Made by a program: the position numbers and the translations under genes. Below the pieces are notes generated by a model. That model worked only from the letters and a program-made list of their open reading frames with translations, did not search any database and was not told the origin of the DNA. Below, in pieces: positions 1 to 36,638 of a stretch of DNA of 36,638 nt. Numbering within the stretch: the stretch's first letter is position 1; every line of letters begins with the position of its first letter. The stretch is from a virus. Its lineage: Duplodnaviria; Heunggongvirae; Uroviricota; Caudoviricetes. The stretch lies in IMG/VR virus record IMGVR_UViG_2541047702_000001; one strand, given 5' to 3'.

Positions 1-17
1 AATCATTCCCACTCAAT
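1..17. repeat. attL core, 17-bp direct repeat AATCATTCCCACTCAAT
   Basis: Exact copy of 36622-36638. Reverse complement ATTGAGTGGGAATGATT reads I-E-W-E-stop, which I recall as the C-terminus of GMP synthase GuaA (from memory, unverified). Confidence 0.8.
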
Positions 18-104
18 TATTTACGGCATGCATAACCAATTGACTGGTAACAACTTTCTGTAACCTGATTTTCACCATACCGTTTTATATACCGTCACCG
101 GAAA

Positions 105-602
105 TCAGTGCCACGATTTTTGCTTCTTCAGTGAATCGTATTGCTGCTCGCAGAATTCCCCTGCGATACGATACTTTTCAGCCTCAGTTGCTGTTGCGTT
201 GTAAACTCGGTTGCTTTCTTCAAGCATGTCGGCGAGCACACCGATGACCTTGCTGGCTGGCGTGCCAGGGGGGAAAGATCCGGTATAGTGTTCGGCGAGC
301 CGCCTGGTTTTGTCAAGCTCGGCGCGCATGCTGTCAGCAGCGGAATTAGCATACTCAGCATCAGCACGCGCCGCATCGATACGGGATTGTGCTTCACGTT
401 CAATTTGTGTTTTCTCCTGCTCACGCTGTGACCTTAACTTATCATCAGCCTGTTTCTGATCTTCCTTCGCCTGCGCATACCCGGCATCGTACTGACGGAT
501 GCCGTGCACATTCCAGGCAACAACTCCTGATATGACCAGAACAGCAAGCATCGCCACGATAAGTAACTGTTTACGGTATGCTTTTACAAATGCCCAGATC
601 AT
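105..602 (-). CDS. Rz: i-spanin (Rz-like): N-terminal transmembrane helix followed by charged coiled-coil region
   Basis: 165 aa; TM segment [18 protein letters not shown] then highly charged periplasmic domain; start ATG overlaps endolysin stop (ATGA at 599-602); last gene of lysis cassette. Confidence 0.7.
128..376 (-). CDS. Rz1: o-spanin (Rz1-like) outer-membrane lipoprotein, embedded in +1 frame inside Rz
   Basis: Internal ATG at 376 gives [17 protein letters not shown]... with lipobox LTAC and Pro-rich mature part; fully nested in the Rz ORF as in lambda Rz/Rz1. Confidence 0.6.
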   Translation of the reverse strand: MRRVLMLSMLIPLLTACAPSLTKPGGSPNTIPDLSPLARQPARSSVCSPTCLKKATEFTTQQQLRLKSIVSQGNSASSNTIH

Positions 603-1228
603 ACCGCCAGTACCTTACTTGCTGTGATGTACCGCGCACGCCGGTCGTCGATACCGTTTCTGCCACCATTGATAATCAGAGTTACACGTACAATATCGCC
701 GGTATACTTCATGCAGCCTTTGCTGACGAAGAACCACGCCGCGCTACGAGCCGCATATTCGTCCTGCGCCAGCAGTTCAGGGCTCTCCAGCAGGTCAACC
801 TTCAGACCGTTTCCGCAATCACGATAGTTATTCAAACCGGTAATCTGGATAAGTCCGCGCCCTCGGTAATTCCAGCCATCACCAGGGGCATTGTTCCCCA
901 TGCGTTTGCTGTATACCAGATTTGCGATCGCGCGCTGGCGCTCAAGTGGCAATGGTGCTTCACCAGCACGGCGCCCCAGTGCATTAGCCTGCCCCTGAGT
1001 GAGACGCCCAGCCCGAACGAAGTTAGCCAGTCCGCTGACACTGTAGTTGAAATTCTCCTGCAACCTGGTGAAGCTCCCAGACTCATGCCCGACTTGAGCA
1101 ATAAACATTGCCTGATCTTCTGCTTTGCTGATACCAAACTCTTTCATCGCAGAAGTTATATGCGAGAACCAGCGTGCGGCCAGTGCCTCGCTGATACCAG
1201 CAGCTCGCTGGAATTGTTTAATCTCCAT
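599..1228 (-). CDS. Endolysin, glycoside hydrolase family 19 (chitinase-like lysozyme)
   Basis: ATG at 1228 gives [13 protein letters not shown]...; contains GH19 signature [15 protein letters not shown] and HESG catalytic region; closely resembles recalled Salmonella-phage GH19 endolysins. The ORF-track start at 1393 is an upstream extension overlapping the holin-like gene. Confidence 0.8.
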
Positions 1229-1526
1229 GTTTAGACCTCGATACTTTAAAAATTTGAACGACGTTACCGCGCGTTTTAATAACCGCAGCCAGCATGACAG
1301 CGTTGATAATGACCTCAGATAAATCCACAGCCATTGGCGTACGTAACCAGATTGCATAGGCGACACGAACAGGAATACTGGCCGCAGCAACAATCAGGAA
1401 ATAAGCAAGCCATCCTCCCCACCTTCGGTGTTGAGAGCCGTTACGCCGGAATGTGACAACGCGAATTGCTATGCCAGTGCAAATAACTGCATTGGTGATA
1501 AGCAAAAAAAACTCATGCGTTACCAT
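1218..1526 (-). CDS. Small membrane protein, holin-like or antiholin (2-3 predicted TM segments)
   Basis: 102 aa, hydrophobic segments [19 protein letters not shown] and [23 protein letters not shown]; sits between holin and endolysin, overlapping the endolysin start by 11 nt. Confidence 0.5.
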
Positions 1527-1926
1527 CGTCTTTTCTCCCCGGAATTAACTCGCGTGGATTATCGGAACGGTGATAGAGCCATATACCAATACGCACAGCG
1601 ACAATTGCTGACACGAATGCGCCTGCAGAGAAAACAATCCCTTTTTCAAAAGAGTCCTGCGTGATGGTAGGGATCAGGCTGGCTATGCCGATAAGAATTG
1701 ATGCTGCTGGTTTGTAAAAGAGAAGGCCGCAAAGAAAGCTGAGCATCGACAGGAGCACCCGGCGACGGATGGGGTACTCTACTGCAGAGGTAACAAAAAT
1801 TACCGCTCCAGCCAAAGCACCCAAAGCAACCTCAGGAGGAACTCCTGCTATCACCGCCGCCAGAGAACTCATGCTAAGCCACTGATTTAAAGTTTCACTG
1901 GTTAGTTGAGCTGACATGTTTTCCAC
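1513..1926 (-). CDS. Holin (multi-TM small membrane protein)
   Basis: 137 aa with several hydrophobic helices and a charged C-terminus ([19 protein letters not shown]); first gene of the lysis cassette. Confidence 0.5.
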   Translation of the reverse strand: MENMSAQLTSETLNQWLSMSSLAAVIAGVPPEVALGALAGAVIFVTSAVEYPIRRRVLLSMLSFLCGLLFYKPAASILIGIASLIPTITQDSFEKGIVFSAGAFVSAIVAVRIGIWLYHRSDNPRELIPGRKDDGNA

Positions 1927-2119
1927 CGTTTATATGCATAACAACCTCCTGAACAGTAAAGCATTACGCATAATAAACCATTTATGGTTTTTTGTTACTT
2001 TAACATCGTCAATTCCCTGTTTTTCATGCCGAGAATAAAGCTCACCTTTTACATGACTCTGAAGAAACAAACAGTGAAGAGCAGGTTGAATACCGCACCA
2101 TTTAATGGCGCGGTAGCAG

Positions 2120-2416
2120 TCAAATAGAGAAATAAACACAAAAACAAAAAACAACAGGAACAGCAAAATCCAACAGACTTCCCACATCCCACACGCGTGG
2201 ATCAAAACCTCCCCACCACGGCATGTTGATACGTTTCCCTTTCCCAAACTTTTCTATCCAGCGATATTCTGCCTGGGTGTGTTCACGCGCAATGAAGAAC
2301 GTACAACCGGCTATCGCACCGTAAGCCCAGTTTCCGGTAAAAATACCAACCAGTACCTGAGCCGCAAAAGCGCAAAGCGAGTGAAGAAATGGAGTGACAT
2401 CAATGCTCTTAATCAT
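2120..2416 (-). CDS. Small hydrophobic protein translationally coupled to tailspike (function unknown)
   Basis: ATG overlaps the tailspike stop (ATGA at 2413-2416); 98 aa with hydrophobic N- and C-terminal segments. A +1-frame ORF (1930-2247) continues beyond its stop across T5/T6 runs. Confidence 0.5.
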   Translation of the reverse strand: MIKSIDVTPFLHSLCAFAAQVLVGIFTGNWAYGAIAGCTFFIAREHTQAEYRWIEKFGKGKRINMPWWGGFDPRVWDVGSLLDFAVPVVFCFCVYFSI

Positions 2417-4602
2417 GAAACTTCCCCATTGGTTGAAAATATAGCTCCTCCAACGCCAAGTGTATTTCGTGTTGTGCTCAACCTCAGAGGGCTGGAGTCA
2501 GAATTAGAATATCCTGTAGCAGAAATAAAAGATCCTCCACTAATAGTCAACTGCGGAACATCGGCTATATCTGAATAAGTTCTGTCAGCAACAGTATTAT
2601 TTATAGCCACATATGATCCAAAAAAACTTCTTATTGTTTGGTTTTTAACTTTACTTCCTTCAATGGTTATCCTACTACCACAGTCGGCAATAAATCCTGA
2701 ATCTGCATCCAGCGTTGCATTCATAAAAGAAGCTTCAGATCTCTCTACATCAATCCATCTAATATCTTTTGTGGGATTTGCACCAAATACATGACAAATA
2801 TTAGAGTTAAACCTTACACCATCTTGGAGGTGCATTAATTTTTTTATATCTGTACCCCATAGCCTTGGAAAATTAACAGATGCTCCTGCATGGCAATCAA
2901 ATCCCAGCTCAGCCCCTGAGATATCTACAGCCTTTCCTGAAATAACAGCACCAGTGTCTGCATTAACGGCTGTTCCACAATTGCGCATATCATTACCAGC
3001 AACATCAACGCAACCCGCACCATCAATACGCACACCAAGTGCACATCCATAAAAACCTTTTTCAATATTTGGTTCAAGGACTTTACCACTTGTTTCTGCA
3101 TCACTTTCTTCAACGTCATGTCGTCTTGCATCAACATATGCTGTATGAATGCAGGTTAATCCACGATATGAGCAATGTATAGTTTTATGGTCGCGTATAT
3201 TAACATTTGAACCATCTCTTACATTCCATCCTATATAACAATAGCTTGCACTTGACCCCTGAAAATCTGCTTTAACATTATAAATACAATTAACTGACGC
3301 AACCGTACTCTCTGTGCACCGTTCAAACTTGCTTACAGGCATTGATGCCTTGACATTATTTACCAGTTGCAGGGAAGAGTATCTGCTATAAGAAAAATCA
3401 CATACGTAATACCCTTCTGGCATATATGCAGCAACACTTTCCTCATCAGGAGCACATCCGGTATGATATGCACTAATTTTTGCACCAAAACTACCATGAA
3501 TTCCAACGTAGAACTTTCGAGCACCTGAATACGGATAGAAATTAAGTTCAGCTTTTTGAGTTACAATAAATGCACAAACATCGCTATCATCTCTATTTTC
3601 TTCGATCTGAATAGCAAATACAGGACTTTTTGCTGCATCGCAAATGTAAAATAAATACTTGTATTCGTAATACGTTCTAACGATTTTAGTAAACAAACGA
3701 GTGTCAGAGAAAACCACTGAGTCTTCTGATGTTATTTTAATCCAAGACAAATCAACACCTGAACTGAATTCAATTTGATAGTTGATAATATGCCCGGTCT
3801 TAATTCTTATTTCGCAGAAAGCATTACCACCATCCCACATAGGTCTCATTGACTGGGCTGCAATGATTGCATCTTTGAGTGTAGGGTAATCACCCCATTC
3901 GCCAACAGTAATAACAAAAGTATAATATGAGTTAAAAACAGCGGCATTTTTGCCTTTGGATATCAACTCCTTAATCATAAAAATATTATCTTCGTAATCA
4001 CAAGGAGAAATTATATCCCTCATTTTGCTTTGAAATGTTCGTTGTCTTGCCCCGCTTCCTGACGGTATAAACCAACCAAAACCACCAACAACCCCGGCGA
4101 TTGCAGCATCGACATAATTACGCATTGAGCGATTATTTACAGCGTCCTGCTCAAGTGATGGATCTGCAAGGTTAGAAATTCTGTTTTGCTTTGCATCGTA
4201 ATATTTTGCAAGCAAAGATGGTTTCATCAATGCACGTCTGAACCACCCGAAACATCGCTGGATCAGCATCGTCAGGTAGTCAAATGCATCCTCATGAACT
4301 TCGGGGAAAAATTTTCCCTGATTGCGAAGATCAGTCTCCTGCACCACATCAAGCACACGCTCTATCGTAATTCGCCATCCAGCAGCAAGCGGCGACGGGA
4401 GAACCACTTCACCGCCACTATAAGTGCCCGCTCCAGTTACCTTATAACCGGTATCCAGAACCAATTCTGTTACGTTCCCGTTCAGGTCAGACACCTGAAC
4501 AACCAGGTCGGTTTTTTTGAAAATACGGAAGGTATACGGAAATGATGTCGTAACGCCGTTACCGGTGTATTCGTTGTGGTCAACTTCGGTTGAGACCGTC
4601 AT
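2413..4602 (-). CDS. Tailspike / receptor-binding protein with conserved N-terminal virion-attachment domain and C-terminal Cys/Gly-rich probable beta-helix domain
   Basis: 729 aa; N-terminus MTVSTEVDHNEYTGNGVTTSFPYTFRIF... matches the N-terminal domain I recall from epsilon15/phiV10-type tailspikes; GGAG Shine-Dalgarno 8 nt upstream of ATG 4602; C-terminal 500 aa rich in Gly, Cys, Asn, Ser. Confidence 0.7.
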   Translation of the reverse strand: MTVSTEVDHNEYTGNGVTTSFPYTFRIFKKTDLVVQVSDLNGNVTELVLDTGYKVTGAGTYSGGEVVLPSPLAAGWRITIERVLDVVQETDLRNQGKFFPEVHEDAFDYLTMLIQRCFGWFRRALMKPSLLAKYYDAKQNRISNLADPSLEQDAVNNRSMRNYVDAAIAGVVGGFGWFIPSGSGARQRTFQSKMRDIISPCDYEDNIFMIKELISKGKNAAVFNSYYTFVITVGEWGDYPTLKDAIIAAQSMRPMWDGGNAFCEIRIKTGHIINYQIEFSSGVDLSWIKITSEDSVVFSDTRLFTKIVRTYYEYKYLFYICDAAKSPVFAIQIEENRDDSDVCAFIVTQKAELNFYPYSGARKFYVGIHGSFGAKISAYHTGCAPDEESVAAYMPEGYYVCDFSYSRYSSLQLVNNVKASMPVSKFERCTESTVASVNCIYNVKADFQGSSASYCYIGWNVRDGSNVNIRDHKTIHCSYRGLTCIHTAYVDARRHDVEESDAETSGKVLEPNIEKGFYGCALGVRIDGAGCVDVAGNDMRNCGTAVNADTGAVISGKAVDISGAELGFDCHAGASVNFPRLWGTDIKKLMHLQDGVRFNSNICHVFGANPTKDIRWIDVERSEASFMNATLDADSGFIADCGSRITIEGSKVKNQTIRSFFGSYVAINNTVADRTYSDIADVPQLTISGGSFISATGYSNSDSSPLRLSTTRNTLGVGGAIFSTNGEVS

Positions 4603-4706
4603 GTTAAATCTCCAGATAGTCGCAGCACCCGTTGCGCCGCATATCTGGTTATTCTATTACCTTAAAAACCACATATGGATAGAAAGACTGTGAATACGAA
4701 TAGATA

Positions 4707-4721
4707 TTACCTTTCGGGTAA
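4707..4721. promoter_or_regulatory. Operator-like palindrome TTACC-TTTCG-GGTAA (exact)
   Basis: Exact match to the recurring motif; lies between divergent tailspike gene and the LexA-box promoter. Confidence 0.6.
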
Positions 4722-4760
4722 TTTGCAAAACGTGCTGGATAGCAAACAAATTATTTGATA

Positions 4761-4776
4761 CTGTATAAATATACAG
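4761..4776. promoter_or_regulatory. LexA (SOS) box CTGTATAAATATACAG overlapping a promoter for the plus-strand ORF 4798-5055
   Basis: Perfect CTGT-N8-ACAG with AT-rich spacer, flanked TA...TT (TACTGTATAAATATACAGTT); possible -35 TTGATA at 4755-4760; GGAGAAG ribosome-binding site at 4786-4792. Confidence 0.75.
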
Positions 4777-4797
4777 TTATTGCATGGAGAAGATAAG

Positions 4798-5055
4798 ATG
4801 CAGCAGTATCACTATCCACTGGAAGACGGATTTACCGAAAGGATTCACACGCCGGGAGGCGTCAGGTCACTGGTGGAGGGATCGCACTTGATGAAATTAC
4901 TCCGGGATCTCGATAAGGATGGATTTAATGTCGATGGCCCACTTGCCGAACTGACTGCACTGATTAACTATGTCACCAGCTCACAGATGTCTATGCAGGA
5001 TCTGCAAACACATCTCGACTATTGTGCCGAACAATTACGAAAACAAACCCGGTAA
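4798..5055 (+). CDS. Small LexA-regulated protein, candidate SOS-inducible antirepressor (function inferred from context only)
   Basis: 85 aa, ATG 4798 with ribosome-binding site; LexA box over its promoter; followed by a bidirectional terminator; opposite in orientation to all flanking genes. Confidence 0.5.
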   Translation: MQQYHYPLEDGFTERIHTPGGVRSLVEGSHLMKLLRDLDKDGFNVDGPLAELTALINYVTSSQMSMQDLQTHLDYCAEQLRKQTR

Positions 5056-5061
5056 ATTTAA

Positions 5062-5079
5062 AGGCCGCGAAAGCGGCCT
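5062..5079. terminator. Bidirectional intrinsic terminator hairpin AGGCCGC-GAAA-GCGGCCT between convergent genes
   Basis: 7-bp GC-rich stem; T-rich on the plus strand downstream (CCCTTTT) and on the minus strand (revcomp of 5041-5060 is T-rich). Confidence 0.6.
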
Positions 5080-5087
5080 GTGACATG

Positions 5088-5384
5088 TCACGTCCCTTTT
5101 CTGAATGATAGCCATTCGAAAAATGATGACATTCCACCGCAGACAATAGCAAAGATGATCCCACCAAAGAAGAGAAGGCCAGCCTGCCACCACTCCCACC
5201 GCCATACATCCACAGCGCCAACCATACCAACAATCGCTCCAACAAATGGAATATAGCTCACGATGAAAGCAATGGGGGCTGCAATTATCCAGTGCAATCC
5301 CCACCATGATTCAAGCCCAGCCATAATTGCTGCCAACTGAAAAAGACCAACGACGATATAAACAATGAATCCTATAGCTTGCAT
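5088..5384 (-). CDS. Small integral membrane protein (about 3 TM helices), function unknown; candidate superinfection-exclusion or host-surface-modification accessory protein
   Basis: 98 aa, strongly hydrophobic; AGGTGA ribosome-binding site before ATG 5384; last gene after the ejection-protein genes. Confidence 0.55.
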   Translation of the reverse strand: MQAIGFIVYIVVGLFQLAAIMAGLESWWGLHWIIAAPIAFIVSYIPFVGAIVGMVGAVDVWRWEWWQAGLLFFGGIIFAIVCGGMSSFFEWLSFRKGT

Positions 5385-5396
5385 GTAGTCACCTAT

Positions 5397-5570
5397 TTAC
5401 CCAGTAAAAATAAGAGGCCTCCCCTCAATAAGGCTTGCAACAAGAACTACTCCCTGCACAACAAAGATGAACCAGCAAATAGCTTGAGTCTGAGGGTTAA
5501 GAAAATATTTGTAGCGGTCAATAAATAACAATCCACCAGAAATTATCACACTCAAAATAATTAAAAACAC
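5397..5570 (-). CDS. Small hydrophobic protein (57 aa, 2 predicted TM), not in ORF track (below size cut-off)
   Basis: GTG at 5570 preceded by GGAAG 4 nt upstream, immediately after the stop of the 824-aa gene; translation MFLIILSVIISGGLLFIDRYKYFLNPQTQAICWFIFVVQGVVLVASLIEGRPLIFTG; stop 13 nt before next ATG. Confidence 0.4.
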   Translation of the reverse strand: MFLIILSVIISGGLLFIDRYKYFLNPQTQAICWFIFVVQGVVLVASLIEGRPLIFTG

Positions 5571-5579
5571 AACACTTCC

Positions 5580-8054
5580 TTATTGCGGAGTGACATCCTG
5601 AGGTCGCCACCAGTATGTCTGGTTAAACTCTTTCTTCGAACGTTGCTCCATTTTACGCAAATAGCCTGGTGAAAAATACTCCTGCATCTGATTAAAGATC
5701 ATGTGATCGAGAGCCGCCTTCAAGTACCAGAGATTCGCACCTGGCATCAAACCTTTCCCCAGCTTCACCAGATCACCACCAGTCTGCTCACTCTTCCCTT
5801 CCACAGCATTTAACGGTATGCCCTGAGCAATCTTCACTACGTCATCAACCAGACCAGCTACCGGGCCAAGCATCGACGCCAGCGCGCCGCTTCCGTACCT
5901 AGTGTGATCTGACAATAAAAAGTCACCATAAAGGCCAAGACCACCACCTTTCAGTAGAGCACCAAGCCAGAATTTTGCGGCATCTTCTCCTGTCATCTCT
6001 CGAGGATTACGACCAGACGCAAGGTCGTTAAGTTGTTGCGACAAAGCGCCAAGAATGGTCGTACTGGCAATAAACGTCGCAATATATGCCGCACGCCCAC
6101 CAGCAGACGGCATACCCATAGCGCGTGACCAGTGACGCATAACAACCGAGATAGGGAACGATTTAAACAGGAAAACACTTCTCGTTAATTCACCTTTCCA
6201 TGTTCCACGCTGAATACCAGAACCGGTTATCAGTTGCTCACGTGCTCCCGGTGTAATAACAGCCATATCAACTTCTTCAGTTACGGCACCGAGCAGTTTA
6301 CGCATTGCCTCAAATTTCACGCGTTCAGGCTCACCAAGATGTTTAACTGCTGAATCAGGGATACGCATAATGCTTTCCGGTGTCAGCATCGTATTATTAC
6401 CGTTCCCCCAGTCCTCCTGTTGCGCCAGCTTCCATACGCTCCAGTCTGTGTCAGTAATCCCTTTGCTTTTCAGGATACGAAAATCAGAGTCATCGAGGCT
6501 ACGAAGGTCTGGTGTTCGTGACACTACTTCTCCCAGGCTTCCCATCATGGTTACGCCATAGGCGCGCTTGTGCGCATCTGACCATGCTGTAAGCCCACTG
6601 GCACGCATTACCGCCGTTGCCGCCCAACGAGACACTGACGGCCCCATATTATCCATCGCCCAGCGGTTAACGCTGCCAAGTAGAGATTCCATCGCCAGAC
6701 CAGCGCGGCGCGCCCGCGCAAGTTCTGTACGGTTCGTTGGGTCCATAGCTTCAAGCTGGTTGCGGAATAACTGGTTCATTGGAAGGTTGGTAACCTTCGC
6801 AGACAGATACATGGTTCCAAGATCAGAGAACGATGACAGCAACGCGGATCCGAGTCTGCTGGCAACCAGCCAGTTGCGAATATTGTCAGACCATCGCGCG
6901 ATGTGCGGATTCGCTACAGGCTGTGTCTTTCCGGAAATAAAGTTGTACAGATTCTCTGTGTTGTTCGCCAGCCGCTCGACTTTACCGGTTTTACTCGGGT
7001 TAGCTGTTGCCGTTTCTGCCTTCACCTGATCAAGAAGAGAGCGGAAAACATGATCGGGGTTTGGGCCATATGTTTCCACCAGTGCAATATCTTTACTGAT
7101 ACCTTCCAGGTGACCGACCATGATTTCCCATAGAGAGCGATCGCCATAAAGTTGCTGATATTGCAGATAGGAATCTGCATCTTTGAAATGTATCTGTCGT
7201 GATGCATTACCCCGGTTAGCACGTGCGCCGGAAATTCGCATTCCGGTATCAGTAAGCTTATTCAGCCCACCAGTAGCGATCGTGTTATAAGCCTCTCCAA
7301 GAAATGCAGACAACTCGGCATCGTTCATCAGTTGTCCATCGGCTCGGGTATAATATTTGCGATCCAGCTTACCTATAACATCGCTAACCCACTTATCCTT
7401 TGATACCGCCCCAACCTTTTCCATAGAATGATGTTGAGGGAGCCCCCAGTTTTCGAGATAGCCAATGTCCCCACCAGCATCATTAAACCGGCGGCGCAGT
7501 AGCTCTGTCACTTCTCTCCACGCCTTAGCACCTTTTCTTGCTTTAGCATTGCCAGTATTTTGCCCTCGCATTTCATATACCAGGTCACGTACGCCCGCTT
7601 CATCTTCAAACAGACCAAAAAAGCGAGGATCAACTGCTTCGAATGCCTCCTGCAATTGACTCAATGCATAATCACGAGTGGCTTTTGTTCTGGATTCAAC
7701 AGAGAGGAAATTCGATTTACCGTCTGCATTAAAAGCAATAGTACGGTTAAGAGCGCCAAGTTTCCCATCAGCCCCTTGATAGCTATTGATAAATTTATCC
7801 AATCTCTGACGTGCGGCTATAGTGAGGGCCACACGACGTTTCTTTAATGCCGCTTCTCGCTGTAATTCTTCAGATGCCAATTGTGCTGCACGATATAGCC
7901 GCTCTGATTCGGAAAGTTGTCTCCACGACATCGGGTCATCACGAGCAATGGAGCGCATATTTCGATAAATGCGGTCTTCAATGTTCTGTATTTCTCGCGC
8001 CGTTAACGTGCGCTGCGCCGCCTGCTGGACCGCTTGTATACATTCCTGTCTCAT
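5580..8054 (-). CDS. Large internal virion / DNA-ejection protein (podovirus-type)
   Basis: 824 aa; one of three consecutive very large proteins between tail genes and tailspike; C-terminal region with hydrophobic/Gly-rich segments; no enzymatic motif recognised. Confidence 0.5.
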   Translation of the reverse strand: MRQECIQAVQQAAQRTLTAREIQNIEDRIYRNMRSIARDDPMSWRQLSESERLYRAAQLASEELQREAALKKRRVALTIAARQRLDKFINSYQGADGKLGALNRTIAFNADGKSNFLSVESRTKATRDYALSQLQEAFEAVDPRFFGLFEDEAGVRDLVYEMRGQNTGNAKARKGAKAWREVTELLRRRFNDAGGDIGYLENWGLPQHHSMEKVGAVSKDKWVSDVIGKLDRKYYTRADGQLMNDAELSAFLGEAYNTIATGGLNKLTDTGMRISGARANRGNASRQIHFKDADSYLQYQQLYGDRSLWEIMVGHLEGISKDIALVETYGPNPDHVFRSLLDQVKAETATANPSKTGKVERLANNTENLYNFISGKTQPVANPHIARWSDNIRNWLVASRLGSALLSSFSDLGTMYLSAKVTNLPMNQLFRNQLEAMDPTNRTELARARRAGLAMESLLGSVNRWAMDNMGPSVSRWAATAVMRASGLTAWSDAHKRAYGVTMMGSLGEVVSRTPDLRSLDDSDFRILKSKGITDTDWSVWKLAQQEDWGNGNNTMLTPESIMRIPDSAVKHLGEPERVKFEAMRKLLGAVTEEVDMAVITPGAREQLITGSGIQRGTWKGELTRSVFLFKSFPISVVMRHWSRAMGMPSAGGRAAYIATFIASTTILGALSQQLNDLASGRNPREMTGEDAAKFWLGALLKGGGLGLYGDFLLSDHTRYGSGALASMLGPVAGLVDDVVKIAQGIPLNAVEGKSEQTGGDLVKLGKGLMPGANLWYLKAALDHMIFNQMQEYFSPGYLRKMEQRSKKEFNQTYWWRPQDVTPQ

Positions 8055-8059
8055 TTAAT

Positions 8060-9862
8060 TTAACCTCTCAAGAAACACGCCACAGCGACATCAAACAGGC
8101 TGGAATCCTGTATTGCCTGCTCACTTTCCCTGTTCGCTTCATCCAGTACTTCACGCGCGCTGCGCGATTGTGGATTACCATCATCATCCAGCACGGTGAT
8201 TATCATGTCAGGTGATTCAAGCAGCGAGTCTTCAGCTATGCGCAGATCAATATCTCCTGCCTGATCCGCCATCATTTTTTGTTCTGCCTGTTGCAATATT
8301 TTATCAGGCTCAAAAGGAGCTACTTCGCCTGGCGTCCTGACCTCTGCTGTTTTATAGAATGAAACAGCCTGAGCATTAAGTTCACTTTCAGCCTGCTGTC
8401 TCCGTGCCAGTTCTGCTCGAGCTTCAAAAAACTGACCGCCAGGCTCATGCGGTGCCAACGCGTTACGGGAAAATTCCAGGCGTTCTTGTGCCTGCCGGAT
8501 TCGTTGGTCAATATCGCGAAGTCTGACCTGTTTATCTGATCGAGCACGAGACAAAGATTTACCGCTACCGGTTGGCTCTTCTGCAAGAATTTGTGCGCGC
8601 TGTTCAGTGAGATTTTCAATAATTCGTTGGCTATTAGCTATTTCAGACTGGTAAACCTGTCTATCGCCACGCGGCAAAAGCTGCGCGGCCTGTTCTTCAA
8701 GCAACCGATTTTCTATAGCGCGCGCCGTTACTCCATCATCTACAGATGACAGAGCCTCATTAACTGCCTGAGACAGCAGACTCTTGCGCCCAGGAATTTC
8801 ACTGAAAGATGCAGACTCAACAATGCTGGCAACGTCTACAGGTCTCCCCTGGCTAACATCAGACATAGCTTTTCGCAGAGCCTGAATGTGAGAATTGCGC
8901 GAAAGCACGTTGATCGGCACGCCGGGCGCAATATCAATTTCAGCATGATGAGCGGCATTCGCCGCCAGTGCAGCATCAACATCAACTGGTGAAAAATTTG
9001 GTGCGCTTGTAGACTCGCCGCGAGAGTTAATAAATCTGCCGACACCACCAAACGCCACCCCAAGAACAGCATCAATAGCAATTGCCTGTCGATCCAACAC
9101 ATCATACTGGTTAGCCATTTCGCTATAGCCACCATCACGAAGCGTTTTTGCAGTAAGCCCACGCTGTGCCATACCGAACGCAATATTTGTACCTGCGGCA
9201 TAGGCAATATCTGGCGTTGCACGTACTGCTGTTGCTGCGGCGCGTCGCACTGAACTTTCACCCGTCCGCGCAAGCTGAGCCGCCACACCTTCCGCCAGTG
9301 CACCACCAGCACGTAACCCGAGGCTCATAGGGATCAGTGTTCCGGCACCAGCAGTAATACCCTGCACTAATCCCGCTTCCTGCGCCGTCCTGAAATCAAC
9401 ACCCTGTGCTGTCAGCCGTTCAAACTCAGAAAAACCCTGTAGAGAAGTTACCGCCGCAGCACCTCCGACCGGACCACCGAGCGTTGTACCGACAACAGCC
9501 TGCCCGCCCATATCGAACAACCCATAAAGGACCTGCCCGGCGGTTCCGGTTGTCGCGGCATCAGGCGTCAGCCGCTTAACCTGCTGCTCTGCTAGTTTTC
9601 TCTGCTCAGCAATGTATGAAACTGAAGTGTCATTGATCGAGGTGTTTTCGTTAACAAACTGAGCAATCGGGGATACGATTTTATCCATCCCTGCCCATAG
9701 CAACTGATCTGGCTTTGCCACCAGCCCGGAGTACAAACCAGACAATGCCGCTCCTACAGCATTGTCGAAAAAACCAACATCGCTGTTAAAGCCAGCTGGA
9801 TTTGATGCTGCTTCGTCAAGCTGCTGATTCTGGTTTACTGGATTAAGGCCAAAGTAACTCAT
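8060..9862 (-). CDS. Internal virion / ejection protein
   Basis: 600 aa, Ala/Gly-rich N-terminal half and charged coiled-coil-like C-terminal half; start overlaps upstream gene stop. Confidence 0.45.
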   Translation of the reverse strand: MSYFGLNPVNQNQQLDEAASNPAGFNSDVGFFDNAVGAALSGLYSGLVAKPDQLLWAGMDKIVSPIAQFVNENTSINDTSVSYIAEQRKLAEQQVKRLTPDAATTGTAGQVLYGLFDMGGQAVVGTTLGGPVGGAAAVTSLQGFSEFERLTAQGVDFRTAQEAGLVQGITAGAGTLIPMSLGLRAGGALAEGVAAQLARTGESSVRRAAATAVRATPDIAYAAGTNIAFGMAQRGLTAKTLRDGGYSEMANQYDVLDRQAIAIDAVLGVAFGGVGRFINSRGESTSAPNFSPVDVDAALAANAAHHAEIDIAPGVPINVLSRNSHIQALRKAMSDVSQGRPVDVASIVESASFSEIPGRKSLLSQAVNEALSSVDDGVTARAIENRLLEEQAAQLLPRGDRQVYQSEIANSQRIIENLTEQRAQILAEEPTGSGKSLSRARSDKQVRLRDIDQRIRQAQERLEFSRNALAPHEPGGQFFEARAELARRQQAESELNAQAVSFYKTAEVRTPGEVAPFEPDKILQQAEQKMMADQAGDIDLRIAEDSLLESPDMIITVLDDDGNPQSRSAREVLDEANRESEQAIQDSSLFDVAVACFLRG

Positions 9863-12372
9863 TGCGGAATATCTCCGGAGAATCTCTGACGCTTCTGTGT
9901 CAGATTAAGAACAACGGGAGAACCATCATCTTTCAGCAGATAACCAGTACCAAGTTTCACCAGGTACTGACTATCGCCGTAACTTTGCAAACCATACTGA
10001 CCAGGCGGTGTTTTTATCCCGGAGCCGACAACTTGTTCATTCCAAGCCTGATTAACCTGCTTATCGAATTGCTCTGCAGACATTCCCCACGGCAAAAGGA
10101 CATTCCCCATTCCGTTATAGTCATGCACGCCACCTGTAGCTACGTTAACAGCCTGTTTCCAGATATCAGTGTCAATTTCGCCTGATATCACGCCTTTTTT
10201 CGCCATCACACCAGCGTAATAGTCCTTTGCGATCTCGTATGCCATTGATGCCCCCTGAGCATCACCAGCAAATGCATCCTTCACCATGTCAGAAAACTCA
10301 AGGCGAAGATCAGCATCTTTAGGCATCGGAATACCTTTCGCATCATCAGTACCTTTACGAGCCGCCGCGCCAGCAAGAATTGTCTGCGCAGCGGTTTCAG
10401 GAGACACGGAAACATCCGGATTAAACCAGTTTTTTTCTGCCAAAATACCACCAGGCTTATCCATCAGTATCCCGGCAACGGCAGCAGATGGAGCGTTGGC
10501 ACTGATCTGCTGTAGTGCTGACATATACACCTGCCCACCACCAGTGCTCTGCCTGATGGTATCGAGATATGCTGCCTGTTGGGAAACTGGAGCATCACGA
10601 AAAAAAACACCGATCTGATTGGCCTCGTCTTTGGAAAAGAACGTCAGTGGAGTGCCATATGACTTAGCAAGGTCACTGACCTGAGCGGCACGCAAGGCAA
10701 CGCTCTGTCCAAAGTTATCCTTATTGCTCATGTCGATAGGCTTTGCCTGTCCAGAGGCAAGAGAGAACTGCACAGGATCAGACTGCCGCTGCTTTATCAC
10801 CTGATTTGCAGCCGAAACAACGTTGTCATAAAGAGCTGCGCGAGCCGCATAACCCTCCCCTGTCTCACCAGTATCCGGGCGTAATTGCTCAACATATGCT
10901 GTAATGCTGCTTGTCGGCATGTTGCGGAAAGAGCCTATATACTGTCCGGCGATCTGCGTATTCTTAAACTCGGTATATCGCAGGTTTCCTTCTCTGACTC
11001 CATAAGCTGCAATAAAATCAGCCTCACCAGGTGGGTTAGGAAATTCAACGCCACGCATATACGCAGCCGTCGCATCGCGAACCTGGCTGTCAATCATCGT
11101 TTTATATTCAGCCTGCTGCTGCCGACGCAGTTGATCCGCCTGCCGCATAAAACTTGCCTGAGCCTCAGGAGATGCCGCATCGAATGCTGCATTACCGGTA
11201 TAGCGTTTGGTGTTGGTTGGAATTGTTGATAAACCAAGTGCTGCACTGACACCAGCAGTTAACTTCTGATCACTGTATGGCTGGCTACCGTTCTCATGAT
11301 GGATAATGGCTGCACAAAGCGCCTTCAGGGTATCAGGATTTGATGCATCGAGAGGCTCATCAGCAGAAACGCCAAGTTGTTCGCACACTGCTTTGATATA
11401 CGACATAGTGTCATTTTTATCAGTAGGCGGTGCCCAGCGATTAATTATCTCGCTGACGGTATCAATACCCTGCCGCTGATACGACATCAGGTTCCGCCCT
11501 AATGCACGAATCCCGTGTTCAGGTGTTTCGAATTTAGCAAATCTACCATCATCACCGGTCTGGCCTACCCACGGATTAGTTTTGCTGTATTCGAGATTTC
11601 CGGGGTTATTGTTGCGTATGCCACGGACACGCTCGGAAGAGCCACTATCTGTTACAGCACGGCGAGCTCCAGCAGCAGTATCACTTAACTCGCCATTACT
11701 TTGGATGAATGCGGTCGCATTGTTTGCCGACCACTGGGACAATGCTGCATCAGCAACCTTCTCTTTAAACTCGATTTTCTTGGCCTGTATTTGCTCGTCG
11801 CTCCAGCCATGTGCAGCACCGTACTCCTCAATTTGCTGGAAAGTTTGCTTATTAGCCAATACGTATGCGGCATTGTCGCCATACAATGCTGCGGCATTTT
11901 TACCATTGTTCAGCAGCGTCGCCTGAAACTGACCTTCTTCGTAGGCATTAATTTGCCCTATCTCGTGCCGCCCGGCCTGCGTAGTGAACTGAATGCGCTG
12001 CTGCTGCGCCTGCTGCATGAAAGCATTACGAGCCTGTTCATCCGGCAGCGACATAGCCAGTTGTTCGACCTGAGCATCAAACTGCTGCGTATACTCATGG
12101 CCTTTTCCAATAGCATTTTTCCCTTTCAGGTTAAGCAAACCTGTTTCAGGGTTATTCAGCAGATCACTGCTTATCTGACTGAGGTTAAGAGATGCCTCCT
12201 GAGCCAGAGCGATATTGGCACGCTGTTTTGCCTGCCCCAAAACATCAATTGCCTCTGTCCCTGCCCGAACAAAAGCATCACCAATACCTGGCTGAGAAAA
12301 CGTCTGCAAGCCTGCTGACTGAACTCCACGGCTCTCAACCTGGCGTCCGGATACTGTTGGTACGACTGGCAT
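9859..12372 (-). CDS. Internal virion / ejection protein with a putative peptidoglycan-hydrolase-like domain
   Basis: ATG at 12372 with GGAGG Shine-Dalgarno and TAATG overlap with upstream stop (ORF-track start at 12447 is an upstream extension); region RNNNPGNLEYS...GIRALGRNL...IINRWAP resembles virion-associated cell-wall hydrolase domains (from memory, unverified). Confidence 0.45.
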   Translation of the reverse strand: MPVVPTVSGRQVESRGVQSAGLQTFSQPGIGDAFVRAGTEAIDVLGQAKQRANIALAQEASLNLSQISSDLLNNPETGLLNLKGKNAIGKGHEYTQQFDAQVEQLAMSLPDEQARNAFMQQAQQQRIQFTTQAGRHEIGQINAYEEGQFQATLLNNGKNAAALYGDNAAYVLANKQTFQQIEEYGAAHGWSDEQIQAKKIEFKEKVADAALSQWSANNATAFIQSNGELSDTAAGARRAVTDSGSSERVRGIRNNNPGNLEYSKTNPWVGQTGDDGRFAKFETPEHGIRALGRNLMSYQRQGIDTVSEIINRWAPPTDKNDTMSYIKAVCEQLGVSADEPLDASNPDTLKALCAAIIHHENGSQPYSDQKLTAGVSAALGLSTIPTNTKRYTGNAAFDAASPEAQASFMRQADQLRRQQQAEYKTMIDSQVRDATAAYMRGVEFPNPPGEADFIAAYGVREGNLRYTEFKNTQIAGQYIGSFRNMPTSSITAYVEQLRPDTGETGEGYAARAALYDNVVSAANQVIKQRQSDPVQFSLASGQAKPIDMSNKDNFGQSVALRAAQVSDLAKSYGTPLTFFSKDEANQIGVFFRDAPVSQQAAYLDTIRQSTGGGQVYMSALQQISANAPSAAVAGILMDKPGGILAEKNWFNPDVSVSPETAAQTILAGAAARKGTDDAKGIPMPKDADLRLEFSDMVKDAFAGDAQGASMAYEIAKDYYAGVMAKKGVISGEIDTDIWKQAVNVATGGVHDYNGMGNVLLPWGMSAEQFDKQVNQAWNEQVVGSGIKTPPGQYGLQSYGDSQYLVKLGTGYLLKDDGSPVVLNLTQKRQRFSGDIPQ

Positions 12373-12917
12373 TATAATCCTCCGGGTAATCTGGTTCCTG
12401 CTGCTGCCCCGATTGGCGCAGGGGTGCTTTGAGTAAACGGACTCCACGTCCCACCAAACATCTGGTACGCACCGTATGCCTTCAGAGGCGCAGTGAGCAA
12501 TGTTGTTGCTGCTCCCACATTCCCCTGTTTACGGGCTGAACTGGCTTCTGCTTTATAGTTGGCAGCCTGAACCTGATAACCGTAAGCCTCGCGTTGCGCG
12601 TTATTCACCGTCGTCAGCGAATCAAGAGCGCCAAACTGGGCAGTGTCGCCAAATATATCCAGCGCGTTACCTGTAGATAAATCAGCGCCGGTAGCCCCCA
12701 TTGTCGCCGCCTGTGTACCAAGCCGCTGTCGGGTCTCTCTGCGTCGTTGCTCAGCTTCAGCGTTACCTCTGTTTATTGCATCATTTGCCTGAGCTGTGGC
12801 TATATCTGCGTTCGCTTCTGCAACCTTCGAGGCATACTTTCCCTGTTGGTACTGGGTGTATGCCTGAATGCCACTCATGGCGAGCATTGCGCCACCAGCA
12901 ATAACCGGATCGCACAT
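12372..12917 (-). CDS. Virion structural / internal protein (Ala/Gln-rich)
   Basis: 181 aa, in structural operon, start/stop overlaps with neighbours. Confidence 0.4.
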   Translation of the reverse strand: MCDPVIAGGAMLAMSGIQAYTQYQQGKYASKVAEANADIATAQANDAINRGNAEAEQRRRETRQRLGTQAATMGATGADLSTGNALDIFGDTAQFGALDSLTTVNNAQREAYGYQVQAANYKAEASSARKQGNVGAATTLLTAPLKAYGAYQMFGGTWSPFTQSTPAPIGAAAGTRLPGGL

Positions 12918-13381
12918 TATTTTCTCTCCATGTGAAATCTGTGGAAATTAAGACCAAGAGCACCATAAGGCGCGGCTTCTTCAAGCCTGAATCCAAGCCA
13001 GTGCAGCCATGCTTTGGCAACATGGTTTCGCTCGTCGACGTAGTTTTCCAGGCGCGGATAAACTGCCAGCATCTGCTGCAATACAGGGCGGCAGTGGCGC
13101 AGAAATGTCTTCTGATATTTTTCAATACGGCTGGTTCCTACCAGCCAGGGCGTACCATTGCCACCGATCATTGACGCCGGAGATACACCAAACATGGTTA
13201 CCAGTTCTCCGTTCGCGAACCCTGACCAGGCCATAGTCGCAGTGCGAAGACCAACGCGCAGCGCATCTTCGGTAGTCATCAGCGATACCGCATACAGTTC
13301 GTCAATATCAGCCTGACGAACATCCGGCAAAATCATCTGAAGATGCTCTTCGGTAGCGGGAATAATTTGAACATCAATCAT
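12917..13381 (-). CDS. Hypothetical virion-module protein
   Basis: 154 aa ORF tightly packed between tail protein and internal protein genes. Confidence 0.4.
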   Translation of the reverse strand: MIDVQIIPATEEHLQMILPDVRQADIDELYAVSLMTTEDALRVGLRTATMAWSGFANGELVTMFGVSPASMIGGNGTPWLVGTSRIEKYQKTFLRHCRPVLQQMLAVYPRLENYVDERNHVAKAWLHWLGFRLEEAAPYGALGLNFHRFHMERK

Positions 13382-15852
13382 CAGAATCCCCCAACAGTAA
13401 GGCGAGGAATAACGGCAAGAACAGACAGCGGCAACGGGTCAAGCTGACGGATTTTTACACGCCCGTTTTTGCCCCAGTTACTGTCCAGTTTCACTTCTAC
13501 TTTTCCGGTAGCATCATCAACAGGATCATCGTAGAACTCGAATTCACGCTGTGGATATTCGTACCATTTACCGCCGGGCGTAGTCGCCCAGATGCCGCGA
13601 CTGGCATTCACAACCAGAGTAACGGACGGGATCACCTGTTTTTTGTCCAGCAGCGTTTCCTGTCCGTTAATGTTGATATCCAGTGTTTCGAATTCAGCAG
13701 TTATTGGCAGGCCGATGTGCACTACAGCCCCCGGAGATTCCAGCGTGACGGCACCTCCGGAAACCACTTTCTGTGGTTCCACGTTCGCATCAGAGAGGAT
13801 GTTTACGGTCTGACCTTCAAGATGAGACAAGCCGCCAAATGCCCGGCGCGCCATCTGCCAGTTCGTGGTGGCCACATTCCTGAGGGATGGCGGGACGTTC
13901 CTGTTAGCACGAACCACTACAGCGGTGTTGCTGGTTACAGAAATAATGTCGCAACGTAATTCTTTTGACACTTCATCGCCAGTATCAGGAACAGTTCCGG
14001 TATAAGGGAACTGTAGTTGCGCACCGACATCACTACTGGTGAAGTACGCACCGCCAGAAATACTGATTGTATATTCCGCGTGGTAATCCCATTCGCCAGA
14101 ACCACCAGTGATGGTCATCGTTCTGTCAGACGTATTTCTTCCATCATAGCTAAGGCCAGAATCAACAAAGAAAGCATCTTCATCGCTGGTAAATAAACGG
14201 CTGGACAGTCGCTCGATGTATCTCACTGTTTGCCCGTTAACGGTTCGGTTAACGACGAAATACACCGCATCTTCATTTCCTTCGCTGATACTGCATGTGC
14301 TTTCATATTTTCCGGTACTGGATTGTGGTGCCCATGCAAAAACCTGCTGATCACGCAAATAGGTCATCACCAGTAATTTACCGTCATCACGAATGCAGAA
14401 GGCGCTGGAGTAAGGGACAATAGAGAAGCACCAGTCAACAATGCTGTGCTTCTGAAAAAGATGATTGGCAAGGATGGTCAGGTCGTTCCCCTGATAGCCG
14501 TCAACATCGAATGAGTAGGCCAGATCACGGACAACACTGCCTTTCTCCTGGACGAACAGAGCAATATTCGCCACAGCAATTGGTGGGACGTTGCTCGAGC
14601 CATTTGATCCCTGAGAGCTGAATGCAAATGATGATGGGGTTAACACTTTGTTCTGGTCGCCGGTGATGACGTACTCACCTCCGGAAGTCAGCGCCACCAG
14701 CGAACCAACATCAATCAGGTGACGGATCTCATTAACCTGACGCCCGGCATAGGTGTAGATAATTCTGTCGTCATCCTGCGTAGGATTGCTTTTGCCAAAA
14801 TCCTTATAATCCCCAGTACGGCTGGCCCAGATAGTCTGAGGGAACGCAGTCGATGCGGCGAAGTAAAGACGTTGTTGATAATAAACAACAGTGCCAGGAT
14901 AACCATTAACACTGTTCCAGGCATATTTAGCCCATTTATAGCTGGCATTATCCTCGCCAACTACCTGCGAAGGGATATAGGAAATCACCTCGGCAGTTGC
15001 AGTAGTTCCATTTGCAGCAGTGATACGGGCAATGCCAAAACCACTGTGCAGATATTCCCACTCAATGCCAGTATCATCATCACCCGATCCACCCCAGCCA
15101 TCCCATGATGTGCCTTCTGTATGCGAAGGGCGCAAAGTGCCTGTTTTGCCTGCTGTAACGGCGCGATAGTAGTTACTGTCTGCACGGCGAATATCGCCAA
15201 TCGACGTACTCTTACTGGTTTCCCATACCGGCACTGAATCCACTGCAGGCTGTTCCAGATAGAACAATTTGCCTACCTGCTCCGCGCCAAAAATAGAGGC
15301 GCTTGCCGTTAACGTAATTGTCCCGGTGCTGGCGCTGGCATAAACCGTCACTGACTCGTCAATATTGATATCTTCAAATGGCCCGTTCTTCGTTACCACA
15401 TCAACCAGTTGCCAGTTGTCATGCGCATAGCGACGCAACTCTTTCGGCGGGTATGCCGGATGAACAAGCGTAAGCACGTCTGCGCTTTGCGTGAATTTAA
15501 TTCGGAACAGATCGGCTTCAGTATATGGCGTGGCAATTTCATAAATAACATTGCTGCTGTTCAGCACCAACGCACCATCTTTGATAACGCGCATGTACTG
15601 GTGTCCGAACTCCAGAGCATAAGTCTGAACCGTCGAGAACTGGAACGGTATCAGGCGGCATTTCCGATTTGGGTATTTGGCGGCACCGACAAAACGCGTA
15701 CCAGGTCGATTCTCAACGCCGCCATACTGCCGCACGATAAAGTTATCGCACTTGCGCAATGCCACCTGGTACTTCGCCATGTCGATACGACCGTACAACG
15801 ACGGTCCAATCTCACCACCGGCAAAGCTGGGCTGGATCCAACTGATAGCCAT
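13381..15852 (-). CDS. Large tail structural protein (tail tube/nozzle or hub-like)
   Basis: 823 aa, Ser/Thr/Gly-rich, follows head-tail genes and precedes internal proteins, as for podovirus tail tubular protein B; no direct motif evidence. Confidence 0.45.
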   Translation of the reverse strand: MAISWIQPSFAGGEIGPSLYGRIDMAKYQVALRKCDNFIVRQYGGVENRPGTRFVGAAKYPNRKCRLIPFQFSTVQTYALEFGHQYMRVIKDGALVLNSSNVIYEIATPYTEADLFRIKFTQSADVLTLVHPAYPPKELRRYAHDNWQLVDVVTKNGPFEDINIDESVTVYASASTGTITLTASASIFGAEQVGKLFYLEQPAVDSVPVWETSKSTSIGDIRRADSNYYRAVTAGKTGTLRPSHTEGTSWDGWGGSGDDDTGIEWEYLHSGFGIARITAANGTTATAEVISYIPSQVVGEDNASYKWAKYAWNSVNGYPGTVVYYQQRLYFAASTAFPQTIWASRTGDYKDFGKSNPTQDDDRIIYTYAGRQVNEIRHLIDVGSLVALTSGGEYVITGDQNKVLTPSSFAFSSQGSNGSSNVPPIAVANIALFVQEKGSVVRDLAYSFDVDGYQGNDLTILANHLFQKHSIVDWCFSIVPYSSAFCIRDDGKLLVMTYLRDQQVFAWAPQSSTGKYESTCSISEGNEDAVYFVVNRTVNGQTVRYIERLSSRLFTSDEDAFFVDSGLSYDGRNTSDRTMTITGGSGEWDYHAEYTISISGGAYFTSSDVGAQLQFPYTGTVPDTGDEVSKELRCDIISVTSNTAVVVRANRNVPPSLRNVATTNWQMARRAFGGLSHLEGQTVNILSDANVEPQKVVSGGAVTLESPGAVVHIGLPITAEFETLDININGQETLLDKKQVIPSVTLVVNASRGIWATTPGGKWYEYPQREFEFYDDPVDDATGKVEVKLDSNWGKNGRVKIRQLDPLPLSVLAVIPRLTVGGF

Positions 15853-16460
15853 CAGGACAACCTCGCAATGGTAAACTCGTCAACCGGTGGCTGTGGTTCC
15901 TGTGATTCATTCTGGCTATGCGAGCCAGCACTAAGAATCACGCGATTGTACATATTGAGGGCAAACGTACCGAGGTCTGCATTCCCAGTCAGCGCCATGT
16001 TAATGGCTGCCGCAAGACGCCAGGCCAACGCCTCCATAAAAATGGCATCAAACATGTTTACATCTGAAACGCGAGAGACATACTTGAGCCATGCCTGCGG
16101 CTGGTCTGTGTAGATCAATTTTCCTGTTCCGTTGGTGTCTGCACCAACTTCGTACTGAACGCGCATTGCTGCTGTTGGATTGCGTACACCAGGAAGCATA
16201 ATTTCAGTAATGCGCAGACAATCGGACGGGTACTGGTACGCATATTCCCAGTCAGGCGGTGGATTGCTCGTATCTGCAAGCGCCACGCGTTTGGTAGCAA
16301 AGTTCCAGTCAAAATCAGAAAGCACAGCATCACGGCAGGCCTCAAAGTGCAGCGAACATTCCCCCGCTTCCTTGCTGGCTTCCGTCAGGCTGTTAATGCT
16401 GCGGCTATTGCCAATATTGGACAGCGCACGATTACAGATCTCTACTACAGAGGCCATCAC
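15852..16460 (-). CDS. Tail / head-tail adaptor structural protein
   Basis: 202 aa, position between head genes and large tail protein. Confidence 0.4.
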   Translation of the reverse strand: MMASVVEICNRALSNIGNSRSINSLTEASKEAGECSLHFEACRDAVLSDFDWNFATKRVALADTSNPPPDWEYAYQYPSDCLRITEIMLPGVRNPTAAMRVQYEVGADTNGTGKLIYTDQPQAWLKYVSRVSDVNMFDAIFMEALAWRLAAAINMALTGNADLGTFALNMYNRVILSAGSHSQNESQEPQPPVDEFTIARLS

Positions 16461-16786
16461 TCACCTCCGTTACCGTACAGAGTTTCAGCCGCTGATTTTT
16501 CTACATCCCCGGAAACAGGAGCGATCGCCATATCAGTGATCTGCAGATCGGCGCTGCGATTAACACCATCGTCAGTTTCTCTGGCAGACAGGCCTCGAAT
16601 AACAGCCTTTGCAGTTATCATCACTTCTGTTCCGACGCCCTGAGGTTGTGCCTTCAGCTTATTCAATGTGTCGTTATTAAGAGTGATGCACAGCCCCCAC
16701 GGGTATTCATCGCGAGTTCTGGTTTCTCCGCTCTCATCCTGGTAGCTGTCAGTGCCGGTTTTGAGGTTTACGAGTTCCATATACAC
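16457..16786 (-). CDS. Hypothetical head-completion-region protein
   Basis: 109 aa ORF; preceded by a terminator-like hairpin. Confidence 0.35.
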   Translation of the reverse strand: MYMELVNLKTGTDSYQDESGETRTRDEYPWGLCITLNNDTLNKLKAQPQGVGTEVMITAKAVIRGLSARETDDGVNRSADLQITDMAIAPVSGDVEKSAAETLYGNGGE

Positions 16787-16811
16787 TCCTGCAATAAAGG
16801 GGCCGAAGCCC
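16786..16811 (-). terminator. Intrinsic terminator-like hairpin (GGGGC-CGAA-GCCCC then T-rich on minus strand) downstream of the capsid gene block
   Basis: Minus-strand reading GGGGCTTCGGCCCC followed by TTTATTGC; may set capsid versus tail transcript stoichiometry. Confidence 0.4.
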
Positions 16812-16830
16812 CTTGTCTGATTCGCGAGGC

Positions 16831-17166
16831 TTACACGCCCAGTTCTTTACGCTTATCTGCGATCTTCTCGCGGAGCGTTTCGGCTTTGGCGTTATGGTGT
16901 GGCTTCTCGTTAAAGAGCAATTCGTACTCTTCACGGAGCTTATCCAGTTCACCATCATCTGACACATCGTTGATGATTTTGGTGCTGGTTGCTGCCATAG
17001 TCACCTTTCCTGCTACCTTTGCTTTTGCCTGTCTGGCTGCATCGTTAACAGGTTCCAGTGCGCTACCAGGCTCACCTTCGTATTCGATTTCTGCCCCCTC
17101 CGGCCACAGAGTGTTATGGATATGAGAGAGGCGCAGAACGCGGTATCTTGGTTTCTCACCTGACAT
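16831..17166 (-). CDS. Hypothetical head-associated protein
   Basis: ATG at 17166 with AAGGTGA ribosome-binding site (ORF track begins at GTG 17175); acidic 111-aa protein. Confidence 0.4.
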   Translation of the reverse strand: MSGEKPRYRVLRLSHIHNTLWPEGAEIEYEGEPGSALEPVNDAARQAKAKVAGKVTMAATSTKIINDVSDDGELDKLREEYELLFNEKPHHNAKAETLREKIADKRKELGV

Positions 17167-17176
17167 CGATATCACC

Positions 17177-17614
17177 TTAACCAGTTACTTTTGAGCGGAT
17201 CGGATACGGCGTATTGGCATCAACATCAAGACTGATACCAGCAGTGAATTCGCCAGCCGTTAGTGGGCCAGTTGCGACGGAGTAGTTAACACGCAGATAT
17301 CGCTGAACACCGGCAGGCACCTTTGCAGAAACAACTCGTTTACCTGCTGTCAGGGTGGTCTTTGCCAGTGCACCACTATCATAAATAGTGGTCCATGAGC
17401 TGTTATCCTCACTCGTCTGCAACTGGATGTTTACAGTTGCATCACCGCTTGCTGCGGCGGCTGTGTTAACCAGCGCCCAAAACTCAAGCGGGTAACCCAC
17501 GCCGATATCACGACGTTTTCCGTCAATTGGACCGAGATCGATTACGTCAGTAGAAGCCGCGGTATCAGTTACCGCCTGTGCTTCGGAGAACATCAACAGT
17601 TTGTCGGTGATCAT
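17177..17614 (-). CDS. Putative capsid decoration / stabilisation protein
   Basis: 145 aa, immediately downstream of major capsid gene; Ala/Thr/Gly-rich beta-type composition. Confidence 0.35.
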   Translation of the reverse strand: MITDKLLMFSEAQAVTDTAASTDVIDLGPIDGKRRDIGVGYPLEFWALVNTAAAASGDATVNIQLQTSEDNSSWTTIYDSGALAKTTLTAGKRVVSAKVPAGVQRYLRVNYSVATGPLTAGEFTAGISLDVDANTPYPIRSKVTG

Positions 17615-17665
17615 CTTCTTTCTCCATTAGTGGGTCTGTTACGACCCACAGGTTAATAACAGGCG

Positions 17666-18658
17666 TTACACCACGCGGGCTTCTGTTTCCAGAAGCGCAT
17701 CAGTTTCACGGATTGGTACACCACGGAATGACGTCCACCACTCGCCTTCAGTCTCTTTTACGCTGATCGCCAGAGATGTTTTCTCCAGAGACTGCAAATC
17801 AAGAGCCTGGCCTACAGTGCGGTTCATGTAGAACACCGGGCGCCCCATGCCACGGTTCGGAATGCGATGCAGTGCTTTAACCATCAACTTCGCAATATTT
17901 GCGGCAGAGGAAGGTTCTGAAAGATTGCTGACATCGATGTTTGCAATGCGAACAACATAACGCCAGTCACGCAGAGCAAGTCCGTTATCCCATTTGTAAT
18001 GGGTGCGATAGCCTTCGTACTTGCCGCCATTAGCATCTTCCAGTGTCACCTGGCCTTTATCTTCCATCTGGATGCCAGCCTTCTGCCCTTTCGGGAAGAT
18101 GCCATGCACGGTGTTTTCGCCCCACACCACTAACCAGATTGAGGTGTTATCTGTACCCGTGCCACCAGCATCAATGATGTTCTGAGCATTACCCGCAGAC
18201 AGGCTGGAATAGCGGGAGGACAGTCCCATAAACTGCTGAGGGTTAACGCTGGAATCACCATAAAACAGCGTCTGCGCCATCTGCTGATTCATCGCTTCAA
18301 TAAATGCGCGGTCTTCAGACAGGCGGAATTCGGCGGTATTGCCGTTCAGATCAGCCAGTGACTTATCGACTTCAGCATAGGTTTCCAGCATGCCAACGGA
18401 ATCGGTGACCTGCACCGTGGTTGATTTGCTTGGCTGTACGCCATAGTTCAGCAAACGCCAGGTAGCAGAAGGTAAACCAGAACGAATGGTGGTTCGGTGT
18501 CCGGTAGGAAGGTTTCCTTCAACAAAAGGCATATCCTGAAGAATTGGGTTAGTTTGATTGAGAAGCTCGATAATCTTATCGACTTTCCCATTTGGATCGA
18601 CGCGCTTACCCCAGTCAGCCAGCGTTAGCGCAGTTAAGCCTTTAACAGCCATTGTCAT
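17666..18658 (-). CDS. Major capsid protein
   Basis: 330 aa, follows scaffold-like gene, typical size and position; hairpin 17630-17649 downstream. Confidence 0.65.
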   Translation of the reverse strand: MTMAVKGLTALTLADWGKRVDPNGKVDKIIELLNQTNPILQDMPFVEGNLPTGHRTTIRSGLPSATWRLLNYGVQPSKSTTVQVTDSVGMLETYAEVDKSLADLNGNTAEFRLSEDRAFIEAMNQQMAQTLFYGDSSVNPQQFMGLSSRYSSLSAGNAQNIIDAGGTGTDNTSIWLVVWGENTVHGIFPKGQKAGIQMEDKGQVTLEDANGGKYEGYRTHYKWDNGLALRDWRYVVRIANIDVSNLSEPSSAANIAKLMVKALHRIPNRGMGRPVFYMNRTVGQALDLQSLEKTSLAISVKETEGEWWTSFRGVPIRETDALLETEARVV

Positions 18659-18666
18659 TTCCTCTC

Positions 18667-19368
18667 TTATTTGCCATAGAGCACTTCGGCCGCACTACGC
18701 TGGCCTTCATTACCACCGGTGACCATGCCATCTTCAGACATCGCCTTTCCGATTTTCACGAACGTTTTGACCAGATCAGGGTGATTACCCAGTCCGGTGG
18801 TGTTCAGATATTCTTTGAGTTCAGGTGTCCCGAACTGGTCAAGCGCACGCTGTGCGGCGCTAAGGTTAGAAATCAACTTGTCGCCACCGATTTCTTTGTC
18901 AGCTTTTACATCCGCAGCCCACTGCTCGGTTGTTTTCTGCCAGGCTTCTGCCTGGCGCTGCTGAACACCTGCCAGAATCTTCGGATAAGCATCAACCAGC
19001 TTTTGCGCTTGCTCGTTGGTCAGGTTTAGTTCTCGCGCCACCGGCTCGAATTCCTTCAACGCTTCTGTATCCAGCTCTACGCCTTCGGCAGCCTGAAACT
19101 CGTACTTCTCAGGCGCACCCTCTGGTTTATCGCCGCCCTTTTTTTCATCCTGCTTATCGTTTTCAGGCTTTTTGTCATCAGCAGGTTTATCGCCATCAGC
19201 AACAGGTTGTGGCTTATCACCTTCCGGTTGTGATGGATCACCAACTGGAGCAGGGTTATCACCTGCAGGCGCTGACGGTTCTGACGCAGCCGGAGCTGCT
19301 CCACCATCGACTGGTTGCTCATTGCAAAGACGGCGATACAGCAAACGCTCAAATAAATTCATGATCAC
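18667..19368 (-). CDS. Scaffolding protein (acidic, Pro/Asp/Lys-rich N-terminus)
   Basis: 233 aa; low-complexity acidic Pro-rich segment PAPVGDPSQPEGDKPQPVADGDKPADDKKPENDKQDEKKGGDKPEGAPE; position between portal and capsid. Confidence 0.5.
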   Translation of the reverse strand: MIMNLFERLLYRRLCNEQPVDGGAAPAASEPSAPAGDNPAPVGDPSQPEGDKPQPVADGDKPADDKKPENDKQDEKKGGDKPEGAPEKYEFQAAEGVELDTEALKEFEPVARELNLTNEQAQKLVDAYPKILAGVQQRQAEAWQKTTEQWAADVKADKEIGGDKLISNLSAAQRALDQFGTPELKEYLNTTGLGNHPDLVKTFVKIGKAMSEDGMVTGGNEGQRSAAEVLYGK

Positions 19369-19661
19369 TCCTGTTCACTGGCCTCTTTGGCCATCTTCAA
19401 ATACTGTTCAGGGCAATGCGCCATAACGCGCTGAAACAGTTCCAGCGCCAGATTGCGTTGCCCCTCATTAAATGCCATTGCCATAGCGTCCATCGGTGAG
19501 ATAGCGGAAAACACACGGCCTTTCTCCAGCACCGACCAGACAACGCGACGCCCCTGTTCACTGCTCATGACAAAGCGAATGTCATCAATTTCACGCTGTG
19601 CCATGTCACATTGCTTACGGGCGTTTTCTTCTTTCAGTTGATCATCTTCGTAATCTGTCAT
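19365..19661 (-). CDS. Hypothetical small acidic protein between portal and scaffold
   Basis: 98 aa ORF with overlapping start/stop to neighbours. Confidence 0.4.
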   Translation of the reverse strand: MTDYEDDQLKEENARKQCDMAQREIDDIRFVMSSEQGRRVVWSVLEKGRVFSAISPMDAMAMAFNEGQRNLALELFQRVMAHCPEQYLKMAKEASEQE

Positions 19662-21337
19662 TGTGATTGCCCACCCTGACCACTAACTGCATTCGCCATA
19701 GCTGACAAAACACTCGGCTCCGAAGTTTTAGCTTCGCTTAGCGTCTTGGCACCCTGTGCCGCCGCCATCCCCATCGCCATCATTTGTTGCTGCTGTTGTT
19801 GCTGTGCCCGTTGCTGGCGAGCCTGCTCAACCTGTTCCTGCGGAACAATGACGGTTGGAGACACTCCGGACATATCAGCGAATGCATCGATCGCCTGATC
19901 AACGTTGAGTTTGTCGAGAGCTTCTGGTTTCGCTTGCGCAAGTTGACCAATGAAGTTAACCGTGGACGCCAGACTGGACAGGCCGATAGACTTCTGCGCC
20001 TGAGCCATGACGGAAATGTATTCGACCTTCAGGGGCATGCCTTCCATCGCGTCAGGCGGTGGCGGCAACATGTTTTTACGCACCATCATCGAGAAAGTGC
20101 GGTCAATGAGAGGATTAAGACATTCGTCGTTCAGACGCTCCAGAACTGGCCCCAACATCAGAAGCTTTTCTTCTTTCATTTCGATCACTGCTTCAACAGG
20201 CATCGAGCGGGTATTGATGTTCTGCAACATCATGAACAGATCGACAAAGTAGGCGCTGTTAATGATTTGGCGGGTGTCCTGAATGTCTGCTACCAGATCT
20301 GCTGTACTGGGGTTAACCAGATAAGCAGGCCTGAAACCATCCTGACCAGTAATCTGATCGATATACGTGATGTCGCCAGGAAGAAGGGAGGCGCGCTGAT
20401 TCTTGAGGGAAGTCGGAGCAACCATCGGCGGATTGGTGGCTTTATCAATCAACTGCGACTTGCGCTTCTGGAGAAGCTGCAATGCCTTAACAGGTCCAAG
20501 CGCCAGCATACCAGGGCATGATGATCCATAAACATCTTCGCCGTTAACTTCCCAGCGCGGAGCCATAATTGGAAACTCATCGAATCCGGACTCACGCAAC
20601 AACTTGTCGTTATCGCCACCAACCTCGTAATAAACCGATTTGAATGGCTTGTTCTTGCTATCCAGCTTCGATGTATCGCGGTCAATGTTCGGGTAAACCG
20701 AATGCATCACTTCAATCCACTTCTCGTAGGTGCCGCTTTCCCACATGCTTTTTACGGATTCGCTGACGTTATTTAGCCCGAACTCCTGAACAAGCTGACG
20801 AACAGTCATAGAGAACTTGCGAAAACAGGTGTCCACACTGCCACGAGGTGAGTTAGCCAGGTAGTAACTGCCTATAGGGAATGGCATTGTGCGAATGATG
20901 TCCTCGTCATCCTCCAGCACCGCCATTGCACCAGTGCTGTATGTGCCGAGGCTTCCGTATAACTGCGGCAGCGACTGATAGAGATTCGACTTATTGAACA
21001 TATCGTTCATGCGGTTCTGCACCGCCTCAAGCCACAACTTAACAGGGCCATAATCCATCATTTCAGGATCTGGCGTAGCCAGGCGAAACCACGGACGCGC
21101 GGGGCTTGTGATGCCTGACATCATGCCGCTGGCGAGAGTGCGCGCCGCCATAGTCCCGGTCGAATCAATAATGCGTGTATTCCGTCGATCGTTACGGTTG
21201 ACCTCAGAAGTCAGAAAGCGGGAACCACGCGGGTTGATGTAATCACTCAACTCGCGCCAGTGCGGCTCGAACGACTGACGCTCGCTTTCAAGTTGTGCGA
21301 ACTGTTTGTTCAATCGCTCTTTAGTTGTTTCCGCCAT
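19658..21337 (-). CDS. Portal (head-tail connector) protein
   Basis: 559 aa, first large gene of the virion module after terminase, GGAG Shine-Dalgarno 8 nt upstream; C-terminal poly-Gln/Ala low-complexity tail. Confidence 0.6.
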   Translation of the reverse strand: MAETTKERLNKQFAQLESERQSFEPHWRELSDYINPRGSRFLTSEVNRNDRRNTRIIDSTGTMAARTLASGMMSGITSPARPWFRLATPDPEMMDYGPVKLWLEAVQNRMNDMFNKSNLYQSLPQLYGSLGTYSTGAMAVLEDDEDIIRTMPFPIGSYYLANSPRGSVDTCFRKFSMTVRQLVQEFGLNNVSESVKSMWESGTYEKWIEVMHSVYPNIDRDTSKLDSKNKPFKSVYYEVGGDNDKLLRESGFDEFPIMAPRWEVNGEDVYGSSCPGMLALGPVKALQLLQKRKSQLIDKATNPPMVAPTSLKNQRASLLPGDITYIDQITGQDGFRPAYLVNPSTADLVADIQDTRQIINSAYFVDLFMMLQNINTRSMPVEAVIEMKEEKLLMLGPVLERLNDECLNPLIDRTFSMMVRKNMLPPPPDAMEGMPLKVEYISVMAQAQKSIGLSSLASTVNFIGQLAQAKPEALDKLNVDQAIDAFADMSGVSPTVIVPQEQVEQARQQRAQQQQQQQMMAMGMAAAQGAKTLSEAKTSEPSVLSAMANAVSGQGGQSQ

Positions 21338-21351
21338 TTCAATGACTCCGG

Positions 21352-21558
21352 TTACTGACCAAGCAGCGTTTTACCGCTGGTATTAGCGGTTGATGTGTCG
21401 CCCTGAGAACCGGTAAGCAGCGTAGAACTACGACCAGCAGCAGCGCGACGGCGACGTGTTTCTTCGTCGCGGGCATCAACAACGGCGGCATCCTGCTCCT
21501 GTGGTGCTACCTGAACTTCTGGTGTTGCAGGCACTGATGGTGAGCTCCCCATGCACAT
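21352..21558 (-). CDS. Small hypothetical protein upstream of portal
   Basis: 68 aa; the initiation region CGGAGTCATTGATATG duplicates that of the portal gene (CGGAGTCATTGAAATG). Confidence 0.35.
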   Translation of the reverse strand: MCMGSSPSVPATPEVQVAPQEQDAAVVDARDEETRRRRAAAGRSSTLLTGSQGDTSTANTSGKTLLGQ

Positions 21559-21637
21559 ATCAATGACTCCGTACGCAATTAAATTATTACCAATTTAACC
21601 ACATATGATTTATTTATCGTAGATAGTTGACATTTAA

Positions 21638-21652
21638 CGCACAAATTATTAC
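21638..21652. promoter_or_regulatory. Operator-like palindrome TTACC-TTTCA-GGTAA (exact), with TTGACA -35-like hexamer 17 bp upstream
   Basis: Exact motif; TTGACA at 21616-21621; lies in the intergenic region between portal-operon start and the tRNA unit. Confidence 0.55.
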
Positions 21653-21983
21653 CTTTCAGGTAAGCAAAGGGTTCATTCCGGTTATTAACCTGACTGGCTT
21701 GTCGTTAAATTGAACAGGTGGAGTGAGCTTTTATTTTGAGCAGTACGGCGTATGGCACATGCGCCGATAGCGGTCTGGATACGTTTAAGGGGCACCCTCC
21801 CTTGCTCGGGCAAACGAACCAGGTAGCCGGAATGTGCAAGCCCCGTTCATATCGTCGGACCGAGGACTCACCATCCTGGCGATTCGGTGTGACGCCTCGG
21901 AAGAGACGAGGGTACAACGATGAGAGCATTTATGGAGCCGCGACAAAGTGTGGCGCCTTAACAGGCTAAGTGCTCTCAGCGTT

Positions 21984-22060
21984 GTGGCATTAGCTCAGTT
22001 GGACAGAGCAACCGCCTTCTAAGCGGTTGGTCGCAGGTTCGAATCCTGCATGCCACGCCA
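21984..22060 (+). tRNA. tRNA-Arg, anticodon UCU (reads AGA)
   Basis: Manual cloverleaf: acceptor GTGGCAT/ATGCCAC, D-stem GCTC/GAGC, anticodon stem ACCGC/GCGGT with loop CTTCTAA, T-stem GCAGG/CCTGC with loop TTCGAAT, discriminator G and encoded CCA; 77 nt. Confidence 0.85.
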
Positions 22061-22104
22061 GAATCACGCCTAAGGACCGTGATGCCAGAAGTTCCAGGTG
22101 CTTG

Positions 22105-22146
22105 GCGGTGATAGTTTCCCTTGAAGGACTATCACCGCCCTTTTTA
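22105..22146 (+). terminator. Rho-independent terminator downstream of tRNA-Arg
   Basis: GGCGGTGATAGT ... ACTATCACCGCC perfect 12-bp stem followed by CTTTTT. Confidence 0.75.
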
Positions 22147-22223
22147 CAGCAGGACGCCATTGCGATGACTTCATGCTGTAAACCCGTACAGCCACGGAAG
22201 GCATAACTCATTGCTTCCAGTTC

Positions 22224-22247
22224 GCCCGGTTCGCCGGGCATTTTTTT
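22224..22247 (+). terminator. Terminator-like hairpin (GCCCGG-TTCG-CCGGGC then T7) ending 1 nt before the gp49-like ribosome-binding site; candidate attenuator
   Basis: 6-bp GC stem, tetraloop, 7 T; ends at 22247, AAGGTGAG follows at 22248 and ATG at 22259. Confidence 0.6.
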
Positions 22248-22258
22248 AAGGTGAGATT

Positions 22259-22633
22259 ATGAACGACCAGCAAATCGAAAAAGAAATCGTTGAGAAAGGC
22301 AAAACGGCACCGCGTGTAACACCCGAGAAAATTGAAGGCCTCATTTGCAGTGAGCATTTTTTCACTGCTGCGCAGGGTGACCACCAGGCTAAAGAAGATG
22401 ACCTTATTTATAATCCGGAGCCTTATGTCGAAGCCACCCCTGATGCTCTGCACCTTCTCACTTTCTGCGTACTGGTGCTGAAGAATGGCTTCACCGTCAC
22501 CGGAGAGAGTGCCTGTGCAAGCCCGGAAAACTTTGATGCAGAAATTGGTCGGAAGATTGCCCGGCAGAATGCTGTAAACAAAATCTGGATGCTCGAAGGT
22601 TACTTGCTGAAGCAGAAGTTAAGCGAGCAATAA
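22259..22633 (+). CDS. Gp49-like phage protein (N4 gp49 / Sf6 gp66 family, recalled), function unknown; moron-type insertion
   Basis: 124 aa; ribosome-binding site AAGGTGAG; opposite orientation to flanking structural genes; family assignment from recalled motif LTFCVLVLKNGFTVTGESACASPENFD, unverified. Confidence 0.5.
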   Translation: MNDQQIEKEIVEKGKTAPRVTPEKIEGLICSEHFFTAAQGDHQAKEDDLIYNPEPYVEATPDALHLLTFCVLVLKNGFTVTGESACASPENFDAEIGRKIARQNAVNKIWMLEGYLLKQKLSEQ

Positions 22634-22653
22634 CACCGTGGCATGTCACAAAC

Positions 22654-22680
22654 AGCCAGCCTATGAGCTGGCTTTGTTTT
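22654..22680. terminator. Intrinsic terminator AGCCAGC-CTATGA-GCTGGCT then TTGTTTT after the gp49-like gene (plus strand; weaker on minus strand after terL)
   Basis: 7-bp stem followed by T-rich tract; preceded by the palindrome variant GTGGCATGTCAC. Confidence 0.6.
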
Positions 22681-22723
22681 ATCCTCACCAGAGGATATCA
22701 ACGACATTATCCCCACCAGCGGA

Positions 22724-24199
22724 TTAAGCATAAGGGTCATAATCCGTTATGGCCCTTCCCTGCTGGCTTTGCTGTCCTGGTATATTTATGCGTTTCGAGA
22801 CCGGGAAAGCAAACGTCAGCAGTAGCGCATCGCCTTTACCAGGAGAACGCCCAAGACGCTCTTTGATATCTTCCTTCGGTTCGATAACGATTTTACCGTC
22901 CACACGAACTTTGTACTCTGCCGCCGACAGGTCGTCTGCAGTTTCCTGGTCATCCAGCATGCCGCCCAGCCTCAGCCATGTCTTACATGAGTTGAACATC
23001 TCCCCACGCTTGTTAAGCATCTGCGGGTCAGTGGACGCACCGCCGAACGGAACAAGTTGCCATGTACGTCCCCAGCCATCACCGATTGACTTCAAACCGG
23101 TTCCATAACCGAAGTCGATGAACACCGCGTCAGCCTGATACTGGTCTTCAAAGTCAGCGATACGCTTCGCCATAATCAGATCGTCGGTGGTCTTGTTACC
23201 AGTCCATAGCACCTTACTGTGCAGCCCCTGCCGCAGGTATATCACAGCGTCATCAACGCCGGAGTATGCCGGGTCAACGCCGATTATCACCGGAGCATGT
23301 GCAACCTGCGCAGCGGTTACCACCCGTTTCATTGCCTCGTCAGTAAGGCCGGTAGGGATAAACTGCAATTCAGATGCATCCGGGAATATGCCGCGCACAC
23401 GGATTTTAACGAAGTCGCTGTCTTCCCCGTAGTCATCAACCCATTTCTGCAACTGCTGTTTGTTAGTGCCTTCCACCGTCCGGCTGTCAATCTGCGCAGT
23501 TTTCCAGCGGTGTTTATATTTGCGGAAACATTCGCGGAAACGCCCGGTGTTACGTGTAGGGTTTCCGAATGCCACCCAGATAATCTCAGTGTCTTCGTCC
23601 GTCAGCGCACCCTCTGCTACCTCCCACACCAGATCGGCAATGTTGGATGCTTCATCGAATACCACGATGATACGCTTACGCTCGTTGTGCAGCCCGGCGA
23701 ACGCCTCTGTGTTGTGCTCAGACCACGGTATTGCGTCAGCTCGCCAGCGCTTGTCGTGGCCTGGGTCATTGCTGTACATCGCCGTGGCGGTGCAGGTGAA
23801 CCACTCTTTCGTGATAGCCAGATTCGACCATTTGATGATTTCCGGCCATGTCTTGGTGCGCAGCTGGTTGTCGGTGTTGGCGGTCACCACGACCTTACAA
23901 TCCTCGCAAGTGGACATGCCCCAGTTGATCAGCATTGAGATGAATGCGGATTTACCAATACCGTGACCAGAAGCGCGTGCCAGCATAAGCGGCTGATATC
24001 GCGTCTCTGGATTCTGCAGGTGATCACGTATCTCTCGGAACGCATCGGCCTGCCACTGACGTGGACCGGTGGCATGTGCCAGTTCAGTCCCCTCTTCCCC
24101 CCACGGGAACGCATAGAGGGCATAACCAAGCGGATCGTGAGTAAACCCTGCAATATCCTCGATCAACTGCTCTTCAGGAGATAACACTGTATCTGTCAC
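22724..24199 (-). CDS. Terminase large subunit
   Basis: 491 aa; P-loop-like ASGHGIGKS near the N-terminus, acidic residues typical of the nuclease half; overlaps small subunit stop; precedes portal module. Confidence 0.75.
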   Translation of the reverse strand: MTDTVLSPEEQLIEDIAGFTHDPLGYALYAFPWGEEGTELAHATGPRQWQADAFREIRDHLQNPETRYQPLMLARASGHGIGKSAFISMLINWGMSTCEDCKVVVTANTDNQLRTKTWPEIIKWSNLAITKEWFTCTATAMYSNDPGHDKRWRADAIPWSEHNTEAFAGLHNERKRIIVVFDEASNIADLVWEVAEGALTDEDTEIIWVAFGNPTRNTGRFRECFRKYKHRWKTAQIDSRTVEGTNKQQLQKWVDDYGEDSDFVKIRVRGIFPDASELQFIPTGLTDEAMKRVVTAAQVAHAPVIIGVDPAYSGVDDAVIYLRQGLHSKVLWTGNKTTDDLIMAKRIADFEDQYQADAVFIDFGYGTGLKSIGDGWGRTWQLVPFGGASTDPQMLNKRGEMFNSCKTWLRLGGMLDDQETADDLSAAEYKVRVDGKIVIEPKEDIKERLGRSPGKGDALLLTFAFPVSKRINIPGQQSQQGRAITDYDPYA

Positions 24200-24792
24200 T
24201 GATTACCATCCTGACGTTCTTTGAGTCGCTTCCTGGCTGCTGCTATGCGATCAGCAATTGTCACATTCACATTAACATCCAGGCGTTCTTTGAATGCGTT
24301 GACGTCGACGTGCTTACCAATCAGTTCGAGGTTCTTCACCTTGTCAGGCCATTTAATTTTTTTGAGGATTGTCTCTATCGAATCCTCGTTCATGTTCATG
24401 ATGGTCGATGACAGATCAAAGCCGCTAAGCGTAGTGCGCCAGATTTTCGGCCACTCGCGGATTGGCTTAAGGCTCCCATCGTCGTTGAGGATGTCGATCA
24501 CGTCCATCTGGTCGATCTCCACCAGGCGCATGAGAACGTAATCAGCACTGACGCGCATTCGTTTGTTGCGCTCCTCCATCAACTCGGCAATCCGTTTTTG
24601 AATGCGTTCATCGCGCATCATGACACTGGCTTTAACTGCCGCTGTATTTGGGGAGAATCCTGCATTAATCGCTGCCTGAGTCTGGTTTTCAGGCGTTTTG
24701 ATGTATGACTGGCAATAAGCCTCCTGCATTGCTGTGAGCGGCTTAAATTGCGTTGATTTGCGTTTATAGGTTTTAGGTTCAGCAGGCATCAT
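24196..24792 (-). CDS. Terminase small subunit
   Basis: ATGATG at 24792/24789 (ORF-track start 24870 is an upstream extension); basic N-terminus, overlaps terL start; first gene after a terminator. Confidence 0.55.
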   Translation of the reverse strand: MMPAEPKTYKRKSTQFKPLTAMQEAYCQSYIKTPENQTQAAINAGFSPNTAAVKASVMMRDERIQKRIAELMEERNKRMRVSADYVLMRLVEIDQMDVIDILNDDGSLKPIREWPKIWRTTLSGFDLSSTIMNMNEDSIETILKKIKWPDKVKNLELIGKHVDVNAFKERLDVNVNVTIADRIAAARKRLKERQDGNQ

Positions 24793-24824
24793 AACCACCG
24801 TGGTAATAGTTACCGTTGTGGTAA
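24792..24824. promoter_or_regulatory. Two tandem operator-like sites (TAACC-ACCGT-GGTAA at 24792-24806, 1 mismatch; TTACC-GTTGT-GGTAA at 24810-24824, exact) overlapping the terS initiation region
   Basis: Appears as direct repeat GTGGTAATAGT(T)ACC x2 just upstream of ATG 24792. Confidence 0.5.
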
Positions 24825-24843
24825 TAGTACCATGCAAAATAAA

Positions 24844-24861
24844 GCCGCCATAGTTGGCGGC
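24844..24861 (-). terminator. Intrinsic terminator GCCGCC-AACTAT-GGCGGC followed by TTTATTTTG on the minus strand, immediately upstream of terS (late-operon entry point)
   Basis: 6-bp GC stem, T-rich tail on minus strand. Confidence 0.55.
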
Positions 24862-24910
24862 AGTATTCAAAACACATCAAATTCATCATGCATAATCTAC
24901 TCGTGACATG

Positions 24911-25252
24911 TCACACTATTAATTTCGTTTCATGCCAGCCTTTAGTCACCCAGCATTGCGAGTCACCATTACACGGGCATGAATTCACAGGAACTCTCTC
25001 GCCGCACTTACCGCAACGTGTTCTGCTGATCGATTTTATACGCCCGTGCACGCGTGCATCATCCTGGCGGATCAGTAACGCTATATACTCACCAAATTCG
25101 TAAGGCGCACGCCCGGGGCGACGCGTGGCACAGTTACGCTCCAGCATTTCAATTTCCTGAGCATCAAGCACAATTTCCAGCTTACGCACACCAGATGCAG
25201 CTTGTCTGGCTCTCTGAGCGGCTTTGCGCTCTGCTGCTGATTTAGCCATCAA
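24911..25252 (-). CDS. Cys-rich small protein (putative zinc-binding), candidate late-gene regulator by position
   Basis: 113 aa; C-terminal CGKCGERVPVNSCPCNGDSQC cluster; stop codon lies inside palindrome GTGACATGTCAC; last gene before the terminator and terS. Confidence 0.35.
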   Translation of the reverse strand: MMAKSAAERKAAQRARQAASGVRKLEIVLDAQEIEMLERNCATRRPGRAPYEFGEYIALLIRQDDARVHGRIKSISRTRCGKCGERVPVNSCPCNGDSQCWVTKGWHETKLIV

Positions 25253-25523
25253 TATTTACCTTTATCGCGTACACCTTTACCGGTTTATCGCCGAAGTGCG
25301 GATGTGTGATTGTTTTCACTTCATATCCTCCATACGGAACATCAATTCTGCGGCTGGAATCATCGCGCTTCGGATATCCCTTTGTGATAATCAGGCGGTC
25401 ATACTCCCGGAACATAATTCGCTTACTCCAGTAGTCATTACACAGGCGATACTCTTCCGTTTTCTCTCCGCGAATCATGGCATCGAAGTATTCACCTTTG
25501 ACGGCAAGTTGCAGGTTAGCCAC
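25242..25523 (-). CDS. ASCH/PUA-like domain protein (DUF3850-like)
   Basis: 93 aa; motif GEYFDAMIRGEKTEEYRLCNDYW matches recalled DUF3850 pattern; unverified. Confidence 0.4.
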   Translation of the reverse strand: MANLQLAVKGEYFDAMIRGEKTEEYRLCNDYWSKRIMFREYDRLIITKGYPKRDDSSRRIDVPYGGYEVKTITHPHFGDKPVKVYAIKVNIDG

Positions 25524-26052
25524 GGTTAACCTCCTGCGGCGGTTCTGGTAGCGGCATCCAGTGGGTTACTCCATGCCATATACCAGTTAAGGTTTCAAAC
25601 CTTGGCTCTCTGCCTTTCTGTGTCTTGGCATATTCATTCCTTGTATATACGCATTGTCTAACTGCATATCCATTCCATCCAATAACTGTTTGTCTAATTT
25701 CAGGCATTCGCTCACTACAGCTTATCCAACCATCCGGAGTTACCGGATAGTTGCCATTCACAAGGTCAGCTCGAACATATAGCGTGTCATCATGGTGCTG
25801 ATTGTGGCTGCACCACGTTAATTCGCTTAACTCGCCATCTTCTGGCCATACTCCAGCCGTTTGCAGCCAGATATGGGCTGGCGCATCTTGGCAAGGTGTA
25901 TTAACTGGCAACTTGTAAGTTTGGCTTACAGGTTCGGCTTCCAGTGATGCCAGTGCAATCCGTGCCACTTCCATTTGTTCGCTACGAGTAAGCCCGTTTT
26001 CAAGCGGATTTTTAATGAATAATTCGATACGTTCTTTGGTAATAGAATTCAT
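25516..26052 (-). CDS. DUF551-domain phage protein
   Basis: ATG 26052 directly after upstream stop; C-terminal HWMPLPEPP motif typical of DUF551 (recalled). Confidence 0.45.
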   Translation of the reverse strand: MNSITKERIELFIKNPLENGLTRSEQMEVARIALASLEAEPVSQTYKLPVNTPCQDAPAHIWLQTAGVWPEDGELSELTWCSHNQHHDDTLYVRADLVNGNYPVTPDGWISCSERMPEIRQTVIGWNGYAVRQCVYTRNEYAKTQKGREPRFETLTGIWHGVTHWMPLPEPPQEVNRG

Positions 26053-26053
26053 G

Positions 26054-26245
26054 CTATTTCGCCTTAATCTCAACATTTCGCAGCTTTAGCTCTACTGGCA
26101 GGTCTGACTTTCCTGTTAATGCTAATGCGAGATTTTCAGGAGTAATGAGAGCAGTTATTGTTTTCCCCATTGCCAGACGAATAATCATTCGTATTTCGCT
26201 ATCGTCACATGCTCCCGGTCGAACAATTGATATTTGTCCGTTCAT
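26054..26245 (-). CDS. Hypothetical small protein
   Basis: ATG at 26245 just after Ea22-like stop; 63 aa. Confidence 0.3.
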   Translation of the reverse strand: MNGQISIVRPGACDDSEIRMIIRLAMGKTITALITPENLALALTGKSDLPVELKLRNVEIKAK

Positions 26246-26246
26246 C

Positions 26247-26978
26247 TCACTTTCCTTTGATGCGAATGCCAGCAAGCCAGTTTCTTATGCCGATATATTC
26301 AGCGTTCCTGAAACCGCTTTTTACATATATAAATGGCAAGCGAAGATTGTGACCATTGGCTGCTAGGTAGTCTTTACAACCCTGTTCGGTGAAACAGCAG
26401 GTAACGAATTCATCAATATCTTTCACAGCAACGCGCCGCCATTTTTCTGGTGGTTCCCGAAAGTTTTCATGAAGTAGTTCGAGACGACGACTTTGGAGTT
26501 TATTGGCTTCATTGCCATCTTCATCAACCCAGACAATCCGGTCATAGTCATAATCAGCATCAACAACAATTTCGCGCTTTTGATACACACAAAACATAGG
26601 GTCTGACGTTATTCGATTATCCTGTGTTCGAATATTTTCACCGATGATGCCAAACGAATCTGGTGCAGATTTTGTCTGCAACTCTGCTATGCGCTTACTT
26701 CCATCCGAGATAACACCTTCGTAATACTCGCGTTGCTCGTTGAGTTTTGATTTTGCTTCCTCAAGCTCAACGCGCAGCTTCCCTACCGTTAGCGCAATAT
26801 CTTCGTTCTCCTGGTCGCGGCGTTTGATGTATTGCTGGTTTCTTTCCCGTTCATCCAGTAGTGCCAGCACAATCGATGGTGTTACCAGCTCATGGAAAAG
26901 GTCCGCATCAAATCCCCAGTCGTCATGCATTGCCTGCTCTGCCGCCAGTCGCAGAGCCTGATAGTTAATCTTGCTCAC
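26247..26978 (-). CDS. Ead/Ea22-like family protein
   Basis: N-terminus MSKINYQALRLAAEQAMHDDWGFD resembles the conserved Ea22-like N-terminal region of lambdoid phages (recalled); coiled-coil middle. Confidence 0.45.
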   Translation of the reverse strand: MSKINYQALRLAAEQAMHDDWGFDADLFHELVTPSIVLALLDERERNQQYIKRRDQENEDIALTVGKLRVELEEAKSKLNEQREYYEGVISDGSKRIAELQTKSAPDSFGIIGENIRTQDNRITSDPMFCVYQKREIVVDADYDYDRIVWVDEDGNEANKLQSRRLELLHENFREPPEKWRRVAVKDIDEFVTCCFTEQGCKDYLAANGHNLRLPFIYVKSGFRNAEYIGIRNWLAGIRIKGK

Positions 26979-27231
26979 TGGTTGCCTCCGCTTCCCACGT
27001 TTTCAGACTTTCACCACAGAACGGGCAAAATGAAACTCGAATCGGTGATTTAGAAAATTCACCAGACCGCAGCATGATCAGGTCTTGTGAATGAATTAAT
27101 TCATGGTTATAGATTTTGTATTTCAGCAGACCTTTCCGCGTCGTGTATTCAGCGTCATGCTCCAGGGATTGCGTCAACGCCGCGCACGGTTCTATCTTGT
27201 TGCCATTAATTTGGCATTTTGACTCACTCAC
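26965..27231 (-). CDS. Hypothetical small protein with CPFCGE zinc-ribbon-like motif
   Basis: 88 aa, start/stop overlap with neighbours. Confidence 0.3.
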   Translation of the reverse strand: MSESKCQINGNKIEPCAALTQSLEHDAEYTTRKGLLKYKIYNHELIHSQDLIMLRSGEFSKSPIRVSFCPFCGESLKTWEAEATSEQD

Positions 27232-27899
27232 TGGTTGCCTCCTTTGCGAAGCTGGGCAGCAAAGTCAACTAACCACTCAGTCATTTCAACCTTCCCTACC
27301 AGGTCTGAACCAGGGTGCATACAGCAATCACTCTGCGCCGCTTTGAAATCCTTATACTCATATTCTTGGGCCACCAGATTTTTTGCAGCTTCTATGGCAG
27401 CATCCACCCCCTGCGCCCGCACTTCAGACAGGAAAGCATCGGTGGCTGGGGTTTCGACATTAGGTCGAAGCTCATAATCACAAACTCTTTCAATCCATGG
27501 TGATACTCTGTCGCATTTCCTCTTCTTGCGTTCACCGACCTTGGTTGCCTGCTGAATAATTACCCCCCAGCAAATGCTTTCGACCTCTTCGCTCCATCCA
27601 TCGCAAGCATCGCCTCTATAGTCGTCAATTGCAGCCTCAGCAGCAGCGATAGCCTCCTCAGCAGTTTTGTGACACTCGAAACTAAATTCAGAGCCATATG
27701 AGAAATACATAGCCCCGGCCTTCAGTCTCGCATTCTCCGCCGCCAGCGCATTAGCACGCACCAGTTGCACTTCCAGTTGCGTTGCCAAATCGCTGATCAG
27801 CTTTGCCACACTACGCATATCAACGGCACCACATTCTGCTTTCAGTTCCGAAGCCATCTCATGCCCGGCGGAAACTAACCCTTTGATATTACTTTCCAT
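27228..27899 (-). CDS. Hypothetical early-region protein (Ala-rich coiled-coil N-terminus)
   Basis: 223 aa ORF in tightly packed early operon. Confidence 0.35.
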   Translation of the reverse strand: MESNIKGLVSAGHEMASELKAECGAVDMRSVAKLISDLATQLEVQLVRANALAAENARLKAGAMYFSYGSEFSFECHKTAEEAIAAAEAAIDDYRGDACDGWSEEVESICWGVIIQQATKVGERKKRKCDRVSPWIERVCDYELRPNVETPATDAFLSEVRAQGVDAAIEAAKNLVAQEYEYKDFKAAQSDCCMHPGSDLVGKVEMTEWLVDFAAQLRKGGNQ

Positions 27900-27960
27900 C
27901 TTTACCCTCGCTTATCCACATAACTTATTGATTACATTGATAACTAAAAAGATCGTCGAT

Positions 27961-28305
27961 TCAGAACTCTTCGATATTCCAGCCACCACCTGCTTTCTTT
28001 GGTTTAACCGTTACCCCGATGATTCGGAACGGATACTGATCTGCGGCGACTTTGGTTTTCACCCTGGCGTCGTCGGTCCAGAAACCTTTCACTTCGTGCA
28101 GTTCCATCTCTCCGGTGGCGAGCATCACAGCGAAATCGGGCGTATAAAACGTGTTGTCAGCCAGCCGCAGCTTGATACCCTCGAACCGATACCAGGCGAC
28201 TTCCCCTGCACGTTTACGCTGCTCAAGGTGCTGGCAATACGCAGATTCTGTTTTGTTCATCTGGCCTGTTTTGAGCCGACCAAGAGCCTGTATCTGTTTT
28301 CTCAT
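27961..28305 (-). CDS. PD-(D/E)xK-motif nuclease-like protein (DUF1064-like); possible recombination/resolution nuclease
   Basis: 114 aa; motif YTPDF...ELHEVKG (D...E-x-K); preceded by two operator-like sites. Confidence 0.4.
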   Translation of the reverse strand: MRKQIQALGRLKTGQMNKTESAYCQHLEQRKRAGEVAWYRFEGIKLRLADNTFYTPDFAVMLATGEMELHEVKGFWTDDARVKTKVAADQYPFRIIGVTVKPKKAGGGWNIEEF

Positions 28306-28308
28306 GAT

Positions 28309-28385
28309 TTACCCCTTAGGTAATTAAAAACCACATAAGACATGAAATCAATAGACGTTAGAACATTTTATTACCCACTAGGTAA
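28309..28385. promoter_or_regulatory. Two exact operator-like palindromes (TTACC-CCTTA-GGTAA 28309-28323; TTACC-CACTA-GGTAA 28371-28385) 62 bp apart
   Basis: Both exact; located between P-like gene stop and nuclease gene start, the first only 4 bp from the ATG. Confidence 0.55.
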
Positions 28386-28422
28386 TTACGTGGGCGTAAA
28401 AAAATGCGCTATCGCGCTGGTA

Positions 28423-29223
28423 TTACTTGATAAATCCTGCCGCCTTTCCCCGCCTGTATTCCTCCATCAGCCACTGCGCCGGTGTTATTCCCCCCAGGGT
28501 GGCGGCGTTAGGCATACACCCGAAACTTCGCCCTGGTGGATGGTAAACGTCTCTCCCTGTGTCCGGAGGCGTACTCATGGGTTCTGGCTTTGCCTGTATG
28601 CTGATCACCGGATCGGGTATCTGCTGTCCGGAAGCCACCTTTTTCGCCCAATCATCGAGCAGCCTGCGCGCGTGTTTCTCAACCTCAATCTCGCTAAGCT
28701 GGCGCTGATACATTGCGCGGCGGGTATCACATACGACCCAGTACATAACCGGATGTCGCCACGGGAATCTTTCGGGACCACCAGGATATAAACTTTTTTC
28801 CTTGCTGTACCGGTGAAACTCCGCCATCACATCGTCAATGGTGACGCCAAGAACCATCTTGCTGTCTTTGCACCACTTGATAAATTGCCCTGGCGACGGC
28901 CAGAACGGAGATTCACTGGCGCGAGCGTGGCGCATACCAGCAGAAACCTGTTCACGGGTTCGGATCCCCCCTTCAGCAAACGCAGCAATCCACTGCTGTT
29001 TTGCAGCAACTTCCTGCTCTGGCGTCTTCAGGTTGGTTACCACTGCCGCCGGAAACAGTTGTTTCAGCTGTTTGAAAAGGGCATCAACAAGCCTCTCTGC
29101 TGACATGTTCACTACGTTGTCATTGTTGGTGTACTGATGCTCATAACCTGACATGCGAGAAAGGGCTTCTCCGTCACGGTTTTGTATCGCGGTAAAAACG
29201 TTGTTCACAAGAAATCCTCCCAT
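28423..29223 (-). CDS. Replication protein P-like (DnaB helicase loader)
   Basis: Strong resemblance to recalled lambda P: QQWIAAFAEGGIRTREQVSAGMR and FWPSPGQFIKWCKD versus lambda RRQWVLAFRENGITTMEQVNAGMR and FLPSPGQFVAWCRE. Possible true start GTG 29208 (GGAGGA upstream, GTGA overlap with O stop). Confidence 0.7.
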   Translation of the reverse strand: MGGFLVNNVFTAIQNRDGEALSRMSGYEHQYTNNDNVVNMSAERLVDALFKQLKQLFPAAVVTNLKTPEQEVAAKQQWIAAFAEGGIRTREQVSAGMRHARASESPFWPSPGQFIKWCKDSKMVLGVTIDDVMAEFHRYSKEKSLYPGGPERFPWRHPVMYWVVCDTRRAMYQRQLSEIEVEKHARRLLDDWAKKVASGQQIPDPVISIQAKPEPMSTPPDTGRDVYHPPGRSFGCMPNAATLGGITPAQWLMEEYRRGKAAGFIK

Positions 29224-29996
29224 GCTTCAGGGCTGTTCCAGTGCGGAACGTTGTTATCAGGTAATGTTGATTGCTTCTGTCTGCTAATCTGCAGCCGCCT
29301 TGCCAGCTTCTGCTCCCACTGTGCCTGATGGTATGCCTTACCCTCAGCCATCCAGTAAATTCTGAACTCTGCAAGTTCCTGTGCCGTTGGCAGACTGTCC
29401 AGGTAGATCCCCTGCAATGAGCTTTTCCGAAGAAAGTCATCTGATGGCTGCCATTGTTCATGCATGACAAATTTGCCTAATTGCCCTGGCCCACCAGGAG
29501 GAACAAAGTTATTCATCACGGCGTTGTTTGCGCCTGGGTCATGAGGCACAGAATCCCCGGTTTTTGTCCTGCTCTCCCTCTCTTGGTTAAATGACTGGTT
29601 ATATGACTGGTTCTGGATCCCGTTTTTGGGATCATTCAACATCCCGTTTTTGGGTATATTCCCGTTTTCGGGAACATTACCGTTTTCGGGTTCATTACCC
29701 CCCTCCCGGTTGCCTTTAATGTTCCCGTTTTTGGTTATATTAAGAGAGAAAACCCGCACTCTTTTCGTCGCTCCCTTTCTCTCTCCGGTATCTGAAATAA
29801 GCCCCATTTTCATGAGCGATATAAGTCCGGCCTGCACGGTTTTTTTATTCAGGCAAGTGTCTTTAACGAGGCGTTCTATGCTGGGGTAGCAGAGGTTATA
29901 TTCATCGGCTCTGTCAGCCATCGAGAGCAGTATGAGCTTTAATGACGAGCTACCTGGATCTGTCTCCCAGGCCCAATCTGTTGCATGTCTGCTCAT
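29205..29996 (-). CDS. Replication initiator (lambda O-like) with origin iterons inside the coding sequence
   Basis: 263 aa; N-terminal HTH-like region; central Asn/Gly-rich repeat ENGNVPENGNIPKNG encoded by iterons; GGAG Shine-Dalgarno 9 nt upstream of ATG 29996; directly precedes P-like gene. Confidence 0.6.
   Translation of the reverse strand: MSRHATDWAWETDPGSSSLKLILLSMADRADEYNLCYPSIERLVKDTCLNKKTVQAGLISLMKMGLISDTGERKGATKRVRVFSLNITKNGNIKGNREGGNEPENGNVPENGNIPKNGMLNDPKNGIQNQSYNQSFNQERESRTKTGDSVPHDPGANNAVMNNFVPPGGPGQLGKFVMHEQWQPSDDFLRKSSLQGIYLDSLPTAQELAEFRIYWMAEGKAYHQAQWEQKLARRLQISRQKQSTLPDNNVPHWNSPEAWEDFL
29617..29735. repeat. Putative ori: five iterons of consensus (A/T)TCCCGTTTT(T)SGG at 29617-29630, 29641-29654, 29659-29672, 29677-29690, 29722-29735
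   Basis: Direct repeats read in sequence, spacing 24, 18, 18 and 45 bp; additional tandem ATGACTGGTT x2 at 29591-29612. Confidence 0.6.
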
Positions 29997-30011
29997 GATT
30001 AATCTCCGCTA

Positions 30012-30281
30012 TCAGCTTGAATGTTGTGGGGAGGAATTAATCATGATCTGCTTAATCTCTGCCCTGATACGACGGTTTGATTCCATGGTGCACTCAACAC
30101 AGTGTCCGTTGTAAACCCAGCGTTCACTGTCATGTCCGTGCTTACATGTTTTTCCGGTGTAGTAGCGTTTAAGTCCGCGCTTTGCGGCATCAATACGTGT
30201 AATGATTTCCATGGTAAGCCCTGTTATTGGTATTGGGATTACGGTCATTTTGTGCTGACACAAAAAAAAGATCAACCACAT
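30012..30281 (-). CDS. Small Cys/His-containing protein at the CII position (between cro-like gene and O)
   Basis: Motif YYTGKTCKHGHDSERWVYNGHCVEC; start uncertain (ATG 30281, 30248 or 30212, none with a good Shine-Dalgarno). Confidence 0.35.
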   Translation of the reverse strand: MWLIFFLCQHKMTVIPIPITGLTMEIITRIDAAKRGLKRYYTGKTCKHGHDSERWVYNGHCVECTMESNRRIRAEIKQIMINSSPQHSS

Positions 30282-30292
30282 TTGGTTTTTTA

Positions 30293-30307
30293 TTACCTTT
30301 GAGGTAC
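30293..30307. promoter_or_regulatory. Operator-like site TTACC-TTTGA-GGTAC (1 mismatch) downstream of the cro terminator
   Basis: Read in sequence; sits between terminator 30310-30341 and the CII-position gene. Confidence 0.4.
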
Positions 30308-30309
30308 GA

Positions 30310-30341
30310 ATAGATATGAAAAGACCGCCGGGTGGCGGTCT
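30310..30341 (-). terminator. Intrinsic terminator after the cro-like gene (tR1-like): AGACCGCC-GGGT-GGCGGTCT then TTTTCATATCT on minus strand
   Basis: 8-bp stem, T-run on minus strand. Confidence 0.6.
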
Positions 30342-30362
30342 ACAGAGGGTTGTAGCTGGATA

Positions 30363-30593
30363 TCATGAGTAGAAGAAGTATGCCAGTTCTGCTTTTGAGC
30401 GCAACCATTGTCTTGTTTTACAGGCTTTAAAAAGCCCATTCATCAATACTTTACCTGGCATTTTGCGCTTACCTGTTAAGTGAGTCTGGATATAATGACT
30501 CGTCGTTCCGGCTTCCTGTGCGAAGGCTTCACGCTCATCCGGAGTAAGTGCAAGCCAGTGCTTTTTGAAATCGAAATGTCCGTTATCGCTCAT
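30363..30593 (-). CDS. Cro-like HTH regulator
   Basis: 76 aa; HTH-like segment REAFAQEAGTTSHYIQTHLTGKRKMP; divergent from repressor gene across a three-operator region. Confidence 0.5.
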   Translation of the reverse strand: MSDNGHFDFKKHWLALTPDEREAFAQEAGTTSHYIQTHLTGKRKMPGKVLMNGLFKACKTRQWLRSKAELAYFFYS

Positions 30594-30628
30594 AGCTATT
30601 GCCTGATATTTATTTCAGATAATAAATA

Positions 30629-30691
30629 TTCACCCATAAGGTAACAAAAATCAAGGATAGTTACCTATGGGGTGCATTTACCTGTTGGGTA
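30629..30691. promoter_or_regulatory. Tripartite operator region between divergent cro-like and repressor genes: TCACC-CATAA-GGTAA (30629-30643), TTACC-TATGG-GGTGC (30660-30674), TTACC-TGTTG-GGTAA (30677-30691, exact)
   Basis: Three sites of the same palindromic family in a 147-bp AT-rich intergenic region, analogous to OR1-3. Confidence 0.6.
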
Positions 30692-30747
30692 ATATTGCTT
30701 TAAATTGAATCATCTACTGATTCATATATGAGGCGATTTTCCAGAAA

Positions 30748-31332
30748 ATGAAAAGTATCCAGGACGTCCGCAGGCAAAATCTCAACGACTTGATCGACCG
30801 TGAATTCAATGGTGTTCAGACGCGGATGGCAGAAAAACTTGGAACTCAGGCAAATCTGGTAAACCGCTGGGCTCTTGGCAAGAAGGTTATCGGCGACCAG
30901 GTTGCGCGAAAAATTGAAGCTGCCGCCAATAAACCCCGTAACTGGCTTGATATCGATCGCTCGCTTTCTCAGGAAGGTTTTCAGCCTGTCGGCCCAAGCG
31001 ACATTGGTCAGCTGGCGGCTCACAACCTGGAACGCTGGATGAGCGAAAGCCGCGACCTTTCAACACAGGGAAAACTTCACCGCGCATCCGGCGTCGCCCA
31101 GGTGACAATCAGCCGCCTGTTAAACAATGAGGTCAGCGTTTCCATTTCCACCCTGGAGAATGTTGCATCCGCATTCGGGCGTCACGGCTATGAATTACTG
31201 ATTCACCCGCACGACCCTGCGACCATCAACTATGACCGCTCGCGCTACGCATTGTTACCCGAAACCGAGAAAGCAAAGATCGAAAGTTACATTGAATTTG
31301 TCATCAACCAGAACGAAAAAAACAAACAATAA
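30748..31332 (+). CDS. Prophage repressor (CI-position) with two tandem XRE-type HTH domains and no recognisable S24 peptidase domain
   Basis: 194 aa; two HTH-like segments (about residues 20-70 and 95-150); C-terminus lacks Ser/Lys peptidase motifs; followed by terminator and a second operator cluster; weak ribosome-binding site (possibly leaderless-like). Confidence 0.6.
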   Translation: MKSIQDVRRQNLNDLIDREFNGVQTRMAEKLGTQANLVNRWALGKKVIGDQVARKIEAAANKPRNWLDIDRSLSQEGFQPVGPSDIGQLAAHNLERWMSESRDLSTQGKLHRASGVAQVTISRLLNNEVSVSISTLENVASAFGRHGYELLIHPHDPATINYDRSRYALLPETEKAKIESYIEFVINQNEKNKQ

Positions 31333-31353
31333 AATCATATTTTTCAGTAAGTA

Positions 31354-31378
31354 AGCCGCCTTCTGGCGGCTTTTTTAT
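31354..31378 (+). terminator. Rho-independent terminator after the repressor gene (GCCGCC-TTCT-GGCGGC then T6)
   Basis: Read directly; 22 nt after the stop codon. Confidence 0.75.
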
Positions 31379-31389
31379 TGCCTGCGCAA

Positions 31390-31466
31390 TTACCTTAAGG
31401 GTAATTTTTTTAACTCATATCTATTGACACCAAACCAAATACGCATAATTATTACCTCAACGGTAA
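31390..31466. promoter_or_regulatory. Early-left promoter/operator region: exact operators TTACC-TTAAG-GGTAA (31390-31404) and TTACC-TCAAC-GGTAA (31452-31466), with TTGACA -35 at 31424-31429
   Basis: The second operator overlaps the predicted -10 (TAATTAT about 31446-31452). Confidence 0.6.
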
Positions 31467-31485
31467 CAGACCGAGGTAACAAGTT

Positions 31486-31638
31486 ATGCAGTGGAAAATC
31501 ATCAACGGTTGGTACTGCGTTACTGCATGCGGATTCATGAGCTGGAAGTTCCGCACCTTACAGGAAGGCATTAAGTGGGCTTTCGTCAGCAAAGAAGCTC
31601 GCGATGTGGCCAACGATAACGAGATATGGGAGGGCTGA
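31486..31638 (+). CDS. Possible small first gene of the early-left operon (50 aa), not in ORF track
   Basis: ATG 31486 about 20 nt downstream of operator; translation MQWKIINGWYCVTACGFMSWKFRTLQEGIKWAFVSKEARDVANDNEIWEG; no clear Shine-Dalgarno. Confidence 0.25.
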   Translation: MQWKIINGWYCVTACGFMSWKFRTLQEGIKWAFVSKEARDVANDNEIWEG

Positions 31639-31640
31639 TA

Positions 31641-31940
31641 ATGAACGTTAATCAGCAGAAAAATCTTCAAAAAATCATGCTGGCATTCGACAAGGACTAC
31701 AGCCTGTCAGAACAGCTATATGACCGACAAGTTGAACTGATTGAGAGTATCCGGCTTCATCAACTGGCATCAACTTTCGACGTTGTAACAGTTAAAGGCG
31801 TTCGCCAGGAAGTACTGGAGGCCGCTAAAGACAGCCCTGAGTTCGAAGAACTAATGGATGCCTACCGGCGCGAGGCAATGGCAATTATCGCCCGCTGGGA
31901 TCTGGCTGATCAGATTGATGGGCAGAGGGACGCGGCATGA
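31641..31940 (+). CDS. Hypothetical early protein
   Basis: ATG 31641 (in-frame internal start of the ORF-track entry 31626-31940); stop overlaps exonuclease start. Confidence 0.4.
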   Translation: MNVNQQKNLQKIMLAFDKDYSLSEQLYDRQVELIESIRLHQLASTFDVVTVKGVRQEVLEAAKDSPEFEELMDAYRREAMAIIARWDLADQIDGQRDAA

Positions 31941-32758
31941 ATCCGGGAATTTATTTCGATATCAGCAACGAGGACTACCACGCCGGTGACGGCGTGAGTA
32001 AGTCGCAGCTAGATATGGTGGCTAAGAACCCTGCCCTTCTGAAATGGGTGAAGGCTGCTCCGGAAGACGAAGAGAAGAAGTCTGCACTGGACATGGGTAC
32101 TGCTCTGCACTGTCTGCTTCTGGAACCTGGAGAGTTTGACAAACGCTTCATCGTTTCACCGAAATTCGATCGTCGGACAAAACAAGGTAAAGCTGACGAA
32201 GAGGCATTTCTTCGTGATGTAGCGGATATGGGGATTACGGTACTTGATGCCGAGCAGTGGCGGAAACTGGAGCTGATGCGTGATAGCGCAATGGCTCACC
32301 CGGCGGCACGCTGGATGCTGGAAGCACCTGGTTACTGCGAAGCATCAATGTACTGGAACGATGAAGAGACTGGTGAGTTGTGCCGCATTCGTCCAGACAA
32401 ATGGCTGAACGAGCACAACGTGATCGTCGACGTGAAAAAGGTTGCAGATATGGACCGTTTTGCACGCCACATCGAGGAATTCCGCTACCACGTGCAGGAC
32501 GCAATGTACCGCGAAGGCGCAATGAGGGTTACTGGTCAGCCGCATGGTTTTTTCTTTCTTGCCGTGAGCGAAAGCATTGATTGTGGTCGGTATCCGGTAC
32601 GCGTGTTCGAGCTGGATGCGCCGGATGTCGATGCCGGTCACGATCTGTTCCGCCGGGATCTGAATACCTATCACGAATGCCGCATCAACGATGAGTGGGG
32701 CGGAGTGGAAATTATTAAACGCCCTGACTGGGCACGTAAACAGGATATGTACGTATGA
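31937..32758 (+). CDS. PD-(D/E)xK exonuclease, RecE-like (exonuclease VIII-type nuclease domain)
   Basis: 273 aa; N-terminal YFDISNEDYHAGDGVSKSQL motif as recalled for RecE-type nuclease domains; translationally coupled to the downstream RecT gene. Confidence 0.55.
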   Translation: MNPGIYFDISNEDYHAGDGVSKSQLDMVAKNPALLKWVKAAPEDEEKKSALDMGTALHCLLLEPGEFDKRFIVSPKFDRRTKQGKADEEAFLRDVADMGITVLDAEQWRKLELMRDSAMAHPAARWMLEAPGYCEASMYWNDEETGELCRIRPDKWLNEHNVIVDVKKVADMDRFARHIEEFRYHVQDAMYREGAMRVTGQPHGFFFLAVSESIDCGRYPVRVFELDAPDVDAGHDLFRRDLNTYHECRINDEWGGVEIIKRPDWARKQDMYV

Positions 32759-33636
32759 GCAATGATATCGCAATCACATCACAACCAGGCGCAACTGTAG
32801 GTACTGCTGCGGCAATCTTCAGCCCGGAGGGCATGAATCAACTGGTGCGTTTCGCGGAGTTGATGTCACAAAGCAAAGCGACTGTACCGGAACATCTTGA
32901 AGGCAAACCTGCCGATTGTCTGGCGGTGACCATGCAGGCGGCACAGTGGGGAATGAACCCTTTCGCCGTGGCGCAGAAAACGCATGTGGTAAACGGAAAG
33001 TTAGGCTACGAAGCACAGTTGGTAAACGCGGTCGTATCCTCTTCCAGCCTGCTAGCGACACGCCTGAATTATCGCTGGAGCGGTGACTGGTCGAATGTTA
33101 ACGGCAAAACAGATAAATCACCGAATCTGACGGTAACTGTGTCAGCAGTTCTTAAAGGAGAAGCAGAACCCCGTGAGCTTACCATCAGTATGGCGCAAGC
33201 CGGAGTGCGTAACTCTCCATTGTGGGAACAGGATCCGCGCCAGCAGCTTGCCTATCTTTGCACGAAACGATGGGCTCGCCTGCACGCTCCTGATGTGCTT
33301 CTCGGTGTTTATACCCCTGACGAATTACAGGAAACGGCACCGCGCGTTGAGCGAGACATTACTCCGCAAACAACTACTGCTGCGGGAATGAACAGTCTGA
33401 TCAACGCTAAACCAGTGAAAAAGCCTGATGAGCAAACTCGTAAAGCGGATAGCCGTGATCCAGAAGAAATGCTGATGGCCTTTACCAGCGCAGCGATGAA
33501 TTACAGCACTGTCTCCGAACTGGATAAGGCTTACAAATACATTGCACAAAAACTTTCAGATGATGACGAACTGCTGGCAAAAGCCACCGACGTTTACAGC
33601 GTTCGTCGGGAAGAATTAAACGAAACATCTATGTAA
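32755..33636 (+). CDS. recT: RecT-family single-strand annealing recombinase
   Basis: 293 aa; position after exonuclease with ATGA overlap; overall resemblance to RecT (recalled). Confidence 0.6.
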   Translation: MSNDIAITSQPGATVGTAAAIFSPEGMNQLVRFAELMSQSKATVPEHLEGKPADCLAVTMQAAQWGMNPFAVAQKTHVVNGKLGYEAQLVNAVVSSSSLLATRLNYRWSGDWSNVNGKTDKSPNLTVTVSAVLKGEAEPRELTISMAQAGVRNSPLWEQDPRQQLAYLCTKRWARLHAPDVLLGVYTPDELQETAPRVERDITPQTTTAAGMNSLINAKPVKKPDEQTRKADSRDPEEMLMAFTSAAMNYSTVSELDKAYKYIAQKLSDDDELLAKATDVYSVRREELNETSM

Positions 33637-33685
33637 CCACCACCGCGGCGCCACGCGCGCCGCACTGCAACCAAGAGAGGTATTT

Positions 33686-33934
33686 ATGAAAGGTGCATTA
33701 GGTAAGAAGGAACTCCTGGCGGTGGTGCCACTGTCATGGAGCACTATCGACCGTATGGAGCGCGCAGGGGAATTTCCTAAACGCTGGTATATCACCGACA
33801 AACGCTGCGCATGGAACCGTGACGAAGTTGAGCGTTGGCTTGATGAACGTCAGGCAGCAAGCCCGGCAGAGTTCCAGGGTAAAAAACCTCCTGTTCAGCA
33901 ACGTGTATATCGTCCTGTGAGCAACGCTGCATGA
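33686..33934 (+). CDS. AlpA-family HTH protein (excisionase / transcriptional regulator)
   Basis: 82 aa; motif LSWSTIDRMERAGEFPKRWYITDKRCAWNRDEVERWL typical of AlpA/Xis-like proteins; AGAGAGG ribosome-binding site. Confidence 0.6.
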   Translation: MKGALGKKELLAVVPLSWSTIDRMERAGEFPKRWYITDKRCAWNRDEVERWLDERQAASPAEFQGKKPPVQQRVYRPVSNAA

Positions 33935-34043
33935 GTGTGCTGCTAAGACACTGGAGCAAATGGTCAGGATGGTACTTATTCCTGGCCTCTGTTTCAGCAT
34001 GGCTTTATCTGCTGGCATTAATTTTCAGAGAGGGTTGGATTAA

Positions 34044-34343
34044 GTGAGAAAGTTAAGCCGACTTGAAAAATATCACATGAATAAGGTTTCAATGCGCAGT
34101 CCGTCAAAGATTGTCGCCGTTACTCCTGCGGCGATAGAGATCGAAAAACGCGCGATTGAAAGAGAGAAAAAAGGGCAATTCCGAATTGCCGCCTACCTTT
34201 GGCTTCAGTGTATGGATGTTGCTTCTGGTGATGTTGAGCGTGCAAGGATCGCGGTTCGCAGGGACCAATGTATCACAAAAGGTAACGGCCTTCGCCGTGG
34301 CGACTATAGCGGCATAGGATGTTGTGGGGTGGTTTATGACTAA
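34044..34343 (+). CDS. PerC-family-like transcriptional activator (tentative)
   Basis: Segment FRIAAYLWLQCMDVASGDVERARIAVRRDQC resembles the PerC/Pch conserved core (recalled); start uncertain (GTG 34044, ATG 34077 or 34092). Confidence 0.4.
   Translation: MRKLSRLEKYHMNKVSMRSPSKIVAVTPAAIEIEKRAIEREKKGQFRIAAYLWLQCMDVASGDVERARIAVRRDQCITKGNGLRRGDYSGIGCCGVVYD

Positions 34344-36638: not shown

What the first reader, a model, noticed from the sequence alone, without database searches (positions are those of the whole stretch)
29589..29735. Replication origin iterons embedded in the O-like initiator gene
Five direct repeats of about 14 bp (ATCCCGTTTTTGGG x2, TTCCCGTTTTCGGG, TTACCGTTTTCGGG, TTCCCGTTTTTGGT) at 18-24 bp phasing, plus a tandem ATGACTGGTT x2, lie in the middle of ORF 29205-29996 and encode a repetitive N/G/P-rich linker. 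This mirrors the lambda arrangement of ori inside O, and the next gene is clearly P-like, giving a complete O-P-ori module.
Basis: partly seen in the sequence, partly recalled or inferred. Interest (0 to 1): 0.5.

Follow-up and report, generated by a model that had tools for sequence, protein, structure and literature searches.

The report
Phage replication origin inside its initiator gene
The five short repeats are real and are almost certainly the binding sites of a phiV10-like E. coli phage's replication origin, placed inside the phage's own initiator gene as in phage lambda, so this is a well-supported but ordinary kind of feature.

Summary
Observation confirmed. Five copies of TYCCGTTTTYGGK lie at 29617-29735 and nowhere else in the 36.6-kb window (0.26 expected by chance). 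A 12-nt tandem repeat lies at 29584-29612. Both sit in the linker-coding middle of the minus-strand gene 29205-29996.

The window is a phiV10-like Uetakevirus. The gene encodes an HTH_36 winged-helix N-domain, a linker, and a C-terminal domain about 48% identical to the E. coli DnaT C-terminal domain. The next gene is a true lambda P homologue (31% identity, E 2e-36).

Comparative evidence for an origin is strong.
- In 35 loci found through the N-domain protein alone, the iteron core is about 260-fold enriched just after the N-domain coding part. It is always on the coding strand and often falls in different reading frames.
- The repeats travel with the N-domain when the C-domain and P are swapped. 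They are absent when the N-domain is swapped.
- Loci whose N-domain has a different putative "wing" segment carry different repeats.
- E. coli alleles carry 5-8 copies.
- A second element, 2-4 tandem GAACCAGTCAT 12/13-mers after the last iteron, is also conserved.

The initiator is only a functional analogue of lambda O: its N-domain is a remote homologue at best and its C-domain is DnaT-like. No experiment exists, and the unwinding site is only inferred. Verdict: new member of a known kind, modest interest.

The parts
29205..29996 (-). Replication initiator gene (263 aa): HTH_36 winged-helix N-domain, a linker encoded by the origin repeats, and a DnaT-CTD-like C-domain
   Evidence: Listed as an ORF. 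Pfam HTH_36 matches aa 18-67 (E 1.7e-10) and Pfam DnaT matches aa 176-244 (E 1.1e-15). phrog_1032 'replication initiation protein' matches at E 8e-103. The phiV10 orthologue is annotated 'replication initiation protein'.
29733..29996 (-). Coding region for the N-terminal origin-binding domain (aa 1-88)
   Evidence: This stretch aligns with N-domains of 40-87% identity from 33 other loci. Homology to relatives that have other C-domains ends at about aa 131.
29722..29735 (-). Iteron 1 (coding strand ACCAAAAACGGGAA), 45 nt upstream of iteron 2
29677..29690 (-). Iteron 2 (coding strand CCCGAAAACGGTAA)
29659..29672 (-). Iteron 3 (coding strand CCCGAAAACGGGAA)
29641..29654 (-). Iteron 4 (coding strand CCCAAAAACGGGAT)
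29617..29630 (-). Iteron 5 (coding strand CCCAAAAACGGGAT), flanked by GATC sites at 29616 and 29630
29577..29612 (-). Tandem 12-mers AACCAGTCATAT / AACCAGTCATTT plus a degenerate third unit AACCAAGAGAGG. This is the candidate DNA-unwinding or helicase-loading element.
   Evidence: TRF score 51. The element is conserved as 2-4 tandem GAACCAGTCAT(N) units of 12 or 13 nt directly after the last iteron in relatives from Enterobacterales to Vibrio, Pseudoalteromonas, Marinobacterium, Desulfovibrio and Burkholderia. The least stable 60-bp window within the gene is 29583-29642.
29554..29576 (-). Purine-rich tract with an iteron-like remnant (GGACAAAAACCGGGGAT); probably not a functional iteron
   Evidence: The key position varies among otherwise near-identical alleles (AAC, ACC or AGC).
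29226..29483 (-). Coding region for the DnaT C-terminal-domain homologue (aa 172-257)
   Evidence: PDB 9zbt, 6aep and 4ou6 (DnaT) match at E 6.5e-21 to 4e-20, with about 48% identity counted from the alignment.
28423..29223 (-). Lambda-P-like helicase loader gene. Relatives annotate the start at 29208, a GTG that overlaps the initiator stop codon.
   Evidence: Pfam Phage_lambda_P E 1.5e-56. 31% identity to lambda P, E 2e-36. phrog_109 'P-like helicase loader' E 5.6e-93.
30322..30341 (-). Intrinsic-terminator-like hairpin between the cro-like gene and the replication genes (position analogous to tR1)
   Evidence: The same site is annotated as a terminator in phiV10.
30363..30593 (-). Cro-like small regulator, first gene of the leftward operon that contains the initiator and P
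   Evidence: phrog_35 'transcriptional repressor' E 5.6e-13; gene order.
30619..30647 (-). Sigma-70-like promoter candidate (analogous to pR) that would transcribe through the origin
   Evidence: a consensus match only.

Best explanation
The repeats are the initiator-binding sites (iterons) of this phiV10-like temperate phage's replication origin, and the origin lies inside the initiator's own gene.

Proposed mechanism:
1. The leftward early operon (cro-like gene, terminator, small ORF, initiator, P) is transcribed through the origin. This step is inferred.
2. The initiator's N-terminal winged-helix (HTH_36) domain binds the five direct repeats. The extended family consensus is GAAT-N3-CCC(A/G)AAAACGG(G). 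Binding is inferred from co-inheritance, covariation and frame-independent conservation.
3. The resulting multi-protein complex destabilises the adjacent tract of tandem AACCAGTCAT 12-mers and purine-rich DNA (29554-29612). This step is inferred, and the thermodynamic support is weak.
4. Several C-terminal domains are held close together by the flexible linker that the iterons themselves encode. These domains are homologous to the DnaT C-terminal domain, which forms helical filaments on single-stranded DNA, so they capture the opened strand and mark the helicase-loading site. This is inferred from about 48% identity to E. coli DnaT-CTD.
5. The lambda-P-like protein delivers host DnaB. It contacts the initiator's C-terminal part, because that part and P are inherited together.
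For: - Non-randomness: 5 sites against 0.26 expected, none elsewhere in the window, and the two top TRF arrays of the window.
- Domain composition: HTH_36 plus DnaT-CTD, followed by a lambda P homologue.
- Independent comparative test: 27 genome loci were retrieved using only two N-domain peptides, and 6 phage loci by tblastn with the N-domain. Across these and the window, the core CC[AG]AA[AT][ATC][CT]GG occurs 104 times in gene nt 240-560, all on the coding strand. It occurs 10 times in the remaining roughly 279,000 strand-positions. That is about a 260-fold enrichment.
- Selection acts on DNA, not on the peptide. In 11 loci, including GF-2, PPompW, Bcep176, L015 and L028, iterons of a single array sit in 2-3 different reading frames.
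- Modularity. GF-2 shares only the N-domain and the iteron-coded linker (aa 1-131, 52% identity) and keeps the same type of iteron, yet its C-half is 62% identical to lambda O and its P is 55% identical to lambda P. Tyrion and a Klebsiella phage share only the C-domain (36%) together with a P that is 83-86% identical. They have an unrelated N-domain and lack these iterons.
- Covariation. Loci with this iteron type share the segment DTGERKGxTKRVxV, which I take to be the wing. Loci L033, L034 and L036, which have a shorter and different segment there, carry different repeats.
- Copy number. E. coli alleles of more than 93% identity carry 5-8 iterons through gain or loss of 18- or 24-nt units. 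This parallels lambda (4 iterons) against Stx phages (6 iterons) (PMC7466680).
- The layout matches the annotated ori-lambda, and the iteron sequences look alike: TCCCTCAAAACGAGGGA in lambda against TCCCAAAAACGGGAT here.
- DnaT-CTD forms filaments on ssDNA and marks the helicase-loading site (PMC13377028).
- An 8.46-kb circular E. coli record contains little more than repressor, cro, YdaT, a related initiator with the same iterons, and P. This resembles lambda-dv.
Against: - There is no experimental evidence for binding, unwinding or initiation at this site in this phage or any close relative. Literature searches found nothing.
- There is no strongly A+T-rich block like lambda's 40-bp region. 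The 12-mer tract is only about 67% A+T, and its 60-bp window ranks in the least stable 7.5% of the phage window. The least stable 30-40 bp of the gene lies at the other end of the array (29714-29753), and intergenic stretches at 30285-30320 and 30605-30660 are less stable.
- Dyad symmetry beyond CC..GG is weak across the family, with 43-50% complementarity at the flanking positions. Dimer binding as in lambda O is therefore not established.
- The 18-nt and 24-nt spacings are not in helical phase.
- The enrichment motif was derived from this family. The loci were, however, retrieved by protein sequence only.
Confidence: 0.8

Rival explanations
1. The repeats do bind the initiator, but they are not where replication starts. 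They act as an autoregulatory, titration or handcuffing array, like the incA iterons of P1, or as a roadblock within the operon. Under this reading strand opening occurs elsewhere, for example in the A+T-rich intergenic DNA at 30240-30320 or 30600-30660.
For: The least stable DNA of the 28400-30700 region is intergenic, not next to the iterons. The array varies from 5 to 8 copies without any obvious constraint.
Against: The intergenic A+T-rich stretches carry no repeats of any family. A second conserved DNA element, the 12/13-mers followed by an A-rich tract, always directly follows the last iteron. Its strand polarity matches that of lambda's unwinding region. In lambda and Stx phages, the same layout is the experimentally defined origin (PMC5043065, PMC7466680). 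The iterons occur once per genome, so there is no second array for handcuffing.
Confidence: 0.1
2. The repeats are only a by-product of a repetitive, low-complexity protein linker (PKNG/PENGN repeats) that expands and contracts by slippage. They have no function as DNA.
For: In the window all five copies are in one reading frame and encode similar pentapeptides. Copy number changes in multiples of 3 nt.
Against: In 11 related loci the same DNA motif is read in two or three different frames within a single array. Examples are GF-2 (TQKRD against DPKIG), PPompW, and Bcep176 with 17-nt and 22-nt spacings. The motif is always on one strand and sits at one position relative to the N-domain. It disappears when the N-domain is replaced and stays when the C-domain is replaced.
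Confidence: 0.04
3. The repeats are binding sites for a host factor rather than for the phage initiator.
For: The 12/13-mers accompany the array whatever the C-domain type, and no binder for them has been identified.
Against: No DnaA box or IHF consensus lies within 29000-30400. The iteron sequence covaries with the phage N-domain's putative wing segment, across hosts ranging from Enterobacterales to Desulfovibrio and Burkholderia. That pattern fits a phage-encoded binder.
Confidence: 0.04

Closest known systems
ori-lambda within gene O, with gene P downstream (lambda and Stx phages 933W and P27)
   Same: An array of direct repeats lies in the part of the initiator gene that encodes the interdomain linker. 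Each repeat has C-rich and G-rich ends around an A-tract (TCCCTCAAAACGAGGGA in lambda, TCCCAAAAACGGGAT here). An A-rich tract follows on the coding strand. The initiator has a bipartite logic: the N-domain goes with the iterons and the C-domain goes with P. A true P homologue follows directly, with an overlapping start. The gene order is cro-like, terminator, initiator, P. Iteron number varies between relatives (PMC5043065; PMC7466680).
   Different: The initiator does not match Pfam Phage_rep_O and shows no BLASTP similarity to lambda O. The only link is that both proteins hit phrog_678 and phrog_345. The iteron core is 14 bp rather than 18-19 bp, with weaker dyad symmetry. There are tandem 12/13-mers instead of a 40-bp block of about 80% A+T. 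The C-domain is DnaT-like, not O-type.
Edwardsiella phage GF-2 'replication initiation O-like' protein and other HTH_36-type phage initiators (phrog_1032, phrog_6643, phrog_391)
   Same: They share the N-domain (52-57% identity), the iteron type (GATCCCAAAATTGGGAT, CACCCAAAAACGGGAT), the post-iteron CAGAATCAGTCAT repeats, and the position within the gene.
   Different: The C-terminal half of the GF-2 protein is of the lambda O type (62% identity to lambda O aa 156-299), and it is paired with a P that is 55% identical to lambda P. The window pairs the same origin module with a DnaT-like C-domain and a different P lineage.
E. coli DnaT (primosomal protein i, replication restart)
   Same: The C-terminal 86 residues are about 48% identical to the DnaT-CTD (E 6.5e-21). 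This is the domain that forms filaments on ssDNA and marks the helicase-loading site (PMC13377028).
   Different: The DnaT N-terminal domain and the PriB-docking linker are absent. The NCBIfam DnaT equivalog scores 85 bits against a cutoff of 201. Localisation would come from sequence-specific origin binding rather than from PriA and PriB. The partner is a P-type loader.
Iteron-containing plasmid origins (RK2 oriV with TrfA, pPS10, F, P1)
   Same: Direct repeats bind the replicon's own initiator and lie next to a set of short tandem repeats (13-mers) in the unwinding element. In some of these systems the initiator also contacts one opened strand (general knowledge; PMC5043065, PMC4980987).
   Different: No Rep_3 or WH1-WH2 Rep family match was found. 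Here the origin lies inside the coding sequence. The helicase is delivered by a lambda-P-type loader.

Membership tests
Lambdoid 'origin inside the initiator gene' replication module (functional class) | An array of three or more direct repeats inside the initiator ORF, between the two domain-coding parts | tested here: met
   Five repeats lie at gene nt 262-380, between the HTH_36 domain (aa 18-67) and the DnaT-like domain (aa 172-257).
Lambdoid 'origin inside the initiator gene' replication module (functional class) | Repeat sequence is inherited with, and covaries with, the initiator's N-terminal DNA-binding domain | tested here: met
   About 260-fold enrichment in 35 loci retrieved by the N-domain alone. 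The repeats are absent with an unrelated N-domain (Tyrion, Klebsiella phage). Different repeats accompany a different putative wing segment.
Lambdoid 'origin inside the initiator gene' replication module (functional class) | Initiator C-terminal domain is inherited together with its helicase loader | tested here: met
   Window against Tyrion: C-domain 36% identical and P 86% identical. GF-2: lambda-type C-domain (62%) with a lambda-type P (55%).
Lambdoid 'origin inside the initiator gene' replication module (functional class) | A+T-rich unwinding region directly after the last iteron | tested here: inconclusive
   The 12-mer tract is about 67% A+T and ranks only in the least stable 7.5% of 60-bp windows. 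Several relatives have a clear A-rich tract at this position.
Lambdoid 'origin inside the initiator gene' replication module (functional class) | Initiator binds the repeats, and replication starts there | not testable with these tools
   Needs EMSA or footprinting, and replication assays or initiation mapping.
Lambda O protein family (Pfam PF04492 Phage_rep_O) | Significant match to the Phage_rep_O profile or to lambda O itself | tested here: not met
   No PF04492 hit at E <= 0.01, whereas lambda O itself scores 5.7e-36. The best BLASTP E-value against lambda O is 0.07. The only link is indirect: both proteins hit phrog_678 and phrog_345 over overlapping profile positions.
Lambda P family (Pfam PF06992) | Profile match above the gathering score, and direct similarity to lambda P | tested here: met
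   191 bits against a cutoff of 26, E 1.5e-56. 31% identity over 204 aa, E 2e-36.
DnaT (primosomal protein, NCBIfam NF002770 equivalog) | Full-length match, including the DnaT N-terminal domain and linker | tested here: not met
   Only aa 173-256 match, scoring 85 bits against a cutoff of 201. The N-terminal half is HTH_36.
DnaT (primosomal protein, NCBIfam NF002770 equivalog) | Presence of the C-terminal ssDNA-binding domain | tested here: met
   Pfam DnaT E 1.1e-15. PDB 9zbt, 6aep and 4ou6 at E about 1e-20.
Iteron-plasmid Rep proteins (Rep_3 / WH1-WH2) | Match to a plasmid Rep family profile | tested here: not met
   The only Pfam hits are HTH_36 and DnaT.

The most novel reading that the evidence does not exclude
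This initiator may be an origin-tethered version of the replication-restart protein DnaT. Under this reading the iteron array exists to concentrate DnaT-CTD-like domains. These domains then form a filament on one strand of the adjacent, sequence-conserved 12/13-mer element and hand the site to a P-type helicase loader. The conserved GAACCAGTCAT tandem would then be a specific single-strand recognition or loading element, analogous to the oriC or RK2 13-mers, rather than merely easily melted DNA. The C-domain or the conserved tail VPHWNSPEAWEDFL would be the docking site for the loader. If true, this gives a simple two-protein system for asking how a DnaT-type filament recruits a helicase-loader complex. 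That question is stated as unresolved for E. coli DnaT (PMC13377028).
Probability: 0.25. Interest if true: 0.6.

Novelty: new member of a known kind. Interest (0 to 1): 0.35.

Why it matters
The analysis places the probable replication origin of the phiV10 group of temperate phages. Prophages carrying this gene are present in 424 of 5426 complete E. coli genomes. No origin is annotated in the phiV10, BP9 or phiv142-3 stretches or the E. coli alleles inspected, and none of the papers searched describes one.

It also defines a family-wide origin signature: GAAT-N3-CCCAAAAACGG iterons followed by GAACCAGTCAT 12/13-mers. This signature could be used to annotate origins in many prophages of Gammaproteobacteria and beyond.

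The practical uses are the design of phiV10-based reporter or delivery phages and of mini-replicons.

The conceptual interest is modest, because the feature extends the lambda paradigm to an initiator built from a different winged-helix domain fused to a host DnaT-like domain.

Tried and rejected
- A single-sequence AlphaFold2 model of the initiator was unusable (mean pLDDT 37.7, pTM 0.25). No structural claim rests on it. The winged-helix and 'wing' assignment rests on Pfam HTH_36 and the usual topology of that fold.
- The search for related loci with the 7-sequence N-domain alignment failed because no stretch was conserved enough. A 3-sequence alignment worked.
- I looked for a lambda-like A+T-rich unwinding block with nearest-neighbour stability profiles and found none that is convincing.
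- I looked for DnaA boxes and IHF sites near the array and found none.
- Folding the origin strand as ssDNA gave z = -1.6, which is not significant. The 'terminator-like' hit at 29627-29646 on the + strand is just iteron sequence.
- Rfam gave nothing in the region.
- I considered a sixth iteron at 29554-29570, beyond the 12-mers. I rejected it as functional because its key position varies (AAC, ACC or AGC) among nearly identical alleles.
- I considered each iteron as a perfect palindrome bound by a dimer, as in lambda. At family level, symmetry outside CC..GG is weak, so I leave this open.
- Literature searches for a phiV10 or epsilon15 origin, and for the motif strings themselves, returned nothing relevant.
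Full report
**1. Observation**

On the + strand they are ATCCCGTTTTTGGG at 29617 and 29641, TTCCCGTTTTCGGG at 29659, TTACCGTTTTCGGG at 29677 and TTCCCGTTTTTGGT at 29722. Spacing is 24, 18, 18 and 45 nt. The degenerate pattern TYCCGTTTTYGGK, with up to 1 mismatch, matches five times in the 36.6-kb window on both strands, and all five matches are here. Shuffles give 0.26 matches on average, and none of 100 shuffles reaches five. The tandem ATGACTGGTT x2 is part of a 12-nt tandem at 29584-29612. Tandem Repeats Finder ranks the 18-nt array (29644-29699, score 77) and this 12-nt array (score 51) as the two strongest tandem repeats in the window. All of this lies in the middle of ORF 29205-29996, which is on the minus strand. 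On the coding strand the repeats read (A/C)CC(A/G)AAAACGG(G/T)A and encode TKNGN, PENGN, PENGN, PKNGM and PKNGI, followed by QNQSYNQSF.

**2. Context**

The window is a phiV10-like Uetakevirus, an epsilon15-like temperate podovirus of E. coli. The stretch 28400-30300 is 96-99% identical to phiV10, phiv142-3, PAS61 and others. On the minus strand the gene order is as follows:
- a promoter-like site at 30619-30647;
- a cro-like gene at 30363-30593;
- a terminator hairpin at 30322-30341;
- a small ORF;
- the initiator at 29205-29996;
- a P-like gene at 28423-29223, whose annotated start in relatives overlaps the initiator stop;
- a DUF1064 gene.

The repressor gene (30748-31332) is divergent. None of the phage or E. 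coli stretches inspected (phiV10, BP9, phiv142-3 and the E. coli alleles) carries an origin annotation.

**3. The proteins**

The initiator (263 aa) has three parts:
- an HTH_36 helix-turn-helix domain at aa 18-67 (E 1.7e-10);
- a low-complexity linker at about aa 88-171;
- a DnaT-type domain (Pfam E 1.1e-15).

The last 86 residues align with solved E. coli and Klebsiella DnaT C-terminal domains at E about 1e-20 and about 48% identity. However, the DnaT equivalog model is far below its cutoff, at 85 bits against 201. The protein is therefore not a DnaT orthologue. PHROGs place it in phrog_1032 'replication initiation protein'.

It shows no detectable direct similarity to lambda O (BLASTP E 0.07) and does not match Pfam Phage_rep_O, which lambda O matches at 5.7e-36. 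The only link is indirect. The N-terminal parts of both proteins hit phrog_678 and phrog_345 over overlapping profile positions. This suggests remote homology between the two origin-binding domains.

The downstream protein is a clear lambda P homologue. It matches Pfam at 1.5e-56 and is 31% identical to lambda P over 204 aa (E 2e-36). It belongs to phrog_109 'P-like helicase loader'.

**4. Comparative evidence that the repeats function as DNA and belong to the N-domain**

(a) Close relatives. The gene is present in 424 of 5426 complete E. coli genomes, with allele lengths from 792 to 864 nt. The alleles I fetched carry 5-8 iterons, differing by whole 18-nt or 24-nt units, and two or three 12-mers. 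The window belongs to the shortest class. This parallels the four iterons of lambda against the six of Stx phages (PMC7466680).

(b) Distant relatives. A tblastn search with the N-domain found phages of Edwardsiella, Vibrio, Acinetobacter, Burkholderia, Moraxella and E. coli at 40-58% identity. A genome scan seeded only with two N-domain peptides returned 27 loci. These range from Superficieibacter and Marinobacterium to Pseudoalteromonas, Desulfovibrio and Sphingobium. Almost all of them carry a repeat array directly after the N-domain coding part.

The core CC[AG]AA[AT][ATC][CT]GG occurs 104 times in gene nt 240-560 of these 35 loci, always on the coding strand. It occurs 10 times in the remaining roughly 279,000 strand-positions. 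That is about a 260-fold enrichment. A count matrix of 82 sites from 20 non-redundant loci extends the consensus to GAAT-N3-CCC(A/G)AAAACGG(G)A. It also shows that symmetry outside CC..GG is weak.

(c) Reading frame. In 11 loci the iterons of a single array lie in two or three different frames. GF-2 reads TQKRD in one copy and DPKIG in others. PPompW reads TQKRE, RPKNR and TPKNG. Bcep176 has 17-nt and 22-nt spacings. The conserved entity is therefore the DNA and not the peptide.

(d) Module swaps.
- GF-2 aligns with the window initiator only over aa 1-131 (52% identity) and keeps the same type of iteron. Its C-terminal half is 62% identical to lambda O aa 156-299, and its P is 55% identical to lambda P.
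- Enterobacter phage Tyrion and a Klebsiella phage show the reverse. They align only over the C-terminal aa 126-263 (36%) and have a P that is 83-86% identical. Their N-domain is unrelated, and they have no such iterons.

This is the classical lambda logic: the N-domain goes with the origin and the C-domain goes with P.

(e) Covariation. All loci with this iteron type share the N-domain segment DTGERKGxTKRVxV, which I take to be the wing of the winged helix. L033, L034 and L036 have a shorter and different segment there and carry different repeats (ACCAGTCGGAAAAAT, CCACCAGTGCCAAA, CTACCAGTAG). Mcat8 and two Acinetobacter loci, which have other changes in the N-domain, also carry different repeats.

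**5. A second conserved element**

Directly after the last iteron, nearly all relatives have CAG followed by 2-4 tandem units of GAACCAGTCAT(N):
- window: AACCAGTCATAT AACCAGTCATTT AACCAAGAGAGG;
- Vibrio salinus: GAACCAGTCAGTA GAACCAGTCATA;
- GF-2: GAATCAGTCATTA GAACCCAACATA GAATCAAACATA;
- Desulfovibrionaceae: GAACCTATCATA GAACCAATCAGTA.

The 9-mer AACCAGTCA, with up to 1 mismatch, is 14-fold enriched in this position. The unit length is 12 nt in some loci and 13 nt in others, so successive copies fall in different frames. Again the conservation is at DNA level.

The tract is A-rich on the coding strand, typically 20-26 A against 7-10 T in 50 nt. Lambda's unwinding region has the same bias, 28 A against 8 T. 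Many relatives add a clear poly-A-rich stretch.

In the window itself the tract is only about 67% A+T. The least stable 60 bp of the gene is 29583-29642, which ranks in the least stable 7.5% of the window. The least stable 30-40 bp lies at the other end of the array, at 29714-29753 (least stable 1.5%). Intergenic DNA nearby is less stable still. I therefore treat the 12-mer tract as the probable unwinding or helicase-loading element on grounds of conservation and position, not on thermodynamic grounds.

**6. Mechanism**

What is shown:
- the domain composition of the initiator;
- the homology of P to lambda P;
- the non-random repeat arrays;
- frame-independent conservation of the repeats;
- co-inheritance of the repeats with the N-domain;
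- covariation of repeat sequence with the N-domain.

What is inferred:
- The N-domain binds each iteron.
- The assembled complex opens the adjacent 12-mer and purine-rich tract.
- The DnaT-CTD-like domains, concentrated by the array and tethered by the linker, bind the exposed strand. In E. coli this domain forms a helical filament on lagging-strand ssDNA that marks the helicase-loading site (PMC13377028).
- P delivers DnaB through contact with the initiator's C-terminal part. The C-terminal tail VPHWNSPEAWEDFL is identical in Tyrion, whose C-domain is otherwise only 36% identical. It is therefore a candidate docking motif.
- Transcription through the origin from the pR-like promoter probably contributes, as in lambda (PMC5043065).

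**7. Natural hints of autonomy**

Several circular 38.7-41 kb 'plasmid' records are whole phage genomes of this type. One 8.46-kb circular E. coli record (pZ1323HEC0067-2) contains a repressor, cro, YdaT, a related initiator with four iterons of the same type, P, and no other recognisable replication gene. This resembles lambda-dv. It could also be an assembly product, so it is only suggestive.

**8. Rival explanations**

A pure protein-repeat explanation is excluded by the frame analysis. A 'regulatory array, with the origin elsewhere' reading cannot be excluded by computation. It is disfavoured because the conserved second element adjoins the array, no second array exists, and the layout is identical to the experimentally defined lambda and Stx origins. 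Binding by a host factor is disfavoured because the repeats covary with the phage N-domain across very different hosts, and no DnaA or IHF sites are present.

**9. Novelty**

This kind of feature is textbook: an origin inside the initiator gene, a bipartite initiator, and a P-type loader. The specific origin, its iteron consensus and the 12/13-mer element appear in none of the searchable papers or the annotated stretches I examined. The DnaT-like C-domain is already recognised by annotation pipelines ('DnaT-like ssDNA-binding domain-containing protein'). I rate this a new member of a known kind, with modest interest. The more novel possibility is that the DnaT-type filament and the conserved 12/13-mers act together as a loading element.

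Noticed in passing
window 29577-29612; L006, L013-L031 just after the last iteron: Tandem 12/13-mers GAACCAGTCAT(N) directly after the iteron array are conserved across phages and prophages of very different hosts. They occur whatever the C-domain type, and successive copies are in different reading frames. Both the iterons and these units begin with (G/T)AAY.
   Followed up: partly
L040-L044, L001, L003 (E. coli alleles of window 29205-29996): Iteron copy number is polymorphic, 5-8 copies, through gain or loss of 18-nt or 24-nt units, among alleles more than 93% identical. The gene occurs in 424 of 5426 complete E. coli genomes. The window carries the shortest array seen.
   Followed up: partly
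L006 (Edwardsiella phage GF-2) 1501-2343: This is a natural hybrid initiator. It combines the window-type N-domain and iterons with a lambda-O-type C-terminal half, including a stretch that aligns with lambda's TCGTCAGAGAATTCTGGCGAATCCTCTGAC segment just after the origin, and it is paired with a lambda-type P.
   Followed up: yes
L004 3279-4046 (Tyrion); L005 3306-4073, palindrome 3707-3743: These initiators have the same DnaT-like C-domain and P but an unrelated N-domain (MARIRTIKPEFW...). They lack the iterons. Instead they show an 18-nt-arm inverted repeat and two copies of CCGTATCAGTACCG 160 nt apart, which may be a different origin design.
   Followed up: partly
L007 (Vibrio phage H8) 1501-1968: The annotated initiator ORF stops immediately after a perfect array of 24-nt iterons (4-5 copies), giving a 155-aa protein that is N-domain only with no C-domain. 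The origin there lies at the 3' end of a short gene.
   Followed up: no
L046 (pZ1323HEC0067-2, 8461 bp circular) and L045 (Klebsiella, 8600 bp): These small 'plasmid' records consist of a prophage immunity and replication segment: repressor, cro, YdaT, a DnaT-like initiator with the same iteron type, and P. They may be lambda-dv-like circles or assembly artefacts. L045 contains one iteron-like sequence (GATCCCGTTTTTTCC) in inverted orientation.
   Followed up: partly
hits H1 (Escherichia phage BP9, 138 kb Vequintavirus record, 134633-136533) and H2 (phage PH444, 115 kb): phiV10-like replication genes, 98-99% identical, sit near the end of a record classified as a large lytic Vequintavirus. This looks like a chimeric or contaminated assembly rather than real biology.
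   Followed up: no
window 29205-29250 (aa 250-263 of the initiator): The C-terminal tail VPHWNSPEAWEDFL is identical in Tyrion and nearly identical in the Klebsiella phage, although the rest of the C-domain is only about 36% identical. E. coli DnaT has a different tail. It is a candidate P-docking peptide.
   Followed up: no
window 29616 and 29630: Two GATC (Dam) sites bracket iteron 5, the iteron next to the 12-mers. The 24-nt repeat unit that is duplicated in the longer alleles carries the same GGGATC/GATCCC junctions.
   Followed up: no
window 21984-22060 (+): A phage-borne tRNA-Arg (anticodon TCT) is also annotated in the O157 typing phages 9 and 10.
   Followed up: partly
L032, L037 (Symbiopectobacterium MAG): Copies of the initiator N-domain are frameshifted or truncated and their repeat arrays have been replaced, which is consistent with decaying prophages in a symbiont genome.
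   Followed up: no
window 30012-30281 (-): A small ORF lies directly upstream of the initiator (66 aa as annotated in relatives; phrog_1081, unknown function). It contains CxxH...CxxC-like spacing (KTCKHGH...HCVEC) and occupies the position of cII in lambda.
   Followed up: no

What the first reader, a model, noticed from the sequence alone, without database searches (positions are those of the whole stretch)
30748..31332. Immunity repressor with duplicated HTH domains and no autocleavage domain
The CI-position protein consists of two XRE-type HTH-like halves and lacks the C-terminal S24 peptidase (Ser/Lys dyad) region that makes lambda-type repressors RecA-cleavable. Induction must therefore use another route; the LexA-controlled ORF at 4798 is the obvious candidate, as in antirepressor-based systems known from Gifsy-type and 186-type phages. 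The gene also appears to lack a good Shine-Dalgarno sequence.
Basis: partly seen in the sequence, partly recalled or inferred. Interest (0 to 1): 0.65.

Follow-up and report, generated by a model that had tools for sequence, protein, structure and literature searches.

The report
Known phage repressor with LexA-controlled antirepressor
This gene is the immunity repressor of a common phiV10/epsilon15-type E. coli prophage, and it is switched off by a small SOS-controlled antirepressor rather than by self-cleavage, a mechanism already solved structurally in the related Salmonella phage SPC32H, so the finding is correct but ordinary.

Summary
The ORF at 30748-31332 (+) is real and encodes 194 aa. 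It is 100% identical to gp40 of phage phiV10 and to ORF21 of phage ZX5. GenBank already annotates phiV10 gp40 as [quoted passage not shown]. It aligns over its full length (42% identity, E=4e-42) with Rep of Salmonella phage SPC32H (PDB 5D50/5D4Z).

It has an N-terminal HTH, a second HTH_3-like middle domain and a roughly 40-aa C-terminal tail. No S24 peptidase domain and no Ala-Gly/Cys-Gly site were found by Pfam, PDB sequence or profile search, or fold search.

The ORF at 4798-5055 is 88% identical to SPC32H Ant, the antirepressor co-crystallised with Rep. Just upstream lie the window's only strong LexA box (TACTGTATAAATATACAGTT, 18/20 to consensus) and a Rep operator (ATTACC-N5-GGTAAT). This promoter layout is conserved in nine loci from about eight enterobacterial genera.

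Two refinements apply. The protein has three modules, not two halves. In SPC32H the second HTH-like domain serves dimerisation and the tail serves tetramerisation and Ant binding.

The weak Shine-Dalgarno is confirmed (GAGG 13 nt upstream) but is not unusual in this phage.

The parts
30748..31332 (+). rep: immunity repressor, 194 aa (stop codon included)
   Evidence: ORF. 100% identical to phiV10p40 and ZX5 ORF21. Full-length match to SPC32H Rep 5D50_A, E=4e-42.
30748..30930 (+). Rep residues 1-61: N-terminal Cro/YdaS-like HTH, the DNA-binding domain by homology
   Evidence: Pfam YdaS_toxin 21-61 and DUF739. PHROG repressor families cover 1-76. Helices at 4-60 in the model. 54% identical to SPC32H Rep, with NLVNRW conserved in the third helix, the presumed recognition helix.
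30931..30993 (+). Rep residues 62-82: flexible linker
   Evidence: pLDDT <50 for residues 62-80. Length-variable in the family alignment. No AG/CG cleavage motif.
30994..31200 (+). Rep residues 83-151: second, HTH_3-like domain (the middle dimerisation domain in SPC32H Rep)
   Evidence: Pfam HTH_3 best stretch 106-147. 3VK0 XRE regulator E=2.5e-7 over 83-173. 5D4Z covers 89-190. The MDD role comes from PMC9986798.
31201..31329 (+). Rep residues 152-194: C-terminal tail (tetramerisation and Ant-binding 'CAD' / TetDloop in SPC32H Rep)
   Evidence: Aligned to 5D50/5D4Z. 44% identical to SPC32H. Long helix at 172-193 in the model. Function is taken from PMC9986798 and PMC9638917.
30630..30692 (.). 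OR-like region with three Rep operators: 30630-30644 (TCACC-N5-GGTAA), 30661-30675 (TTACC-N5-GGTGC) and 30678-30692 (TTACC-N5-GGTAA)
   Evidence: The same three-site layout is present in SPC32H and epsilon15.
30619..30647 (-). PR-like promoter for the cro-like gene (TTGTTA-17-TATTAT), overlapping the first operator
   Evidence: Consensus scan, 9/12. Inference only.
30363..30593 (-). Cro-like gene, 76 aa, divergent from rep
   Evidence: PHROG 35 'transcriptional repressor', E=5.6e-13. Homologue of epsilon15 gp39 and phiV10p41.
31353..31372 (+). Intrinsic terminator of rep
   Evidence: 8-bp stem with 6 GC pairs plus a T-run. A terminator is annotated at the same place in phiV10.
31389..31467 (+). 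OL/PL-like region: operators at 31389-31405 and 31451-31467 flank the promoter TTGACA-17-AATTAT (31424-31452), which drives the recombination/early operon
   Evidence: The equivalent sites are annotated 'repressor binding, lysogeny' in the epsilon15 record.
4798..5055 (+). ant: 85-aa antirepressor
   Evidence: 88% identical to SPC32H Ant, 5D50_E, E=4e-47. PHROG 450, and the C-terminal region of PHROG 1760 'anti-repressor'.
4759..4778 (.). LexA (SOS) box TACTGTATAAATATACAGTT, ending 19 nt upstream of the ant ATG
   Evidence: 18/20 to consensus. Unique in the window, 0 expected. Half-sites are invariant or nearly so in nine loci.
4706..4722 (.). Rep operator ATTACCTTTCGGGTAAT upstream of ant
   Evidence: Perfect 17-mer. 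Conserved in nine loci. Annotated as a repressor site in epsilon15.
5062..5079 (.). GC-rich hairpin after ant (terminator; ant is monocistronic)
   Evidence: A rho-independent terminator is annotated at the same place in epsilon15.

Best explanation
The window is a phiV10/epsilon15-type temperate podophage (genus Uetakevirus). The 194-aa protein is its immunity repressor, Rep.

By homology with SPC32H Rep, the N-terminal HTH reads the palindrome ATTACC-N5-GGTAAT. The second HTH-like domain makes the dimer. The C-terminal tail makes the tetramer, which is the DNA-binding form. Rep occupies operators at the divergent cro-like promoter, at the rightward early promoter just downstream of rep, at several other intergenic sites, and upstream of ant.

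Rep cannot cleave itself. Induction works through the 85-aa antirepressor Ant (4798-5055). Its promoter region carries a strong LexA box in addition to a Rep operator. DNA damage leads to RecA-stimulated LexA cleavage, then ant transcription. Ant binds Rep (in SPC32H, an Ant tetramer binds the C-terminal and N-terminal domains of two Rep dimers) and releases it from DNA, so lytic genes are derepressed.

Shown here: the homologies, the domain layout, the absence of S24, the positions and conservation of the LexA box and operators, and the weak SD.
Taken from the literature on the homologue: the tetramer, the Ant-Rep complex and the LexA dependence. Published for the identical protein: overexpression blocks lytic growth (ZX5 ORF21).
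Inferred: that the phiV10-type Rep (42% identical) is bound by this Ant.
For: - Phage identity.
- Rep matches 5D50_A over its full length, E=4e-42, and E=4.8e-65 with a family profile. Foldseek top hits are 5D50/5D4Z.
- Ant matches 5D50_E at 88% identity.
- Rep and Ant homologues were found in 37 and 35 phage records, mostly the same Uetakevirus genomes. The rep locus is in 539 and the ant locus in 529 of 5426 complete E. coli genomes.
- The LexA box is unique in the window.
- Phylogenetic footprint: in nine loci from Escherichia, Salmonella, Klebsiella, Enterobacter, Citrobacter, Ca. Erwinia, Pseudocitrobacter and Scandinavium, the invariant blocks upstream of ant are the operator half-sites, a CTGGA block and the LexA half-sites.
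- TTACC-N5-GGTAA occurs 12 times with at most 1 mismatch, against 0.62 expected, and no shuffle reached that count.
- The epsilon15 record annotates these sites as repressor-binding.
- Identical ZX5 ORF21 repressor: overexpression abolished free phage and cut endolysin/holin transcripts by more than 99.9% (PMC9782041).
- Rep tetramer, Ant tetramer and domain roles: PMC9638917, PMC9986798.
- LexA-dependent Ant induction is attributed to Kim & Ryu 2013 in PMC7380047 and PMC9437464.
- No S24 domain and no AG/CG site.
Against: - The primary SPC32H papers (J Virol 2013; PNAS 2016) are not in the held library. The mechanism is therefore cited second-hand and from my own recollection of the abstract.
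- Rep here is only 42% identical to SPC32H Rep, and 30% in the middle domain. No experiment I could find tests the small Ant against the phiV10-type Rep. The ZX5 study tested a different, Bro-N-type antirepressor.
- No sigma-70 promoter reached the scan threshold for ant or for rep, so the exact overlap of the LexA box with the ant promoter is inferred.
- The AF2 model has only moderate confidence (pLDDT 71, pTM 0.41).
Confidence: 0.88

Rival explanations
1. Rep is a cryptic self-cleaving (LexA/lambda CI-like) repressor, and induction is by RecA-stimulated autoproteolysis. Ant would be accessory.
For: None found. The only argument is that many lambdoid CI-position proteins work this way.
Against: No Peptidase_S24 hit at E<=1. 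PDB sequence and profile searches return only 5D50/5D4Z and HTH proteins. Foldseek returns no LexA/CI/UmuD C-terminal fold. The protein has no Ala-Gly or Cys-Gly dipeptide. The region after the linker is helical and is the solved dimerisation and tetramerisation unit of the homologue.
Confidence: 0.02
2. Ant acts mainly at infection, biasing the lysis-lysogeny decision or countering a resident prophage's immunity as P22 Ant does. Prophage induction would depend on something else, such as spontaneous loss or proteolysis of Rep, or another antirepressor such as the Bro-N type carried by phiV10 and ZX5.
For: ZX5 lysogens release about 1e7 PFU/mL spontaneously, and overexpressing its Bro-N antirepressor lowered lysogeny (PMC9782041). 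ant lies next to the tailspike gene, as the immI ant of P22 does (own knowledge). It also carries a Rep operator, so it is repressed in a lysogen.
Against: The Bro-N cassette is absent from this window, while the LexA box is strong, unique and conserved across genera, which only makes sense for SOS control. Reviews attribute SOS/LexA-dependent induction in SPC32H to Ant.
Confidence: 0.07
3. Both HTH domains bind DNA. Rep would be a two-headed repressor in which the middle HTH_3-like domain still reads a second DNA motif, rather than serving only as a dimerisation module.
For: The middle domain keeps a canonical HTH_3 signature (38.5 bits). Q118 and R123 in its putative recognition helix are invariant in the 26-sequence phiV10-type alignment. 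Residues 106-192 weakly resemble the complete CTX-phage repressor RstR (NCBIfam E=7.7e-4, below cutoff) and the XRE regulator 3VK0.
Against: In SPC32H the domain is described as a dimerisation domain, with DNA binding assigned to the N-terminal domain (PMC9986798, PMC9638917). Q118 is Pro in SPC32H and epsilon15 Rep. This is the least conserved module between the two clades (30%), yet the operators are the same. Only one over-represented palindrome was found.
Confidence: 0.05

Closest known systems
Rep/Ant of Salmonella phage SPC32H (PDB 5D4Z, 5D50; Kim & Ryu 2013 J Virol 87:11775; Kim et al. 2016 PNAS 113:E2480) and the near-identical epsilon15 gp38/gp19
   Same: Same genus (Uetakevirus), and the same gene order with rep divergent from a cro-like gene. 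Rep is homologous over its full length with the same three modules. Ant is 88% identical and sits next to the tailspike gene. The operator consensus ATTACC-N5-GGTAAT is the same. The same LexA box plus operator lies upstream of ant.
   Different: Rep is only 42% identical (middle domain 30%) while Ant is 88% identical. The host is E. coli rather than Salmonella. The Ant-Rep interaction has not been tested for this Rep variant in anything I could access.
phiV10 gp40 and vB_EcoP_ZX5 ORF21 (E. coli Uetakeviruses)
   Same: The Rep protein is 100% identical. GenBank already notes 'two helix-turn-helix motifs'. Overexpression of ZX5 ORF21 blocks the lytic cycle (PMC9782041).
   Different: phiV10 and ZX5 carry an extra Bro-N-type antirepressor cassette downstream of the small ant. 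The window has a 98-aa membrane-protein ORF there instead.
Gifsy prophage repressors (GfoR/GtgR) with LexA-controlled antirepressors (GfoA/GftA); coliphage 186 CI/Tum; N15 AntC
   Same: The same logic applies: a repressor lacking the autocleavage domain is inactivated by a small antirepressor whose gene is repressed by LexA (PMC3121763).
   Different: No sequence relationship was detected. Gifsy repressors are single-domain (~136 aa). There the antirepressor lies in a dinI operon near the replication genes, not next to the tailspike gene. Here ant is additionally under a Rep operator, and Rep is a three-module tetramer.
Lambda CI / P22 C2 / LexA (HTH + S24 peptidase)
   Same: The position in the genome, divergent from cro with three operators between. 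The N-terminal HTH DNA-binding domain. Oligomerisation through the C-terminal part. A weak or absent ribosome-binding site on the maintenance transcript (lambda cI from PRM is leaderless; own knowledge).
   Different: No S24 domain, no Ser/Lys dyad context and no Ala-Gly site. Inactivation is by a binding partner rather than proteolysis.
Small XRE repressors with a C-terminal tetramerisation tail (Rco of pLS20, RstR of CTX phage, Neisseria NHTF 3VK0)
   Same: Residues ~83-194 look like a whole repressor of this kind: an HTH followed by a short tetramerisation element (PMC9986798).
   Different: Rep carries an additional N-terminal HTH, which is the DNA-binding domain in SPC32H. The similarity to RstR is far below the family cutoff (19.7 vs 80 bits).

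Membership tests
SPC32H-type Rep/Ant antirepression switch (Uetakevirus) | Repressor homologous to SPC32H Rep over its full length | tested here: met
   phmmer E=4e-42, residues 1-190 vs 2-197 of 5D50_A. Profile E=4.8e-65. Foldseek top 12 hits are all 5D50/5D4Z.
SPC32H-type Rep/Ant antirepression switch (Uetakevirus) | Three modules: N-terminal DNA-binding HTH, middle dimerisation domain, C-terminal tetramerisation/Ant-binding tail | tested here: met
   All three regions align with the solved protein. The model shows helices 4-60, linker 62-80, helices 83-151 and a tail helix 172-193. The functions of the modules are not testable here.
SPC32H-type Rep/Ant antirepression switch (Uetakevirus) | Cognate small (~86 aa) antirepressor Ant encoded next to the tailspike gene | tested here: met
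   85-aa ORF 4798-5055, 88% identical to 5D50_E. It is divergent from the tail fibre/tailspike gene 2413-4602, as in SPC32H.
SPC32H-type Rep/Ant antirepression switch (Uetakevirus) | ant under LexA control (SOS box in its promoter region) | tested here: met
   TACTGTATAAATATACAGTT at 4759-4778, 18/20 to consensus and unique in the window. Conserved in SPC32H, epsilon15 and six further loci. LexA binding itself was not tested.
SPC32H-type Rep/Ant antirepression switch (Uetakevirus) | Rep operator palindrome shared by the immunity region and the ant promoter | tested here: met
   ATTACC-N5-GGTAAT at 4706-4722, 30630-30692 (three sites), and 31389-31405 and 31451-31467. Twelve sites against 0.62 expected.
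SPC32H-type Rep/Ant antirepression switch (Uetakevirus) | Rep binds DNA as a tetramer, and an Ant tetramer binds two Rep dimers and releases them from DNA | not testable with these tools
   Known for SPC32H only (PMC9638917). Needs biochemistry or a multimer structure prediction.
LexA / lambda CI-type self-cleaving repressors (HTH + Peptidase S24) | C-terminal S24 peptidase domain with a Ser/Lys dyad | tested here: not met
   No S24 hit at E<=1 in Pfam. None in PDB sequence or profile searches at E<=10. None among the 50 listed Foldseek hits.
LexA / lambda CI-type self-cleaving repressors (HTH + Peptidase S24) | Ala-Gly (or Cys-Gly) scissile bond in the inter-domain linker | tested here: not met
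   No AG or CG dipeptide anywhere in the 194 residues.
XRE / HTH_3 (PF01381) DNA-binding domain family | Score above Pfam's gathering threshold | tested here: met
   38.5 bits against a cutoff of 23, two stretches, the best at 106-147.
Coliphage 186 CI/Tum and Gifsy GfoR/GfoA antirepressor systems | Sequence homology of repressor and antirepressor to CI186/Tum or GfoR/GfoA | tested here: inconclusive
   No PDB chain named as 186 CI appeared at E<=10. Ant has no Pfam or NCBIfam family. Tum, GfoA and GfoR sequences were not compared directly. Only the regulatory logic (a LexA-repressed antirepressor) is shared.

The most novel reading that the evidence does not exclude
Rep may have arisen by fusing an extra Cro/YdaS-like HTH onto a complete RstR/NHTF/Rco-like mini-repressor (an HTH plus a tetramerisation tail). 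In the phiV10 clade the 'dimerisation' HTH keeps canonical DNA-contact residues (Q118, R123 invariant), so it may still read DNA. That would make Rep a two-headed repressor with a second, unrecognised specificity. A related point: one highly conserved Ant (88%) facing very divergent Reps (42%) that use the same operator would predict cross-induction and cross-immunity between E. coli and Salmonella Uetakeviruses.
Probability: 0.06. Interest if true: 0.45.

Novelty: already known. Interest (0 to 1): 0.12.

Why it matters
It matters little as a discovery. The protein, its two HTH motifs, its operators and its antirepressor partner are all in the public record, and the mechanism has crystal structures in a sister phage.

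The practical value is in annotation. About one in ten complete E. coli genomes carries this prophage (539 of 5426). RefSeq there calls rep an 'HTH domain-containing protein' and ant a 'hypothetical protein'. As a result, the SOS-inducible switch of a very common E. coli prophage, relatives of which modify the O antigen, is not recognised in routine annotation.

The phiV10-type Rep (42% identical to the solved one) paired with an almost unchanged Ant is also a natural test case for how much repressor divergence an antirepressor tolerates.

Tried and rejected
- My first LexA pattern (CTGT-N10-CAG) had the wrong spacing and found only chance matches. The corrected CTGT-N8-ACAG and the 20-mer consensus found the site.
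- I looked for a second Ant-like gene in the window, because close relatives showed 2-3 tblastn 'places'. There is none. The extra places are explained by the Bro-N antirepressor cassette of phiV10 and ZX5, whose family's C-terminus resembles Ant (PHROG 1760).
- I tested internal duplication directly. BLASTP of residues 1-85 against 86-194 gives no in-register match. hhalign of the two domain alignments gives an in-register HTH alignment but only P=7e-4 and 26% probability. So both are HTH-like, but 'duplicated' is unproven.
- The consensus promoter scan found no sigma-70 promoter above threshold for rep or ant. A conserved TGGATA-17-TACTGT arrangement upstream of ant is only a guess at -35/-10.
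- I tried to read the primary papers (PMC3807360, PMC4983836, PMC2698709). They are not held, so the mechanism is cited through papers that describe them.
- NCBIfam gave only sub-threshold hits (RstR, HigA, TreR).

Full report
**What the window is.** The region around the finding is 97-99% identical at the DNA level to Escherichia phages phiV10, TL-2011b, vB_EcoP_ZX5 and related records, and about 77% identical to Enterobacter phages Tyrion and BUCT554. These are temperate podophages of the genus Uetakevirus, the epsilon15 group. The ORF map matches: tail fibre/tailspike, virion proteins, terminase, replication genes, a cro-like gene, the repressor, recombination genes and an integrase.

**Checking the observation.**
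- The ORF 30748-31332 (+) exists as described and encodes 194 aa.
- It is 100% identical to phiV10 gp40. The GenBank note for gp40 already reads 'putative transcriptional repressor; two helix-turn-helix motifs (PF01381); similar to putative repressor epsilon15p38'.
- Pfam gives HTH_3 at 38.5 bits (cutoff 23) in two stretches, the best at residues 106-147. It also gives a YdaS/Cro-like HTH at residues 21-61. Nothing resembling Peptidase_S24 appears even at E<=1.
- A profile of 26 family members (52-88% identical to the query) searched against all PDB sequences finds SPC32H Rep. It also finds HigA-type HTHs for residues 14-89, and the XRE regulator 3VK0 (E=2.5e-7) and LacI-type HTHs for residues 83-173. 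It again finds no S24-containing chain.
- An AlphaFold2 model built on that alignment (mean pLDDT 71) shows a helical bundle at 4-60, a disordered linker at 62-80, a second helical bundle at 83-151, and a tail ending in a long helix at 172-193.
- Foldseek against the PDB returns 5D50/5D4Z first and then small XRE HTH proteins (NHTF, Stl, SinR, DdrO, C proteins). No LexA/CI/UmuD catalytic fold appears.
- The sequence contains no Ala-Gly or Cys-Gly dipeptide.

So 'two HTH-like parts and no autocleavage domain' is confirmed, with two caveats. First, there is a third module, residues 152-194. Second, 'duplicated' is not established. BLASTP of the halves finds nothing in register. hhalign of the two domain alignments gives only an in-register HTH alignment with P=7e-4 and 26% probability.

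**What it is.** The protein aligns over its full length (residues 1-190 against 2-197, E=4e-42, 42% identity) with the repressor Rep of Salmonella phage SPC32H. Structures of Rep alone (5D4Z, residues 92-198) and in complex with its antirepressor (5D50) are solved.

Papers that describe the SPC32H work state the following:
- Rep has an N-terminal DNA-binding domain, a middle dimerisation domain and a C-terminal domain (CAD/TetDloop). The C-terminal domain makes tetramers and binds Ant.
- Rep binds DNA as a tetramer.

Reviews cite Kim & Ryu 2013 for SOS/LexA-dependent production of Ant as the induction route (PMC7380047, PMC9437464). The primary papers themselves are not in the held library.

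For the identical protein in phage ZX5 (ORF21), overexpression eliminated free phage and reduced endolysin and holin transcripts by more than 99.9% (PMC9782041). This supports its role as the lysogeny repressor.

**Regulatory anatomy in the window.**
- The palindrome TTACC-N5-GGTAA occurs 12 times with at most 1 mismatch, against 0.62 expected. No shuffle reached that number.
- Three copies lie between rep and the divergent cro-like gene, at 30630-30644, 30661-30675 (degenerate) and 30678-30692. The first overlaps a leftward promoter-like site.
- Two copies, at 31389-31405 and 31451-31467, flank a strong rightward promoter-like site (TTGACA-17-AATTAT). This site lies just after the rep terminator and ahead of the recombination operon.
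- One perfect 17-mer sits upstream of ant at 4706-4722.
- The same layouts are present in SPC32H and epsilon15. The epsilon15 GenBank record annotates such sites as 'repressor, lysogeny'.
- Between the ant operator and the ant Shine-Dalgarno (GGAG, 8 nt before the ATG) lies TACTGTATAAATATACAGTT (4759-4778). It matches the LexA consensus at 18 of 20 positions and is the only site in the window within three mismatches, against zero expected.
- I aligned the ant upstream region from the window, four other phages and five bacterial genomes found by scanning one genome per species. The hosts are Escherichia, Salmonella, Klebsiella, Enterobacter, Citrobacter, Ca. Erwinia, Pseudocitrobacter and Scandinavium. 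The invariant blocks are the operator half-sites, a CTGGA block and the two LexA half-sites, while the spacers vary. This is the footprint expected of functional dual control by Rep and LexA.

**How it most likely works.** In the lysogen, Rep tetramers occupy the operators and silence the cro-like, early and ant promoters, and LexA additionally shuts ant. DNA damage activates RecA, LexA cleaves itself, and ant is transcribed. Ant sequesters Rep through its C-terminal and N-terminal domains, Rep leaves the operators, and the lytic programme starts.
- Shown here: homology, domain layout, absence of S24, and the positions, statistics and conservation of the sites.
- Taken from work on the homologue: tetramerisation, the Ant-Rep complex and LexA dependence.
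- Inferred: that this Ant binds this Rep.

The conservation pattern fits that inference. The N-terminal domain and the tail, which contact Ant in SPC32H (as I recall the 2016 abstract), are 54% and 44% identical to SPC32H Rep. The middle domain is only 30% identical.

**Shine-Dalgarno.** The only SD-like element before rep is GAGG, ending 13 nt upstream of the ATG (-5.6 kcal/mol against the anti-SD). That ranks 19th of 26 genes in the equivalent phiV10 region. The cro-like gene, int and several small genes are as poor or poorer. SPC32H and epsilon15 have no SD-like element there either. No rep promoter reached the scan threshold, so a leaderless or short-leader transcript, as for lambda cI from PRM, remains a hypothesis for 5'-RACE.

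**Comparison with known systems and membership.** Every sequence-testable defining feature of the SPC32H-type Rep/Ant switch is met: full-length Rep homology, three modules, a cognate Ant beside the tailspike gene, a LexA box, and a shared operator. The oligomeric mechanism cannot be tested here.

The defining features of LexA/lambda CI-type repressors, an S24 domain and an Ala-Gly site, were tested and not met.

No homology to them was detected, but Tum, GfoA and GfoR were not compared directly.

**Novelty and verdict.** This includes database annotation of the identical protein and crystal structures and mechanism for the sister phage.

What remains unaddressed in anything I could access is a direct test of the small Ant against the phiV10-type Rep. 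The ZX5 study tested a different, Bro-N-type antirepressor that this window lacks. The locus is very common, with rep in 539 and ant in 529 of 5426 complete E. coli genomes. It is annotated there only as 'HTH domain-containing protein' and 'hypothetical protein'.

The most novel reading not excluded is that the middle HTH-like domain plus tail is a former complete RstR/NHTF-like repressor that may still bind DNA. I give this about 6%. Interest is low.

Noticed in passing
window 21649-21663, 24792-24824 (two sites), 28309-28385 (two sites), 30293-30307, 36474-36488: Further ATTACC-N5-GGTAAT Rep-type operators lie in intergenic or promoter-proximal positions far from the immunity region. They sit upstream of the portal-side operon, at the small-terminase start, between the replication and DUF1064 genes, after the cro-like gene's terminator, and upstream of int. 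Rep therefore appears to control many transcription units directly. The epsilon15 record annotates several equivalents.
   Followed up: partly
window 5088-5384 (-), compared with L009 2955-3769 and L010 3071-3750: phiV10 and ZX5 carry a Bro-N-type 'anti-repressor/anti-immunity' cassette (plus a short Ash-family ORF in ZX5) immediately downstream of the small ant gene. The window lacks it and has a 98-aa membrane-protein ORF (PHROG 3075) on the opposite strand instead. The small Ant matches the C-terminal 50 residues of the Bro-type antirepressor family PHROG 1760 (E=4.5e-7).
   Followed up: partly
window 4652-4680: The block TCTATTACC-N~7-AACC-N2-ATATG-N-AT, containing a lone ATTACC half-site, lies between the tailspike start and the ant operator and is conserved in all six phages aligned. 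Its function is unknown. It could be part of the tailspike promoter or an IHF site; epsilon15 annotates an IHF site nearby.
   Followed up: no
window 4734-4764: An invariant CTGGA(T)A block lies 17 nt upstream of TACTGT (the left LexA half-site) in nine loci. It could be the -35/-10 pair of the ant promoter, with the LexA box overlapping the -10. It did not reach the consensus-scan threshold.
   Followed up: partly
rep (30748-31332) versus ant (4798-5055), compared with SPC32H: The two partners have diverged very unevenly. Ant is 88% identical to the SPC32H protein while Rep is 42% identical (middle domain 30%), yet the operator consensus is unchanged. This suggests either modular exchange of the immunity region or strong constraint on Ant, and it predicts possible cross-induction or cross-immunity among Uetakeviruses.
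   Followed up: partly
window 31937-32758 and 32755-33636 (+): The exonuclease (RecE-like, 273 aa) and annealing protein (RecT-like, 293 aa) are separate overlapping ORFs here. The phiV10 record annotates a single 1761-bp 'recET fusion' at the same place.
   Followed up: no
Rep residues 106-192 (window 31063-31323): There is a weak, sub-threshold resemblance to the whole CTX-phage repressor RstR family (NCBIfam NF041951, E=7.7e-4, 19.7 bits against a cutoff of 80), and a stronger one to the Neisseria XRE regulator 3VK0 (E=2.5e-7). This hints that the middle domain plus tail descends from a complete small repressor.
   Followed up: partly
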